The notes beneath the pieces were generated by a model. That model saw only the letters and a program-made list of their open reading frames with translations, did no database searches and had not been told where the DNA came from. From Opitutales bacterium (GTDB lineage Bacteria; Verrucomicrobiota; Verrucomicrobiia; Opitutales; JABSRG01), in the NCBI GenBank assembly GCA_049599475.1, contig JBMYOQ010000016.1:1-64000 (forward strand): a stretch of DNA of 64,000 nucleotides, read 5' to 3'. Shown one piece after another: positions 1 through 64,000 of this stretch. The stretch's first letter is position 1, and each line of letters begins with the position of its first letter. Made by a program: the position numbers and the translations under genes.

Positions 1-162
1 TTTACTGAAAAAATCAATATTATGCTCGGCATAGAAACACAGTTGCTACCGAGGACATCATCGTCAAGGTACCGACATATCTAAGCCATCAGCGGCAAGC
101 CTAGGTCGAGGGTAGACCTCCCTCTACCCTTAAACAAAACACGAGCCTGACTCGTTAAAGCT

Positions 163-1896
163 CTACTGCTGCGCCTCGTCCGGCGAGCCTTCCTCGATCA
201 ATTTTGAGATGATTGAGCGGCCAAAAGAATTCGCCATCCGTGTCTCGAATTGCTCCATACGCGTATCAACTGCCTCAGAGTCGGCTTCGACTTCAGGAAC
301 CTCCATATCAGACACATAGACAAAATACCCCTTAGACCCCGCGGTCAGCATTGGAGATACCTCTCCTGGCTCCATTCCGGTGAGAGCCGATGTCACAGTA
401 GAGATTAGACCTTCGCGGCGATCATTTGACTTCACAGCATCGAAGGTAGAGAGAACCGATGCCTCTTTATCAGCCAGGCCTTCAAGATCTGAGCCTCCAA
501 GGAAACTATCTACCAAGGACTCCATTGAGGGCACCAAGCTCGAGCCGTAGACAGCGCTGCTGAAGGCTTCGCCGCCTTCCACTGCAGCCTTAAATTGCTC
601 AGAGAGCTCAACACCTTTCTCGTTGAACAGGCGATCCTTCTCAGCACGACGGTAATCATTGCGCACGCGTGCTTGGACCGTTTCAAATGCGGGAATTTCC
701 GCAGGTATACGGCTCTTGAAGAAGAAGACACCCATGTCTCCATTATTTAGACGAACCGCATCCGTAAAATATTTCTCAGGGCTCAACTCGTGAAGCATGC
801 TCACCAGCTCGCGAGGCATATCCCGGCCCAAACGCACCGATGATGAATTGGCTGCAACGGCTCCGAGCTGGATCAACTCTGCGCTGTAGGTCTCGAGGAC
901 CGCGTTGAAAGCATCTGATCCAAAGGTAGTTTCCGCCGTGTAGAGATCGTAAGCCAGAGCACTTGCCTTTTCTTCGACTACGGAGCGCGCACGCTCTGTT
1001 TTTGCCTCTTCTAGGTAATCGGCTTCAACGGCATCTCTCACATCTGCCAAGGAAAACGCCTCCTCAGTGACATCTTCTGGCTTACTGGCGAGATACTTTG
1101 AGCGGTTCTGGTCAAAATAAGTAGCCAACACGTCTTCCGCAGCAGTGATCTCAAGCGTTTCAGCGGTTCCCTCGATGCTAAATTGAACCCATGCAGCGTC
1201 TACCTTCTCGGCTATCTCGTAGCGTGTGAGATTCTCGTTGTAGTAAGCCTGCAAGGCCTCGTCGGTGACTTCGATCTCAGGATTGAAGGCTGTCTTATCA
1301 AACTCCGCTACAGCGATATCATAGCTCGTATTCTCAACCTCCTCTGCCAACAAAGCCTCAGTCTCCAGGGCAAAACCTTTTCCATTGAGCAGCTCGGTGA
1401 CTTTCGAAATGCGGTAAGCTTTCTTCAGGGCGCGCTCGATGTCCGCATCGCTCACATTGGGATTTGCCTCAAAGTTCTCGATGAACTCGACATAGGCGCT
1501 GTTGTCGTAGCTTCCATCGGGCTTCTGGAAAAGCGCCAATTCGGGGACAAACTCTTTAATCTCACGCGGACCCGGCTCCGGAATACTGAGTTGATCAGCC
1601 AGGTGAATCAGAGCAATGCGGTTGATTACCAAGAATTGCAGCATCTGCTCGTTGAATGGCGGGCGTCCTGTTTCCATCTGGGCGCCCAGCTCAGTGTCGA
1701 TGATCCACTCATCTACTTGGTCTCGGCTAGCCAGATCGACTCCGTAAAACTCGGCTCCAGGGCCCGTTCGCTCAGCACCAGCAAATCCCGGGGTATTTCC
1801 AATCGTGAAAACGAATGGGATGAGGAGCAAAACAAGCAGTGCTATGAAAATCCAGCGGCCGTTTTTGGCCAATTGATCTTGAATCCAAGAGATCAT
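163..1896 (-). CDS. SurA N-terminal domain / PpiD-like periplasmic folding chaperone
   Basis: 577 aa ORF with an N-terminal TM anchor (WIFIALLVLLLIPFVF), a SurA_N-like region and 'EVTDEALQAYY' segments typical of PpiD. Confidence 0.75.
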   Translation of the reverse strand: MISWIQDQLAKNGRWIFIALLVLLLIPFVFTIGNTPGFAGAERTGPGAEFYGVDLASRDQVDEWIIDTELGAQMETGRPPFNEQMLQFLVINRIALIHLADQLSIPEPGPREIKEFVPELALFQKPDGSYDNSAYVEFIENFEANPNVSDADIERALKKAYRISKVTELLNGKGFALETEALLAEEVENTSYDIAVAEFDKTAFNPEIEVTDEALQAYYNENLTRYEIAEKVDAAWVQFSIEGTAETLEITAAEDVLATYFDQNRSKYLASKPEDVTEEAFSLADVRDAVEADYLEEAKTERARSVVEEKASALAYDLYTAETTFGSDAFNAVLETYSAELIQLGAVAANSSSVRLGRDMPRELVSMLHELSPEKYFTDAVRLNNGDMGVFFFKSRIPAEIPAFETVQARVRNDYRRAEKDRLFNEKGVELSEQFKAAVEGGEAFSSAVYGSSLVPSMESLVDSFLGGSDLEGLADKEASVLSTFDAVKSNDRREGLISTVTSALTGMEPGEVSPMLTAGSKGYFVYVSDMEVPEVEADSEAVDTRMEQFETRMANSFGRSIISKLIEEGSPDEAQQ

Positions 1897-2093
1897 GTGT
1901 AGGGCGAAAGTATGTTTAGTGAGTCCAAATGGAACCTTGCGGAACCGGTCTATTTGGATGAGGCAGGCGAGAGTGTCAACTTTTTGAGCTATAGATTGGG
2001 AGAGTTAGGCAAATCCGACACACCGAGCAACTGGAGATCCTAGTCGCAGGTCTAACTGTTTCTTCAAATCCTGAGCCCAGCAAGGGCTACGCT

Positions 2094-2903
2094 TTAGAAA
2101 GCGAAATACTGGGGCAAGTCTCCCATAAACGCACTGTAGGCCAAATACCCACTGCCCCCAAAGAGACACAATACGCCGACGATCATACTGGGAAGATTGA
2201 GTGTGAGCGTGGACAACATCGTACCCATTCCAAAAGCGAATACCGCCCACGCGTAGTCATAGCCCTGCAGAGACCAGAAAAAATAGGCAAAAAAGCCCAT
2301 TCCGAGCATCGCCCGAAATCGGACCAGTGGGAACAGTTCAGATGCGCTCAACACCAAACCCAGGCCCAAAATCAGATCCACAGCGAAGACAAAAACGAGA
2401 GGCCGCGTTAGCAGGTGTTCCCAATTTTGCTCATTCACAATGCCCTGTAGAAAATCAAAATTACTCCACCCGACTGCGAACGCGAACATGAGGAAAGATA
2501 AGCCCAATGCCGGCAAACTCATACCTGCGGCTTTGCTCTTCTCCTTATCTTTGCGTTTTAAATACTCCGTCTCTTTGGTCCGCCCCTCGGCGCTATCCAA
2601 TACTTCGGAAACAGATACGCCCTCTTCCTCTTCTTCTTCATCGCTCTCGGCATCCGGAATAACCTGCACCTTTTGAATCTTGGGCTGCGCCAGCTTCAGC
2701 GTGATCTTGTCTTCTTCGGGGAACAAGCGATCAAACAGCTCATAGACATCTCTAAGCGCTTTCCATTCACCTTCCCCTTCTAGGTAAAACAGAGTATCCC
2801 CGTCGATCTTCCCAGCCTCTGCCAAAGTCGCCAGCTGGTCCATATCGAATGGACCACGATTATCTTCGCTATCCTTGGTCCGTATAAAATACTCCTCGTC
2901 CAT
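2094..2903 (-). CDS. GYF_2 (DUF4339)-like domain membrane protein
   Basis: N-terminal 'RGPFDMDQL...GKIDGDTL...EWKAL' GYF_2 pattern, acidic linker, about 5 C-terminal TM helices. Confidence 0.7.
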   Translation of the reverse strand: MDEEYFIRTKDSEDNRGPFDMDQLATLAEAGKIDGDTLFYLEGEGEWKALRDVYELFDRLFPEEDKITLKLAQPKIQKVQVIPDAESDEEEEEEGVSVSEVLDSAEGRTKETEYLKRKDKEKSKAAGMSLPALGLSFLMFAFAVGWSNFDFLQGIVNEQNWEHLLTRPLVFVFAVDLILGLGLVLSASELFPLVRFRAMLGMGFFAYFFWSLQGYDYAWAVFAFGMGTMLSTLTLNLPSMIVGVLCLFGGSGYLAYSAFMGDLPQYFAF

Positions 2904-2978
2904 ACCTCTTTAAAATCCTTAGGGAATTACGGTGAAATTGGGGAAAGCTTTAAGATTCGGCACCACAAGTCAGTAGTT

Positions 2979-3800
2979 TTAGTGATCCCAGCCTAATTTA
3001 TTCCGCACCACATCAAACGGGCCATAATCCAAGCTGTGAATAAGCGTCAGCTTCTTTTCACACAGACTCACTTCGATGGGAAACAGGTCTTTGCAATCTT
3101 TGATAGCGCGCCCATCGATCGTCACCTGAGGCGGCACGCCATTGTCGCGAATCGAAACTGAGAGCTTCGTATCTGCGCCAAACACCACGCTGCGATTGCT
3201 GAGTGTGTGCGGACAAACCGGAGTCATCGCGATGATCTCTGCCTCCGAATCAATCAAAGGCCCGCCCGCGGAGAGATTGTAAGCCGTGGACCCTGTTGGC
3301 GTCGAAAAGACCAACCCATCCGAGTAATACTGAGTCACTAGGCGATCGTCGGCAAAGACATCGAGCTCAATCAGTCGATTGCCCTCGGCGCTCTTGAAGA
3401 CCACATCATTGAGGCCGACTTGCTCCACGCCGTCGCATGTCACGCAGCGCAACATGCACCGCTCTGAGCGCTGGTTGCGCCCCTGTAAAATCTCTAAAAG
3501 CTTACTCTCGCCCTGCTCCGCGGAGGACGTCGCCATGAAACCAAGCTTCCCCAGGTTGATCCCCATCACGGGAACTTGGCTACGATACGCCTCCGGCGCC
3601 ACACTGAGAAGCGAGCCATCTCCTCCGATCACGCAGCAGAGATCGGCATCTGCCAGGGTGCCCGCCGGAATCGGGTGCTCTGTAGTGATTGTCGCTTGCA
3701 CGCCGACTTCCGCAACCGCCGCTTTGAGGGTGTGCGCCAAATCCTCGGCTCCTTTTTTAGAGCGGTTCACTACGATGCATAGTCTTTGGAAGGCGGTCAT
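2979..3800 (-). CDS. nadK: NAD(+) kinase
   Basis: GGDGS, GINLGKLGF, LNDV and STPTGSTAYNLSAGGP motifs; start placed at ATG 3800. Confidence 0.95.
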   Translation of the reverse strand: MTAFQRLCIVVNRSKKGAEDLAHTLKAAVAEVGVQATITTEHPIPAGTLADADLCCVIGGDGSLLSVAPEAYRSQVPVMGINLGKLGFMATSSAEQGESKLLEILQGRNQRSERCMLRCVTCDGVEQVGLNDVVFKSAEGNRLIELDVFADDRLVTQYYSDGLVFSTPTGSTAYNLSAGGPLIDSEAEIIAMTPVCPHTLSNRSVVFGADTKLSVSIRDNGVPPQVTIDGRAIKDCKDLFPIEVSLCEKKLTLIHSLDYGPFDVVRNKLGWDH

Positions 3801-3896
3801 TGTGTCTAAAGATAAAAAAGCTACCCTCGCCCCAGCAATCAATGGAAAAGCATTATCAAGTTTGACCTGCCTTGCCGCGAAGGCCTTAAAACAGGC

Positions 3897-4694
3897 ATGG
3901 CGCTCATAGACTCTCTCTTCATCCTCGGCCCGATGCGCAAAGCAATGTGGCAGGCTTGGTATCCCTTTTTAACTCACAAGCTGCGCAATGAAGATGTCAT
4001 CTTCCTCAATTACGCCTATGAAGAATCGCCCACCTGGGAGATTCCCCTCAGCGATGAAGATGAGCCCAACCGCGCCTGCATCCAGCTCTACCACCACACT
4101 GCCAGCCAAATTGACCTGAGCGGCAAGACAGTCCTTGAAGTAAGTTGCGGACATGGCGGCGGTGCGAGCTATATTAAACGAACTCTCGGTCCAGCCCAAT
4201 ACACAGGCCTCGACCTCAACCCCAAAGGGATCGCATTTTGCCAGCGCCGTCACGCGATCGATGGGCTCAAATTTATCCAAGGCGATGCCCAATCCCTGCC
4301 CTTTCCAAACGCCAGCCTAGACGCGATTGTGAATGTCGAAGCCTCGCACTGCTATCCAAGCTTCCCCAAATTCCTCGAGGAGGTAAACCGCGTCCTCAAG
4401 CCCGGGGGCTCACTCCTCTACGCCGATTTCCGCTTTTCAGACCGTTTCGAGGAATGGGATTCTGCCATTGAAGCATCGCCTTTAAAAGTCATCACTGAGC
4501 GCAACATCAGCCCTCAAGTGCTGAATGGTATGAATATAAATTCCGAGCGCTCCAAAGACCTCGTAGAGCGCCTACTACCCAAATTCCTGCATGGGCCCGC
4601 GGCAGATTTCGCAGGTATCGAAGGCTCTCGAATCTACGAATCCCTGAAGAGCGGAGACCTCGTCTACAAGTCCTATCACTTCCAGAAGGCGTAA
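3897..4694 (+). CDS. Class I SAM-dependent methyltransferase, similar to the mycobacterial phthiotriol/fatty-acid O-methyltransferase family
   Basis: VLEVSCGHGGG SAM motif, GLDLN, NVEASHCYP, RVLKPGG. Confidence 0.85.
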   Translation: MALIDSLFILGPMRKAMWQAWYPFLTHKLRNEDVIFLNYAYEESPTWEIPLSDEDEPNRACIQLYHHTASQIDLSGKTVLEVSCGHGGGASYIKRTLGPAQYTGLDLNPKGIAFCQRRHAIDGLKFIQGDAQSLPFPNASLDAIVNVEASHCYPSFPKFLEEVNRVLKPGGSLLYADFRFSDRFEEWDSAIEASPLKVITERNISPQVLNGMNINSERSKDLVERLLPKFLHGPAADFAGIEGSRIYESLKSGDLVYKSYHFQKA

Positions 4695-4763
4695 ATTCCG
4701 CCATTTGCATCCAACAGTTACTTCACAAGTCCGGAGGGTCGCCGTCCCTAAAATATCCCCAAA

Positions 4764-4836
4764 GGTGGCACCGGATCACCGAGCCGGCACAAGCGACCAG
4801 AGTCGAGTCAAGCCCGCCCGGTGATCGGGCGCTACC
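4764..4836. repeat. REP-like inverted doublet (GTAG family)
   Basis: GGTGGCACCGGATCACCGAGCCGGC (4764-4788) and an inverted copy GGTAGCGCCCGATCACCGGGCGGGC (rc of 4812-4836). Confidence 0.6.
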
Positions 4837-4926
4837 CGAAATCACCCACTCCTCCGAAGTTTTGCCGAATTAAAGTTGTCGAAGCGGGCACTTATACATA
4901 CTTTCCCGCCTCCACACAGTTCAACA

Positions 4927-6048
4927 ATGACCCAGCAAAACGCAGAAAGCTCACCTTTTGATACCATCGAAAGCGCGATTCAAGAAATCGCCGATGGGCG
5001 TATGGTCATTGTGACCGACGACGAAAATCGCGAAAACGAGGGCGACCTCATCATGGCGGCGTCAAAGGCAACTCCTGAGGCCATCAGCACCATGGTCCGC
5101 TACTGCAGCGGGATTATTTGCGTTCCCATGCTGATTCCGCAGCTCCAAGCGCTCGGAATTCACGCCATGGTCGCGGACAACCAAGACGCTCACCGCACTG
5201 ATTTCACAGTGACCGTGGATGCTGCAGAAGGCATCACCACCGGAATCAGCGCTTACGACCGCGCGGTGACCATCAACATTTTAGGCGACCCAAAGTCCAA
5301 GCCATCCAGCCTCGTTCAGCCCGGGCACGTATTTCCGCTGCGCGCGAAATCAGGAGGCGTTCTCGAGCGCGCTGGCCACACCGAAGCTGCTGTCGATTTA
5401 GCTACTCTAGCGGGCCTTCACCCCAGCGGCGTAATCTGCGAATTGGTCAACGACGACGGCACCGTCGCGCGCCTCCCAGATCTCATCAAGTATAAGGAGA
5501 AATTTGGCATAAAGCTGATCTCCATCTCCGACCTCATTGAGTACCGCCATAAGCGTGAACGCTTGGTGTCCCTGGTAGGCAAGGAGCCATTCGAGTCCGA
5601 ATTCGGCACTTTCACCCTGCACGTATTCCGCAGCCACGTGGACAACCGTCAACACTACGCGCTCTCCAAAGGTGAGCTCGACGGCTCCCCGACTCTCGTG
5701 CGCGTGCACAGTGAAAACATCGTTTCGGATGCATTTCGCGGCACCTCAATTGGAAATTACCGCGGCCTTACCGGAGCCATGAAAATGATCGCTGAAAACG
5801 GCCACGGTGTTCTCGTCTACGTCTCTCAGCCCAATGGTGGAATCATTTTCGACGCCAGCGAGAAAGTCGGCGATGGCATGCGTTCGAGTAAAATGGATTT
5901 CCGCGATTACGGCGCCGGAGCACAGATTCTCTCTCTGCTCGGCCTAAAAAAAATCCGCCTCATGACCAGCACCCAGCGCAATGTCGTCGCACTAGATGGT
6001 TACGATCTGGAGATCACGGAATTTGTAAAGTGTACCCCAAGCACCTAA
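4927..6048 (+). CDS. ribB: 3,4-dihydroxy-2-butanone-4-phosphate synthase fused to a degenerate GTP cyclohydrolase II domain (RibBX-like)
   Basis: DDENRENEGDL, GITTGISAYDR, PGHVFPL and RAGHTEA motifs; the C-terminal domain has VRVHSE and RDYGAGAQIL but lacks the Zn cysteines. Confidence 0.92.
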   Translation: MTQQNAESSPFDTIESAIQEIADGRMVIVTDDENRENEGDLIMAASKATPEAISTMVRYCSGIICVPMLIPQLQALGIHAMVADNQDAHRTDFTVTVDAAEGITTGISAYDRAVTINILGDPKSKPSSLVQPGHVFPLRAKSGGVLERAGHTEAAVDLATLAGLHPSGVICELVNDDGTVARLPDLIKYKEKFGIKLISISDLIEYRHKRERLVSLVGKEPFESEFGTFTLHVFRSHVDNRQHYALSKGELDGSPTLVRVHSENIVSDAFRGTSIGNYRGLTGAMKMIAENGHGVLVYVSQPNGGIIFDASEKVGDGMRSSKMDFRDYGAGAQILSLLGLKKIRLMTSTQRNVVALDGYDLEITEFVKCTPST

Positions 6049-6058
6049 TTTTCATTCA

Positions 6059-6529
6059 ATGAGCCTAGATTCAGGAACACCTCTTTTACAAGATGCCCAA
6101 GGCATGCGTTTCGGCATCATTGCCGCGCGCTTCAACGGCGAATTTGTCGACGCACTCCTCGAAAACTGCGTATCGATGATCGAAGCCGCAGGCGGATCTA
6201 CCCAGGTCGCCCGCGTGCCCGGATCTGGCGAACTTCCCTTCGCCGCCAGCACCTTTTGCGATGTGGAGGCCTGGAATGCGATCATCGTCCTAGGCATTGT
6301 AATTCGCGGTGAGACTGATCACCACAACCACCTTGCACACGCTACGGGCCCGGTCCTCCAACAACTTTCGGTAGATACCGGCATCCCAATCATCAACGGG
6401 ATTATCGTGACCAATACCGTCGAGGAAGCTGCTGCACGCTCTGGAGCAGACATTAACCGCGGGGCCGAGTTTGCCCATGCCGCCATCGAGATGGCTCACT
6501 TCACTCAAAAATGCAAAAAGCAAAAATAG
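6059..6529 (+). CDS. ribH: 6,7-dimethyl-8-ribityllumazine synthase
   Basis: ARFN, VPGSGELP and GIVIRGETDH motifs; position between ribB and nusB. Confidence 0.95.
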   Translation: MSLDSGTPLLQDAQGMRFGIIAARFNGEFVDALLENCVSMIEAAGGSTQVARVPGSGELPFAASTFCDVEAWNAIIVLGIVIRGETDHHNHLAHATGPVLQQLSVDTGIPIINGIIVTNTVEEAAARSGADINRGAEFAHAAIEMAHFTQKCKKQK

Positions 6530-6981
6530 ACAAAAAGCCGCCTCAACGCCGCGCAAATCGCATGGCTGCTGTTCAGTTCATCTACAGCTGGGAGATGAAC
6601 AAACCTGAGATGCTGAGCGACGGCTTACGCACCTTCTTCGAAAACCAAGAGGAGCACCCACGCGAATACTTCGAATTCGCCGAGGAACTCATCGACGGCA
6701 TGATCGACAACATGGATTCCATCGACGAGATCATCAAAGAGCGGACTGCGAACTGGGACTTTGACCGTATCGCCAAGGTAGACCTCTCGATTCTTCGTCT
6801 TGCGATCTACGAGCTTTTTCATCGCCTGGACATTCCGCCCATCGTGTCCATCAACGAGGCCATTGAGCTCAGTAAGATTTTCTCCAATCCAGACTCCAAG
6901 CGTTTCATCAACGGGATCCTGGATCAGCTCAAACTCCAGCTCAAACGCCCGCTTCGTTCAGCAGCCACCGGAGATTTCTAA
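6511..6981 (+). CDS. nusB: Transcription antitermination factor NusB
   Basis: RRANRMAAVQ, NWDFDRIAKVDLSILRLA, INEAIELSK, FINGILD. Confidence 0.96.
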   Translation: MQKAKIDKKPPQRRANRMAAVQFIYSWEMNKPEMLSDGLRTFFENQEEHPREYFEFAEELIDGMIDNMDSIDEIIKERTANWDFDRIAKVDLSILRLAIYELFHRLDIPPIVSINEAIELSKIFSNPDSKRFINGILDQLKLQLKRPLRSAATGDF

Positions 6982-6992
6982 GAGCCGCGCAC

Positions 6993-7901
6993 ATGGGATT
7001 GTTCGAAAAATTCAAAGCTGGCTTGCGCAAAGCGACCGTCGGACTTTTCGGCGGTAAAAAGCTGTCACAGGACGACATCGATACCCTGGAAGAAGCCCTC
7101 TATGGAGCTGATTTCGGAGTGGAGACCAGCGAGGAAATTCTTGAAGAAATACAGCGGGCTTTCCGCAAGGACAAGGAGCTGAAAGGCCAGGAAGCCCTGG
7201 ATATCGCAAAGGCCGTTTTAAAACGCCGCCTCGAGGGTGCCGTGAAAATCTTTGAGCCCGAGGCCACTCCAGATGGTCCAAGAGTCGTCTGCCTGATCGG
7301 TGTAAACGGCTCCGGAAAGACGACCACCACCGCGAAGCTCGCAAAGCGCTATGCGGACACCGGAAAATCCGTCGTCCTAGGGGCATGCGATACCTTTCGC
7401 GCGGCAGCCAATGAGCAGCTCCAGACCTGGGCCGATCGCCTCGATATCCCAATGGTGGCCAGCCACCATGGAGCCGACGCCGCAGCTGTCGCCTTCGACG
7501 CCTATGCTTCTGCGAGCAAGCGCAATGCAGATATCCTTCTGCTCGATACTGCGGGGCGCCTTCACACCAAATCCAATCTGATGGAAGAGCTCAGCAAGAT
7601 TAAGCGGGTGCTCAAAAAGCAAAACGCCAATCTGCCTCACGAGAGCTGGCTCGTTCTCGACGGCTCACTCGGGACCAACTCCATAGACCAAGCGCGGGCC
7701 TTCCACGAGTCTTTCGGACTCACAGGACTCATCATTACCAAGCTAGACGGGACCAGCCGAGGCGGAGCCCTGGTCGGTATATTCCGCGAGCTCGGTCTAC
7801 CGATATTTTATGTCGGTTTGGGAGAAAAACCGGAAGACCTCATGGATTTTGACGTAGATTCCTACGCAGACGCTATTTTTACCGAGTCGTTTGCGAGCTA
7901 A
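6993..7901 (+). CDS. ftsY: Signal recognition particle receptor FtsY
   Basis: GVNGSGKTTT, DTFRAAA, DTAGRL, TKLDGTSRGG. Confidence 0.97.
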   Translation: MGLFEKFKAGLRKATVGLFGGKKLSQDDIDTLEEALYGADFGVETSEEILEEIQRAFRKDKELKGQEALDIAKAVLKRRLEGAVKIFEPEATPDGPRVVCLIGVNGSGKTTTTAKLAKRYADTGKSVVLGACDTFRAAANEQLQTWADRLDIPMVASHHGADAAAVAFDAYASASKRNADILLLDTAGRLHTKSNLMEELSKIKRVLKKQNANLPHESWLVLDGSLGTNSIDQARAFHESFGLTGLIITKLDGTSRGGALVGIFRELGLPIFYVGLGEKPEDLMDFDVDSYADAIFTESFAS

Positions 7902-7934
7902 TTCACTTTCCCCACCCGATACCCCGCACTCACG

Positions 7935-9044
7935 ATGCATTCATCTGAAATCCAGACCTCCCTCAATGTCGAGCTGGCACACGCCAGGTATCCGATTCAC
8001 ATCGGTCATCATCTCGAAACCAGTTTACGCGCCTTCATCGAAGACAAACACGAATCCGGCCATAGCGTCTGCGTAGTCACAGACAAAAATTTTACCGAGG
8101 ACCAAGAAGCCTTCGTCCAAGGGACTTTTGAAGGCTGCCCGATCCTGACATTGCCCGCTGGAGAAACGACCAAAGACGCCATCTACCTGGAGCGTATCTA
8201 CACCTTCCTTGCTCAAAACAAGATGGACCGCACAGGCTATTTGATCGCGGTGGGCGGCGGAGTCATCGGAGACATCACGGGCTTTGCAGCAGCATCCTTC
8301 CTTCGCGGCATTCGCTTTGTCCAGGTGCCAACCACCTTGCTCGCAATGGTCGACAGCTCGGTCGGCGGAAAGACCGGCATCAACATCCCCGAGGGCAAAA
8401 ACTTGGTGGGCGCCTTTTACCAGCCTGCATCTGTCTTTATCTCGACTAAGCTCCTCGAGTCCCTGCCCAACCGCGAATTCTCCGCAGGCATGGCCGAGGT
8501 GATCAAGTATGGGATGCTTGGAAATGTTGAACTCTTCGATCGCCTAGAGTCTTTAGATCGTCTCCACGCGACTCACCCAGAGCTGCCAGACGTCATCCGA
8601 GTCTGCTGCCAAGACAAAGCAAACATCGTCCAAGCAGACGAAAAGGAGACAGCGGCAAGCGGCGGGCGAGCCCTTCTTAACCTCGGGCATACCTTCGCCC
8701 ACGCCATAGAAAAAGTAGCGGGCTACGGCGTATATCTGCACGGTGAAGCAGTAGCCATTGGACTCATCCTTGCCGCTCGGCTCTCTGAGAAGCTGGGGCA
8801 CATTGGCAAAGATGTAGAAGAGCGCGCAGTAGACCTTCTTGTCCGTTATGACCTTCCGGTGCATATGGAGAAACCCCTTTCCACGGACAAGCTGATCGAC
8901 GCGATGCAGAGCGATAAGAAAGTGCATCGCGGCAAACTCCGTTTCGTCGTAATGCACGCCATGGGCGAAAGCACCACGCAAGGCGACATCGATGAATCCC
9001 TCGTCCGCGAGATCATCGAGAGCAGCCGAGAGCTTCCTTTTTAA
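7935..9044 (+). CDS. aroB: 3-dehydroquinate synthase
   Basis: GGGVIGD, PTTLLAMVDSSVGGKTGIN, LNLGHTFAHAIE, HGEAV. Confidence 0.97.
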   Translation: MHSSEIQTSLNVELAHARYPIHIGHHLETSLRAFIEDKHESGHSVCVVTDKNFTEDQEAFVQGTFEGCPILTLPAGETTKDAIYLERIYTFLAQNKMDRTGYLIAVGGGVIGDITGFAAASFLRGIRFVQVPTTLLAMVDSSVGGKTGINIPEGKNLVGAFYQPASVFISTKLLESLPNREFSAGMAEVIKYGMLGNVELFDRLESLDRLHATHPELPDVIRVCCQDKANIVQADEKETAASGGRALLNLGHTFAHAIEKVAGYGVYLHGEAVAIGLILAARLSEKLGHIGKDVEERAVDLLVRYDLPVHMEKPLSTDKLIDAMQSDKKVHRGKLRFVVMHAMGESTTQGDIDESLVREIIESSRELPF

Positions 9045-9163
9045 GACGATCTCCTGTCCTCGACGCATCAACAAATGGACCGTTGAGCCGTTGAAACATT
9101 TTGCCTAGCCCTCTAGGTAGGCATTGATCCCATTTCATCTCTCAACCTTCGTCCTTAATCACA

Positions 9164-9739
9164 ATGCAAGTTACCGAGGAACTGCTGACCTGCGCATACT
9201 TTGAGTCTCTGGGCTTTTATACGCGTTTTGTGGTTCCAAACGGCAAGGATGGCGGTGCCGATGTGCGCATCCTCGAGGCCCGCAACCCGGAGCTCGCTCC
9301 AGACAGCGCAAAGCACGATCACAGCTTTCAACTCTTCTCAGCGGACCTACTAAAAATATATGCCTTGTCTCTCATCTTGATTCCCTGGCCAAGTAGTATC
9401 TGGGAAGCCAGCACTCTCAAGAACAGCAAACGCCTCAATGCTGGCATTAAGAAGAGCCTGAAAAATTTAAAACCCGTCGCTCTTGAAAATAACGACAAGG
9501 AGCCGCTGATTTTACCCGTTCCCGCTTGGCCTACAGCAGAAGGCGACAAGAAACAGAGCACCGAGCTGATCCAGAGCCTAGGCATCCAAGGCGTCATCAC
9601 CTATCGCAATATGCTCAACAAACTCGCAACGCATTCCGAAGCACCTCTGTCCGGCCACAATCCGATACCCGGAACCCTGCGCATGCTGAAGGCGTTCCAA
9701 CTGCTATCGGATCCGCAGCGCGACTTTTTCTCACAATAA
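9164..9739 (+). CDS. Hypothetical protein
   Basis: 191 aa ORF filling the gap; its stop abuts the ATG of the downstream glycosylase (TAAATG). Confidence 0.65.
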   Translation: MQVTEELLTCAYFESLGFYTRFVVPNGKDGGADVRILEARNPELAPDSAKHDHSFQLFSADLLKIYALSLILIPWPSSIWEASTLKNSKRLNAGIKKSLKNLKPVALENNDKEPLILPVPAWPTAEGDKKQSTELIQSLGIQGVITYRNMLNKLATHSEAPLSGHNPIPGTLRMLKAFQLLSDPQRDFFSQ

Positions 9740-10573
9740 ATGCCCACGCTCACCCTAGATCAGCCAATCAGTCTAGAGGGTTGGCGCGAGACCCTCATCG
9801 GGGGCCAATGCTTTCGCTGGCGCGCGGTACCTGATGAAAACGCACGCTTCCGCGGGCAAATCGACGGGCAAGCGGTGACGCTCAAGCTCGCGGATTCAAA
9901 AATCCATTGGGACAATTCGAATCTCTCCAAGAAAGACATTCAGCGCTACCTCGCCCTGGATAAGCCCTTCTCAGCCGCCATCAACCAGCTTCCCTGGCGC
10001 AGCGACCCGCAGCTCAAGACGGCCATGGACGCTTACCCCGGCTTGCGCATTCTGCGTCAACCCGTCGAAGAGGCCCTTTTCTGCTTTCTGTGTAGCTCGG
10101 TGAAAACCATTCCCCAGATCCAGCTGATGCTCGAATCGGTCTGCCGAGATTTTGGGAACCCACTCGGCGACGACCAATACGCATTCCCCGGTTGGGACAT
10201 GATTGCCAAAGTCGGGGAAGCGCCACTCCGCGGCCTGAAGCTTGGCTACCGCGCAAAATACATTTCTCAGACCGCAACACGCGTTTCCCCCACATTTTTC
10301 GCCGATCTGAAATCCGCAGACTACCCCACCGCCAAAGCCATGCTTATCGCGCTTCCCGGTGTCGGTGAGAAGATCGCCGACTGCGTTTGCCTCTTCGGTC
10401 TACATCATCTGGAAGCCTTCCCAGTGGACACCTGGATCGCGCAGGCCATGGAGTCTCTCTATGCGCTCGAGGGCTGGACTCTACCGCAAATCGCCCACTT
10501 TGGGCGCACACATTTTGGGGAACATGCCGGCCTCGCCCAGCAATATCTGTTTAGCTACATGCGGAGCAAATAA
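9740..10573 (+). CDS. ogg: 8-oxoguanine DNA glycosylase (OGG1-like, HhH-GPD)
   Basis: N-terminal TLxGGQCFRW, GLRILRQ, LGYRAKYI, HhH LPGVGEKIADC, FPVDTW. Confidence 0.9.
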   Translation: MPTLTLDQPISLEGWRETLIGGQCFRWRAVPDENARFRGQIDGQAVTLKLADSKIHWDNSNLSKKDIQRYLALDKPFSAAINQLPWRSDPQLKTAMDAYPGLRILRQPVEEALFCFLCSSVKTIPQIQLMLESVCRDFGNPLGDDQYAFPGWDMIAKVGEAPLRGLKLGYRAKYISQTATRVSPTFFADLKSADYPTAKAMLIALPGVGEKIADCVCLFGLHHLEAFPVDTWIAQAMESLYALEGWTLPQIAHFGRTHFGEHAGLAQQYLFSYMRSK

Positions 10574-10652
10574 GCCTTTTTCACCCCAAAATCGCCCCTC
10601 CTTTTAAACTTCACCTCTTTTCGGCACCGCTTAGGCTATACTCTTTACTGCT

Positions 10653-12005
10653 ATGAAAATCATCGTAATCGGAGCCGGGGAAGTCGGCGCCCACCTTAGC
10701 GAACTCCTGAGCGCTAAGGGCCATGAAGTTACTGTCATTGAAAGTAATGAACAGAAGGCTGCCCTCCTGGATGAGCGACTGAATGCTAAGGTAATCAACG
10801 GAAACGGCTCCTCTGCCGGCGTCATCAAAAGCGCAGGTGTCGATCGCTGTGATTACTTCTTGGCACTGACCAGTGACGATCGCACCAATCTCATTGCCTG
10901 CTCGCTCGCCAAAGTGCTCAGCAGCAAAGTAAAGACAGTCGCGCGGATTCACGACCAAACGTACTCCGATAACTCCATCATTAACTACCAGCTGCATTTC
11001 GGGATCGATTACCTGCTCAATCCCGAAGCCCTCTGCGCCCTGGAACTCGCTAAGGCCATGCGCAACCCAAGCCGACTCGCCGTAGAGAATATCGCGCGCG
11101 GCCAGGTCGAGGTGCAGCAAGTCACCGTTTCCAAGAATTCAAAAGTAGTCGGTAAATCTCTGCGAGACATCCGCCTCGAGGCTGGAGTTCGTATCGGGTT
11201 CATCCGCAAGGGCTCAGATGTATCCCTCCCGACGGCCGATACCGTGATCGAGCACGGCAACGTCGTCGCCCTATTCGGAAAGCCCGAAGACCTACTTGAG
11301 ATTCGGACTAAATTCGATCCCGGTTGCCGCCTGGATACCGTGCGCGTCGTGCTCTTCGGGGCATCCGAAATTGCGATTTCCCTGATGCGGGTTTTGAATA
11401 ACCCCCGCTTCAAAATCCGGATCATTGAGAAAGACGAGAAGCTCTGCCGTGTCATGGCAGAGCGCTTTGAGAATGTGACCATCATCCAGGGAGACGCCAC
11501 ATCACTCCGCGTCCTCGAAGAAGAACAAATCGAAAGCGCCGACTACTTCGTCGCCTGCACGAAGGATGACGAAGACAATATCATGACGAGCCTCCAGGCC
11601 TCTCGCCTTGGGGCAGAGCATGTGCAGCTGGTCATCAACCGCGCCGACTACCAAGAAGTCATCAGCACGGTAAAAACCACACTCGGTGTGGAGCTCATCG
11701 TATCGCCGCGACTCGCAACGGCAAATGAGATTTTGAGAGCGATCTCGCCAGACATGATCGTCGAGCTCGCCTCACTTGAGCAGGCCGGTGCTAAAATCGT
11801 AGAGATAAAAATCAGGCCGGATAGCGCCGTTGCCGGTAAAAAGCTTCGAGAAATCTCCCTGCCACAAGGCACCGTAATCATCGCCCTCCTCCATAAATAC
11901 GCGGCAAAAGTGCCGGGCCCAGACGATACCATTATTGGCGGAGACAGGGTCGTCGTAATCGTTCGAAAGGACGAATTAGACGCGCTTAAAACAGCCGTCG
12001 AGTAA
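10653..12005 (+). CDS. trkA: Trk potassium uptake NAD-binding subunit
   Basis: Two RCK_N/RCK_C repeats, GAGEVG Rossmann motif, adjacent trkH. Confidence 0.95.
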   Translation: MKIIVIGAGEVGAHLSELLSAKGHEVTVIESNEQKAALLDERLNAKVINGNGSSAGVIKSAGVDRCDYFLALTSDDRTNLIACSLAKVLSSKVKTVARIHDQTYSDNSIINYQLHFGIDYLLNPEALCALELAKAMRNPSRLAVENIARGQVEVQQVTVSKNSKVVGKSLRDIRLEAGVRIGFIRKGSDVSLPTADTVIEHGNVVALFGKPEDLLEIRTKFDPGCRLDTVRVVLFGASEIAISLMRVLNNPRFKIRIIEKDEKLCRVMAERFENVTIIQGDATSLRVLEEEQIESADYFVACTKDDEDNIMTSLQASRLGAEHVQLVINRADYQEVISTVKTTLGVELIVSPRLATANEILRAISPDMIVELASLEQAGAKIVEIKIRPDSAVAGKKLREISLPQGTVIIALLHKYAAKVPGPDDTIIGGDRVVVIVRKDELDALKTAVE

Positions 12006-12017
12006 TCTACACGATTG

Positions 12018-13493
12018 ATGAATTACCCACTCGTCATACGCCTTCTTGGATACATGTGCCTCGCCATCAGTGCGGCCTTTCTCATATCACTCGGCGTCGG
12101 CTTCCTGTATCCAGATACTGATAGCGAATCACAAGCCATCGCTGGATTTGGATATAGCATCGCGATCTCCGCGTCGATCGGAACCGTATTGGCATACCTA
12201 GGACGCAATGCGAAGAATCGCATGTTTCGCAAAGAGGCATTCGCCCTGATCGGGGTATCTTGGTTTGTCTGCAGCACCATCGGGGCCCTACCTTATTTGT
12301 TTGCGATGCCGGGTACATCCTTGGCAGACGCTTTCTTTGAATCGACCTCTGGACTCACCACGACCGGGGCTTCCGTGTTTACCGATTTCGAATCTTGGCC
12401 GCGCAGCCTCCTTTTCTGGCGCTCATTCAGCCAATGGATCGGCGGCTTGGGTGTAGTTGTATTTTTTGTAGCACTCCTTTCGTCTCTCGGGGCTGGGGCA
12501 AAAATATTATTCACCAATGAATCGAGCGCAGCCTCGACAGATATCGACACCTCGCGTGTTCAAAGCGGCGTATCGAAAATTTTCGCCCTCTATGTATCCC
12601 TCACCATCGCTTGCTTTATCTGCCTAGCCCTCGCGGGCATGAGCTGGTATGATGCAATTTGCCACGCCTTCACAACCCTGGCCACCGGCGGGTTCAGTAC
12701 GCGTTCGGCTAGTATTGAAGCCTTTCAGAGCCCACTCATTGAATGGATCATCATTTTTTTCATGGCTCTCGGCGGCACCAGTTTCTTATGGCTTCTTAAA
12801 ATAGGGAGCAGCCCTTTCAGAGAGATGTCGCGCAACTCAGAAGTGAAGGTGTATTTCCTAATCCTTACAGTTGCGACCCTCCTGATTGCCATTGAGCTTT
12901 TCGAAGGGAACAATGCAACCTCCCTATTCGACAGCATCACGAAGAGCGCTTTCCAGGTAGTCTCGCTCATGACATCCACAGGGTTTGCTTCAGCGGATTA
13001 TGATACATGGATGATGCCCACAAAGATCATACTACTCGGGGTAATGATCATCGGAGGCTGCAGTGGCTCCACCGCTGGCGGCTTTAAGGTAATCCGCCTC
13101 GTAATCTGCATAAAAGTGGCCTGGGCGCAGATCGAAAAATCAATACGCAGCAATTTGGTAAAAACACTCCGTGTCAACGGCCGGGTCCTCAAGGAATCGG
13201 ATCAATTCGCAGTCATCAGTTACGCCGTCTTGATCGGACTCACCACGACATTTTCAATCGTAGCCTTCGCCGCCCTCGAGCACAATATGAGTTTCAAAAG
13301 CTTGGTAGCTGGAGTGTGCGCGTGCCTCTACAATACAGGTCCATCTTTCGACCAACTCGGTCCCACACAAAACTACGGCCACCTACTTCCCGCTTCGAAA
13401 ATTTTCCTATCCGTCCTCATGGTCATGGGACGTCTAGAACTCTACGCAGTCTTCGCTCTCTTCGCGCCGTCGCTCTGGAAGAAATTCTCGTAG
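12018..13493 (+). CDS. trkH: Trk potassium uptake membrane subunit
   Basis: FFESTSGLTTTGAS, ATGGFS, STGF and GGCSGSTAGGFK pore motifs. Confidence 0.95.
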   Translation: MNYPLVIRLLGYMCLAISAAFLISLGVGFLYPDTDSESQAIAGFGYSIAISASIGTVLAYLGRNAKNRMFRKEAFALIGVSWFVCSTIGALPYLFAMPGTSLADAFFESTSGLTTTGASVFTDFESWPRSLLFWRSFSQWIGGLGVVVFFVALLSSLGAGAKILFTNESSAASTDIDTSRVQSGVSKIFALYVSLTIACFICLALAGMSWYDAICHAFTTLATGGFSTRSASIEAFQSPLIEWIIIFFMALGGTSFLWLLKIGSSPFREMSRNSEVKVYFLILTVATLLIAIELFEGNNATSLFDSITKSAFQVVSLMTSTGFASADYDTWMMPTKIILLGVMIIGGCSGSTAGGFKVIRLVICIKVAWAQIEKSIRSNLVKTLRVNGRVLKESDQFAVISYAVLIGLTTTFSIVAFAALEHNMSFKSLVAGVCACLYNTGPSFDQLGPTQNYGHLLPASKIFLSVLMVMGRLELYAVFALFAPSLWKKFS

Positions 13494-13509
13494 GGGACCC
13501 AGGACGTTT

Positions 13510-14016
13510 TCAGCGATTCCAGGGCATCTTTGCTAGCATCAAGCCCATGCCGCAGATGTCGGTGACTCCGGCGAAGACTAGGCCGCAGCCTACGAAAATG
13601 GGGACTGCGAAGAAGCCCGCGTGAACTGTCAGGCCGAGGATCGAGAATATCGCGACCAGGGCACCTGCACCTATGCGAACTTGGCGTTCGATGCTAATGC
13701 TGCCTCCTTGGCCTTTTTCCGTAGGGTAGCCGGCTGAAGTCCAAGAGTTCAGACCGCCTTCTACGCTGATCACTTCTTGATCGCTCTTTTGAGCAAGGAG
13801 TTCGGCAGCTTTTTTGGAACGCACTCCCGACTGGCAGATCAGGACGAGGGGTTTGCCTGAAAGGTGTTCCGCACCCCCTTTCTCGATCGCGTCGAGCGGG
13901 ATATTTTCTGCGTGAGCTAAGTGCTCGCCTCGATACTCACCGGGCGAGCGCACATCGATCCAGGTGTAATCTTCAGATGAGAGATTTTGAGCTTCGGATA
14001 CGCTTAAAGTTTTCAT
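13510..14016 (-). CDS. Rhodanese domain + DUF2892 membrane protein (YgaP-like)
   Basis: IDVRSPGEY, active-site CQSGVRS, C-terminal 'IERQVRI...GLVFAGVTDICGMGLMLAKMPWN'. Confidence 0.88.
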   Translation of the reverse strand: MKTLSVSEAQNLSSEDYTWIDVRSPGEYRGEHLAHAENIPLDAIEKGGAEHLSGKPLVLICQSGVRSKKAAELLAQKSDQEVISVEGGLNSWTSAGYPTEKGQGGSISIERQVRIGAGALVAIFSILGLTVHAGFFAVPIFVGCGLVFAGVTDICGMGLMLAKMPWNR

Positions 14017-14284
14017 GATATAATATCGGATCTTCGAATGGGGGATTTCATTCCTTCAATTATATTTAGATCTCACGCTCACTTCGCTCAAGGCCCTAAG
14101 AGTTCAGAGTGACTGAAAGAATTTCGGCTAAACCATTCCTCAAAACTATATTCAATCATTTTCAAACTCATCAGATGTAGCGGATCCATTGGGACGCCAA
14201 TACTAAAGGATGCTCAAAGGCGCGGCACCAGAGTGCCGCGGCTTCACCGATTCATAATCAAAATAACGAGCGCAATCCCCCGCT

Positions 14285-14827
14285 CTACAGGAGGCCGAGC
14301 ATCATTTTGCCTTCTTCGGAAATCATATCTTGGGTCCACACCGGGTCCCAGACGATTTCGACTTCGGCATCTGCTACACCGGGAACCACTTTGACTTTGT
14401 TCTTGGCGTCTTCAGCGATAGTGGGGCCCATGCCACAGCCAGGAGCCGTGAGTGTCATATCTACATGGACGTTAAATTGTGCGCCCTCTTCCTTGACCTC
14501 CATGTTGTAGACCAAACCAAGGTCTACAATATTCACGGGGATTTCGGGGTCGTAGACTTTTTTCAACTGTTCCCAAATCTTTTCAGCATCTGGCGGTCCG
14601 TCGTGGTCGGCTCCGTCGCCTTCGATTCCATCTGATACAATCTCCTCTCCCAAGGCATCCGCATATTCACTCGCTACGCGGAACATGCCGTGGTCAGTCA
14701 TGATTGTGAAATTCCCTCCAAGGCGGTGCGTAATGACGACACGGGTACCTTCTTCGAGTGTAAAGGGATCCCCCTGAGGAATCAAAGTAGCCTCGATATC
14801 TCGGCTTAATATACGATCTTCAGTCAT
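14285..14827 (-). CDS. sufT: Fe-S cluster assembly protein SufT (DUF59)
   Basis: [16 protein letters not shown] and [11 protein letters not shown]; last gene of the suf operon. Confidence 0.9.
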
Positions 14828-14829
14828 TG

Positions 14830-16161
14830 CTAGGCTGCCGTGTGGGTAGAGAATTTCTTTTCGATGAGTTCGCGAACGGTGTCTTGGATCGACTCCGCAG
14901 AGATCTTTTCAGTGACTTCTTCGAGGAATCCGGTGACCATCAAATGCTTGGCGATGCGCGGTGGAATACCACGTTGCAAGAAGTAGAAGAGCTCTTCTTC
15001 GCTTAGCTTACCCGTTGTCGCACCATGTGAGCACTTCACGTCGTTTGCTGAGATTTCTAGTCCCGGCAGTGAGTTGGCCTCGGCGGTATTATCCAAAAGG
15101 ATGTTTCGATTGGTCTGGTAAGCATCCGTCTGCTGAGCATCATCTCCGACACGTATCAATCCGGAGAATACAGTACGTGCCGAGTCCATCAGGGCATTCT
15201 TGTATAGAAGGTCTGAGAATGTGTTGGCCGCTACGTGTGTTTGGAAAGTGCGCTGGTCAAACTCTTGGGTGCCGTCAGCTACCGTGAGAGCATACATTTT
15301 TGCATTGGCTCCTGTGCCCTCGACACTCACTTGGTTTTCATAGCGAGCTTTCTTCGAACCCAAATTGATCGCAGCCGACTGGAACTCCGCGTCGCGAGAC
15401 ACAAAGCCAGAATCCAATTGGAAGATGTTCGAGCTGGTATTGATATTTTGGATTGCTGTCCGTTCAACGCGCGCACCGTTGCTCACGTGAACATGAGCCG
15501 AAGCTGAGACATATGCGCCCTCTGCGCCTTCAGCAGTCAGATAAGAATCGAGCACTTGGACACGCGCATTATCTTCTGCCACAACAAGCGTGTGGGGGAA
15601 GGTCGCGACACGAGAACCAGTGGCCTCGTATGTAGCTGCAATGAATCCTGAAACCTCGACGTTTTTCGGGACGAAGACAAAGAGTCCGTTGGAAACCAGT
15701 GCACGATGGAGATACTCAAATTTCTCTGAGCCCAACTCCGTTGTGTTCTGGAACAACCAGGGACGAATTGCTGATTCGTTCTCCGCAAGAGCGGCGCTCA
15801 GGCTAGAAATAATGACACCTTGCTCAGCAAGCTCAGCAGGCACCTCAGGTGCGCTCACAAGCACATCGTCCACAAAATGGAAGTGCATCAATGCATCCTT
15901 CGCGGCTGGCAAGGACACCGATGGGCTCAAGAGCCCTTCGTTCGGTACCGACAATTCCACGTCATCGAGGATCGTGCGATTGACTGTCGCGAAGCGCCAT
16001 TGCTCATCTTTACGTGTAGGCAAAGGCAGTTTGCTAAAGTGCTCCCAGGCTTCTAGGCGGGCTTTTTGAACCCATACTGGCTCATTGGAAAATTTCTCTT
16101 CAATGAAGGCCGGGCCGTCTAATTGGCTTAAGTTGCTATTCACTAATGTATTCGAAATCAT
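14830..16161 (-). CDS. sufD: Fe-S cluster assembly protein SufD
   Basis: [25 protein letters not shown]. Confidence 0.93.
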
Positions 16162-16189
16162 GATGTTTATTCTTTCGATGGGGTGCTCC

Positions 16190-17602
16190 TTAACCCACAG
16201 ACCCTTCCATTTCCATTTCGATGAGGCGCTTGAGCTCCACCGAATACTCCATTGGGAAGGCTTTGATGAGATCGTTCACAAAGCCATTGACCGCTAAGCT
16301 CATCGCTTGGCCCTCGTCGAGACCTCGCTGCATCATGTAGAAAATTTGCTCAGCGCTTACTTTAGAAACTGATGCCTCGTGTTGGACCGAGTTCCCCTCG
16401 CCAGTCACGGTGATCGCAGGATAAGTGTCGGTGCGGCTGTTTGTATTAATCAAAAGCGCATCACACTCAGTATTATTCTTACAGCCCTTCACATCCTTTG
16501 GCATGTAGACTTGTCCACGATAGATGGACTGCCCTTCACCAATTGAAATAGACTTCGCAATGATGTTGGAGCTGGTGTCGCTCGCCAGGTGAAGCATTTT
16601 TGCTCCAGTGTCTTGCTGCTGCCCATCATTCGCCAAAGCGATAGAAAGCACTTCGCCACGAGCCCCCTTGCCCTTCAGGACAACACCTGGGTATTTCATG
16701 GTGAGGCGGCTACCGATATTACAATCGATCCACTTCACCTCCGCGCCCTCTTCGGCCATTGCGCGTTTGGTGACCAAGTTGAATACATTATTCGACCAGT
16801 TTTGAACGGTGATGTATTGGATTTTAGCATCCTTCAATGCCACCAACTCAACGACCGCGGAGTGCAGAGTCGATGTCTCAAACTTCGGGGCTGTGCAGCC
16901 TTCCATGTAAGTGACCTCGGCTCCTTCGTCGGCAATGATTAAGGTGCGCTCGAATTGCCCGAAGCTTTCCGCATTGATACGGAAGTAGGCCTGTAACGGC
17001 TGCTTCACCTTCACACCTTTGGGAATGTAAATGAATGAACCTCCAGAGAATACCGCGCTGTTGAGTGCAGAGTATTTGTTGTCCCCGGTCGGGATGACCT
17101 TTCCGAAGTATGGCTTGAAAATTTCTGGATGTTTTTCGAGGGCCTCTGTGGAGCCCATGAAAATGACACCTTCCTTCTCAAGGTCGTCCTTCATGCGTGA
17201 ATACGCGGCCTCGGAGTCGAACTGCGCTTCGACACCTGCGAGGAACTTGCGCTCACTCTCAGGAATTCCGAGACGCTCGAACGTCTCTTTTACGTCGTCA
17301 GGCACTTCGTCCCAGGTACGGGAAGGCTGCTGGCCCTTGGAAAGGTAGTAGCGGATAGTATCGTAATTGATATTCTCCAAATCCTTCGTGGCCCAGTGTG
17401 TTGGGTTGGGCTTGCGCTTAAACACTTCAAGCGCCTTGAGACGGAATTGGCGAACCCAGTCTGCCTCCTTTTTGACTTTGGAAATATACTCGATGGTCTC
17501 TTCGGTGAGGCCCACCCCAGCATCGTAAGCGTAATCTTCCTTGTAGTGGAAATTACCCTTATCGCGATCGATCGTATTCAGCGTTTCGGCTTCGGACATC
17601 AT
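16190..17602 (-). CDS. sufB: Fe-S cluster assembly protein SufB
   Basis: [44 protein letters not shown]; start placed at MMSEAET. Confidence 0.97.
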
Positions 17603-17646
17603 AGGGATATCGGTGTTTGAAATTCGTGTTGTGATGCGTGCGGGAG

Positions 17647-18411
17647 TTAGGCGGGAGCGCCGACCAACTCGTTTTTGACCCACTCGTAGCCGTTCTTCTC
17701 AAGTTCCTTGGCGAGGTCGGGTCCACCACTTTGGACAATACGACCGTCGAACATGATATGAACCACGTCGGGCACGATGTAATCGAGGAGGCGCTGGTAG
17801 TGAGTGATCACGACCATGGAACGCTCTGGTGAGCGAAGGGTATTCACACCTTCGGAAACGATGCGAAGGGCGTCGATATCGAGGCCTGAATCTGTCTCGT
17901 CAAGAACCGCTACCTTGGGCTCAAGCATCGCCATCTGGAGAATTTCGCAGCGTTTCTTTTCACCGCCCGAGAAACCTTCGTTTACCGAGCGCGCTGTGAA
18001 TTTGCGATCGATCTTGAGCGAATCCATCTTCTCATAAAGTTCGCGGTAATAGGCCGGTGCATTGATTTCCTCTCCTTCTGGAAGACGAGCCTGGCGGGCC
18101 GCGCGAATGAAGTTCGCGATGGTTACACCAGGAATCTCGATAGGATACTGGAATGCCAGGAAGAGGCCCGCACGCGAGATTTCGTCTGGCTCTTCGCCAA
18201 GGATGTTTTCTCCATCCAGAGCTACACTACCGGAATCGACCGTGTAGTCTTCGTGGCCCGCGAGAACCTTCGCGAGGGTGCTCTTACCTGTGCCGTTTGG
18301 CCCCATGATGGCGTGCACTTCGCCTTTGGGCACAGACAGGGAGAAGTCCTTCAAGATAGGGCTTCCGTTGATGGATACGTTTAGGTTTTGGATTTCGAGT
18401 GCGTTGCTCAT
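17647..18411 (-). CDS. sufC: Fe-S cluster assembly ATPase SufC
   Basis: [40 protein letters not shown]. Confidence 0.97.
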
Positions 18412-18423
18412 TGGAAAATGTTT

Positions 18424-18882
18424 CTAGGAATTTGCTGGATGCTTGGGTGCGGTGGGCTTGGCGGCAGGCGCTTCGCCGTCGAATGAAAGTTCAAAATTGC
18501 GGATCTTGAATCCCGAAGGCAGGAGATGCTCGAGGGTCTTGATCACGGAGTTGGGTAGGTGCACATCGTAGACGCGGCCTGACTTACTGCAGTGGAAGTG
18601 AGCGTGCTCCTGCAGATTTGGACAGAAGCGTGTAGGCTCGCGGTCGAAATTCACACTGCGGACGAGCCCAGATTGCACGAGGGTTTCCAAGCAATTGTAG
18701 ACCGTGGCGAGGGAGATCGTCGGCATGGACTCCTTGGATCGTGCGTAGACTTCTTCAGCAGTCGGATGGTCTCGCTTTTCGAGAATCACACCATAGACAT
18801 GCTCGCGCTGGCGAGTTGGGCGGAGACCCATTTTCTCGAGCGCTTCATCGAATTCAACCTTAAACTCTGGTTTTAATTTCAT
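18424..18882 (-). CDS. Fur-family transcriptional regulator (Irr/PerR-like)
   Basis: [27 protein letters not shown]; first gene of the suf operon. Confidence 0.9.
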
Positions 18883-18899
18883 CTAGAATCTTATTTATA

Positions 18900-18932
18900 C
18901 TAAGAATTGTTCTAAATTGGAATCATTCTAAA
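18900..18932. promoter_or_regulatory. Tandem ICE/Per-box-like operators upstream of fur-sufCBDT
   Basis: CTAAGAA-TTG-TTCTAAA (18900-18916) and ATTGGAA-TCA-TTCTAAA (18916-18932); a minus-strand TTGACT -35-like hexamer at 18943-18948. Confidence 0.7.
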
Positions 18933-19234
18933 AAGACATAAAAGTCAAGATTCGCGAAATGATTTTCCGGAAAAAAGTTAGCCCAAGCTCACAATCCATC
19001 AGGACAATCCTAAAACCTGAGATCGCCAAAATTATACATCCCTCTAATAAACAGCATTTTACGAACTCATCGATCCGCCCAAGAGACACCCATCTTAGCT
19101 TCCCCCAAACACACCTCGAAACTCAAATTTACAGGGATTCGGTCTCAATAAAGACGTGAAATAGGTAGATTTATCGAAATTCGGAAACTTTCAGTCCGTC
19201 CATAGGTTATTAGTTAGCATAAGAAACACGTGTC

Positions 19235-19280
19235 GGGTGGGCAACGGAGCGAGAGATCCTCCTGCCCACCCTATTTTTTT
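19235..19280 (+). terminator. Intrinsic terminator with no recognisable upstream + strand gene
   Basis: GGGTGGGCA...TGCCCACCC stem (inner GGAG/CTCC) followed by TATTTTTTT. Confidence 0.7.
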
Positions 19281-19363
19281 GGGAAACCCGCTGATAGCCG
19301 AACTATCAAACGCTTCGGAAGAGCGAGGACGAACAGCTTCAGAGAGAGTCCCTGCAGCGAAAA

Positions 19364-20026
19364 CTAAGGTTTATTTACCTTGATCGGCTTTTTCCGAGCG
19401 GGAAAACACTGATGACAGATTTCGCAGCCATGCTCAGCTCCATCGCAGGTCCGACGCGCTTGGCAAAATTCGCGTCCATAGAAAATGATCTGCAAGTGCA
19501 GCTTGTTCCACGTTTCCTTGGGAAAGAGTTTCTTCAGGTCCGCCTCGGTCTGTTTGACGTTCTTCCCTTGGGTCAATTTCCAACGCTGAGCGAGACGATG
19601 AATATGCGTATCCACCGGAAACGCTGGCACTCCAAAGGCTTGAGACATCACTACGCTAGCCGTCTTGTGGCCTACACCGGGAAGCGCCTCGAGCTGCTCG
19701 ATATTCTCGGGAACGTTCCCTCCATACTCATCCACCAAGATATGCGAGAGGGCCGCGATATTTTTTGATTTGGCAGGCGCCAGTCCACACGGGCGAATGA
19801 TCGCATGAATTTTCTCCAAAGGCACATGTATCATACCCTCTGGAGTATCTGCCTGAGCAAATAAATCCGGAGTCACTTGATTGACGCGTTCATCCGTACA
19901 TTGCGCGGAGAGCAATACTGCGACTAAAAGAGTGTAAGGGCTTGTGTGATCCAGCGGTATCGGCGGGTCGGGATACAGCTCATCAAGCAAGTTCTGTATA
20001 TATACTGCGCGTTCCTGCTTCTTCAT
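19364..20026 (-). CDS. nth: Endonuclease III
   Basis: LLVAVLLSAQCTDERVN, LPGVGHKTA, FPVDTHIHR, Cys-rich C-terminus; start placed at MKKQERA. Confidence 0.95.
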   Translation of the reverse strand: MKKQERAVYIQNLLDELYPDPPIPLDHTSPYTLLVAVLLSAQCTDERVNQVTPDLFAQADTPEGMIHVPLEKIHAIIRPCGLAPAKSKNIAALSHILVDEYGGNVPENIEQLEALPGVGHKTASVVMSQAFGVPAFPVDTHIHRLAQRWKLTQGKNVKQTEADLKKLFPKETWNKLHLQIIFYGREFCQARRTCDGAEHGCEICHQCFPARKKPIKVNKP

Positions 20027-20028
20027 AA

Positions 20029-20820
20029 TTACATTACATCCGCAAAGGAGCTTTTGATCCACCGAAAGAACAGATAACCCGTCACCAAAACTCCGAGACA
20101 AAATGCCATAGATATAGAGACGCCCAACCAGCTGACTTCTGATCCAAATAAGATGGCGGACCGTGCGGAACTCAGAAGATGTATTAACGGATTAAAGCGT
20201 AAAAACTCCCAGACTCCTGGCTCTCGCTGCGCTACCATTTCAGGAGAGTAAAAGACTGCGCTCGCATAGAGTAAGACCAAACCAAGGACTCCTGAAATTT
20301 GCTGTAAATCTCTGATAAAGACACCGAGTGCGGAAAACCAAAACGCCACACCCAAGCTCAGAAACACCAAAGCAAGAACCGAGAATATCAGGGACGGAAT
20401 CCCTTCGATGTGGAAGACCCCGGCAAACAGAGCCCCTACGACCACTAGCCCTAACTGTACCAATAAAGTAACCACAGGTGCGCCCACAGCCGATAGCGGC
20501 AACAGCTCCAAAGGGAAGGACACCTTTTTAACGTACACGGTGTTTCCTAGAATAATATGAGGAGCGCTCTGCAGCACCTCACTAAAGAAATTAAAGAGCG
20601 CAAGGCTTAGAAAAATGCCGAGCGCATAAAAGGCAGGCGAATCATCTGGCTGAGCGATATAACGCCCTCCGAAAATCAAGCCAAACACAGTCGTATATAC
20701 CGCCATCATCATGAGGGGCTGCCCGATCATCCAACCCCAACCGAGAATCGATCCGCGAAAACGTTGCTGAATAGATCGCACAGTGAGTTGCTTCAATAGA
20801 TGCCAATGTGCCGAATTCAT
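20029..20820 (-). CDS. ABC-2 polysaccharide exporter permease (Wzm-like)
   Basis: 'RFRGSILGWGW...QPL', 'VKKVSFP', 'NPL', C-terminal 'FADVM', about 6 TM helices. Confidence 0.88.
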   Translation of the reverse strand: MNSAHWHLLKQLTVRSIQQRFRGSILGWGWMIGQPLMMMAVYTTVFGLIFGGRYIAQPDDSPAFYALGIFLSLALFNFFSEVLQSAPHIILGNTVYVKKVSFPLELLPLSAVGAPVVTLLVQLGLVVVGALFAGVFHIEGIPSLIFSVLALVFLSLGVAFWFSALGVFIRDLQQISGVLGLVLLYASAVFYSPEMVAQREPGVWEFLRFNPLIHLLSSARSAILFGSEVSWLGVSISMAFCLGVLVTGYLFFRWIKSSFADVM

Positions 20821-21821
20821 CTCGAGTATTTAGCTTTTATAAATTCTAATAGCGATTCTTGTAAGGCATCATCACTTGACGCCCAGGCGACCTCTCCGTT
20901 GCTGCCGCGCGTGCGCTCAGAAGTCCCCCCTGCTTGAAAAGCAATTACAGGTAAACCCGCGCGCCGTGCCTCCTGAATAAAATTCGAGTTGGACTCTTCC
21001 TGAGAGGCAGATACTGCGCAATCTCCAGCGTAATAATATTTCGATACATCGAGCTGCAGGCCAAAGAACCGCACTTTTTCGCCCAATCCCAATTTCGCAA
21101 CCAAGCGTCGACATGCGCTCTCCTCCGAACCGCTCCCCACCAACCACAGCTGCCAAGCATGACGCCCTGCAAGCAGATCATCAATTCTCTTAAAGATACG
21201 TATTAATTTTTCATGACACTTACCAGGTCGAAAGGCCGCGACTTTCACAAACACCGCGGGAGCGCCATCCTCAACGCCCAACTCACGCCGTGACTGGTCT
21301 CGCCGCTCCATCCGGTTTGCATAGGAGAGTTCATGAATTTCATAATTCTGAACCAATTTCATCTTGTCTGCTGAAATGCCAATTTCGGTAGCGCGATCCG
21401 CGGCATACTGGCTGTTTACCCAGATGCTATCCGCCACATTCAGCGTCCGGCGATAGGCCGCAGTAAATGGCCTGCCGGTACGAATGCTCGCGACAAGCTC
21501 AAGATCCGGGTTTCTAGCTTTGAGTCTCCAGCCAAATTCATTCGCCACACGCCCCATGAGTATCGCCTTTTCAGGACCAAGCGAAACGATTTTCCCAGAC
21601 AATACCGGAGGAAACCAATTTAATTTCCAATCAAAGGGCTGTATTGTAATCCTCTGGACATTCAGTGAATCAGCAGAGGCCTCAAGAGGCCCTCCAGGGC
21701 GCGCAGTGACGAGCGTAACATGCTCACCCTCCTCCGCCAAATGCTTGCACAGGGCCAGACTGTTGCGCTCGGTTCCTCCCATCCGGAGGTAGTCCTGAAG
21801 CACACATATCCGTTTAGCCAT
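20817..21821 (-). CDS. Glycosyltransferase family 4 (GT-B)
   Basis: GGTER, KCHEKL, 'EESNSNFIQEA..AGLPVIA' variant of the EX7E motif; start placed at MAKRIC. Confidence 0.85.
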   Translation of the reverse strand: MAKRICVLQDYLRMGGTERNSLALCKHLAEEGEHVTLVTARPGGPLEASADSLNVQRITIQPFDWKLNWFPPVLSGKIVSLGPEKAILMGRVANEFGWRLKARNPDLELVASIRTGRPFTAAYRRTLNVADSIWVNSQYAADRATEIGISADKMKLVQNYEIHELSYANRMERRDQSRRELGVEDGAPAVFVKVAAFRPGKCHEKLIRIFKRIDDLLAGRHAWQLWLVGSGSEESACRRLVAKLGLGEKVRFFGLQLDVSKYYYAGDCAVSASQEESNSNFIQEARRAGLPVIAFQAGGTSERTRGSNGEVAWASSDDALQESLLEFIKAKYSR

Positions 21822-23082
21822 GGTATCGCTTGAAAAGGAGGGAGACGTTTGCTCCACCAAATCCACTACTATTGCTCAAAGCATATTCGATTTGGCTATC
21901 GATCGTATCCTGCTGAATTGCAACACCCTCGACCATGGGGTCCAGCTCAGTGATGTTAGCCGAGCCGGGTATAAATCCGCCTTTTATTGCAAGCGCAGTA
22001 AGGGTAGATTCAAGCGAACCTGCTAAACTCAGGCCATGCCCTGTGAGGGCTTTCGTACTGGAGACTTTTACGGAGCTATTTTCGCCAAAGACTTCCTTGA
22101 TCGCCTTAATCTCAGCAGCATCCCCAAAGGGGGTGGAAGGCGCGTGAGCATTTATGTAGTCTATTGCTTCGGGCTCAACAGAACCTGACGACAAGGCACC
22201 TTTGATCGCGCGCGCCAGGCCCTGACCCTCTGGCTCAGGCAAGACAGGGTTGAAACCGTCACTCGATTGCCCCCAACCTGCGACGCTCGCATAGATTTTC
22301 GCTCCACGCTGCTCAGCAGCTTCGCGTGATTCTAGGACGAGGACAGCCGCACCACCAGTACCCACAAACCCATTACGTTTCTTGTCGAAAGGCCGCGAAG
22401 CCGACGCTGGATCATCATTTGCAGATAGTGCGCGCATGCATGCAAAGGGCAAAATACAATCTAGGTCTCCATCCTCTGCACCCACGACAAACATTCTCTT
22501 TTGCTGACCGCGGGCGATAGCATCATAAGCAAATCCCAAAGCGTGCGAAGAAGACGCGCAGGCCGATACAAATCCTGTGGAGAAACCTTGGATCTTGAAG
22601 TGAGAGACGAGATTAAAATTCAGCGTTCCTGCTATCGATGAGACTATGCCCTTAGGGTTCGCTCGCTCGACGCCCACTTTTTTCATCTTATCCAGCGATT
22701 GGTAAAGCATCATGGCGGAACCCGCAGACGCGGTATACATCCCGACCGATGGGTCAGACACTTCAGCTTCAGACAGGCCAGCATCTTCGACTGCTTCAGT
22801 GAAAGCGCAGAGCCCAAACAAGGCATTCGGAGACATGCCTCGAAGAACGGAACGAGACACACGGTACTTTGCCGGAAATTCCCAGTCTTCTTGGTCCGGA
22901 GCAGTCAGGTCGAACCCCTTAACAGTTCCCAGGACACTCACCGGTGCCTTTACATCCAAAAACGGCTGATAGGTCTCAATTCCAGAACGCAGGTCACGCA
23001 TGCTCTTCACGGCTTCCTGCAATGAATTGCCGATACTAGAAACCAGGCCCAGGCCTGTAATTACGACTTCTGTATTCTCCAC
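21814..23082 (-). CDS. fabB: Beta-ketoacyl-ACP synthase (FabB/FabF family)
   Basis: VVITGLG, catalytic SACASS, NAHAPST, KALTGH, SNSSGFGG. Confidence 0.88.
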   Translation of the reverse strand: MENTEVVITGLGLVSSIGNSLQEAVKSMRDLRSGIETYQPFLDVKAPVSVLGTVKGFDLTAPDQEDWEFPAKYRVSRSVLRGMSPNALFGLCAFTEAVEDAGLSEAEVSDPSVGMYTASAGSAMMLYQSLDKMKKVGVERANPKGIVSSIAGTLNFNLVSHFKIQGFSTGFVSACASSSHALGFAYDAIARGQQKRMFVVGAEDGDLDCILPFACMRALSANDDPASASRPFDKKRNGFVGTGGAAVLVLESREAAEQRGAKIYASVAGWGQSSDGFNPVLPEPEGQGLARAIKGALSSGSVEPEAIDYINAHAPSTPFGDAAEIKAIKEVFGENSSVKVSSTKALTGHGLSLAGSLESTLTALAIKGGFIPGSANITELDPMVEGVAIQQDTIDSQIEYALSNSSGFGGANVSLLFKRYHG

Positions 23083-23212
23083 TCCCTGGACTACAATAGC
23101 TCAGTGCGCACGGATCAAGCGGTATTATCGGCACTCTGAAATTCCCCGGGACTTCAAAGCGATTTTGCGGAATTGCCTTTCTCGCGATCCCTGCTACGGT
23201 GGGGCGCTTTAG

Positions 23213-23953
23213 ATGAAAATTAGAGCGTACGGACGGTCAGATCGCGGCATCAGGCGTGAGATAAATGAAGATTCCATGCTGTGTGCCCAAGACAAAGGGG
23301 TCTTCGCGGTAGCGGACGGTCTGGGAGGTCTGCCTCGCGGTGAGCTAGCCAGCCGAGTCGCCATCGAACGCGTTTCCGAAGTGCTCGAAGTTCCCAGTTT
23401 GAGCGGAGAAGATTCCGATACAGTTAAGCGCGCCGCCCTTTCAGCAAACCGGGCTGTTTACGACGAAGGCGCATCGGTAAACGAAGAAACCGGTATTGGC
23501 ACGACACTCACATTGATCAAAATTGCATCCAACCGCTTATACGCAGCGCACGTGGGTGACACTTCGCTCTACATTCAACGTCGCGGTCAACTGTCTAAGC
23601 TGTCCAAAGACCACACCATGGCTCAAGACGTCAAAGATCGCCTCGGCCCCGAGGAAGAAGCTTATATTCCAGACTATTTTGCTCACACCCTCACCCGATG
23701 CCTTGGGCAGCAGCCCACGGTTGAAGTCGATACACTCGAACACTCGGTAATCGGTGAAGATCGCATTTTTCTCTGCAGCGATGGAGTCCAAAAGGTCTTT
23801 GAAGATGCAGAACTCAGCCGCATGATCCACGCTGCCTCCGATCCTCAACAGCTCGTGGATCAGATTATCGAGCAGGGTAACGAGCGCGGTGGCCCAGACA
23901 ATATCACCGCAGTCGTAATTTTCGTTGAAGCACAATCCGAAGAGAGCGCGTAG
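23213..23953 (+). CDS. PP2C-family Ser/Thr protein phosphatase
   Basis: RREINED, VADGLGG, AHVGD, LCSDG, GGPDNIT. Confidence 0.93.
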   Translation: MKIRAYGRSDRGIRREINEDSMLCAQDKGVFAVADGLGGLPRGELASRVAIERVSEVLEVPSLSGEDSDTVKRAALSANRAVYDEGASVNEETGIGTTLTLIKIASNRLYAAHVGDTSLYIQRRGQLSKLSKDHTMAQDVKDRLGPEEEAYIPDYFAHTLTRCLGQQPTVEVDTLEHSVIGEDRIFLCSDGVQKVFEDAELSRMIHAASDPQQLVDQIIEQGNERGGPDNITAVVIFVEAQSEESA

Positions 23954-23958
23954 AATCC

Positions 23959-25029
23959 ATGCGGACCGATGCCTATGACTTCGCATTGCCGGAGCACCTA
24001 ATCGCGCAACATCCTTCCAAGGAGCGCACGGCGTCCAGACTTCTCGTTGTGGACCGAGGAGCTGGCAAGGTTTCCCATTATTCCTTTTCGGATCTACCTC
24101 AGTTGCTTCCGGGTCCGCTCCACCTGTTTCGCAATAACGTTTCCGTAATTCGGGCTCGGCTCAAGGCATTCCGCCCCAGTGGCGGCGCTGTCGAATGCGT
24201 CTTGCTTGAGCCCAAAGACGAGGACCCGTTCGAGTGGAAATGCCTCGTGAAGCCGGGCCGTAAACTGCCAATCGGCGCCGAGTTTTCTCTAGAGAATGCC
24301 TTCCACGCGACCATTACCGGCAAAGATTCTTCCGAGGGAACCTCTTGGGTCCGCTTCCAAGTGGACAAGCATAGCGGTGTCGTCGAAATGGCAGATGAAC
24401 TCGGCGAGCTACCCCTACCGCCCTACATAAAACGCGAGCAAACCGAGCCAGAAGACAATAAGCGCTACCAAACAGTCTATGCTGATGAGAGCAAAAAAAT
24501 GGCGGCTGCTGCACCGACCGCAGGGCTTCATTTCACCCAAACAATCATCGATCAGCTAGAGTCCCAAGGGCACACATTTCACGACCTCACCCTTCGCGTA
24601 GGCCTGGGAACTTTTCGGCCCGTCAAAACAGATAATATTGAGGATCATCCCATTCACAAGGAGCGCTACTGGGTGCCACACGAAAGCCTGAATGCTCTCA
24701 GGGAATTTACAGGCAAGCGCCTCGCAATAGGCACGACATCGGTACGGTCTATTGAAGACTGCCTCAACAACATATCGGGCTCGTTCCCTAGTATGACGGA
24801 CTTTACCCGTGAGGCAGATTTGTTCGTCATCCCCCCCTATCAATTCCTAGGCGTCGACCACCTCATCACCAATTTTCACCTCCCACGCTCAACCCTATTC
24901 GGGCTAGTCGCCGCTTTTTTGACTCCGGGTAAGGCCGACGGGGTGCAATGGCTCAAAGACATATATACAGAAGCAGTGCGTGAAGAATACCGCTTTTTCA
25001 GCTACGGCGACGCCATGCTCATTCTTTAG
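23959..25029 (+). CDS. queA: S-adenosylmethionine:tRNA ribosyltransferase-isomerase
   Basis: [50 protein letters not shown]. Confidence 0.97.
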   Translation: MRTDAYDFALPEHLIAQHPSKERTASRLLVVDRGAGKVSHYSFSDLPQLLPGPLHLFRNNVSVIRARLKAFRPSGGAVECVLLEPKDEDPFEWKCLVKPGRKLPIGAEFSLENAFHATITGKDSSEGTSWVRFQVDKHSGVVEMADELGELPLPPYIKREQTEPEDNKRYQTVYADESKKMAAAAPTAGLHFTQTIIDQLESQGHTFHDLTLRVGLGTFRPVKTDNIEDHPIHKERYWVPHESLNALREFTGKRLAIGTTSVRSIEDCLNNISGSFPSMTDFTREADLFVIPPYQFLGVDHLITNFHLPRSTLFGLVAAFLTPGKADGVQWLKDIYTEAVREEYRFFSYGDAMLIL

Positions 25030-27535
25030 TGCACGGACTCTTTGCCGCATGGAGATGGATCATTAAAATCTCCAACAGCTTCTCGGGAGCGACCGGCTTA
25101 GACAGAAATCCATTCATGCCCACCTCGTCACATTCGTCGCGCCCCTCTTCAGTCACATTTCCAGTGAGAGCGACTACCGGAACATCCGCATTGCGATGAT
25201 CTGAGGCAAAGGCACGGATCCTCCGCGTAGCCTCATAGCCATCCATACCTGGCATCTGACAATCCATAAGGACCAGATCTACAGATTCATTCTCCAAAAC
25301 CTCAAGCGCCCGCTCACCGGAGTCTGCCTTAAAAATTTCAAACGGATACTTTTGAAGTAAGATCTCCACAACGCGGAGGTTCATGACACTATCATCCACA
25401 ACGAGCAATCGAGCCTCCTCAAATTCCTCTGGTGAAAGCAACTCTCCTTTATCCAATTCTTGATGCTTTTGAACCTCTGCATCCGTGGCGATTGCCAAGG
25501 GTAACTGTATTCTAAAATATGTCCCTGCCCCCTCTTCGCTGGAAAAATGAATCGCGCCTCCCATGAGATTCACAAGGCGGTCGATGATGGCTAAGCCCAA
25601 GCCCGTCCCCCCATGTTTTCGCGTCGTAGATGAATCTGCCTGCACAAATTTGTGAAAGAGTCGATCTTGAGCCTCCGCAGGGATACCCATGCCTGAATCT
25701 TCGACTTCCACAACGAGGCCACACTCTGGATCATCACTCGTTTTGAGATGCAGACGAACAAAACCCTCCTCGGTGAACTTCAAGGAATTCCCGATCAAAT
25801 TTATCAGTATTTGCCTTAGCTTGTTGGGATCTCCACGCAGCCAATCGACCGCTTCGGTATCCATCTGAATTCGCAATTCGATGCCTCGTTCCGCAAACTG
25901 CTTTTCGAACATTCCGCGAATCGAATCCCTCAAAGCCGATACCGAAAACGGGATATCTTCGAGCTCCATGCGTCCCGATTCAATTTTCGAGAAATCTAGA
26001 ATATCATTGATAAGGCTCAAGAGCGACTCGCCGGAAACTTTCAGGATATCCACCCACTCTCGATGCGATGCGGGTAAATCCAATGCATCCAATTTTCCCG
26101 CCATCGCGATGATGCCATTTAGGGGAGTGCGTATCTCATGAGACATGGTGGCCAAGAACTCTGACTTAGCCCGGCTTGCTTGTTGGGCCAAATTTTCGGC
26201 AGCATACCGCGTCTCCACCTCCTGAGCGAGCTGCACGTTGCGTTCCTTGAGTTCCTTTGTCTGATTCGCCACCTCAGCATCGAGGTCAAGAATATGCCCC
26301 GCCAAACGCACCCGCATCTGGTCGATACTCTTCGCCAGTTCCTGAAACTCCGTCACCGATGAGGGTAATCCCATTTTAGCAGAAAGGTCACCCTCACTCA
26401 CTCGCCTTGCAACCACTCCGAGGCTCTCCAATTCACCCGTGAGTCGTCCAGCCAAGCGGACCATCAGAGCCGAAGTTATGATAAGCAGAACCATCACGGA
26501 CAATATAAGCAGCCAGCGGTTTCGCTCATTTGCCCGATCGAACTTAGCAGAGAAATCATCGTGGGCCTCAGATAGCTTCTTCAAGCCCATGCTCATATCG
26601 CGGATCGGCCTCAGCTCCGTCTTGAGCACTTCCGTAGACACGACACTTCGAATACCCAGCAACCCAGGAATCACCTCAGCATTTCTTACGGAATCACCAG
26701 CTTCAATGAGCTCAGTGCCTCGCTTACCCGCTAATAAAATCTCCTCAGTGCGTATATCCTTTACCTGAAGCTCTGCTCCGAAGGCATTCTCCACCGATAG
26801 AAAGGAAAGCAATCGGTCCAGGGGGATCGCGAATTGCATATATCCTACGACGTCACGATTGGATTCTACAAAACGACCGGAGTCGTAGCGCAACTCACAG
26901 GACACAGACAATACGGGCCGCTTAAGATCTCCTATTCGCTCCTTATATAGATCGAAATGAATGGGCCCTTCGCCGCGAGCCTCCAACATATTGAGAAACC
27001 AAGACTCACCCCCCTCATCCGTTTTCAGATTGGGCAGCTCGTAACCATCCCAAATAGGATCGCCTCCTTCAGGGACAACAAACTCTCCTCGGCGTGCAAA
27101 CTCGCACCCTTCAGTATCGACAAATACGATCTCCGAAAGGCGATGGGCCTCTATCATATCGTCGAGGTAGTTATAGAGGTTTTCTAAGGTAAATTTTCTC
27201 AAGGATTCATCACCTCGAACATACCGAGCAACTACGGTATTTTTCGCGCATATATAGACACTCTTTTGTATCGATCCTATGTGCGCCGAAAGGGCGCTGG
27301 CAGACCGATCTAACCACGCGGCATCGGCCTCCAATATGGATTCATTCAAACTCGCTGAGACGCGTTCCCTTGCGGACTCGATCTGACTCGTCTGGCTCTG
27401 TAGCTCATCATCAAAGGCCGACAGGCGATCTCGAATCGCTTCAATCTCCAAGTATACGAGCACTCCAATGATACAGAAAGACCCCACCAAAACAGGGAGA
27501 ACCGTCATTAACCATTGTTTCCTCAGAGAATTCAT
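25019..27535 (-). CDS. Membrane hybrid sensor histidine kinase (TM-periplasmic-TM-HAMP-HisKA-HATPase-REC)
   Basis: [41 protein letters not shown], receiver [11 protein letters not shown]. Confidence 0.93.
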
Positions 27536-27567
27536 AAACCAACATCGGTGCAGCGCTAGCCGCTGAC

Positions 27568-28650
27568 TTACATCTTAAACAGAATCTTTCCCAATCGATC
27601 GACGAGGGCGTCCTCAAGCACCAAGGGGTAGCCTCTCGATCGCTGCTCAGCCTTTGGATATATCGCCGGATTGCTCAACTGATCGGGAGCGGTCGTCTCC
27701 AATATTTCCAAACTACGCTCATTGGGACAGGCGTAGAAAAGCTCCCGAGCCAAGCGCGCATGCACTTCAGGAGAAAGCACATGATTTATAAACGAGTAGG
27801 CCAAGTCAGGATTTGAGCTACCCTTTGCTAGCAACATACAGTCTAGAAATATCTCAAAACCTTCGTCCGGCAGAGCAAACCCTACATTCTCATGCTCATC
27901 TAGAACCGTGAGCGCATCTCCCGAATAAATGACAGCCGCCCCGACATCGCCATTCAGAACGGACTCCTGAATCAGTTCAATATCGGAGGTTACCAAGCGG
28001 ATTCGCTCAGAATCCACAGATGCCTTTAGAAACTTAGCCGCCGCACGGATATCCTGCTCGCTCGGGTTCACCGGATCCGCCCCCATAGCGACTAGAGCCT
28101 GAGCAAAGGCAGATCGCGGCTCAGCAAACACGCTGACCGGATAAGGCTTAGCCGGATCATAAAACTGATTCCAAGATCGAATTCCCTGGGGATATTTATC
28201 CTTCCGGTAGAGTATACCTGTGCTTCCGTAGAGATATGGGACTCCTCCACCTCCGAAGGTCTTCAATAGAACCGGGTCGATATATTTATAATTCGGAATT
28301 CGTTCCGTCTTTGGGGCGAAGGCTAAATCTGCTCCAATAAGACCCTCCGCAGAATCCCCATCGATGATAATGATATCGTAGTAGCCCGGAGTCTGGGCCA
28401 GCAGTCTCAAGGCCTCCTTATCCGTTTCGAACTCGGAGTATTCGATTTTGCAGTTAAAAAGCTTCTGAAACTCCCGCAGTGTTGGCGAACGCTGAGCAAT
28501 CGGCAATGCTTCATCAGTATTTGGATCAACATCGATATACTCGCTCCAGTTCAAAATACGCAAAGTCGGCAACTCAGCGGCCACCGACCACACACTGAAG
28601 ACAAGGAGCCCAATTCCTGCTCCAAAAGATTTAGGGAAAACAGTTTTCAT
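27568..28650 (-). CDS. PotD/PotF-like periplasmic polyamine-binding protein
   Basis: Signal peptide, LNWSEYID, PYLYGSTGILY, YSGDA, EG..D, 'AYSFINHVLSPE', NPAIYP; start placed at MKTVFPK. Confidence 0.8.
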   Translation of the reverse strand: MKTVFPKSFGAGIGLLVFSVWSVAAELPTLRILNWSEYIDVDPNTDEALPIAQRSPTLREFQKLFNCKIEYSEFETDKEALRLLAQTPGYYDIIIIDGDSAEGLIGADLAFAPKTERIPNYKYIDPVLLKTFGGGGVPYLYGSTGILYRKDKYPQGIRSWNQFYDPAKPYPVSVFAEPRSAFAQALVAMGADPVNPSEQDIRAAAKFLKASVDSERIRLVTSDIELIQESVLNGDVGAAVIYSGDALTVLDEHENVGFALPDEGFEIFLDCMLLAKGSSNPDLAYSFINHVLSPEVHARLARELFYACPNERSLEILETTAPDQLSNPAIYPKAEQRSRGYPLVLEDALVDRLGKILFKM

Positions 28651-28806
28651 ACCCCTTATAATTCGCCCGGAGGGTTCGTTCACTTGAACGCTCAGTAAAA
28701 TCTCCGGCTCTCTTAGCAAAATTCCTACTCTAAACGGGAATAAGACGCCCCACTAGCCCTCTCATCCAGCAATACTCACTGCATTCGCAAACATTAGAAT
28801 AACACC

Positions 28807-29301
28807 GTGACCTTCGATGAAATCGTCTCCGAATACTACAAGCCCCTCTACCGCTTTGCATACAGCTTGGCCAAGAACGAAGACGGCGCTGGCGACCTGA
28901 CTCAGCAGACTTTCTTCATCTACGCCGAGAAAGGGGACCAGCTGAAGGACCGTTCCAAGGTCAAATCATGGCTGTTTACCACCCTCTACCGTGAGTTTTT
29001 AAGAGTAAAACGAAAGACCGACCGCATGGAGAACACCGAAGAAGAGGTCCTCGAACGCACGGGCCCATCCATCCAACCTGAAATGATCCGCAGCACCGAT
29101 GCGAATACCGCAGTTGAAGCGCTACAATCTGTAGACGAAATTTACCGCACCCCGCTGTCTCTCTTTTACCTCAACAACCACTCCTACAAAGAGATCGCAC
29201 ATATATTATCCGTGCCCATCGGCACCGTGATGTCCCGAATCTCCAGAGGCAAAACACAGTTGAAGCAAAACCTCCTCGCAGCCTCCGAAGAGCTCGCTTG
29301 A
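28807..29301 (+). CDS. ECF RNA polymerase sigma factor
   Basis: LYRFAYSL...DLTQQTF, KSWLF, SYKEIA..L.VPIGTVMSRISRG. Confidence 0.93.
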   Translation: MTFDEIVSEYYKPLYRFAYSLAKNEDGAGDLTQQTFFIYAEKGDQLKDRSKVKSWLFTTLYREFLRVKRKTDRMENTEEEVLERTGPSIQPEMIRSTDANTAVEALQSVDEIYRTPLSLFYLNNHSYKEIAHILSVPIGTVMSRISRGKTQLKQNLLAASEELA

Positions 29302-29349
29302 GGACCCCACACCACACCCACAACGCTACATTTAATAAGAAATCGAGTC

Positions 29350-30153
29350 ATGAATAGCGAAGAAGCCAAATTCACCCTTCAGTCCTTCCGACCCGGAACC
29401 GAAGACGAGAATGACCCTATTTTCCTGGAAGCCCTTTCGATGCTGGAGACAGACCCAGAGCTGGCACAATGGTACTCTGAGAACTCAACATTCGATGCCG
29501 AAATGCGGGAGAAGCTTTCCGACGTCGAACCTCCGTCTGACCTTCAGACGACTATCCTCGCAGGTATGCGCGCATCAGCGGCCCAGCCCCATGCCGAGGA
29601 GACAATCCAGGAGGAGGAGCCCGTCGCCACAACACGCAGGAGTTTTTGGCTACGAACGGAGACCCTAAGTATCGCCGCGATCTTTTTGATCGTCTTCCTT
29701 TGGGCCGACCCATTGTCCATGCGCGGATTCCGTGCCGAGCCAGGGGCCGCCGCAGAAGGTATCCCAAGCGTGCTTGCCCATCTCACCGACCACTACGAGA
29801 CATTTCCTGGGTTTGAGCTAAAATCGAGCAACTTGGATGATCTGCTAGGACACTTCGAAGCAAACGGTATCAGTAGCCCGAAATACATCCCTACTGCACT
29901 CGCCGACAACCCTAATGGTTGCCTTTCTATCGACATTGATGGGAACCCGATTGGCATGATCTGTTTTAACTACGGACTCAACACCATGCACCTCTACACT
30001 ATCCCCGAAGCCGCTTTTGCAGACCATGCGCCGATCAGCGAGCCCAAGATTTTCGAGGACCGGGGTCGAGGCTACAAGGTATGGAAACAGGACGAGCAGT
30101 TCTATGTCCTAGCTACTGAGGGCAAGACCGATCGGCTCAAAGAAATCTTCTAA
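29350..30153 (+). CDS. Putative transmembrane anti-sigma factor
   Basis: Directly downstream of the ECF sigma; N-terminal cytoplasmic domain, single TM helix, periplasmic domain. Confidence 0.7.
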   Translation: MNSEEAKFTLQSFRPGTEDENDPIFLEALSMLETDPELAQWYSENSTFDAEMREKLSDVEPPSDLQTTILAGMRASAAQPHAEETIQEEEPVATTRRSFWLRTETLSIAAIFLIVFLWADPLSMRGFRAEPGAAAEGIPSVLAHLTDHYETFPGFELKSSNLDDLLGHFEANGISSPKYIPTALADNPNGCLSIDIDGNPIGMICFNYGLNTMHLYTIPEAAFADHAPISEPKIFEDRGRGYKVWKQDEQFYVLATEGKTDRLKEIF

Positions 30154-30222
30154 CCGCGCTTGCAATAGGAAGCTCAGGGGTATCTTGGGAACATATCCCA
30201 TCCAGGAATATCAACTACTATC

Positions 30223-30801
30223 ATGAAAAACGCACTCCGCTTATCGCTCGCTGTTCTAGGAGCGACTATCTTCGCAGCATCAACTGCTTCCGCCGACATC
30301 CCTGTCTACAAAATCGACTCGGTTCACTCAGGTGTTACTTTCAAAGTCCGTCACTTCTTTACCAAAGTACCTGGCTCCTTCGGTAGCTTCTCTGGGGAAA
30401 TTCACTTCGACAAAGACAACCTCGAAAAGAGCAAGGCGATCGCCACAGTCGACCTTAAGACAGTCGACACCAACAACGACAACCGCGACGGCCACCTGCA
30501 AAACGAAGATTTCTTCGATACGCCCAAATTCCCAGAAGCCAAATTCGTCTCCACCAAATTCGAAAAAACAGGAGAGATGAAATACAAGATGCACGGTGAA
30601 CTCACTATGCTCGGTGTTACCAAACCTGTCGTTCTCGATGCAGAATTCCTCGGAGAAGGTCCTGGACGCAATGGCGCGACCATCATGGGATGGGACGCGA
30701 CTGGCATGGTAGATCGCCGCGATTGGGGAATCGAATACGGACAAGGTGTAGTCGGCAACGAAGTGGAAATTTCACTCAATATCCAGGCCAAGAAGCAATA
30801 A
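30223..30801 (+). CDS. YceI-family polyisoprenoid-binding periplasmic protein
   Basis: Signal peptide, IDSVHSGVTFKVRH, RDGHL...DFFD, GELTMLGVTKPV. Confidence 0.92.
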   Translation: MKNALRLSLAVLGATIFAASTASADIPVYKIDSVHSGVTFKVRHFFTKVPGSFGSFSGEIHFDKDNLEKSKAIATVDLKTVDTNNDNRDGHLQNEDFFDTPKFPEAKFVSTKFEKTGEMKYKMHGELTMLGVTKPVVLDAEFLGEGPGRNGATIMGWDATGMVDRRDWGIEYGQGVVGNEVEISLNIQAKKQ

Positions 30802-30821
30802 GCTTACACCCAAAACTCTTT

Positions 30822-30866
30822 AAAAGGAAACCCTGCCCGGCACCAGACCGCGCAGGGTTTTCTTTT
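30822..30866 (+). terminator. Intrinsic terminator after yceI
   Basis: AAAAGGAAACCCTGC...GCAGGGTTTTCTTTT. Confidence 0.75.
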
Positions 30867-30904
30867 GCCTAGCAACCGACCTTTGGTGCATTCATAGAGG
30901 CATC

Positions 30905-31120
30905 ATGGAAGAGACACCAGACGCCCAGCAAGAACTCGAGATTCGCATCGCTTTCCTTGAGCGCCATATCCAGGAGCAGGACCAAGAGATTATGCGCCTG
31001 AACAAGCGACTGGATACCCTTACAGACCGCGCTCAGCTTAACGAAAAACGACTGAATGATCTTTTACAGGGTGGATCTGAAAATCGCCTTAACGTGAATG
31101 AGAAACCGCCGCATTACTAG
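30905..31120 (+). CDS. slyX: SlyX family protein
   Basis: LEIRIAFLE coiled coil, C-terminal EKPPHY. Confidence 0.9.
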   Translation: MEETPDAQQELEIRIAFLERHIQEQDQEIMRLNKRLDTLTDRAQLNEKRLNDLLQGGSENRLNVNEKPPHY

Positions 31121-31192
31121 GGGTTGTTACGAGTGTTAATTTCCTATTAACCTTGCCCCGACGCGCAAATGATTATGTAATATCATCTGTAA

Positions 31193-31564
<372 letters not shown>

Positions 31565-31592
31565 TCCCGAGATAACATTACGAAAACCATTC

Positions 31593-31623
31593 AGCCGGTC
31601 CAATTAATTGGGTCGGCTTTTTT
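31593..31623 (+). terminator. Intrinsic terminator after glnB
   Basis: AGCCGGTCCAAT-TA-ATTGGGTCGGCT followed by a T-run. Confidence 0.8.
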
Positions 31624-31654
31624 ATGTACCCCTGCATCGGGTGGCGACAAATCC

Positions 31655-32929
31655 TTGCTCAAGAGGATTTTATATAATATCCACCGAGCCCTAGTGGAGC
31701 ACGCACGCGGATATATCGATGTCTCTCATACATCACATACAACGAGCAATACTGGGATTCAACGGGTCACCCGCAGTATGGCACGATCGATCCAGGCGCA
31801 GGTAAAATCCACTTCCAACGTTACATTCGATCCGTTTCTAGATGCCTGGAGGCTCTTAAACAAAAAGGAGCTACAATGCCTTTTTCCGGTAAACCAATTT
31901 CGCCCAGGCTCGCGGCGTCGACCTCGATGGACTACGCGTCAGCGACTTTTGGGCGTATCCCAAAGACAGCTCATCGGTAACAGGCGAAACTTCCTCAAAG
32001 GCAGCAATCCTTTCGACTTCATGATTTTCCCAGAAATTATTGGAGCTGAAATCAGCAAGCAATTCTCAGAGATACAGTCCAGTGACGGGGGCAAAGGTAT
32101 CAGGATCGGAGTCTTTCACGATGCTATTGCATGGAAATTCCCAGAGTGGTCAGCCCGAAAGACAGTCGATCACTACCCTGAGTATATGCGCTCCCTGGCA
32201 CTCCTCGATGGCATTGCCTCAGTCAGTGAAGCTTCACGGCAGGACCTGATCGAATATTGGGATCACATCCAATTACCCGAATCATCCAGACCACCCATAA
32301 AATCGATCTACCTTGGCTCGGCGGATACTCCGGAACCGGGTCCTGTACGCGAAATGCGGGAGACCCCGATCATTCTATGCGTGGCTACCCTAGAGGCTCG
32401 GAAAAACCACCTAAGCCTCCTTTCGGCGGCAGCTCACCTATGGCACCAGGGGTATAATTTCAAACTAGAGCTGATCGGAGGACACAACCGCGAGACCGGA
32501 ATTGAGGCGGTAGCGAGCGTGGAGCGGCTTCAAGAATCCAATTTCCCTGTTACCTGGCACGGAGCTACCTCCGATGCAGATGTGGAGTCCGCCTATGAAC
32601 GCGCAGATTTCGTCGTCTACCCGTCGCTCTACGAAGGGTTTGGGTTACCCGTGATCGAAGCCCTTAAATGGGGAAAACCGATATTGACGACCCATTGCGG
32701 ATCGCTGAAGGAAGTCGTAAGAGGTGGCGGTTGCCATGTCATTGAAGACACTTCGGGAGCCTCAATTGCAGCCGGCATTACCCAAATTCTCGAAAATCCG
32801 GAGTATTTTAAGCAGCTTCAAATCGAAGCCCGCGAGCGCACTCATCGCAACTGGGATGATTACGCCAAAGATATCCTAGGATTCATCGAAGACCTCAGCA
32901 TACAAAAAGCCGAGGTCTCCAAAATATAA
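31655..32929 (+). CDS. Glycosyltransferase family 4 (polysaccharide biosynthesis type)
   Basis: TGIQRV, HDAI, TLEARKNH, YPSLYEGFGLPVIEAL. Confidence 0.9.
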   Translation: MLKRILYNIHRALVEHARGYIDVSHTSHTTSNTGIQRVTRSMARSIQAQVKSTSNVTFDPFLDAWRLLNKKELQCLFPVNQFRPGSRRRPRWTTRQRLLGVSQRQLIGNRRNFLKGSNPFDFMIFPEIIGAEISKQFSEIQSSDGGKGIRIGVFHDAIAWKFPEWSARKTVDHYPEYMRSLALLDGIASVSEASRQDLIEYWDHIQLPESSRPPIKSIYLGSADTPEPGPVREMRETPIILCVATLEARKNHLSLLSAAAHLWHQGYNFKLELIGGHNRETGIEAVASVERLQESNFPVTWHGATSDADVESAYERADFVVYPSLYEGFGLPVIEALKWGKPILTTHCGSLKEVVRGGGCHVIEDTSGASIAAGITQILENPEYFKQLQIEARERTHRNWDDYAKDILGFIEDLSIQKAEVSKI

Positions 32930-32932
32930 GAA

Positions 32933-33523
32933 CTAAATCTTATCGATGATCTTGTCTGCGAGGCCATACTCGATGGCTTCCTTCGCGTTCAGGTAAAAGT
33001 CCCGATCAGTATCTTGCTCGATTTTCTCAAGGGGTTGTCCTGAAGAATCGGCCAAAATCTTATTCAATTCCGCACGCAACTTCTCCATCTCCTGCGCCTG
33101 AATATGAATGTCCGAGGCAGCGGCGACCATGCGGCCTCCAATGAGCGGCTGGTGGATCAATACACGTGAACTCGGGTATAGAAAACGACTACCCTTTTCG
33201 GCACCGCACAGGAGAATAGATCCCATTGAGGCCGCCATTCCGGTAACCACTACGGTAACGGGCGATGAAATGAGCTTCATCGTATCATAACAAGCCATGC
33301 CTGCCGTGATCGATCCACCGGGTGAATTGATGTAAAAAGTAATGGGCTCTCCCGGTGCATCTGTTTCGAAGTAAAGCAAACGCTCGGTGCAATCGCGCAT
33401 CGTCTTATCGCTGACTTCGCCCCAGAGAAAGAGTTTTCGCTGTTCCAAAAACTTCTTCTGAATGATGAATGGGAAGCCTTCTTCGTTCTTCTTGCTTTCT
33501 TCGGATGATTCTTCTTCTGGCAT
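32933..33523 (-). CDS. clpP: ATP-dependent Clp protease proteolytic subunit
   Basis: YINSPGG, AASMG (Ser), IHQP (His), DRDFY (Asp); start placed at MPEEES. Confidence 0.95.
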   Translation of the reverse strand: MPEEESSEESKKNEEGFPFIIQKKFLEQRKLFLWGEVSDKTMRDCTERLLYFETDAPGEPITFYINSPGGSITAGMACYDTMKLISSPVTVVVTGMAASMGSILLCGAEKGSRFLYPSSRVLIHQPLIGGRMVAAASDIHIQAQEMEKLRAELNKILADSSGQPLEKIEQDTDRDFYLNAKEAIEYGLADKIIDKI

Positions 33524-33593
33524 GTTATTTAAAAAATGAGCTATCGGGAAATTTGCAAACCCCACTTGTTAAGCGGGCATCCAGCGAATTTCT

Positions 33594-34037
33594 TTAGATT
33601 TCTAGCTGGTTAATACGGCGCTCATGACGCCCGCCTTCAAATTCGGTCGCGAGCCACTTTTCTACAATCGCAATTCCAGTTTCGTTATCCACGACTCGAC
33701 CACCAAGAGCGATCACATTGGCATTGTTGTGAGCCTTTGTCATCTCTGCCGACCACAAATCCCAGCACAGGCCGCAGCGAATGCCCTTTACTTTATTCGC
33801 CTGGATCGCCTCGCCGTTTCCGCTTCCTCCGAAAACGATGCCACAATCGCTCTCTCCACTGGCTACAGATTCTGCAGCCGGGCGAACAAATTTTGGATAG
33901 TCAGTCGACTCCAAAGAATCTGTCCCGAAGTCATTAACGGTATACCCTTTCTCGATCAGCCAAGCTTTGATGGCTTCTTTCAATTCGAAACCAGCGTGAT
34001 CCGAACCCAAGGAAATTTTCAGCGAAGTATCTGCCAT
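33594..34037 (-). CDS. rpiB: Ribose-5-phosphate isomerase B
   Basis: GSDHAG, DYP, GSGNGE, ANKVKGIR, HNNAN, FEGGRHERR. Confidence 0.95.
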   Translation of the reverse strand: MADTSLKISLGSDHAGFELKEAIKAWLIEKGYTVNDFGTDSLESTDYPKFVRPAAESVASGESDCGIVFGGSGNGEAIQANKVKGIRCGLCWDLWSAEMTKAHNNANVIALGGRVVDNETGIAIVEKWLATEFEGGRHERRINQLEI

Positions 34038-34180
34038 AGCCGAGCGACACTGATTGAGTGTCGCTCGGCTGAAAAGACAAAAACCCAAGAATCCGAGCTA
34101 TACACTATTTCTCAAAAGCCTTTTCGTAAACCTGGGAGGGACATTGCCCTCAATGGCGCTGCGTTCAGGATGATGTCATC

Positions 34181-34504
34181 GGTAGCGGCCCTCCGAGCGG
34201 CCGAATGCGGCGTATCAGCCGGGCGAAATCGCTGTATTCAACCGCTCGGAGATCGGTTGCTACCCCATCTCTTCTCTAAAGGCCGCGCCATTACCTCGCC
34301 CTCAATGTCCGCCACGATTGACTCTATTGATGCTAAGGACAGCGAACGTAGGCCTGCCGGAGATGGCGAAGCAATGACGCTGCCTTCAGGATAGATTAGG
34401 ATAAAAATCATGACGAGAAGGTAGGGCGCGGTCCTCACGCAGCCGCCTCTGCTGCTCGGAATTCGGCTTAAATACGGTGGCTGCCTCGGAGATGTAGCTC
34501 TACC
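34181..34504. repeat. Cluster of two REP-like inverted doublets (GTAG family)
   Basis: Pairs 34181-34203/34239-34264 and 34420-34447/34476-34504; each unit starts GGTAG and three of the four carry a CTCCGAG loop (34420-34447 is degenerate). Confidence 0.65.
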
Positions 34505-34605
34505 TTCAAGCGGCCATCTAATTCTCAATACCATCCCTTTGTTAAACCATATTTAGCACTAAGGACAGAGTCCTTCCCGACAATCTCGGAAGACAATTTC
34601 AGAGC

Positions 34606-34848
34606 CTATCCTCGGCTAAATGCACCTGCATCCGGATAACCGTAGCGGTCCATTGGACCATCATAACAGGCCGCATCCAGGACAGACCACAAATGAATCA
34701 GCCATCCCAAGAGGAAGACCCACATGACGGGTGTGAGGACACACATGACTAAAGCCTTAAACCAGCGACCTTGTACGAGTTGACCCAGACCCGGGATAAA
34801 GAAACTGCACACGGCAGAGATTACGTTTCCAGTTGTTCCATTATTCAT
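34606..34848 (-). CDS. Small hypothetical membrane protein
   Basis: 80 aa with an 'SFFIPGLGQL..GR' motif and two hydrophobic segments; GGAGG RBS upstream. Confidence 0.7.
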   Translation of the reverse strand: MNNGTTGNVISAVCSFFIPGLGQLVQGRWFKALVMCVLTPVMWVFLLGWLIHLWSVLDAACYDGPMDRYGYPDAGAFSRG

Positions 34849-35098
34849 GCCTCCCCTTATTGCGTTTTCGTTGCCAACATTTCCGAAAGATTCGCAAGGA
34901 TCTGTCTATCAACATCTTATAAAATAAGATTTTTATACATAAAATCTTCCTGGTATTTTTCACCAAATAAGGCGGTGCAAAAAACCGTAAAAGAATGCCA
35001 TTTCATACACCTTTCATACAAGTCATTTGACAGCAGAGAGAGCAGGCTCGTGATTAAGTATGGCCCCACGCTCACCTCCCTATTCTCGCTTCCTCAAA

Positions 35099-37135
35099 AT
35101 GCAAAACGCTGACTCCAAACCAGTTACACATTCATGGTCCCTGCCAAAAGAAGTCGCGTCCGCCGCCTCCAGAGGCATCTGGTGCCTATGGGTCTACCAA
35201 ACCGAGAAGCGCCCCTACCAACTCCACGTTGCCGATTCGGAAAAATGGGTTGAACAAGGCCTACCCGACATCGCCGGGCGCAGCCCCGAAGACTCCGCAC
35301 AGATCCTACTCGCACACCTTCCCGAGAAAACCCAGTCCGAGATCGTCGATACACTCGAAATGACGGACGAAGGGGAAACCCGCGTATCCAACATTTCACT
35401 GCGCATCGAGGCAACAGCCTACGATCTCAAAATAATCAAGCGCTCAGGCTCAACATACCTCTATTTTCGACGCAACCAACAGACTTCGCCCATCCACCAG
35501 AAGTCATGGGACGAGATCGAAGACGCCTACCATTTCTTTCACGGGCTCTTCAACCAGTCTCCCAACGTAATTTTCTTAGAGGATTGGTCCCGCCTCAAGG
35601 AGCGTATCGACACTGTAGCCAAGTCGGGTGTTACCAATTTTAAATCGTGGGCAAATGGACTGAGCGATCAAGAGATCCTAAAACTCTTTGAACTCGTCGA
35701 CATCCTCGATGTGTCCCAGACCGCGACGGAGATGTATAAAGCCGAAAGCAAACAGACGGTCATCGAGAATCTGGACAAGATCCTCGAGCTGTCAGACCTG
35801 CAAAAGCTCCGGAATGAAATCGGTGCAATCGCTTCGGGCGATAAACTGTTTAAAGACGATTTCATCTTTAAAGACCTCGAGGGAAACCAAATCCACGGCG
35901 ATGTTTCGGTATGCGTCGTCGAAGGCTACGAAGACACATGGAAGTATGTCATCGCCTCCGTTTCTGAAGTGACAGACCGCATCGAGGGCGCCGAGGAGCT
36001 CAAACGCATTGCACGCACCTTCCAAGAAAGCACCGACCTATTCCGCGGCACCCTCAACCACGTGCAGACACCGATCAGCCTTTCAGACGAAGCAGGGATC
36101 ATCATTGAGGCCAATCAATCCTACTGCGATTTCTACGGACAGGTGCGGGATAAAATCGTCGGCACCCAATTTTTGAGCCATGCCGCCCCCCTGCTTACCG
36201 AGGCCGATCGCGAGCGCAAAATGGAGCAATATTCCCAGTTTGTAAGAATCGGGAAATCTGAAGAGTTCGAAGAGACAGTGCTCACTCACAAGGGATGGCG
36301 CACCATCGATGTCGTTCGAGGCCTCTACACTCGACCCGACAATCAGCGATGGGTCGTCACCAGTTTTTTCGATATTACCCAGCTCAAGTCTGCTGAGGAG
36401 CAAAGCCGCAAACTCCTCCAGGATGAACGCAAACTTTCTGAGCTGCGCAGCCGATTCATTTCAATGGTATCTCATGAATTTCGGACGCCTCTGACTTCTG
36501 CCAAGATGTCCAGCAGCGTTCTGATAAAATACATGGATCGCCTCTCCGAGGAAATGACCGTGAAGCACAGCGAAATCATCGCCCGTGCGATCCGACGACT
36601 CGAGGACATGATCGACGGCGTCTTAGTGATCAGCGAGGCCGGAGCCGGTAAACTTGCCGCCAAGGCCAAAGAAATTCCACTGGGAGAATACCTGGGCAAT
36701 CACATAAAAGAGTGGCACACCGCACACCCAGACATCGCGTTTCACACCGAGTTTGCGCCAAACTCACAGGACACTATTTTTGCCGACGAACGCCTCCTCT
36801 ACCTGGCCATCAACAACCTGGTCTCAAACGCAGTCAAATACGCCAGCAAGGCCGATCCCGCGGTCCGCATCACCCTCAAGAATACTGAGCAATCAGGCGT
36901 GCTCGTCACCATAGCGGACAATGGCATTGGCATTCCCCCAGAAGACCAAAACGAAGTATTTCAATCGTACTATCGAGCAAGCAACGTAGGCAAAATCTCC
37001 GGCACCGGGCTTGGCCTGGTTGTGGTCGAGAATTCTCTGAAGGCCCTCGGAGCCAGTATTTCCCTTAAATCGGAAGAAGGTAAAGGTACGACCTTCCTGA
37101 TCGACTTTCCTATGACTACGAAAGACAGCGCTTAA
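35099..37135 (+). CDS. Cytoplasmic PAS-domain sensor histidine kinase
   Basis: PAS-like segments, SRFISMVSHEFRTPL, NLVSNAVKY, DNGIGIP, GTGLGL; start 35099 or 35060. Confidence 0.9.
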   Translation: MQNADSKPVTHSWSLPKEVASAASRGIWCLWVYQTEKRPYQLHVADSEKWVEQGLPDIAGRSPEDSAQILLAHLPEKTQSEIVDTLEMTDEGETRVSNISLRIEATAYDLKIIKRSGSTYLYFRRNQQTSPIHQKSWDEIEDAYHFFHGLFNQSPNVIFLEDWSRLKERIDTVAKSGVTNFKSWANGLSDQEILKLFELVDILDVSQTATEMYKAESKQTVIENLDKILELSDLQKLRNEIGAIASGDKLFKDDFIFKDLEGNQIHGDVSVCVVEGYEDTWKYVIASVSEVTDRIEGAEELKRIARTFQESTDLFRGTLNHVQTPISLSDEAGIIIEANQSYCDFYGQVRDKIVGTQFLSHAAPLLTEADRERKMEQYSQFVRIGKSEEFEETVLTHKGWRTIDVVRGLYTRPDNQRWVVTSFFDITQLKSAEEQSRKLLQDERKLSELRSRFISMVSHEFRTPLTSAKMSSSVLIKYMDRLSEEMTVKHSEIIARAIRRLEDMIDGVLVISEAGAGKLAAKAKEIPLGEYLGNHIKEWHTAHPDIAFHTEFAPNSQDTIFADERLLYLAINNLVSNAVKYASKADPAVRITLKNTEQSGVLVTIADNGIGIPPEDQNEVFQSYYRASNVGKISGTGLGLVVVENSLKALGASISLKSEEGKGTTFLIDFPMTTKDSA

Positions 37136-38235
37136 TGGCTCAAGCTCCAGGAAGTTTCACTATACTCGTCATCGAGGACGATCCCGGCATTCGCGAAAAT
37201 CTCAGCGATGTACTCATTCTCGAGGGGTACCGCGTGTCCTCAGCAGAGAACGGAATCGACGGATGTGCCCTGGCCCAATCAATCGTGCCCGACCTCATCA
37301 TCTGCGACGTAATGATGCCTGAGCTCGATGGCTACGGCGTACTGCAGAAGTTGCGAGAAAACGAGGAAACAGACGCCATTCCCTTCATTTTTCTATCGGC
37401 GAAAACCGAGCGCGCCGACATGCGATCAGGCCTCGGACTCGGCGCAGATGACTACCTGACGAAGCCCGTAGACATCGACGAGCTCCTCGCATCCGTCCAG
37501 CTCCGAATCAACCGAGCTGCCGTTCAGCGCCGCCAAGCTGAGAAACAACAAGTCGAACAATGGGGTTCCCTCCCACACGAGATCAACACCCCCCTCAACG
37601 GGATTATTAGCTCCGCAGAACTCTACCTGAGCATGATTCGCGCAGGTGAAAATTTTAATAATAACGAGCTCGCCGACGTATTCGAAATCATTCTCGACTC
37701 CGGTTACCGCCTGCACCGATTTACTGAGAAATACATCCGGTATTTCGAGCTCGTGCAACAGACCAAATCGCCCAATACCCGAGTGGAGCCCGAGCCTCTT
37801 TCGATCTCACCCTTGATTCAGGAAGCGACCCGAGACCTCACCCATCAATTTGGCCGCGAAGAAGACCTCTACCTAGATTTACAGGAAGATGCCGTCGTCG
37901 GCCTGCGATTCTGGATCTTCCAATCTATCAACAATCTCATCGAGAACGCTTACAAATTCTCTGAACAAGGCACGCAAGTGGCCATCATCGGCAAGGTGGA
38001 TCGAGATCGCTACTGCATCCGAATCGTCGATCACGGGCGGGGCATGACTAGCGAGCAAATTTCAGAAATTGGACCATTCAAACAGTTTGAGCGCGACAAA
38101 TTCGAACAACAGGGCTTTGGTCTCGGTCTCTTCAATGCGCGAGAAGGTATTTTTCTTTCTGGAGGAACATTTGAGGCGTTCCCGGTGACCCCTCAAGGGC
38201 TTCGCATCGAAATCTCCCTACCGCGCGCAGATTAA
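37135..38235 (+). CDS. Hybrid response regulator-histidine kinase (REC-HisKA-HATPase)
   Basis: ILVIEDD, CDVMMPELDG, SLPHEINTPLNGI, NLIENAYKF, DHGRG, QQGFGLGL; TAATG overlap with the upstream kinase. Confidence 0.9.
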   Translation: MAQAPGSFTILVIEDDPGIRENLSDVLILEGYRVSSAENGIDGCALAQSIVPDLIICDVMMPELDGYGVLQKLRENEETDAIPFIFLSAKTERADMRSGLGLGADDYLTKPVDIDELLASVQLRINRAAVQRRQAEKQQVEQWGSLPHEINTPLNGIISSAELYLSMIRAGENFNNNELADVFEIILDSGYRLHRFTEKYIRYFELVQQTKSPNTRVEPEPLSISPLIQEATRDLTHQFGREEDLYLDLQEDAVVGLRFWIFQSINNLIENAYKFSEQGTQVAIIGKVDRDRYCIRIVDHGRGMTSEQISEIGPFKQFERDKFEQQGFGLGLFNAREGIFLSGGTFEAFPVTPQGLRIEISLPRAD

Positions 38236-38255
38236 GAACCACACAGTCCCTCTCC

Positions 38256-38861
38256 ATGGAAATTACGCTTGCTGAGCTTCCCCCAGCAAAACGATACGGC
38301 ATCCTCGCCTCCCTGATTGTCCCACGTCCAATCGCTCTGATATCGACGATATCGAAGGACGGCGTGCACAACGCAGCACCCTTTTCTTTCTTCAATGTCT
38401 TCGGCAGCAAACCTCCAATTGTTGCGGTAGCTCCAGGCGACAAGGCACCCGGCATTCCCAAAGACACCGCACGCAACATCCGCGATAACGGCGAATTTGT
38501 GGTAAACATGGTAGACCCCGCAATCGCCCAAGGAATGAACCTCTCTGCAGCCAGCCTACCTCCAGAGACGAGCGAATTTGCAAGCGCGGGATTCATCGCA
38601 ACCACTTCCACCCAAATTCAAGCTCCCCGCATCGCGGAGGCACCTGTCTCTTTCGAGTGCCGCGAGCACACGACCCTCCACATCGGCTCAAACCGCCTTG
38701 TCATCGGGGAAGTCCTCGTGGCGCATGTTCGCGATGGGATTTTGGATCCAGAGACGTACCGACGAATCCAAGACGGGGACTATTCACCGATCGGACGCAT
38801 GCATAGCCCCGACTGGTACTGCGAAACGAATTCCCTGTTTTCCATGCCTCGGCCAGACTAA
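38256..38861 (+). CDS. Flavin reductase-like FMN-binding protein
   Basis: IVPRPIALIST, NAAPFSFFN, KDTARNI...GEFVVN. Confidence 0.88.
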   Translation: MEITLAELPPAKRYGILASLIVPRPIALISTISKDGVHNAAPFSFFNVFGSKPPIVAVAPGDKAPGIPKDTARNIRDNGEFVVNMVDPAIAQGMNLSAASLPPETSEFASAGFIATTSTQIQAPRIAEAPVSFECREHTTLHIGSNRLVIGEVLVAHVRDGILDPETYRRIQDGDYSPIGRMHSPDWYCETNSLFSMPRPD

Positions 38862-38946
38862 TACTTCAATCAGTAACGCTGTTTTTACGACAATTTCGCA
38901 CCCGAACACTTGCACCAGGGGGCCATATTTCGCAACTTTCTCTTAA

Positions 38947-40446
38947 ATGTATCTCTTGCCTCGAGTTCTCATCGGTTTAACAGTCGTCATCTCCAGCCTT
39001 TTCGCCCGCGAGGTAGATGAACTCAAGGAGAACACAGATCCCGAGACCCCGGAGCAGGTAGTTGAAATCAACGAGCCGGATATCATCGAGGGCCCTCTCG
39101 ACACCTACATCATCCCCATTGATCGGCAGATCGACAACGCTACTGAGGCGATCGTTCTCCGCGCACTCGAAGCGGCTGAGCTCAATGAAATCGACCTGAT
39201 TGTCCTCGACATGGACACTCCCGGCGGCCGCCTGGACAGCACCCTCAACATCATGGAAGCCCTCGATAATTTCGAAGGCACCACTATCACTTTCGTCCGT
39301 TCAGACGCCCTTTCCGCAGGAGCCTACATTGCAGCATCCACCGATGAAATCTATATGGCGCCCAAAAGCATCATCGGTGCGGCCGCGGTTATCGCCGGAG
39401 GCGGCGAAGACATTCCTGAGACGGCCAAACAAAAGATCGACAGTGTGCTCAAGGCGAAAGTACGCACACTCGACCGCGATTACCGCTACCGCGCAGATGC
39501 CATTCGTGCGATGATGGATAGCGAATTCGAATTTAAAATTGGCAACAAGCTCATCAAAGAAAAGGGCGAGCTGCTGAGCCTGACCGACGAGGAAGCCTAC
39601 GAGAAATACGGCAACCCTCCTGAATCGATGCTATCCCTTGGCACTTACGAAGAAGTAGACGCATTACTCGAATCACGATTCGGCCCTGAAGGCACGATCG
39701 ACCGCGAATTCGTGCTCACATGGTCTGAGGAATTGGCCTTTGTCTTAAACAGTATCACACCCGTGGTCCTTTCAATTGGCTTTCTCCTGATCTTCGTGGA
39801 ATTCAAGACCCCCGGCTTCGGACTTTTCGGAACGCTAGGCATCTCCATATTAATCTTCGTCTTCATAAGCCAGTTCGTAGCAGGCTTCGCGGGCCACGAG
39901 CCCCTCATCCTATTCATCATAGGAATAGCCTTAATCCTCGTTGAGGTAATCCTAGTCCCCGGAACGTTTGTATCCGGCATTCTAGGATTCACCCTAATGG
40001 CGGGCTCACTCGTCTGGGTGCTCATCGGAGAATTGCCTTCACAGGACTTCCAGTGGAATGCCGAACTCTTCGAAGACCCTGTTTCCGATATCCTCTTAGG
40101 CTTGTTGATAGCGATCACCACATTTTTAGTGCTCCTGCGCTTCCTGCCTCAAAGCTGGTTCTGGAACCGTATCGTTTTGGCCAGTTCGGTAGCCTCCGGA
40201 CCCACTCCCCAAACCGCCAAAGAGGTCGGCGAAGTAATCGGAAAAGTAAAGGAGCGCCCCGTAATCGGGACACAGGGTATAGCCGCCACCGATATGTTTC
40301 CCTCGGGAAGCGTGGAAATTGACGGTAAACGCTTTGAGGCTCAAGCAGCCCGCGGATCCATAAAACGTGGAGAAGACATAGTTGTAAGCGGTTATGCTAG
40401 TTATAGTTTGATCGTTAAGAGTTTATCAACAGAGGACGCATCATGA
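38947..40446 (+). CDS. Long-form NfeD (ClpP-class protease domain + TM + OB fold; YqeZ-like)
   Basis: DMDTPGG, ALSAGAYIA, EFKTPGFG, C-terminal 'G.A.TD..PSG.V.IDG' OB fold. Confidence 0.88.
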   Translation: MYLLPRVLIGLTVVISSLFAREVDELKENTDPETPEQVVEINEPDIIEGPLDTYIIPIDRQIDNATEAIVLRALEAAELNEIDLIVLDMDTPGGRLDSTLNIMEALDNFEGTTITFVRSDALSAGAYIAASTDEIYMAPKSIIGAAAVIAGGGEDIPETAKQKIDSVLKAKVRTLDRDYRYRADAIRAMMDSEFEFKIGNKLIKEKGELLSLTDEEAYEKYGNPPESMLSLGTYEEVDALLESRFGPEGTIDREFVLTWSEELAFVLNSITPVVLSIGFLLIFVEFKTPGFGLFGTLGISILIFVFISQFVAGFAGHEPLILFIIGIALILVEVILVPGTFVSGILGFTLMAGSLVWVLIGELPSQDFQWNAELFEDPVSDILLGLLIAITTFLVLLRFLPQSWFWNRIVLASSVASGPTPQTAKEVGEVIGKVKERPVIGTQGIAATDMFPSGSVEIDGKRFEAQAARGSIKRGEDIVVSGYASYSLIVKSLSTEDAS

Positions 40447-40910
40447 CGCTCATCCTTATTTTATTGGTCTTAGGTTTTATTCTCGTAGGCGCTGAAGTGC
40501 TACTGCCAGGAGGTATTCTCGGCCTAATAGCGCTCATCGTGTTCGTAATCGCAACCGTCGTCGCAACGAATACCTACGGAGGCACAGGAGGCTTGATAAC
40601 GTTCGCAGCCTCAGCGCTCGGCTCAGCCATCACCTTTTTTAGCATTTTTAAATGGGTCGCGATCTCTCCCAGCGGGGGAGGCCTCCGCCTAGATGCAGCC
40701 ATCAACGGGAATTCCTCGAGCCAATCCCTGGATCCGGCTCTCGTGGGACAAACCGGTGTTACCGCGACTAAAATGGCACCCAACGGCCTCGTCTCCGTGG
40801 GCGACCAAGATCTCCAGGCACACTCAGAGGACGGATTCCTAGATATTGGCACCGCAGTTACTATCCACGGCATACGCCACGGAAATATCGTCGTCCGCAA
40901 AACAGTTTAA
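40443..40910 (+). CDS. Short NfeD-family protein
   Basis: [13 protein letters not shown] region plus 'LVGQTGV...P.G.V' OB fold; ATGA overlap. Confidence 0.85.
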
Positions 40911-40941
40911 TTTCAACCACTCAATAAACCCGATTCGTAAA

Positions 40942-41982
40942 ATGATCTCTGATCCCATTCTAGCCGTTAATACCACCCTCGTCATCGGGGTCGTGATTAT
41001 CATCGTAGTTATCGTTCTTTCGATGGTGCTATGGTCCTTCATTGGCGCATTCATCAAAGCAGCCTTAGCCGGAGCTCCGGTGGGTCTCCACACGCTCGTC
41101 GCAATGCGTCTTCGCGGTGTGCCACACTCGCTCATCGTCGACGCTCGCATCACCGCGGTGAAAGCAGGCATCACTTTAGGCACTGACGACATCGAAGCGC
41201 ACTACCTCGCAGAAGGTAATGTCATCCAGACCGTCCAAGCCCTGATCGCTGCTGAGAAAGCGAACATCACACTCGATTGGGCCCACGCCTGCGCGATCGA
41301 CCTCGCCACACGCGGCACCGACAAAAGCGTTATTGAAGCGGTTAAGACATCTATTAACCCCAAGGTCATTGACTGTCCCGGAGGCGTCGGCGGACGCACA
41401 TCCATCGATGGTGTCTCAAAAGACGGTATCCAAGTAAAAGTCCGTGCCCGTGTAACAGTCCGCTCAAACCTCGACAAATACGTCGGCTCCGCTCTCGAAG
41501 AAACAATCATCGCGCGTGTTGGTGAGGGTATCGTCACTACCATCGGTTCTGCCGAGACCTACAAAGATGTATTGGAAAGCCCCGACAACATTTCCCGCAA
41601 CGTGCTCGATCGCGGTCTGGACGTGGGCACCGCATTCGAAATCCTTTCCATCGACATTGCAGATGTAGACGTCGGTGAAAACATCGGTGCTCAGCTCCAG
41701 GAATCGCAGGCAGAAGCCAACAAAAACATGGCTCAAGCCCAGGCCGAAATTCGCCGTGCAGCCGCGGTAGCCCTCGAGCAAGAGATGAAGGCGAAGGTCG
41801 AAGAGATGCGCGCAAAGCTCGTCGAAGCCGAGGCCAACGTACCACAGGCGGTCGCCGAAGCCCTCCGCACTGGAAACATTGGCGTGATGGATTTCTACCG
41901 CATGGACAACATCAAGTCCGATACCGAGATGCGTTCTAGCATTTCCAAGGACGATGATGAAGAAGACGAAACTACACGCTAA
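40942..41982 (+). CDS. floA: Flotillin-like protein FloA (YqfA/UPF0365)
   Basis: [62 protein letters not shown]. Confidence 0.93.
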
Positions 41983-42001
41983 TCTTCACCTGATCCATTA
42001 A

Positions 42002-42646
42002 ATGGATAGTTTTCAGGACTTTCTCCCTATTCTGGTGATTATCTTGGCCTCCCTGGGGCCAAAGATACTGGAGTTTTTCCAGAACCAGAGCAGCGAGGAA
42101 GAAGACCGCAACCAGCCGGCAGAGACCGAACAGCAACGGCGTATCAAAGAAGAGATACGCCGTCGCATTGAGGCTGCGAGGCAAGGCCAGCAACAGACTC
42201 AACAGCAGCAGCAACCTACACAGCAGGAGCGCCCGACCCAACAAACGTCGGGACCCCCTCCGCTGCAAACACAGCCGCCGCAGCGTCGCCAAGCCGCGCC
42301 ACCGCCTCTTACGCCGACAGCCGACGGGGGCCGCACCTCTTATCAAAGGGCGCAATCTCCCGAGCCTACTGCTCGTTTCGATCCCAATAAGGCACAACGT
42401 GAGCTGGAAGCCGCGCAAGAGCGCTTGAAGTCGACACACCAAAGGCTAGAAGCCGCAAAGCGCGAGGCCAAGCAACGCGCACGCCGTGCAGAGAAAACGG
42501 CCGCAGCGCGGAATCAAGCAGCTCCCGAGCTCGTGGCTCTCTCAGCGCAAGGCCTTCGCGGCTCCCTACGCGACAAGAAGCAAATACGCCGTGCTATCCT
42601 GCTATCAGAAGTGCTCAGTAAGCCGATTGCCATGCGGCAGTCCTGA
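42002..42646 (+). CDS. YqfB-like membrane-anchored Gln/Pro-rich protein
   Basis: N-terminal TM, low-complexity Q/P linker, C-terminal 'RRAILLSEVLSKP.A.R' motif; follows floA. Confidence 0.7.
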   Translation: MDSFQDFLPILVIILASLGPKILEFFQNQSSEEEDRNQPAETEQQRRIKEEIRRRIEAARQGQQQTQQQQQPTQQERPTQQTSGPPPLQTQPPQRRQAAPPPLTPTADGGRTSYQRAQSPEPTARFDPNKAQRELEAAQERLKSTHQRLEAAKREAKQRARRAEKTAAARNQAAPELVALSAQGLRGSLRDKKQIRRAILLSEVLSKPIAMRQS

Positions 42647-42685
42647 GCCGTTTAACCTTAATCTCCCGATACAAAAGCTCTCACC

Positions 42686-43300
42686 ATGTCACTTATAGTA
42701 CTCGTCATCCTCGTCGGTGTCGCCGGTTTTGTCATATTTTCTTTGATGCAAAGCAAGGGCGGCCCGATCGCCCCTCCACCCGAAACGAGAGCGATGACGA
42801 TCGAAAACGTCGATGTCGGCGGCACGATCATGTTGAGTGGCGTTGGTCCCGACCTCGAGGACTTCGATCTTATTGTCACGGCCAAGCATATCTACGAAGA
42901 GGACGGCTACCTCTGGCACGAACTCGAAGCAGAAAAGGGGGCTAAGAAAGTCTGGATCACCGTAGAGAATGACGATGAGCTCGAGCTTTCGATCACCGTC
43001 AGCAAACACAAGCTGCGCGATGCCGGCCTGACTCCCGAGCAGCTTGACCAATTCAAAAAGGACGACGATGGTAGCTTCTCTCTGGATGATGTCACGTATC
43101 ACTTGGAAGACTACGGCAAGGCAATCTTTTACCGTGGAGGCAATCGCGCCCAGGGTGAAAAATTCAAATACTGGGAGTTCGAGAGCAAAGACGAGCGCCA
43201 TTATGCATCCGTGGAAATGTGGGGAAGCGGCGAATACGAGCTTCATATCTCGGAGCCCCTTCGCAGTGCCCAAATCCAAATCTTTACCCTCAAAGGCTAG
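42686..43300 (+). CDS. DUF4178-like membrane-anchored protein
   Basis: N-terminal TM, 'YEEDGYLWHE...WITVE.DD', 'YWEF...SVEMWG'; operon context. Confidence 0.7.
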   Translation: MSLIVLVILVGVAGFVIFSLMQSKGGPIAPPPETRAMTIENVDVGGTIMLSGVGPDLEDFDLIVTAKHIYEEDGYLWHELEAEKGAKKVWITVENDDELELSITVSKHKLRDAGLTPEQLDQFKKDDDGSFSLDDVTYHLEDYGKAIFYRGGNRAQGEKFKYWEFESKDERHYASVEMWGSGEYELHISEPLRSAQIQIFTLKG

Positions 43301-43303
43301 ACG

Positions 43304-44197
43304 ATGACCGAAGGCCTCATGTATTGGGTGGGCGAACCCTTAATTTACATCGTGCTAGGCGTCATAATAATGACTCTCGCCAAACTTGTAAACGACTGGA
43401 CCACGCCCTACTGCGTCGATACTCAGCTCGCAAAGGAAGACAATCCCGCATTGGCCGTCAGCTTTGTCGGCTACATGCTCTCTGTAGTTGCTATTTTTAT
43501 AGGGGCCTTAAGCGGGCCGTCACTGGGGCTTGTCTATGACTTAGGCCTCACCACGCTTTACAGTGTATTCGGAATCATCCTCCTCAACTTGTCACGAATC
43601 ATCAATGACAAGCTGATTCTCAGCCAGTTTTCCAACGTCAAAGAGATAATTGAAGACCGCAACATTGGAACGGGCGCAGTCCAGTTCGGCTCCTACTTGG
43701 CAGCGGGACTCATTATCGCTGGATCCATCCAGGGTAATCTGGATCCCGTAGGAGATGTCACAAGTTCCTGGCTCAACACTTGGTATGGAGGACTGGTCAC
43801 AGCATCTGTATTTTTTGCACTGGGACAAATTGTTCTTATTTTCTTTTCGAAGATATACGACTGGATCACACCTTTCAGCGTGCACGACGAAATCGAGAAA
43901 GATAACGTGGCGGCCGGTATCGCATTCGGGGGTGCGCTCTTGGCCAACGGCATCGTGCTGATGCAAGCGTCTAGCGGCACTTTTATTGATTGGTCGACCA
44001 ATCTCGGAAAATTCGCAGCAGAGGCCGCAGCTCTTTTAGTCCTCCTTCCCTTTGTCCGCTTTGTGTATGACAAATGTGTATACGCAAAGATCGATCTAAA
44101 CGACGAAATCGTGAAAGACCGCAATATCGGCGCTGGCTTCCTAGAAGCTGGAGGCATGATCGGATTCGCCCTCATTTTCATCGCAGCCCTCGGCTAG
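43304..44197 (+). CDS. DUF350 (YjfL/UPF0719) membrane protein, internally duplicated
   Basis: Repeated 'E(I/L)..dN.a.g' motifs (KEDNPA, EDRNIG, EKDNVA, KDRNIG), about 8 TM helices. Confidence 0.85.
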   Translation: MTEGLMYWVGEPLIYIVLGVIIMTLAKLVNDWTTPYCVDTQLAKEDNPALAVSFVGYMLSVVAIFIGALSGPSLGLVYDLGLTTLYSVFGIILLNLSRIINDKLILSQFSNVKEIIEDRNIGTGAVQFGSYLAAGLIIAGSIQGNLDPVGDVTSSWLNTWYGGLVTASVFFALGQIVLIFFSKIYDWITPFSVHDEIEKDNVAAGIAFGGALLANGIVLMQASSGTFIDWSTNLGKFAAEAAALLVLLPFVRFVYDKCVYAKIDLNDEIVKDRNIGAGFLEAGGMIGFALIFIAALG

Positions 44198-44209
44198 GAG
44201 ATTTTACCC

Positions 44210-44803
44210 ATGGCATTTCAATCTCCCAAAAACAATATCGGCTTCCAAGTAACAGTAATCTTGGGGGTTTTCTCTCTGATCTGTCTAGCGACTGCAGCCG
44301 TCTTCAACATGGACAGCGGTAAGGCAATCTCCATGACGGTCCCCGGCAAAGGAGAGTTTTCAGAAAGCTTTAAGTCTGAAAAGAAGAACCAAGTCTATTT
44401 TGTTCAACTCAGAGGAAGCACCGGGAACCTCCCTTGGAATTCTGGATGGTCTGAGGCCGAAGTAGAAATAGCAGATGCGAACAATACCCCCTTATTTGCC
44501 TTTGGTGGAGATTTTTGGCGCGAAGCAGGTCGAGACGACGACGGTCCCTGGCAGGAACATAAGAGCCTCAATAAGATGAAAATCACCCTGCGCGACCCAG
44601 GCACTTACAATTTAAATGTAGATTTCAATTCAAGCGTCGCCAACCCTGGCAAACTCACGGTGACCTTGCACCCAAAGCGCGCCAGCAGCCTACCGTTCTT
44701 CGTGCTCGGAATCATTTCATTCATCGCCGCAGTCGCGATCGGATATTTCTCGTCTAAAACAATCGTTCACCAAGCAGTACGAAATTTTGATTATGAATTT
44801 TAA
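44210..44803 (+). CDS. Hypothetical membrane protein (TM - beta-rich domain - TM)
   Basis: 197 aa, hydrophobic segments at both ends, operonic spacing. Confidence 0.75.
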   Translation: MAFQSPKNNIGFQVTVILGVFSLICLATAAVFNMDSGKAISMTVPGKGEFSESFKSEKKNQVYFVQLRGSTGNLPWNSGWSEAEVEIADANNTPLFAFGGDFWREAGRDDDGPWQEHKSLNKMKITLRDPGTYNLNVDFNSSVANPGKLTVTLHPKRASSLPFFVLGIISFIAAVAIGYFSSKTIVHQAVRNFDYEF

Positions 44804-45056
44804 ACTACTTGCCCTCATCGGCATTCTCGGCGCCGTCTACGCAACCGCATACGCCGCAAGCCTACGCGGCTATGGCTACGCCGGGCACAAAACGTATAAA
44901 CGCAACGACGGCAGCTACTACTATGGTGGAGGCCCCAGCTTCTTCTACTGGGGCGGATCACGATACTACGACTCCGGCACCAGTGGAGGCAGTTTACGCG
45001 GCGGATCTCCGGGGGGGCCGAGTGTCCGTGGCGGGGGTCCCAGCTCCGGCAAATAA
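44793..45056 (+). CDS. Small membrane/secreted Gly/Tyr-rich protein with an RGGGPSSGK C-terminus
   Basis: Hydrophobic N-terminus, YYYGGG, SLRGGS...SVRGGGPSSGK; overlaps the upstream stop and ends 10 bp before speE. Confidence 0.75.
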   Translation: MNFKLLALIGILGAVYATAYAASLRGYGYAGHKTYKRNDGSYYYGGGPSFFYWGGSRYYDSGTSGGSLRGGSPGGPSVRGGGPSSGK

Positions 45057-45066
45057 GCTATTTTGA

Positions 45067-46626
45067 ATGGCAGACACCGCGAATACACCCAACAATGCAG
45101 AGCGCCAGCAAACCCTAGCGCTCACGTTTTCTGTATTCGTCGCCGGCTTATGCTCCATTGTCTACGAGCTGCTCATTGCCACAGTCTCTTCCTATTTTCT
45201 CGGGAATAGTGTCACCAAATTTTCCTTAACCATCGGCATTTACATGGCCGCGATGGGCCTGGGAGCATGGATTTCGCGCCACATTCAGCGAGACGAATAC
45301 AGCTTCTTTGTAAAAATGGAAATCGCGCTCGGCTTCCTCGGCGGCCTGAGCGTACCTATCTTATTTGCCACCTACAGCTTCATTCCCGATTCCTATATCT
45401 GGGTAATGGTCTTACTCACGGCGGGAATTGGCGTTTTGATCGGCTTCGAGATACCCATGCTCACACGCCTGCTTGAGCGCTTTTACACGCTCAAGATGAA
45501 TATATCCCATGTATTGAGCTTGGACTACTTCGGGGCTCTGATTGCCACGCTGCTCTTTCCCTTTGTCCTCCTGCCATGGATCGGCCCATTCCGCAGCTCT
45601 CTGCTTTTTGGCATAGTGAACATGAGTATCGGATTCCTGGTACTTTGGAAATTTCCCAATGCCTTCAATCCCGGGGCGCGCAAGTACTACGCCTTCCTCA
45701 GCAGCTCGGTACTTACCCTCTTAGTGGGCCTACTCATTGCATCCCAGGCTCTGATCAGCAACTGGTCCGACAGCTTGTATGATGACACCGTAATCTTGGA
45801 AAAGCAGACGCCCTACCAGCGTATCGTCGTGACACGCTACGGGGAAGACGTCCGACTTTTCCTCGATGGAAACCTACAATTCTCATCCCGCGACGAGTTT
45901 CGCTACCACGAGGCGATCGCCCATCCTGCTTTGGCCCAAACTCGGAACCGCCAAGACGTCCTGATCCTAGGAGGCGGCGATGGCCTGCTAGCGCGCGAAG
46001 TTCTCAAATGGCCGGATGTTGAACAGATCATCATGGTGGACCTCGATCCGGCGGTAACTGATCTCGCCCGAGCCCACCCCCTCTTCACCCAACTGAACGA
46101 TGATGCCCTGAAAGACCCACGTATAGAAGTCATCAACGGGGACGCCTTCCAATTTCTGGATACAGCCGAAGGACGAGAATTCCAGACAATCATCGCTGAC
46201 CTACCGGATCCCAACAACATTTCCCTAGCGCGCCTCTACAGCCGCGAATTCTATCGACTTGTCCGCTCTCGATTGGCGCCTGGAGGCGTCTTCGTCACTC
46301 AGGCCACGAGCCCCTATTTTGCCACCGAAACTTTCTGGCAGATCCAAGAAACGGTCTCATCCGCCGGCTTCGGAGACACACTTCCCTACCATGCAGACGT
46401 CCCCAGCTTCGGCGATTGGGGCTTCATTATGGCTGCCAACCACTCCCTGGAGACCGAACTCCGCGGCCTGCCCAATGAATTACGTTTTTTGAGCGAAGAA
46501 GGCTTCCCGGTGCTCACCCATTTTAGTAAAGATCTTAGCAGAGATAATTTTGCTGTCCTCCCAAACACTCTAGACAATCCCACCCTTCTGGCCCGCTACC
46601 TTAAAGCAGTGCGAGATTGGCGATAA
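45067..46626 (+). CDS. speE: Membrane-fused polyamine aminopropyltransferase (spermidine synthase family)
   Basis: About 7 N-terminal TM helices (GLCSIVYELL), QTPYQRI, FLDGNLQF...YHE, VLILGGGDG, DLD, DLPDP, LYSREFY. Confidence 0.92.
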   Translation: MADTANTPNNAERQQTLALTFSVFVAGLCSIVYELLIATVSSYFLGNSVTKFSLTIGIYMAAMGLGAWISRHIQRDEYSFFVKMEIALGFLGGLSVPILFATYSFIPDSYIWVMVLLTAGIGVLIGFEIPMLTRLLERFYTLKMNISHVLSLDYFGALIATLLFPFVLLPWIGPFRSSLLFGIVNMSIGFLVLWKFPNAFNPGARKYYAFLSSSVLTLLVGLLIASQALISNWSDSLYDDTVILEKQTPYQRIVVTRYGEDVRLFLDGNLQFSSRDEFRYHEAIAHPALAQTRNRQDVLILGGGDGLLAREVLKWPDVEQIIMVDLDPAVTDLARAHPLFTQLNDDALKDPRIEVINGDAFQFLDTAEGREFQTIIADLPDPNNISLARLYSREFYRLVRSRLAPGGVFVTQATSPYFATETFWQIQETVSSAGFGDTLPYHADVPSFGDWGFIMAANHSLETELRGLPNELRFLSEEGFPVLTHFSKDLSRDNFAVLPNTLDNPTLLARYLKAVRDWR

Positions 46627-46666
46627 ACCGTTTCTCAATTAAAAGACTCAAATCAAATCGAACCCC

Positions 46667-47083
46667 ATGGAAAGTATACAAGTCACAACCGAACGCTCCG
46701 ACGGTCTCGTCGAGTTCTTACAGCTCAACGACTTCATAGTCACCGAACTCGAGGGCAACATCCTGCAAGTTGTCCGCGGTGAAGAGCTACCTGTTTATCT
46801 GTATCAAAACAACAATTCACTCCACTTCGAAGTGGACTTGGGCAACATCTCTGGAATCGCCAGCAAAGAACTCTATGAAGCCCTCCTCGACGCCAACACT
46901 ACCGTTCAGCCCGTGTGCTTCGCGCTCAGCTCGAGCAACCCCGAGGACCCACGCCTGATCATTACGGAAAGCCAATTCACGCAAGATCTCTGCGACCAAG
47001 AGATTCTTGGAATCTTCGACGCCCTCGAACTCGCCGCTGATACCGCGGAAACGATCCTGTCACCCTTTCTGCAAAACGCCTAA
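46667..47083 (+). CDS. YjfI/CesT-like (type III chaperone fold) protein
   Basis: Acidic 138 aa, 'LYEALLDAN...PVCFAL' pattern, directly upstream of pspA. Confidence 0.65.
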   Translation: MESIQVTTERSDGLVEFLQLNDFIVTELEGNILQVVRGEELPVYLYQNNNSLHFEVDLGNISGIASKELYEALLDANTTVQPVCFALSSSNPEDPRLIITESQFTQDLCDQEILGIFDALELAADTAETILSPFLQNA

Positions 47084-47095
47084 TTCCCCACTGCT

Positions 47096-47797
47096 ATGAG
47101 TATATTTAGCCGCATATTTAATATTGGTAAGGCCAACGTAAACAAGGCCCTCGACTCGATGGAAAAGCCCGAGGTCATGCTCGATCAGGCGATTCGCAAT
47201 AAGGAAAAGCAGATCATGGAAGCGAAAAAAGCGATCCAGGGCTGCATTGCCACCGAGCACCAGACCAAGAAACTGCTCGAACAGGAAAAAGCCGAACAAC
47301 TCGCCTGGGAGCAACGCGCCCAAGAAGCCCTCAAGAGTGGCCGCGAAGATCTCGCAGCGAAGGCCCTCCAGCGCGCCATGGAGTACGAGCAAAAGGCAAC
47401 CGACCTTCAGGCCAATTGGGAAAGCCAGCGTGCCGCCACCTCAGAGCTCAAGCGCGACATCCTAAAAATGGACGACGAGCTTAAGGACTTCCGCCGAAAT
47501 AAGGACTTTATCATCGCTCAATCCAAGGCTGCCGACGTCAAGAAAAGCATCTATGAGGCTAAGGCTAAGATCAGCAAGGATCGCTCAGCCGACGACCTCA
47601 TGGAGCGCATGAAACGAAAAGCGGAGCGCTCAGGTGCCGAGGCTGATGCAGCCAAGGAGCTCGCAGAAACTTTCGACGGTAAAGACTCCCTTGAGAAAGA
47701 ATTCGAGTCTATGGAAAGCTCCGGCGTCTCTCCGTCTGTCGCCGAAAAATTGGCGGCGATGAAGGCTGGCCTCAACAAGGGTCAACCCGGGGCATAA
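47096..47797 (+). CDS. pspA: PspA/IM30 (ESCRT-III-like) family protein
   Basis: MSIFSRIFNIGKANVN amphipathic start, EKPEVMLDQAIR, 'A..ALKSGREDLA..AL', coiled coil. Confidence 0.92.
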   Translation: MSIFSRIFNIGKANVNKALDSMEKPEVMLDQAIRNKEKQIMEAKKAIQGCIATEHQTKKLLEQEKAEQLAWEQRAQEALKSGREDLAAKALQRAMEYEQKATDLQANWESQRAATSELKRDILKMDDELKDFRRNKDFIIAQSKAADVKKSIYEAKAKISKDRSADDLMERMKRKAERSGAEADAAKELAETFDGKDSLEKEFESMESSGVSPSVAEKLAAMKAGLNKGQPGA

Positions 47798-47805
47798 CCG
47801 GACTC

Positions 47806-48207
47806 ATGGGAATGCCAATACCAGCTCCTTTCAATGGGCCCGAAGCCGAGAAATCACACTCGGCTTCGGGCACCCATGTCTTAGCGGAGCTGAATGGCTG
47901 TCCTGAACACCTGCTCAATTGTCCTCAAACACTGGATACTGAGCTGGTCTCAGCAGCCAAAGGGGCAGGCGCGACCGTTGTAAGCTCGCACTTTCACCAC
48001 TTCAGTCCCCACGGAGTGAGCGGAGTCGTGGTGATCGCCGAGAGCCACATCACCCTACACACGTGGCCAGAAATAGGCTACGCCGCCCTCGACGTTTTTA
48101 CCTGCGGCCATCCAGATCTCCCACTCCGTATCGCGCAGAAGATTGAAAAGATCCTAGGTGCCCAGACCTCAAAGATTCGAGAAATCAGCCGAGGTCCCAA
48201 TGAGTGA
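47806..48207 (+). CDS. speD: S-adenosylmethionine decarboxylase proenzyme
   Basis: GTHVLAEL, HHFSPHGVSGVVVIAESH (E/S self-cleavage site), HTWPE, DVFTCG. Confidence 0.93.
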   Translation: MGMPIPAPFNGPEAEKSHSASGTHVLAELNGCPEHLLNCPQTLDTELVSAAKGAGATVVSSHFHHFSPHGVSGVVVIAESHITLHTWPEIGYAALDVFTCGHPDLPLRIAQKIEKILGAQTSKIREISRGPNE

Positions 48208-48279
48208 GGATACATACAGACGCATGGACAAAACGGTATTTTCCGCTCGCAAACGCGAATGAAGAACGCCGATCCCAAA

Positions 48280-49092
48280 TTACTGTGGAGTATCTGAAAT
48301 CCGAAAACGAATCGGAAACATAAAACGCGCATTCACGGGACGCCCGTTCTTCTTCGGGACTTCAAAAACACAGCTCTCTGCGCAGCGAATTGCAGGCATT
48401 ATAAAGGCCAATTCTGCGGCTTCTACAACCCGCTCGACCCATACCGATCCGTCTGTCTGGATTAGGACAAGCAGCTTTACCAAGCCTTCCACTCGTTGCC
48501 TGCGCAAGTCCATCGGATACTCTGGAGGATTCCCCGAGAGGCGCTTGGGAACGGCATCCAACTCATTCAGGCTAAACGAATTCTGACTCGAGTTAGAAGA
48601 GGTCGACCCGCCAGTCTGGTTTTTCATAGTGTCCATAAAGGACTTCAGCCGCTGGGTAAGCTCCTCCTTGCTCAGACCGTCCAACTCCCCACGAAGGGAA
48701 TCTGCCGAAGGCTTCGCATCATTCGCCGGACCATCTAATTGAAAATCTACCGTTAAGACTGTTCGCGCTTTGACCGGCTCTCCGTTTCTCAGCGGAGGCT
48801 CGTAGACCAGGGCTCCCGCGTATATCCGAGCCGAGGCCTCGAACAGTTTGTTTGAGGATTCTATGATCCGGGTTATCTCAGTGTTGCCCTCTTCATTAAT
48901 GAGAATAGCCATGCGCACACTCCCGACAACACCCTCTGCTTTTAAACCCTCCGGATAATAGAGGTCTGGCTCATGCACCAGCGCCGGCCTGCCGTCCAAC
49001 TCCGTTAAAAAGTAGAAACGATCATCGGCATGGAGACAGGTCACACAACATAGCAGTCCAACCATCCATTTGAGGGCTCTTTTCAAACACAT
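48280..49092 (-). CDS. TonB C-terminal domain protein (two TonB_C domains)
   Basis: Two 'P.YP..l...g.eG.V...' repeats, each ending '..NG.PV'; N-terminal signal peptide. Confidence 0.8.
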   Translation of the reverse strand: MCLKRALKWMVGLLCCVTCLHADDRFYFLTELDGRPALVHEPDLYYPEGLKAEGVVGSVRMAILINEEGNTEITRIIESSNKLFEASARIYAGALVYEPPLRNGEPVKARTVLTVDFQLDGPANDAKPSADSLRGELDGLSKEELTQRLKSFMDTMKNQTGGSTSSNSSQNSFSLNELDAVPKRLSGNPPEYPMDLRRQRVEGLVKLLVLIQTDGSVWVERVVEAAELAFIMPAIRCAESCVFEVPKKNGRPVNARFMFPIRFRISDTPQ

Positions 49093-49224
49093 AATGCTCA
49101 GATCAAGAATGCTAATTCTAAAAATGCTAGCCTATAGATTCAAAAAGATACAATCGGGTCAACAGCTCCCCAGCATCAAAAAGAGCTGGCATTCGGCATC
49201 TTCGCTGCTCAAAAAACATGCATA

Positions 49225-52200
49225 ATGGGTATCCGCTTTATAGTTATAATCCTATGTTTGTTAATCAGCTTTCACTCGGCGAGCGCTGATACCGAAGCGA
49301 ATAGTTCATTTTCTGAGGCCTTCAAAGAAGCCCTGAAAATACCCGAATCCTATCGGGTTGTCGAACCGAGCTGGGGACTCATCGTCGCAGACAAAGATGG
49401 AAGAATATGGCGGAGCAATGCCCGTGTTTCTAGGACAGGGAAGTTCAATGGTGAAGATGAAGCCCTGTTCTTCAGCCAGATGCGGGGTCGCAACTTCCAG
49501 CTCTCCATCCAGCCAGTCTTCCTGGAAAATACCGAAATCCCGCTCTATACTATCGCGGAAGCCTGGTATTCCCTACACGGCATTTCCTTAGGAGAATCCG
49601 ACATCCTGAATATGGAACCCTTGGAGCAACCGGCTGGAGAGCCCTGGTTGCAGATAGATACCATCGTTCACCAGGAAAATCATTCGGACACCATTTCTAC
49701 TCTCATTGCGCGCTTGGACTCGGTGGTCATCATCGCAAATGCATGGAAATCCCATGACGAGCCCTTCGTCAACCTACCTCGTTTCACAGAAATATTTCAA
49801 CTGCATCCCGAGCTTTCCCTCTCAAATGTGAGTGGCCTCCCACGGAGCGCGAACAGCACCGAACAAGCAACGGTCATCAATCACATTGGCCTGAGCCTGT
49901 TCAACCAGGGCAATCTCATTTGGGCAGCAGATCTATTCAAAAGAGCACATCGCTTAGACCCATTCTACGAAGATTACTTCCGCAACTCGGTATTGGCCCT
50001 ACAGAAATCTGGGCAACATGCCGCAGTGGAAACCCTGATCAAGGAAGCGCCTATCGGCATGCAAAAATCTCCGGCTATTGTGCAAATGCGTGTATCCAGC
50101 CTCATTGCGCTAGGCGAGAGCGCACGGGCAGCCGAGATTCTCAAGAGAGAAATTGATCGAGGAGTCAAAAGTGAATCCGTGATCATCCAATATATGAACT
50201 CCCTTTTCGCTCTAGAGGAATTCGCCGAAGTCCGCGATGTAGGTGTCGAAGCCCTCGAACAAGGTCTAAATTCTTCGACAATCATGAGCAACCTGGGATG
50301 GGCGTATCTCAGGCTTGAGGACTACGAAAATGCCCGAGAAACCTTCCAAGGCATGGGCCGTCTTTTGAACGCCAACCTCGAAGCTTCCTATGGATGGATG
50401 CAACTCCTCCTGGAAGAGGAGAAATATGAAGAATGCACAGCCTTTGGTATTAATATTTTTGAGACGAAGGGTGATCTTTCAGCTCTATCCTATGCAATAC
50501 GAGGCCTTATCGAAACAGGTGATCATGATACGGCGGAAGAATATATTACCGTCGGCCTCAAACGCAATCCTGCCAACCCGGATCTACTCCAATGGGATGA
50601 GTATGTGAAAAGCCTCACCGGCGAGGGTGTATCTCGAGAAGCGTCTACCCCAATCGAAGCCCTCGTGATCAATCAGGATCTACAGACTCAGATCGACACA
50701 TGGAAATCCCAGGAGCCCGCAGTATCCGAAGAATTATTACAAAACATAGAAGACAAGGGCGCAATGTATAATGAAGTCACCACGATTACAGAGTGGATAT
50801 CCGGCGACTCCTATACCACAACCACGCGTCTCGTCGCCACGATCAAATCGAAATCCACGGTGGACGCCTTCAAGCAGTTCGTGTTCAATTTCAACCCGTT
50901 CTCAGAGTCGATCTACATCAACAAAATTGAAGTACGCGACGAGACTGGAGCCATTCTCGCAACTGAAAACCGCGACAAGTTTGTGGTTCGCCACGAAGAC
51001 TCTTCAGCCTACGCCACAGAGGATCGCATACTCATTGTTCCGATTCCAAGCATTCGCAAAGGGCGCACTCTAGAGCTCGTCTACACCCGACAAAGACGTG
51101 GCACCGAAGTGAAATTTCCGTTCACACAGAATTTCTTCACAGGAGTCTATCCCGTCATGGAGTCTCATTACATTTTGCATGACAAAGAAGGGGCCCTGCA
51201 CGCTAAAGCCTCTGGGATCGAAAAACACGTTTCTCTAGAAAACGGAGCTCTGTGGTCAGTATTCAATGCAAAAGGATTACCCAGCGAAGACAACCTACCG
51301 ACACCCGTCCAAATCGAGCCTGTCTTGAGAATTTCCAGCCAAGAGAAATCCTGGACTGAGCTAGCCTCAGATTACAAAGAACGTATCGACCATACACTTA
51401 CTGAGTCTTCTGAGACGATGGACGAATGGATCAAGGAACACATCGAAAAGCATTCGAACCACGAAGATTCACTAGCTTCCGCGCTCACCGCAATTCGAGA
51501 AAACTTCAACTACCAAGGCTACCTATTTGGCGAGCGCGCCCAAGTGCCCAACTTACCTAGCGATATCATCAACAACGGCTATGGGGACTGCAAAGATCTC
51601 AGCCTTCTCCTTCATAAGACTTTAGAATTCCTCGAGATTCCGAGCTTCCTCACTCTAGTAAACACGAAAGGAGCCATCGCAACCGACATCCCATCTATCG
51701 ATCAATTTGACCATATGATCGTCTACAGCCCAGGCCTCGGAGAATCCGGGCGCTTCCTCGACGCTACCGAAGCCTTCGCAACCGGTCTCACCGATCCGAC
51801 TCATCTACAAAACGTCGAGGCGTTTGTCTTGGATTGGGACAATCCTCGCTTCGAGAAAATCAATCATTCTAAACCCACGGAAACCCCCATCTATTCCGAG
51901 CGCGAGGTAGTCCTTGAGACTGATGGCGCAATCAATGTCACAGAATCCATCACAATGCGTGGCCGTGCGGCCGAGAATTTTAAACGCTGGCTATCCACGA
52001 TGACTCCAACTGAGCGCCGAGATGCGATTCAAAGGTGGATGAATCACAACAAGCTCACGCTTCAAGTAGACTCAATATCCACCGAAAATGTAGAATCTCT
52101 CTACACTCCTCTATTTCTCGAAATTACAGCATCCACCAGTACGGATTCTCTGCAGCCCAACTCATCCAACTCCCTAGATTTGCCCATCATTTCAGAGGCA

Positions 52201-52569
52201 CTATTCGTAAGCGTACCTCAGACAACGGATCGCGAGTTCGATTACCAGAGAACAACCGCTTGCCGCATAACCGTGGATACTACTCTGAAACTACCCAGTG
52301 GGTGGTCTGCCCAACCAGTTACCACAGCAGATACTCCAGAAGCCCAAACATTTGGAATAGATATTTCGGTGGACTGGGATCAAGCAGGCTCCGAATTCTC
52401 GGGCACCAGCGTCATCAACGTCGAAAAACCAGTGATCCCCGCAGATCAATTTGAAACTTACAAAAAGTACCTGAATAACCGTCTAGGAGACCTGGGGCCC
52501 AGGATTCATATTATTCCCTATGAGACGACCCAAACCACCACCCCCGAGCCGCCCGGTTTTCGACTGTAA
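49225..52569 (+). CDS. Secreted TPR + DUF3857 + transglutaminase-like protein
   Basis: Signal peptide, TPR-like helices, GYGDCKD / QFDHMI / FLDAT triad. Confidence 0.82.
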   Translation: MGIRFIVIILCLLISFHSASADTEANSSFSEAFKEALKIPESYRVVEPSWGLIVADKDGRIWRSNARVSRTGKFNGEDEALFFSQMRGRNFQLSIQPVFLENTEIPLYTIAEAWYSLHGISLGESDILNMEPLEQPAGEPWLQIDTIVHQENHSDTISTLIARLDSVVIIANAWKSHDEPFVNLPRFTEIFQLHPELSLSNVSGLPRSANSTEQATVINHIGLSLFNQGNLIWAADLFKRAHRLDPFYEDYFRNSVLALQKSGQHAAVETLIKEAPIGMQKSPAIVQMRVSSLIALGESARAAEILKREIDRGVKSESVIIQYMNSLFALEEFAEVRDVGVEALEQGLNSSTIMSNLGWAYLRLEDYENARETFQGMGRLLNANLEASYGWMQLLLEEEKYEECTAFGINIFETKGDLSALSYAIRGLIETGDHDTAEEYITVGLKRNPANPDLLQWDEYVKSLTGEGVSREASTPIEALVINQDLQTQIDTWKSQEPAVSEELLQNIEDKGAMYNEVTTITEWISGDSYTTTTRLVATIKSKSTVDAFKQFVFNFNPFSESIYINKIEVRDETGAILATENRDKFVVRHEDSSAYATEDRILIVPIPSIRKGRTLELVYTRQRRGTEVKFPFTQNFFTGVYPVMESHYILHDKEGALHAKASGIEKHVSLENGALWSVFNAKGLPSEDNLPTPVQIEPVLRISSQEKSWTELASDYKERIDHTLTESSETMDEWIKEHIEKHSNHEDSLASALTAIRENFNYQGYLFGERAQVPNLPSDIINNGYGDCKDLSLLLHKTLEFLEIPSFLTLVNTKGAIATDIPSIDQFDHMIVYSPGLGESGRFLDATEAFATGLTDPTHLQNVEAFVLDWDNPRFEKINHSKPTETPIYSEREVVLETDGAINVTESITMRGRAAENFKRWLSTMTPTERRDAIQRWMNHNKLTLQVDSISTENVESLYTPLFLEITASTSTDSLQPNSSNSLDLPIISEALFVSVPQTTDREFDYQRTTACRITVDTTLKLPSGWSAQPVTTADTPEAQTFGIDISVDWDQAGSEFSGTSVINVEKPVIPADQFETYKKYLNNRLGDLGPRIHIIPYETTQTTTPEPPGFRL

Positions 52570-52691
52570 TACCGATCCTCAACCAGTTTAATAGTTACGA
52601 CAGGGAGAAGTGTCCCGGTTTGGGTTGCTGTATAAAAATAGTAACGACAGGTAAGGAGAATTTTACTCCAAAGCGATTCACTTCACGCATC

Positions 52692-52717
52692 CCGCCGCTC
52701 GGAGAGCTGCGGCTACC
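52692..52717 (-). repeat. Single REP-like element (GTAG family)
   Basis: Reverse complement reads GGTAGCCGCAGCTCTCCGAGCGGCGG, with the same loop as the 34 kb copies. Confidence 0.6.
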
Positions 52718-52772
52718 CTTTCCTTTGGGAAATTTAGTTAGCAGGCCACTTTGCAGACGGCCGCTGCAATTC

Positions 52773-53312
52773 TTAATAGGTAAACGCCGTTACCATCAAT
52801 GCGACTCCGACTCCGAGGCCAAGACCCCCAAGTGCCTTGGCTCGAGAACCCTTGCGGTAAATCCAATCGAGCCAGTCGCGCATTTTGTAGGGACATGCAC
52901 CCAGGTAAACGGCACCCGCGATCCCGATGTATGTAACCGAGACCATGAACAAGCGCTGGGGGTGCTCCCATTGCATATAGGCCGTATTCAGTATTTGGGC
53001 ACCGAATAGCAAAATCAAACCAGCCAAGCCTCGCACAGCCAGAAAGTCTGGCACGAAGGTGAAGCTTAAAACGGCTCCGACCCCGAAGAGGATCATCAAC
53101 TTCGTCTTATGGTTGCCGAAATCTGCGACGCCGAGTTGTGACAAATTGTAGATAAACCAGAGCGTAGCGGCTCCCAGCAGAATTTTTGCAGCGAGTGGAT
53201 TGCGCGGAAAAGCCTTGGTCTGCTCCTGTGTCTTTTCGTTGCCGAAAAAGAAATGCGCACCTGTAGCGAAAACAATGATACCAACGAGAAGATTTGCGAC
53301 GAGCAGAGACAT
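52773..53312 (-). CDS. Hypothetical integral membrane protein
   Basis: 179 aa, about 6 TM helices, 8 bp downstream of miaB. Confidence 0.75.
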   Translation of the reverse strand: MSLLVANLLVGIIVFATGAHFFFGNEKTQEQTKAFPRNPLAAKILLGAATLWFIYNLSQLGVADFGNHKTKLMILFGVGAVLSFTFVPDFLAVRGLAGLILLFGAQILNTAYMQWEHPQRLFMVSVTYIGIAGAVYLGACPYKMRDWLDWIYRKGSRAKALGGLGLGVGVALMVTAFTY

Positions 53313-53320
53313 GAAACGTA

Positions 53321-54715
53321 TTATTTAACCGCGACCGAAGGGATTTCGCTGTAGGGTGACACTCCACTCAATTGAAGCTCACCAAAGAGAGAACTTGTCG
53401 TTGCAGAATTGATACGCACGTCTACGAGCTCACCAACGAGTCGCTCATTACCCTTAAAGATCACTTTGCGGTGCCCACGGGTCCGGCCCATAAACATGTT
53501 CTCACCCTTACGCGCGGGGCCTTCCACCAGGATTTCCTCGGTGCTTCCAATCAAGCTTTGATTGTAGTCGGTGGATTGCTTCTCGAGAATATCCAAAAGA
53601 ATTCTCAAGCGCTCCTCTTTCACTTCAGTCGGAATCTGGTCTTCCATATCCGCGGCCTGAGTGCCACTGCGGATCGAGTATTTAAAGAGGAAGGCCATCG
53701 GGAAGGCGATTTCCTTGAAGAGCGATACGGTATCTTGAAATTCTTCATCAGTCTCCCCCGGGAAGCCAACAATGACATCGGTGGAGAATACCATTTTCGG
53801 AGCAGCGACGCGCAGGTCATCAATAATGCGTCTAAATCGCTCGCGCGTATAGGTGCGCTTCATCGCCTTGAGCACGCGATTGTTTCCACTTTGCATGGGA
53901 AAATGGATGTATTCGCAGAGCTTCGGCAAATCTCGATAAGCTTCGACCAAATCCTTGCGGAAACCAACGGGGTGCGGAGACGTGAAGCGAATACGCTCGA
54001 TACCATCTACCTCATGCACCTGCTCAATGAGGCGGACAAACGGTGATTTGCCGTTTTCGCGGCGCATGGAATCGCGACCGTAAAGATTCACAATCTGGCC
54101 GAGTAGGGTCACTTCCTTCGTGCCGTTATCAGCCAAGCGCTTCACTTCATCGACAATATCGTTGATCGGTCGACCCCGTTCACGCCCACGCGTTTTCGGG
54201 ACGATGCAATAGGCGCAGTTCATATTACAACCCTGCATGATAGAGACGAAAGCGCTGATCTTGCGCTCATCTTCCAAATGCTGGCGGATTGTGTTCTGCG
54301 AGCCCGCTTCTTCCTCGAGATCCACAACGCTGCGCGGTTTTGGCCCGAGGCCTTGGCGAGAACGTATGATATTGTCGAGGTGATCGGGGACTTGGTGAAA
54401 TTTCTGAGTGCCGACGACGAGATCCAGGTCGGGAAGACGTTCAAGCAGTTCCGAGCCACGATTCTGAGCCATACAGCCGATGATCCCGAGAATGTAATCT
54501 GGGTTCTTGCGCTTGTTGCGCGTGAGGTAACCGGCTTTACCAATGGCCTTTTGCTCAGCCTGATCGCGGACCGAACATGTGTTGAGCAACACCACATCCG
54601 CCTGATCTTCAGAAGTTACGATCGAGTAGCCGCGGTCCCGAAGCATTGCTGAAACAGCTTCGGAGTCGCGTTCATTCATCTGGCACCCGTAGGTCTTGAT
54701 GTATACCCGATTCAT
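53321..54715 (-). CDS. miaB: tRNA-2-methylthio-N6-dimethylallyladenosine synthase
   Basis: TYGCQMN, NTCSVR, GCMAQ, radical SAM CNMNCAYC, TDVIVGFPGET, TRAM domain. Confidence 0.97.
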   Translation of the reverse strand: MNRVYIKTYGCQMNERDSEAVSAMLRDRGYSIVTSEDQADVVLLNTCSVRDQAEQKAIGKAGYLTRNKRKNPDYILGIIGCMAQNRGSELLERLPDLDLVVGTQKFHQVPDHLDNIIRSRQGLGPKPRSVVDLEEEAGSQNTIRQHLEDERKISAFVSIMQGCNMNCAYCIVPKTRGRERGRPINDIVDEVKRLADNGTKEVTLLGQIVNLYGRDSMRRENGKSPFVRLIEQVHEVDGIERIRFTSPHPVGFRKDLVEAYRDLPKLCEYIHFPMQSGNNRVLKAMKRTYTRERFRRIIDDLRVAAPKMVFSTDVIVGFPGETDEEFQDTVSLFKEIAFPMAFLFKYSIRSGTQAADMEDQIPTEVKEERLRILLDILEKQSTDYNQSLIGSTEEILVEGPARKGENMFMGRTRGHRKVIFKGNERLVGELVDVRINSATTSSLFGELQLSGVSPYSEIPSVAVK

Positions 54716-54771
54716 AGTCGAAAGGGAGAAAATGCCTCATTTCCCCAAATGGTCAATGAAAAGGGGGCGAG

Positions 54772-54862
54772 CAAATCTCAAACTCCAAATCTCAAATCCC
54801 AACACATTCTACTCGGGCTTCCCTTCCCCATTTTGGGATCTGGGATTTGAGTTTTGGGATTT
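54772..54862. repeat. Inverted pair of tandem heptamer arrays (CAAATCY)n ... (RGATTTG)n
   Basis: CAAATCT-CAAACTC-CAAATCT-CAAATCC-CAA (54772-54802) vs TTGGGATCTGGGATTTGAGTTTTGGGATTT (54833-54862). Confidence 0.75.
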
Positions 54863-54865
54863 CAA

Positions 54866-57427
54866 TCAGCCCTTCACCACGCAGAAATCGAGCATGTGAT
54901 CGCGCTGGAGATACTTTTGGGCGTAATCCACGAGATCGGATGGACTCAGTTTTTGCAGGCGCTCATCGAAGCGAAAGGTATGCTCTAGAGGCTGCCCATA
55001 CAGGAGAGAAATACCGACTTGGAGGCTGCGCATTTCTGGACGCTGCATACTCATCTGATGCTGAGCTCTGAGCTGGGTGACCGCTCGGGCGACCTCTTCG
55101 TCCGAGATTTTGCCGTCTTGAATCCGCGCTATTTCGGCGTCGTATTCTGCGTACACGGCCTCGGCTTGGTCCGGATGGGTGCCTGCATAGAATTGAAAGG
55201 CCCCATACTCTGCCGAAGGCAAACGTGTGCTTCCGACAAAATACGCCATTCCTTTTTCCTCGCGCACACGCTGAAATAGAGGGCTCGACATCCCGCTGAG
55301 GAGTCCATTCAGCGCAATGCCTGCATCATTATCCTCAGATAAAAACCCTGCATCATGAAACATTCGAAGCACCACAGCTTGCTGACGATCCAGGTGATAA
55401 TCGATGCGAGCATCCCCAGCGTATAGACTCGGTTGACTCGAGCTACTCAACGAAGTCCCTGGCACCAGCCCCGAAAATGCCGAGGCAAACTTGGCATGAT
55501 CTTCATCTGGGTTTACATCGCCCGCGACTAAGAGCACGCAGTTAGCCGCGTTCAGGAAATTGGCTTGGTATTCGACGAGAGTTGCGCGATCCAGCGAGGC
55601 TAAATCGTCTACCGTGCCTAATGGCGAACGCCCGAAAGGATGTTCCCCGTAGAACGTCCGCCGCGCCGCATTTCGGCCATGCGATACCACGTCATCTAAA
55701 GTCTCCTTCACCCGAGCGATCTGCGCAGTGCGCTCGCGCTCGAAGGTCTCCTCACGGAAGGCTGGTGCCACAACAGCCTGAGAAAATATATCGAGTGAGA
55801 GGTCCAAATCGCTCGATAAGGATTCGAGCGAGAGTCCAAACGTGTTATTCCCCGTCTGCCCTGAGAAGGAGGCCCCAATGCTATCGATCGTCTTTGCCAC
55901 CTCCGCTGCCGTGCGGCTTTCAGTATCCTTTGTGAGCAGCGTGGCCAAAAGCTGATTGAGCCCAGACGCGCCCACGGGATCCCATATTGGCCCTCCGCGC
56001 CCGAGTAAACGGACCGAAATTGATGGCAAACGGGAATCGGGGAGATAGAGGATGCGCAGCCCATTATCCAAGGTTTCGACCCGGTATTCGGGCACTTTGG
56101 TTTTCGAGACTTTTGCGCTTTCAACGGATGCCGTTTCAACCGCCGCTGCGGCTTTTGGTTCAAGCGTCACAAAGGTTTCACCCTCATTCAAAAGATACTG
56201 CGAGCCCAAGGCTTGGAGCGATTCTGGTGTGACCGCTAAAAGCTGTTCTACGAAGCGCTTCGGGTATTGAAGATCACCCACAACGACCTCTGCAGAGCCC
56301 AGGCGTGAGGCCTGACTGCTCACTGTTTTCAAACTGTTTAATCGAGAATTCAGCATCTGGCGCTTGGCCCGCTCTACCTCTTCTACAGAAATCTGTGTCT
56401 CAAAAAAGCGGCGATATTCATCCCGCACCGCATCCGCGGCCGCATGCACGTTGTGCGGATCAGCCTCCCATGAAATCCAGAAAAGCCCCGAAGTGCCCGG
56501 ATTCCAACAAGAGGCATCGATATCGTGCACCAGCTGAAGCTCCTCACGGATTTTTTTATAGAACACCGAGCTTTCCCCGGCTCCCAAAATAGCTGCTAGG
56601 ACATCCAGGCTAGTGGAATCTGGATGGCTGATAGAGGGCACGCGGTACGCCAATCCCCCTTGAGCGATCTCGATATCAGCGAACTCGCGATGACTCCGAG
56701 CGCTGAATTGATGTTTCTCTTCTTCTAAAAATATATCCTGCGTAAAAGTCCGTTCAAAGCCACCCAAGGTATCTTCAACCGTTTGCCAAAACTCTCCCGG
56801 AGGCACCGCGCCCACCACCACGAGCACCGTGTTATTCGGCGCATAGCGAGACTGATAATACTCCATCAGCGCATCCCGCTCGACGCGTTGAAATAAATTG
56901 CGGTGACCGATGACTGGATAGCGATAGGGATGCGACTGATACGCCGTCTTGAAGATCGCTTGAGAGAATCGGCTATGTGGATCATCCAGCCCCATGTCGA
57001 TTTCCCGCAGGATCACGTCTTTCTCCCGAGTCACTTCATCGGCTGGCAGCGTAGAGCGGAAAACGATATCGGAGAGTAAGTCGAGCTGCTGAGCAAAGGT
57101 GTCCGCCAAACTATCGATGTAATAGACAGTGCGATCGAAGGTCGTGTAGGCATTGATATAGCCGCCGTTATCATCGACTTCACGGGAGATATCGAGCGCG
57201 CCCCGAGTCGGTGTACCTTTGAACAACAAGTGCTCAAGATAATGGGAAAGCCCGGCTCCGAGCCATGCGCCCTCATGAATACTTCCGGTCTTCACCCACA
57301 GCTGCAGCGATACCACAGGCGCAGCATTGTCCTCGCAGTATACGACCGTGAGTCCGTTATCCAATACCCGCCGCTCCACTTGCTGACGGTTCAATGTCTC
57401 TAAAATTCGATCAGATGCTCCACTCAT
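54866..57427 (-). CDS. M16-family (pitrilysin-like) zinc protease
   Basis: LDNGLTV, GLSHYLEHLLFKGT (HxxEH), NAYTTFDRT; the second half lacks HxxEH; start placed at MSGASD. Confidence 0.93.
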   Translation of the reverse strand: MSGASDRILETLNRQQVERRVLDNGLTVVYCEDNAAPVVSLQLWVKTGSIHEGAWLGAGLSHYLEHLLFKGTPTRGALDISREVDDNGGYINAYTTFDRTVYYIDSLADTFAQQLDLLSDIVFRSTLPADEVTREKDVILREIDMGLDDPHSRFSQAIFKTAYQSHPYRYPVIGHRNLFQRVERDALMEYYQSRYAPNNTVLVVVGAVPPGEFWQTVEDTLGGFERTFTQDIFLEEEKHQFSARSHREFADIEIAQGGLAYRVPSISHPDSTSLDVLAAILGAGESSVFYKKIREELQLVHDIDASCWNPGTSGLFWISWEADPHNVHAAADAVRDEYRRFFETQISVEEVERAKRQMLNSRLNSLKTVSSQASRLGSAEVVVGDLQYPKRFVEQLLAVTPESLQALGSQYLLNEGETFVTLEPKAAAAVETASVESAKVSKTKVPEYRVETLDNGLRILYLPDSRLPSISVRLLGRGGPIWDPVGASGLNQLLATLLTKDTESRTAAEVAKTIDSIGASFSGQTGNNTFGLSLESLSSDLDLSLDIFSQAVVAPAFREETFERERTAQIARVKETLDDVVSHGRNAARRTFYGEHPFGRSPLGTVDDLASLDRATLVEYQANFLNAANCVLLVAGDVNPDEDHAKFASAFSGLVPGTSLSSSSQPSLYAGDARIDYHLDRQQAVVLRMFHDAGFLSEDNDAGIALNGLLSGMSSPLFQRVREEKGMAYFVGSTRLPSAEYGAFQFYAGTHPDQAEAVYAEYDAEIARIQDGKISDEEVARAVTQLRAQHQMSMQRPEMRSLQVGISLLYGQPLEHTFRFDERLQKLSPSDLVDYAQKYLQRDHMLDFCVVKG

Positions 57428-57530
57428 AACGCGCAAAGACTCAGACTTACCACCCACCCACAAAACACAACCTAAACCCAATATTTCACCCTTGTGATCG
57501 AAGCAGTAAACGTAAGTTTGTTCAGAAGAC

Positions 57531-57971
57531 TTATACGCAGATTATGCAGATGGACGCAGATTCAAGCAACAGAGACCCGCAAACCTATTCTATTATCGGA
57601 GCCGCAATGACGGTTCACTCCGAGCTAGGATGCGGCTTTTTGGAGGCTGTCTACCAAAACGCGCTCGCGGTCGAATTCAGAAAACGCGGAATCCCTTTCT
57701 CAAAGGAAGTCAAGATACCCGTCTATTACCAAGGAGAAGACGTTGAAGAATATAAAGCTGACTTTATCTGCTTCAATTCGGTAATCCTTGAGCTAAAGGC
57801 ATTAAAAAAACTTTCTGGCGTCGATGAAGCGCAACTAATGAATTACTTGAAAGCGACCCAGATTCAGCGTGGCCTGCTATTAAATTTCGGATCGACTAGC
57901 CTTGACCACAAACGAGTCATTTTCAGCCACCAAAACAAAAATCTGCGTCCATCTGCATAATCTGCGGATAA
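57531..57971. mobile_element. Inverted-repeat-bounded GxxExxY gene cassette (putative mobile element)
   Basis: 32-bp terminal inverted repeats, 31/32 identical (57531-57562 and 57940-57971). Confidence 0.55.
57544..57960 (+). CDS. GxxExxY protein (PD-(D/E)XK nuclease-like)
   Basis: IIGAAMTVHSELGCGFLEAVYQ, KADFI...VILELKA, QLMNYLK...GLLLNFG. Confidence 0.93.
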   Translation: MQMDADSSNRDPQTYSIIGAAMTVHSELGCGFLEAVYQNALAVEFRKRGIPFSKEVKIPVYYQGEDVEEYKADFICFNSVILELKALKKLSGVDEAQLMNYLKATQIQRGLLLNFGSTSLDHKRVIFSHQNKNLRPSA

Positions 57972-57987
57972 ATACAGAAGCAGCCCC

Positions 57988-59097
57988 ATGAAACGTCTTT
58001 TTCTTATTATCATTCCTGTCCTGATCGCCGTTTTGATTGTTGTGGGGATTCGTACTCGGATACCTTCTGTGGAGGTCGCTTCCGTGGTGAAGGGTCCGGC
58101 CCTTGATGCGGTATCGGGGAATGTCGAGATTCTCCCGGTGCTCGAGACGGTTGTGAAGGCTGAGCGCGGTGGAGTGATCCAATCTGTGGTTACGCTGCCG
58201 ACCGACTCGGTGGTCTCTGTCACCGTCGGCGAAACACTCGCCTCGCTTGACCCGGAACAAATCGAGTCTGAAATCGCCCTAGCGCGCCTACAAGTGGAAG
58301 CTGCAGAAGCGCGCCTAGAGGCCCCGACGGAATACGATCTCCAACGCACCCGCCTGGAAGAAGAGCTGGATTCGCTCACCAATTTACGCACCGCAGGCAG
58401 TGTATCGGAAAACGAAGTGGCACGCACCCGATCGGAAATCGAACGTCTTACCGTATTGGGCCAAGCCGAGCTGGACCGCCGAAAACAAGAGGTCGTATTG
58501 CTAAAAAACCAACTCGAAAAACGCGCGCTGTGGAAACGCCAACACACCATCGTTGCCTCTACACCCGGCAAGCTTAACGAGGTCTATGTCTTCCCCGGCG
58601 ACATCGTCTACACGGGATCGCAAATAGCGAAAATTCACTCACACGAGCTGCTCATCAAAGTGGCTGTCCGCGAAGAAGATTTTATCGGAATCTCGATTGA
58701 TAACGGGGTCCGCGTGCGCTTTCTGGCACACGGCAACCAAGAATTTTCTGGAAAAGTCTCCGGACTTTCGCCCACCGCCGATGCGGACTCCCGACAACGC
58801 GATGTATTTGTAACTCTCGACAACCCGCCCGAAGGGCTCGTATCCGGCATGACAGGACAAGCCGTGATCATCAAAGCGGAACACCAGGACGTGCTTACGA
58901 TTCCACGGCGCGCGCTCGTCGGCAATTATGTTTACCGCGTGAATGGAAACCAAGTACAGGTCCAAGAAGTGAAGACCGGATTCGTCGGACTTGAGGTAGC
59001 CGAGATCGTCTCAGGGCTCAGTGAGGGGGACCGAGTGATCATCGACCGACCTCATCTTTATCGCGAGGGAGAAAAGGTAACGCCCTTCAGCAAATAG
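57988..59097 (+). CDS. Efflux periplasmic adaptor (membrane fusion protein)
   Basis: N-terminal TM, lipoyl-like halves flanking a coiled coil, 'GLVSGMTG', 'IPRRAL', 'GLSEGDRV'. Confidence 0.88.
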   Translation: MKRLFLIIIPVLIAVLIVVGIRTRIPSVEVASVVKGPALDAVSGNVEILPVLETVVKAERGGVIQSVVTLPTDSVVSVTVGETLASLDPEQIESEIALARLQVEAAEARLEAPTEYDLQRTRLEEELDSLTNLRTAGSVSENEVARTRSEIERLTVLGQAELDRRKQEVVLLKNQLEKRALWKRQHTIVASTPGKLNEVYVFPGDIVYTGSQIAKIHSHELLIKVAVREEDFIGISIDNGVRVRFLAHGNQEFSGKVSGLSPTADADSRQRDVFVTLDNPPEGLVSGMTGQAVIIKAEHQDVLTIPRRALVGNYVYRVNGNQVQVQEVKTGFVGLEVAEIVSGLSEGDRVIIDRPHLYREGEKVTPFSK

Positions 59098-59105
59098 CCT
59101 CCTGG

Positions 59106-60347
59106 ATGAATATCTGTCTACAGATAGCATGGCGATTCATCAGTGCTCGCAAGCGCGCGATGGGTATGAGCCTCTTGGGAATTACCTGTGGTGTCGCATT
59201 TTTCATTTTAACCCAAGCGCAGACCGCAGGATTTCAGGGGTTCTTCGTTGAGACGATTCTTGGAACCAATGGAGCTATCCGCATAACGGATCGCTATCAA
59301 GATGCTTTCAAGCCAATGACCCTAGAGACCGCCAACGACGGCGAGAGTACCGTGCGGGTCATGAACGCACGCCCACACGAGGAAGGCGTGGCCTTCCCAT
59401 CTGATATCCGAAATGCTGTCATGGAATTCACCCCAGTGATCGGTGTATCGGAAATCATAGAGCGCAGGGTAGATGCTCGCAGCGGATTCAGGCGACAGGA
59501 TGCCCGGGTCTTTGGAATCCGTGTCGAAGATCACTTACGGGTTTCGATGCTCGAGGACCAAATTGTCATAGGCTCCTTAGAGGCTTTTGCGGCAGATCCG
59601 TTGAGCGTTATGATTGGCAGCAAATTGGCAGGCAGGCTCGAAGTTCAACTCGGCGACTCTATCACTTTGCAACCCATCGGAGATAGCCGTTCTTACACGG
59701 TTTCAGCGATCTTTGAAACCGGAGTCGAAGTCATCGATAAGCAGCGCGTTTACACACATATTTCTGAGGCACGCTCCCTCCTCGAACTCCCGTTTGGTGG
59801 ATCATTTTTGCAGATCGCTATCGACAAGCCTGAGAATGCTCGAGAAATCGCAGACCAGCTCCGCTACACCTTAAACCACGTCGCCATCTCATGGCAGGAG
59901 CGGGAGCAAGCATGGTTAGGTGTTTTCGGAGCCCTACGCTATTCCGCCGCGATCAGCATGTCTGTGATCATCCTGCTCGCCGGTATCGGGATATACAGCG
60001 CGCTCTCTATGCAGGTGGTTGAAAAGGAGAGAGAAATTGCCATTCTCCGGGCAACTGGATTTACCCGCGGAGACATTTCACGCATCTTCATTTCCCAGGG
60101 AGGCATCATCGCCGGTTTTGGCATCATTACAGGATCCCTGATCGGGGCCCTTGCGACTTGGGGAGTCACCCAAATCCCACTACGTGTCCGAGGTATTTTT
60201 GCCACAGACCATTACATCGTAAGTTGGGATTGGACCCACTATGCACTCGCTGCGGCTATCGCGCTCTTCGTGAGTCTAGCCGGCACCTGGTTGCCTGCAA
60301 AACGCGCCGCCAATATCGAACCCGCCGTCGTCATCCGTGGAAACTAG
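59106..60347 (+). CDS. ABC transporter permease (LolC/E-MacB/FtsX family)
   Basis: IAWRF...SLLGITCGVA, EKEREIAILRATG, PAKRAANIEP. Confidence 0.9.
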   Translation: MNICLQIAWRFISARKRAMGMSLLGITCGVAFFILTQAQTAGFQGFFVETILGTNGAIRITDRYQDAFKPMTLETANDGESTVRVMNARPHEEGVAFPSDIRNAVMEFTPVIGVSEIIERRVDARSGFRRQDARVFGIRVEDHLRVSMLEDQIVIGSLEAFAADPLSVMIGSKLAGRLEVQLGDSITLQPIGDSRSYTVSAIFETGVEVIDKQRVYTHISEARSLLELPFGGSFLQIAIDKPENAREIADQLRYTLNHVAISWQEREQAWLGVFGALRYSAAISMSVIILLAGIGIYSALSMQVVEKEREIAILRATGFTRGDISRIFISQGGIIAGFGIITGSLIGALATWGVTQIPLRVRGIFATDHYIVSWDWTHYALAAAIALFVSLAGTWLPAKRAANIEPAVVIRGN

Positions 60348-61029
60348 AGATTCAGATTTGCCCCTCGAAGCGCTCACGGTGCATTGTCACCTGGGAAACG
60401 ATGCTGCGCGCGTACACGCCGTAAAGGGTGTGAACCTACAGTTGAAAAACAAGGAAATGGCAGCTGTTACGGGCCCTTCTGGATGTGGAAAAAGTTCCCT
60501 ACTCTACGCCCTGGGCCTCCTCGATCATATCGACTCTGGAGAAATCAGGATTAACGGCCAAGACACATCCAAGCTGTCCAACGAAGCGCGCACTCAGCTA
60601 CGGATGCTTTCTATCGGATTCGTATTTCAGTTCCACTACCTTATCGGAGAGTTTTCTGCCTTTGAAAATGTCGTCCTCCCAATGAAGAAAGCAGGCATTT
60701 TGAAAAGCAAAGAACAGGAAGAGCGCGCAGGATATCTCCTGGAAAAAGTAGGGCTCGCCGACAAACGCTCACGACCTGGAAACCAACTTTCTGGGGGTGA
60801 ACGACAACGCGTCGCCATCGCTCGCGCCCTGGCGAATTCGCCGAAAGTTATTCTAGCTGACGAACCCACAGGAAACCTTGATCAAGAGAATTCCAACAGA
60901 ATTTTTTCTCTTCTGAGAGAGATTACCGAAACGACCGAATCCTCCGTACTTTTGGTAACACACAATAGCAGCCTCGCGAACCAAGCTGATCGAATCCTCA
61001 CCATGCAGGACGGGGTATTAAGGTCATAA
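60337..61029 (+). CDS. ABC transporter ATP-binding protein (LolD-like)
   Basis: [39 protein letters not shown]. Confidence 0.93.
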
Positions 61030-61075
61030 GTTCTCCGTTCATCGAGATCCCTCGAACACAAATTCACATTTACGA

Positions 61076-62443
61076 ATGCTCGCCAAGATACATCGCATAG
61101 TATGCCGAGACGATTCGTTTCTAAAACTACTCTTAGCGATTTGTATTCTATTCGGGGCGGGCTTGTTTCTCTCCCGCATCATCGAAATTCCGTGGCAGAG
61201 TGCACTCCGCGGCTGGGACAATAGTTTCTACTACATGTGGACGCGGTCCTTAATGATCGATGGCGATATAGACTTTGCGAATGAACGGGAAATCAACAAC
61301 ACCATAGCCCCCGCGAATATTGAGAGTTTCGCAGCGATGGAACCCACTAAGACGGGACTCCTCCCCAACAAATATGGAATCGGCTGGGGGTTATCAGCTA
61401 TCCCATTTTTCCTAATCGCAGACGGTATTGTTTGGGGAGCCAATCTCACAGGACTCACCGAGATTCCGCGCGATGGCTATGGCCCGATATACCAAATTTG
61501 CCAACAGCTCGGCCACTTGTGCTACGCTCTCATAGGCCTGTATTGCGCATACAAAATTTGCCTGTGCTTCTTTCCACCACTCCTCAGCAAGATCGGAATT
61601 CTCGGAGCCTGGAGCACAAGTATGCTGCCCTATTACCAGTGCTTAAACCTTAGCATGGCGCACAATTTAACATTCACATATACCGCCATCTGCTACCTCG
61701 CATCGCTACGCTTGCTCGATGATACTACCTCATACCGCAAGCGTTGGATCGCCCTGCTTTGGTTTTCCAGCGGCATGCTCGTAGTCACGCGATTTCAGGC
61801 TGCGGTGTATTTGATTTTTCCTGCATATGTAATTTTAAAGGGCTTGATAGCGAGGAAAGATATCACCTCGACCTGCGCTCTCTTCACCTTAGCCCTGGCA
61901 CCCGTCATCACACAGCTAATCGCCTGGAAAATTATCTACGGCAGCTTTCTGATCAACACATATGCGCACAACGAAGAGGGGTTTTATTGGAGCACTCCCG
62001 CGCTGCTAGAAGTCTTATTTTCCCCAAATCATGGCCTCTTTTACTGGCATCCCGTTCTGCTGATAGGCCTAGCGGGATTCATAGTGTTTTCTAAGCACCA
62101 AAAGGAAATCGGCATAGCCTGGCTTATTAGCCTCGGCGCCACCTATTATGTGAATGCATCTTGGTGGTGCTGGTGGCTCGGCTCATCGTTTGGCCTCCGA
62201 AACTTCGAAGCTTCTGTGCTCTTTTTCATGGTCGGCTTTTCCTACTTTCTCAACAGTATCCGGTCTCGTGAGTCCTATTGGGTCGCTGCGAAATACGGCC
62301 TCCTTGTATTCACTCTATGGAACATTAATATCTGCGTCCTCTATTCAGCTGATGCTATCAGCCGAAATAGCGCAGTAAGCTGGTTTGAAATGCTGGAAGC
62401 GACCGCGACCTTCTACCCTTCGATACTGACACGTGTGTTCTAG
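61076..62443 (+). CDS. Polytopic membrane protein, probable GT-C fold glycosyltransferase
   Basis: About 11 TM helices; first-loop 'GWDNSFYY', 'NKYGIG', 'LFSPNHGLF', 'WWCWW.G.SFG.R'. Confidence 0.6.
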   Translation: MLAKIHRIVCRDDSFLKLLLAICILFGAGLFLSRIIEIPWQSALRGWDNSFYYMWTRSLMIDGDIDFANEREINNTIAPANIESFAAMEPTKTGLLPNKYGIGWGLSAIPFFLIADGIVWGANLTGLTEIPRDGYGPIYQICQQLGHLCYALIGLYCAYKICLCFFPPLLSKIGILGAWSTSMLPYYQCLNLSMAHNLTFTYTAICYLASLRLLDDTTSYRKRWIALLWFSSGMLVVTRFQAAVYLIFPAYVILKGLIARKDITSTCALFTLALAPVITQLIAWKIIYGSFLINTYAHNEEGFYWSTPALLEVLFSPNHGLFYWHPVLLIGLAGFIVFSKHQKEIGIAWLISLGATYYVNASWWCWWLGSSFGLRNFEASVLFFMVGFSYFLNSIRSRESYWVAAKYGLLVFTLWNINICVLYSADAISRNSAVSWFEMLEATATFYPSILTRVF

Positions 62444-62479
62444 CGACTCTGGCTTATTCAATATCCAAGGGCTACCCGA

Positions 62480-63904
62480 TTATTTTCCCGAAACACCGGC
62501 CTCGTAGTCGGTATCATCGAAGAAACCAGCGATGCGGTAGACCTGGGTATTGATCTCTTTCATTTGATCTGTGAGTTCGGTGTAGAGTTCATATTTATAA
62601 TTAATGATACCCTTGTTGGAGTTGGTGTTCGAAGGGTCGACCTTCGTGTTTTTCATATCGTTATCTCCGTAACGAAACCAGTGCCACCCCACGCTATTGC
62701 GGGCTGCCAGTAGATTGAGCACCATGTTTTGGTAGTAGTAGCCCCGGTACTTTTGACCTTTAGTCATCCAGCCAGCCCCTGCCTCATTGGTAAGATGGGG
62801 CGTATCGAGGCCTTTCGCATACCACTCTGAGATGATAAACGGACGATCCACCCACTCTGCCCAGCTAGCCATGAGATCTGCGGGCAGCATCCAGGGGCCG
62901 TAGTAGTTGAAAGTCATGACATCGGCGTGTTTCGCATAAGCTTTTACGGCATCCTCAACACGGAATACCCGGATCATACGATGGCCCAGATATAGGTGAT
63001 TGGGGTCATACTTCTTGATAGCGCCACTGACGATGCGTCCGTATGTCTCGATGACATATCCGAGGAATGCATTTTTGTCGGCATCGTCCGCATCCGCGAT
63101 CGTCACGGAGTCTTTCCCTTTCCTCTTTGCTAACCATGAATGAGCGGAAACATAGCCCGGATCTGCCGGATCGAGCGCGAGATATTGCTCTAAGTTTGTG
63201 GTGCGCAAAGGCATCTCATTGTCAGAGAAATGTCCCAACAAATAGGGGTCGTCCTTGGTAGCCGCAAAGCGCTTGGCATACTCGTCCGCAAATTCAGCAA
63301 ATTCAGGATCGAAGACGGGGATGACTCCGGCCTTGTAGCTGTTATTCCCTGTCCCCATCTGAGCGATGCCTCGCTGCCTGGCGTATGTCCCCATAAAGGA
63401 GGTTTTAGTGACGTAAACGAGCGGATTCGCGGTCGGACGAATGATATCGTTTTTCGACCAAGCTGCGGCTCCGTTGAATCCAAGATCCCACATCTGCTCT
63501 GTCGCGGCTTCCGCCCAGACTGCGTCAGACCCGAATTTCTCTTCAAAATATGGCGTAAAACTCGGACTGCTCTTGTGCGTCGCGATTGCACATACCGCTT
63601 TGTGAATAAATAGGTGTCCTTCGGGATCTATCAGCCACCAGCGCCCCTTGTGCTTCTGAGTGCGGAAGAACCCAGTCGCCTCAAACTCGCTAGACGCGAT
63701 GCCTCCAAATTTGCTGTAGGCCTCATCCTTGCCTTCTACATATCCATCCAGCTGCTTGATGGTGTAAGTTTCTGTAGGCTTCCATTCTTGCGAAAGGCGT
63801 TTCCGTGAATCGACAAAGATCGGCTCGGTCGTCTTGGGGATGGCGTTTTGGGCAGCAGCGCTTGTCACTAGGGCAAGCGCCAAGAATGCGTAGAGATTTC
63901 GCAT
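62480..63904 (-). CDS. Secreted clan GH-A glycoside hydrolase (GH50/agarase-like)
   Basis: Signal peptide, ATGFFRT...GRWWLIDPEG, DPYLLGHFSDNE (acid/base), DPNHLYLG, ISEW (nucleophile), VGWHWF; start placed at MRNLYAF. Confidence 0.75.
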   Translation of the reverse strand: MRNLYAFLALALVTSAAAQNAIPKTTEPIFVDSRKRLSQEWKPTETYTIKQLDGYVEGKDEAYSKFGGIASSEFEATGFFRTQKHKGRWWLIDPEGHLFIHKAVCAIATHKSSPSFTPYFEEKFGSDAVWAEAATEQMWDLGFNGAAAWSKNDIIRPTANPLVYVTKTSFMGTYARQRGIAQMGTGNNSYKAGVIPVFDPEFAEFADEYAKRFAATKDDPYLLGHFSDNEMPLRTTNLEQYLALDPADPGYVSAHSWLAKRKGKDSVTIADADDADKNAFLGYVIETYGRIVSGAIKKYDPNHLYLGHRMIRVFRVEDAVKAYAKHADVMTFNYYGPWMLPADLMASWAEWVDRPFIISEWYAKGLDTPHLTNEAGAGWMTKGQKYRGYYYQNMVLNLLAARNSVGWHWFRYGDNDMKNTKVDPSNTNSNKGIINYKYELYTELTDQMKEINTQVYRIAGFFDDTDYEAGVSGK

Positions 63905-64000
63905 GATTGAGGGAATTCGGTTCTTATGGGTGATTGGGTGTGAGACCTTCACTATAAAACCCCGCTTTTGTAGAATCGTTTAATCAAATAACAAAGTCGG

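Follow-up and report, generated by a model that had tools for sequence, protein, structure and literature searches.

A GxxExxY nuclease-like gene between heptamer-repeat arms: one copy of a widespread gene-plus-repeat family

A short GxxExxY gene of an Opitutales bacterium lies between two inverted repeats, and sequence comparison identifies this cassette as one copy of a widespread gene-plus-repeat family. The window analysed is a stretch of 64,000 nucleotides (assembly GCA_049599475.1, contig JBMYOQ010000016.1, positions 1 to 64,000 of the forward strand), and the sequencing run containing this DNA is a seawater metagenome. A sequence-only reading of the locus had proposed a minimal unit of gene and repeat that uses a non-classical enzyme. 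That proposal gains support from a site that is not fixed among relatives, from armed homologues, from covariation of repeat and protein, from copies of the repeat that carry no cargo and from empty alleles.

The two arms occupy positions 57531–57562 (plus strand) and 57940–57971 (minus strand). They are 32 nt long, complementary at 31 of 32 positions (97%) and separated by 377 nt. The 4.68-Mb genome contains only 14 inverted repeats with at least 20 exact base pairs at a separation of 200–1500 bp, the window arms being one of these, so the pair is not due to chance. The enclosed ORF (57544–57960, plus strand) encodes 138 amino acids; its first ATG lies within the left arm and its TAA within the right arm, just as the earlier reading had described. 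Translation more likely starts at the second ATG (57550), because Met is found at that position in seven of the nine clade members that share an arm at the same offset. Each arm had been read as three units with a GCAGAT core. The triad and its spacing of 9 and 10 bp hold, and the unit is refined to a heptamer, CGCAGAT, behind a CC anchor. The left arm has a T-rich lead, a mutated anchor and CGCAGAT-type heptamers at 57536, 57545 and 57555. The lone mismatch between the arms is A57535; it alters the anchor, where 153 of 162 family arms have C. The right arm has the consensus form, and together with flanking bases it shares 39 identical nt with one arm of a contig C7 hairpin of the same genome that encloses no gene.

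The cassette is set between host genes. To its left a divergent M16 family peptidase is encoded on the minus strand (54866–57481), and the 40 nt at 57457–57496 are the presumed divergent promoter region, in which no sigma-70-like site was found on the plus strand. To its right an ABC exporter operon (57988–61029, plus strand) encodes an HlyD-type adaptor, whose gene starts at 57988, an FtsX/LolE-type permease and an ATPase. No Rfam match falls within 57300–58200; the cassette is located between protein genes and not in an rRNA helix. Names used for neighbouring genes outside the window are presumed assignments based on their sequences.

The window protein belongs to TIGR04256 (GxxExxY; 148 bits against a curated cut-off of 35) and PF13366 (142 bits, cut-off 22). 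These were its only domain matches; neither a DDE nor an HUH Y1 transposase domain was among them, in keeping with the earlier suggestion of a PD-(D/E)XK-fold cargo that lacks a classical transposase. A search of the PDB by sequence gave no significant match. The predicted structure (pLDDT 91.9) most closely resembles Cas4 SSO0001 (PDB 4ic1; Z 8.8, rmsd 2.7, 97 aligned residues), followed by lambda exonuclease, nuclease domains of restriction enzymes and Hjc, and the closest of these structures share just 16–17% sequence identity with the protein. Residues E34, D73, E83, K85, Q97 and Y101 are retained in 129–143 of 144 homologues. We take E34, D73, E83-x-K85 and Q97xxxY101 to be the catalytic motifs of a RecB-type active site. 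On the structural model, the protein is thus predicted to be a PD-(D/E)XK nuclease of the Cas4/RecB type with an intact active site. The modelled likeness to Cas4, lambda exonuclease, RecB/AddAB and Hjc would comprise both the fold and the E...D...ExK...QxxxY layout. Cas4 proteins carry a four-cysteine Fe-S cluster. GxxExxY proteins differ from this group in their size of about 130 amino acids and in the lack of a conserved four-cysteine cluster (no conserved cysteine is found among columns kept at 85% of 144 rows), and the window gene has no adjoining CRISPR or helicase partner. The family is very large: a search at E up to 0.001 matched 17,768 clusters (50% identity), and the available text of one source (PMC3424549) gives the function of GxxExxY/PDDEXK_3 as 'Unknown'.

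Arms of this design are a family trait. From order-level relatives and GTDB-wide matches 156 GxxExxY loci were collected, of which 144 were kept; the remaining 12 were partial (six), at contig edges (two), interrupted by stops (two) or duplicates (two). Many were retrieved by likeness to the window protein, and its clade is consequently oversampled among the 144. A three-heptamer arm is present upstream at 76 loci and downstream at 87, and 63 loci have inward-facing arms at both ends, compared with 19, 22 and 9, respectively, in a wrong-strand control and 1 of 400 random windows. GxxExxY genes elsewhere are therefore flanked by inverted repeats as well, a point on which the idea of a mobile unit had been made to depend. 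The other 81 loci lack one or both arms by a scanner that is blind to types without the CC anchor, including two of the window genome's own copies. Heptamer spacing is mostly 9 or 10 bp. Left and right heptamers are the same at 44 of the 63 two-armed loci (shuffled mean 7.7, maximum 16). The window genome contains five GxxExxY genes, every one armed and each with a different arm type; the other four proteins are 39–45% identical to the window protein. At two places, contig C26 of the window genome and locus L032 (contig C66 of the same-genus genome G001), whole hairpins stand in direct duplication around GxxExxY genes, like tandem REPIN arrays.

The type of arm follows the phylogeny of the protein. 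In a quick tree the window protein falls in a clade of 28 rows (SH-aLRT 95) with at least nine phylum labels, and 26 of these rows have C(G/A)CAGAT arms. GxxExxY clades mix phyla, and the window protein is 57–66% identical to CGCAGAT-type proteins of other families and phyla. Arm-type labels change 52 times on the tree, as against at least 70 times when shuffled, and profiles built from arm-labelled groups assigned 35 of 37 left-out proteins to the correct arm group. The covariation of repeat and protein that the earlier reading had put forward for testing is thus present. At the level of single residues, heptamer position 5 is G in 46 of the 47 rows with Thr14 and A in 43 of the 56 rows with another residue there; this link comprises four supported independent pairs, too few for significance. 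A further covariation, between residue 100 and heptamer position 7, was dropped, as it is confined to one clade.

The window site itself is occupied by different cassettes in different genomes. G001 holds, between the same flanks, a GxxExxY gene with CACGAAT arms whose product is only 47–50% identical to the window protein, so the site is not fixed for one gene across relatives. The segment that differs spans 57497–57987. On its left the 40-nt flank is fully identical, and the adjoining M16 and exporter genes are 71–89% identical between the two genomes (88–89% for the peptidase, 71–77% for the exporter genes). A control pair at another site shared by the two genomes (C84/C66) is 73–74% identical, forms sisters in the tree and has the same arm type. 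When scored with the arm-group profiles, the window protein is assigned to CGCAGAT (192.5 versus 147.6 bits) and the G001 protein to CACGAA (163.2 versus 148.1 bits), and residue 14 is Thr in the former and Val in the latter. The two same-site cassettes probably reflect replacement or independent arrival. Divergence in place retains part of the probability, because a sister relationship of the two proteins is compatible with an AU test on 54 rows (p 0.56) and their fourfold-site divergence is saturated; in-place switching is considered the less likely course of events. A one-residue indel was discarded as a clade marker, being not specific to the clade. A search for a third allele found the M16–HlyD adjacency in one other genome of the family and no empty allele; metagenome contigs scanned with the promoter pattern gave no match, and a scan with HlyD gave two distant loci. 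In another relative (G002) a cassette of a third type is located one gene further along in the homologous exporter operon. Upstream of the exporter operon in G003 (L003:900–1200), several degenerate arms of various types occur with no GxxExxY gene. Two further groups of same-site loci (L033, L040 and L190; L186 and L228) encode GxxExxY proteins 32–50% identical beside better-conserved neighbours and may represent additional swaps.

Empty alleles, which had been named as a key observation to seek, were found at loci of relatives. For a Prevotella cassette of the same clade, the gene is missing from the corresponding junction in all of 29 other loci, among the best 30 of 183 matches (28 of the loci cover the junction). 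In Cloacibacterium 14 loci comprise four filled (one shortened), four cleanly empty and six with other DNA, and filled and empty alleles coexist among genomes that are 93–97% alike. At both junctions the insert follows the stop codon of one gene and precedes the start of the next, and no target duplication is seen. A similar junction search in Geobacteraceae matched none of 80 relatives. The empty alleles at the Prevotella junction (L258–L286) often carry other 7–9-nt tandem repeats in the spacer, which suggests a hot spot for repeat families. CAGAAG, which occurs in both window flanks and had been considered as a target duplication, is probably a chance match: flanking direct repeats of at least 6 nt occur at 6 of 61 loci, with 3.7 in shuffled pairings. 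Invertibility had also been raised; no inversion or excision joint was detected in Logan contigs of four runs (three with cover, one possibly the source), a weak test given that contigs drop rare variants. Among 50,697 phage records there is no match, and among 72,556 plasmid records there are eight, mostly to very large replicons. The near-perfect arms had been taken to imply recent activity. Recent multiplication of the whole cassette is not borne out, the other copies in the genome being so divergent. Arm pairs of the same spacing have at most two mismatches in 6 of 52 cases, which makes the window pair unusual, and recent copying of one arm, followed by a change in the left anchor, is the more likely source of the match. 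A classical insertion sequence with terminal inverted repeats was rejected: there is no DDE or recognised transposase and no target duplication, and the paralogues share at most 45% identity with the window protein.

Repeats without cargo are dispersed in the genome. With a looser pattern, the window genome has 119 arms, including 29 inward pairs, of which 24 are short-spacer hairpins, in part carried by another element; a genome-wide count thus bears out the expectation of gene-less copies. Few arms are found deep in open frames: 11 of 119, against 153 of 300 random positions. The CGCAGAT type is represented by 11 arms in the window genome and by two, both degenerate, in G001, which is 86% complete. 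A gene-less CGCAGAT hairpin on contig C7 (84699–84766) contributes the arm that matches the right end of the window cassette; G001 and G003 lack both this hairpin and one on contig C31 at the corresponding sites. Across 61 genomes, at least four arms are found in 29 of 32 with a GxxExxY gene and in 1 of 29 without (Fisher p 7e-13), a p-value that is overstated, given the kinship among the genomes and the lack of both gene and arms in small ones. The commonest hairpins in the window genome and G001, of the CACGAAT type, ride inside a separate MITE-like repeat of 135–175 bp. Their abundance is for that reason not evidence for the GxxExxY enzyme, and no GxxExxY gene with CACGAAT arms was detected in the window genome. 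The MITE-like repeat has terminal inverted repeats, TA flanks and a CACGAAT arm pair at mid-element, and is present in many copies in both genomes (contigs C34, C50, C59, C60, C77, C86 and others of the window genome; loci L131–L159 of G001). At the intergenic site of the C7 hairpin G001 carries a CACGAAT MITE (L252, contig C227), a second case in which arm types differ at one site. Inward arm pairs around 180–230 bp with no recognisable gene, at C17:28848–29127 and C144:194–425 of the window genome, are possible decayed cassettes.

A mechanism that would link these observations is favoured at a little better than an even chance. (i) The small predicted nuclease likely binds to DNA at heptamers of its own type; its N-terminal segment would contact the arm, with Thr14 reading heptamer position 5. 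(ii) The enzyme likely cuts beside the heptamer arrays. (iii) Repair by the host would then place new copies of the arms, of gene-less hairpins and, now and then, of the entire cassette at gene junctions. (iv) With the start codon overlapped by the left arm, binding there would in addition lower expression of the gene itself. To our knowledge, a hydrolase of the PD-(D/E)XK fold is unable to join strands alone, and this is counted against the model. The mirrored arms, the other gene-and-arm pair found at this site in G001 and the dispersed gene-less repeats suggest that the cassette is likely a slow-spreading kind of selfish DNA. The bolder proposition makes GxxExxY the driver of a class of selfish elements not yet described, in which a nuclease with a short N-terminal code for its heptamer cuts at the arm arrays, host repair inserts hairpins and cassettes with neither transposase nor target duplication, and a rival cassette at an occupied site can be displaced; it is put forward tentatively, at clearly less than an even chance.

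Other explanations divide the same evidence differently. Arms and cassette could be passengers, mobilized in trans by another enzyme (a Y1 or IS630-type transposase) or exchanged solely by homologous recombination between conserved flanking genes, with GxxExxY perhaps binding the arms for autoregulation and not driving their spread. The abundant CACGAAT hairpins inside the TA-flanked MITE-like repeat fit this account, as does the presence in the window genome of one IS630-type DDE_3 match (on C133) and 12 Y1_Tnp matches, and allele exchange would give the mixture of filled and empty sites seen among closely similar Cloacibacterium genomes. Against it, 12 of those 13 transposase matches have no heptamer arm within about 1.2 kb, the catalytic residues of GxxExxY are conserved, arms are nearly missing where the gene is missing, and the CGCAGAT hairpins of C7 and C31 have no MITE ends; the passenger account is considered unlikely. 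One Y1 match (C12:8270–8850) lies between 27-bp GTAG-type inverted repeats and is likely an ordinary REPtron. Alternatively, the cassette could be a tiny cut-and-paste transposon, in which GxxExxY is the complete transposase and the arms are terminal inverted repeats that each offer three sites for binding. Inward-facing ends with three sites apiece, precise filled and empty alleles, several unrelated copies per genome and the G002 cassette at a different junction of the same operon are all compatible with this. It is nevertheless given a small probability, target duplications being absent both family-wide and at the clean junctions, near-identical copies being absent from the window genome and matches being lacking among phage records and very rare among plasmid records. 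We also know of no strand-transfer chemistry for the PD-(D/E)XK fold, which is counted against such a transposon.

The arms could instead act in RNA. As an mRNA counterpart of 23S rRNA intervening sequences (IVSs), the arms would be selected to pair in the transcript, to hide the start codon and to be excised by RNase III. The window transcript is indeed predicted to form a long, strong terminal duplex (−150 kcal/mol, z −4.9), the size and stem match the Coxiella 23S IVS (444 nt, 28-bp stem) in the available text of PMC4990558, and the upstream neighbour is co-directional at 51 of 56 callable loci. Family-wide, the arms are patterned like protein-binding sites: heptamers match from arm to arm (0.87–0.96) and spacers poorly (0.44–0.59), mismatches across 63 loci are not enriched for G-U pairs in the sense orientation (74 versus 84, p 0.47), and the start lies within an arm at 19 of 76 loci and the stop at 15 of 87. 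Near-perfect pairing is moreover rare among arm pairs of the same spacing, and the match between arm type and protein is left unexplained. RNA pairing as the selected function, which the earlier reading had offered as an option, is accordingly considered improbable, and RNase III could still cleave the near-perfect window stem as a side effect. Last, the cassette might be an addiction or defence module, in which a toxic nuclease is silenced by its own arms and kept for a selfish or protective effect while the arms diversify in place. The left arm does overlap the start codon of the window gene, cassettes at some sites persist vertically (the C84/C66 sisters), orthoswitches are described for RAYTs in the available part of PMC3686654, and the AU test permits sisterhood of the same-site proteins. 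This account leaves the dispersed gene-less hairpins of cognate type unexplained, there is no partner antitoxin gene between the arms, and clean empty alleles are common; it is ranked as the least probable of the rivals.

Among described systems, REPIN–RAYT partnerships (REPtrons) are the closest in organization. In the available text of the sources (10.1101/2021.07.10.451892, PMC3686654), they too have an enzyme gene between cognate inverted repeats, gene-less inverted pairs scattered intergenically, repeats whose class goes with the clade of the enzyme, syntenic sites with differing repeat classes ('orthoswitch') and a rarity on plasmids and phages. In contrast, as far as that text goes, the RAYT enzyme is an HUH Y1 (IS200-like) transposase and its repeat a palindrome with a GTAG/CGTC tag, whereas GxxExxY has a predicted PD-(D/E)XK Cas4/RecB-type fold and an arm built as a direct heptamer triad with a CC anchor. 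Membership of the REPIN–RAYT class was rejected on these two grounds of enzyme and repeat structure. RAYTs are also described there as single-copy and strictly vertical. The window genome has one GxxExxY gene for each arm type and the C84/C66 pair is vertical, but GxxExxY genes occur in several unrelated copies per genome, their clades contain mixed phyla, and filled and empty alleles coexist. TIRtrons, as far as they are presented in the available text of PMC3733652, likewise place a small gene within non-REP terminal inverted repeats that possibly overlap the gene ends, and their repeats form moderately abundant dispersed families. Their TIRYT enzymes retain the HUH motif and catalytic tyrosine, and the TIR repeats share GGGGWSAS or are unrelated to heptamer triads (PMC3733652, same portion). 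The 23S rRNA IVSs described in PMC4990558, again from part of the text, share a length of about 440 nt and an ORF inside a near-perfect terminal stem of 28–32 bp; they differ in lying in an rRNA helix and encoding an S23p four-helix-bundle protein, in place of a nuclease before an mRNA operon. GxxExxY loci differ further in showing no sign of selection for RNA pairing, and an rRNA intervening sequence was rejected for the window cassette on its position between protein genes and the lack of an Rfam match. By analogy, the GxxExxY system is best read as working like a REPIN–RAYT or TIRtron partnership with a different enzyme fold. No published description of a GxxExxY–repeat partnership was found in a search with most subscription papers and bioRxiv supplements outside its scope.

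A cognate DNA repeat gives this very large protein family a concrete substrate to test. With two proteins and two sets of arms native to a single site, the window locus and its G001 counterpart lend themselves to a specificity swap. Should the nuclease drive the spread of its arms, a family of very small sequence-specific nucleases, diverse in their natural specificities, would become open to study, and RAYT transposases would no longer be the sole origin of REP-like repeat populations but would be joined by a chemically unrelated one.
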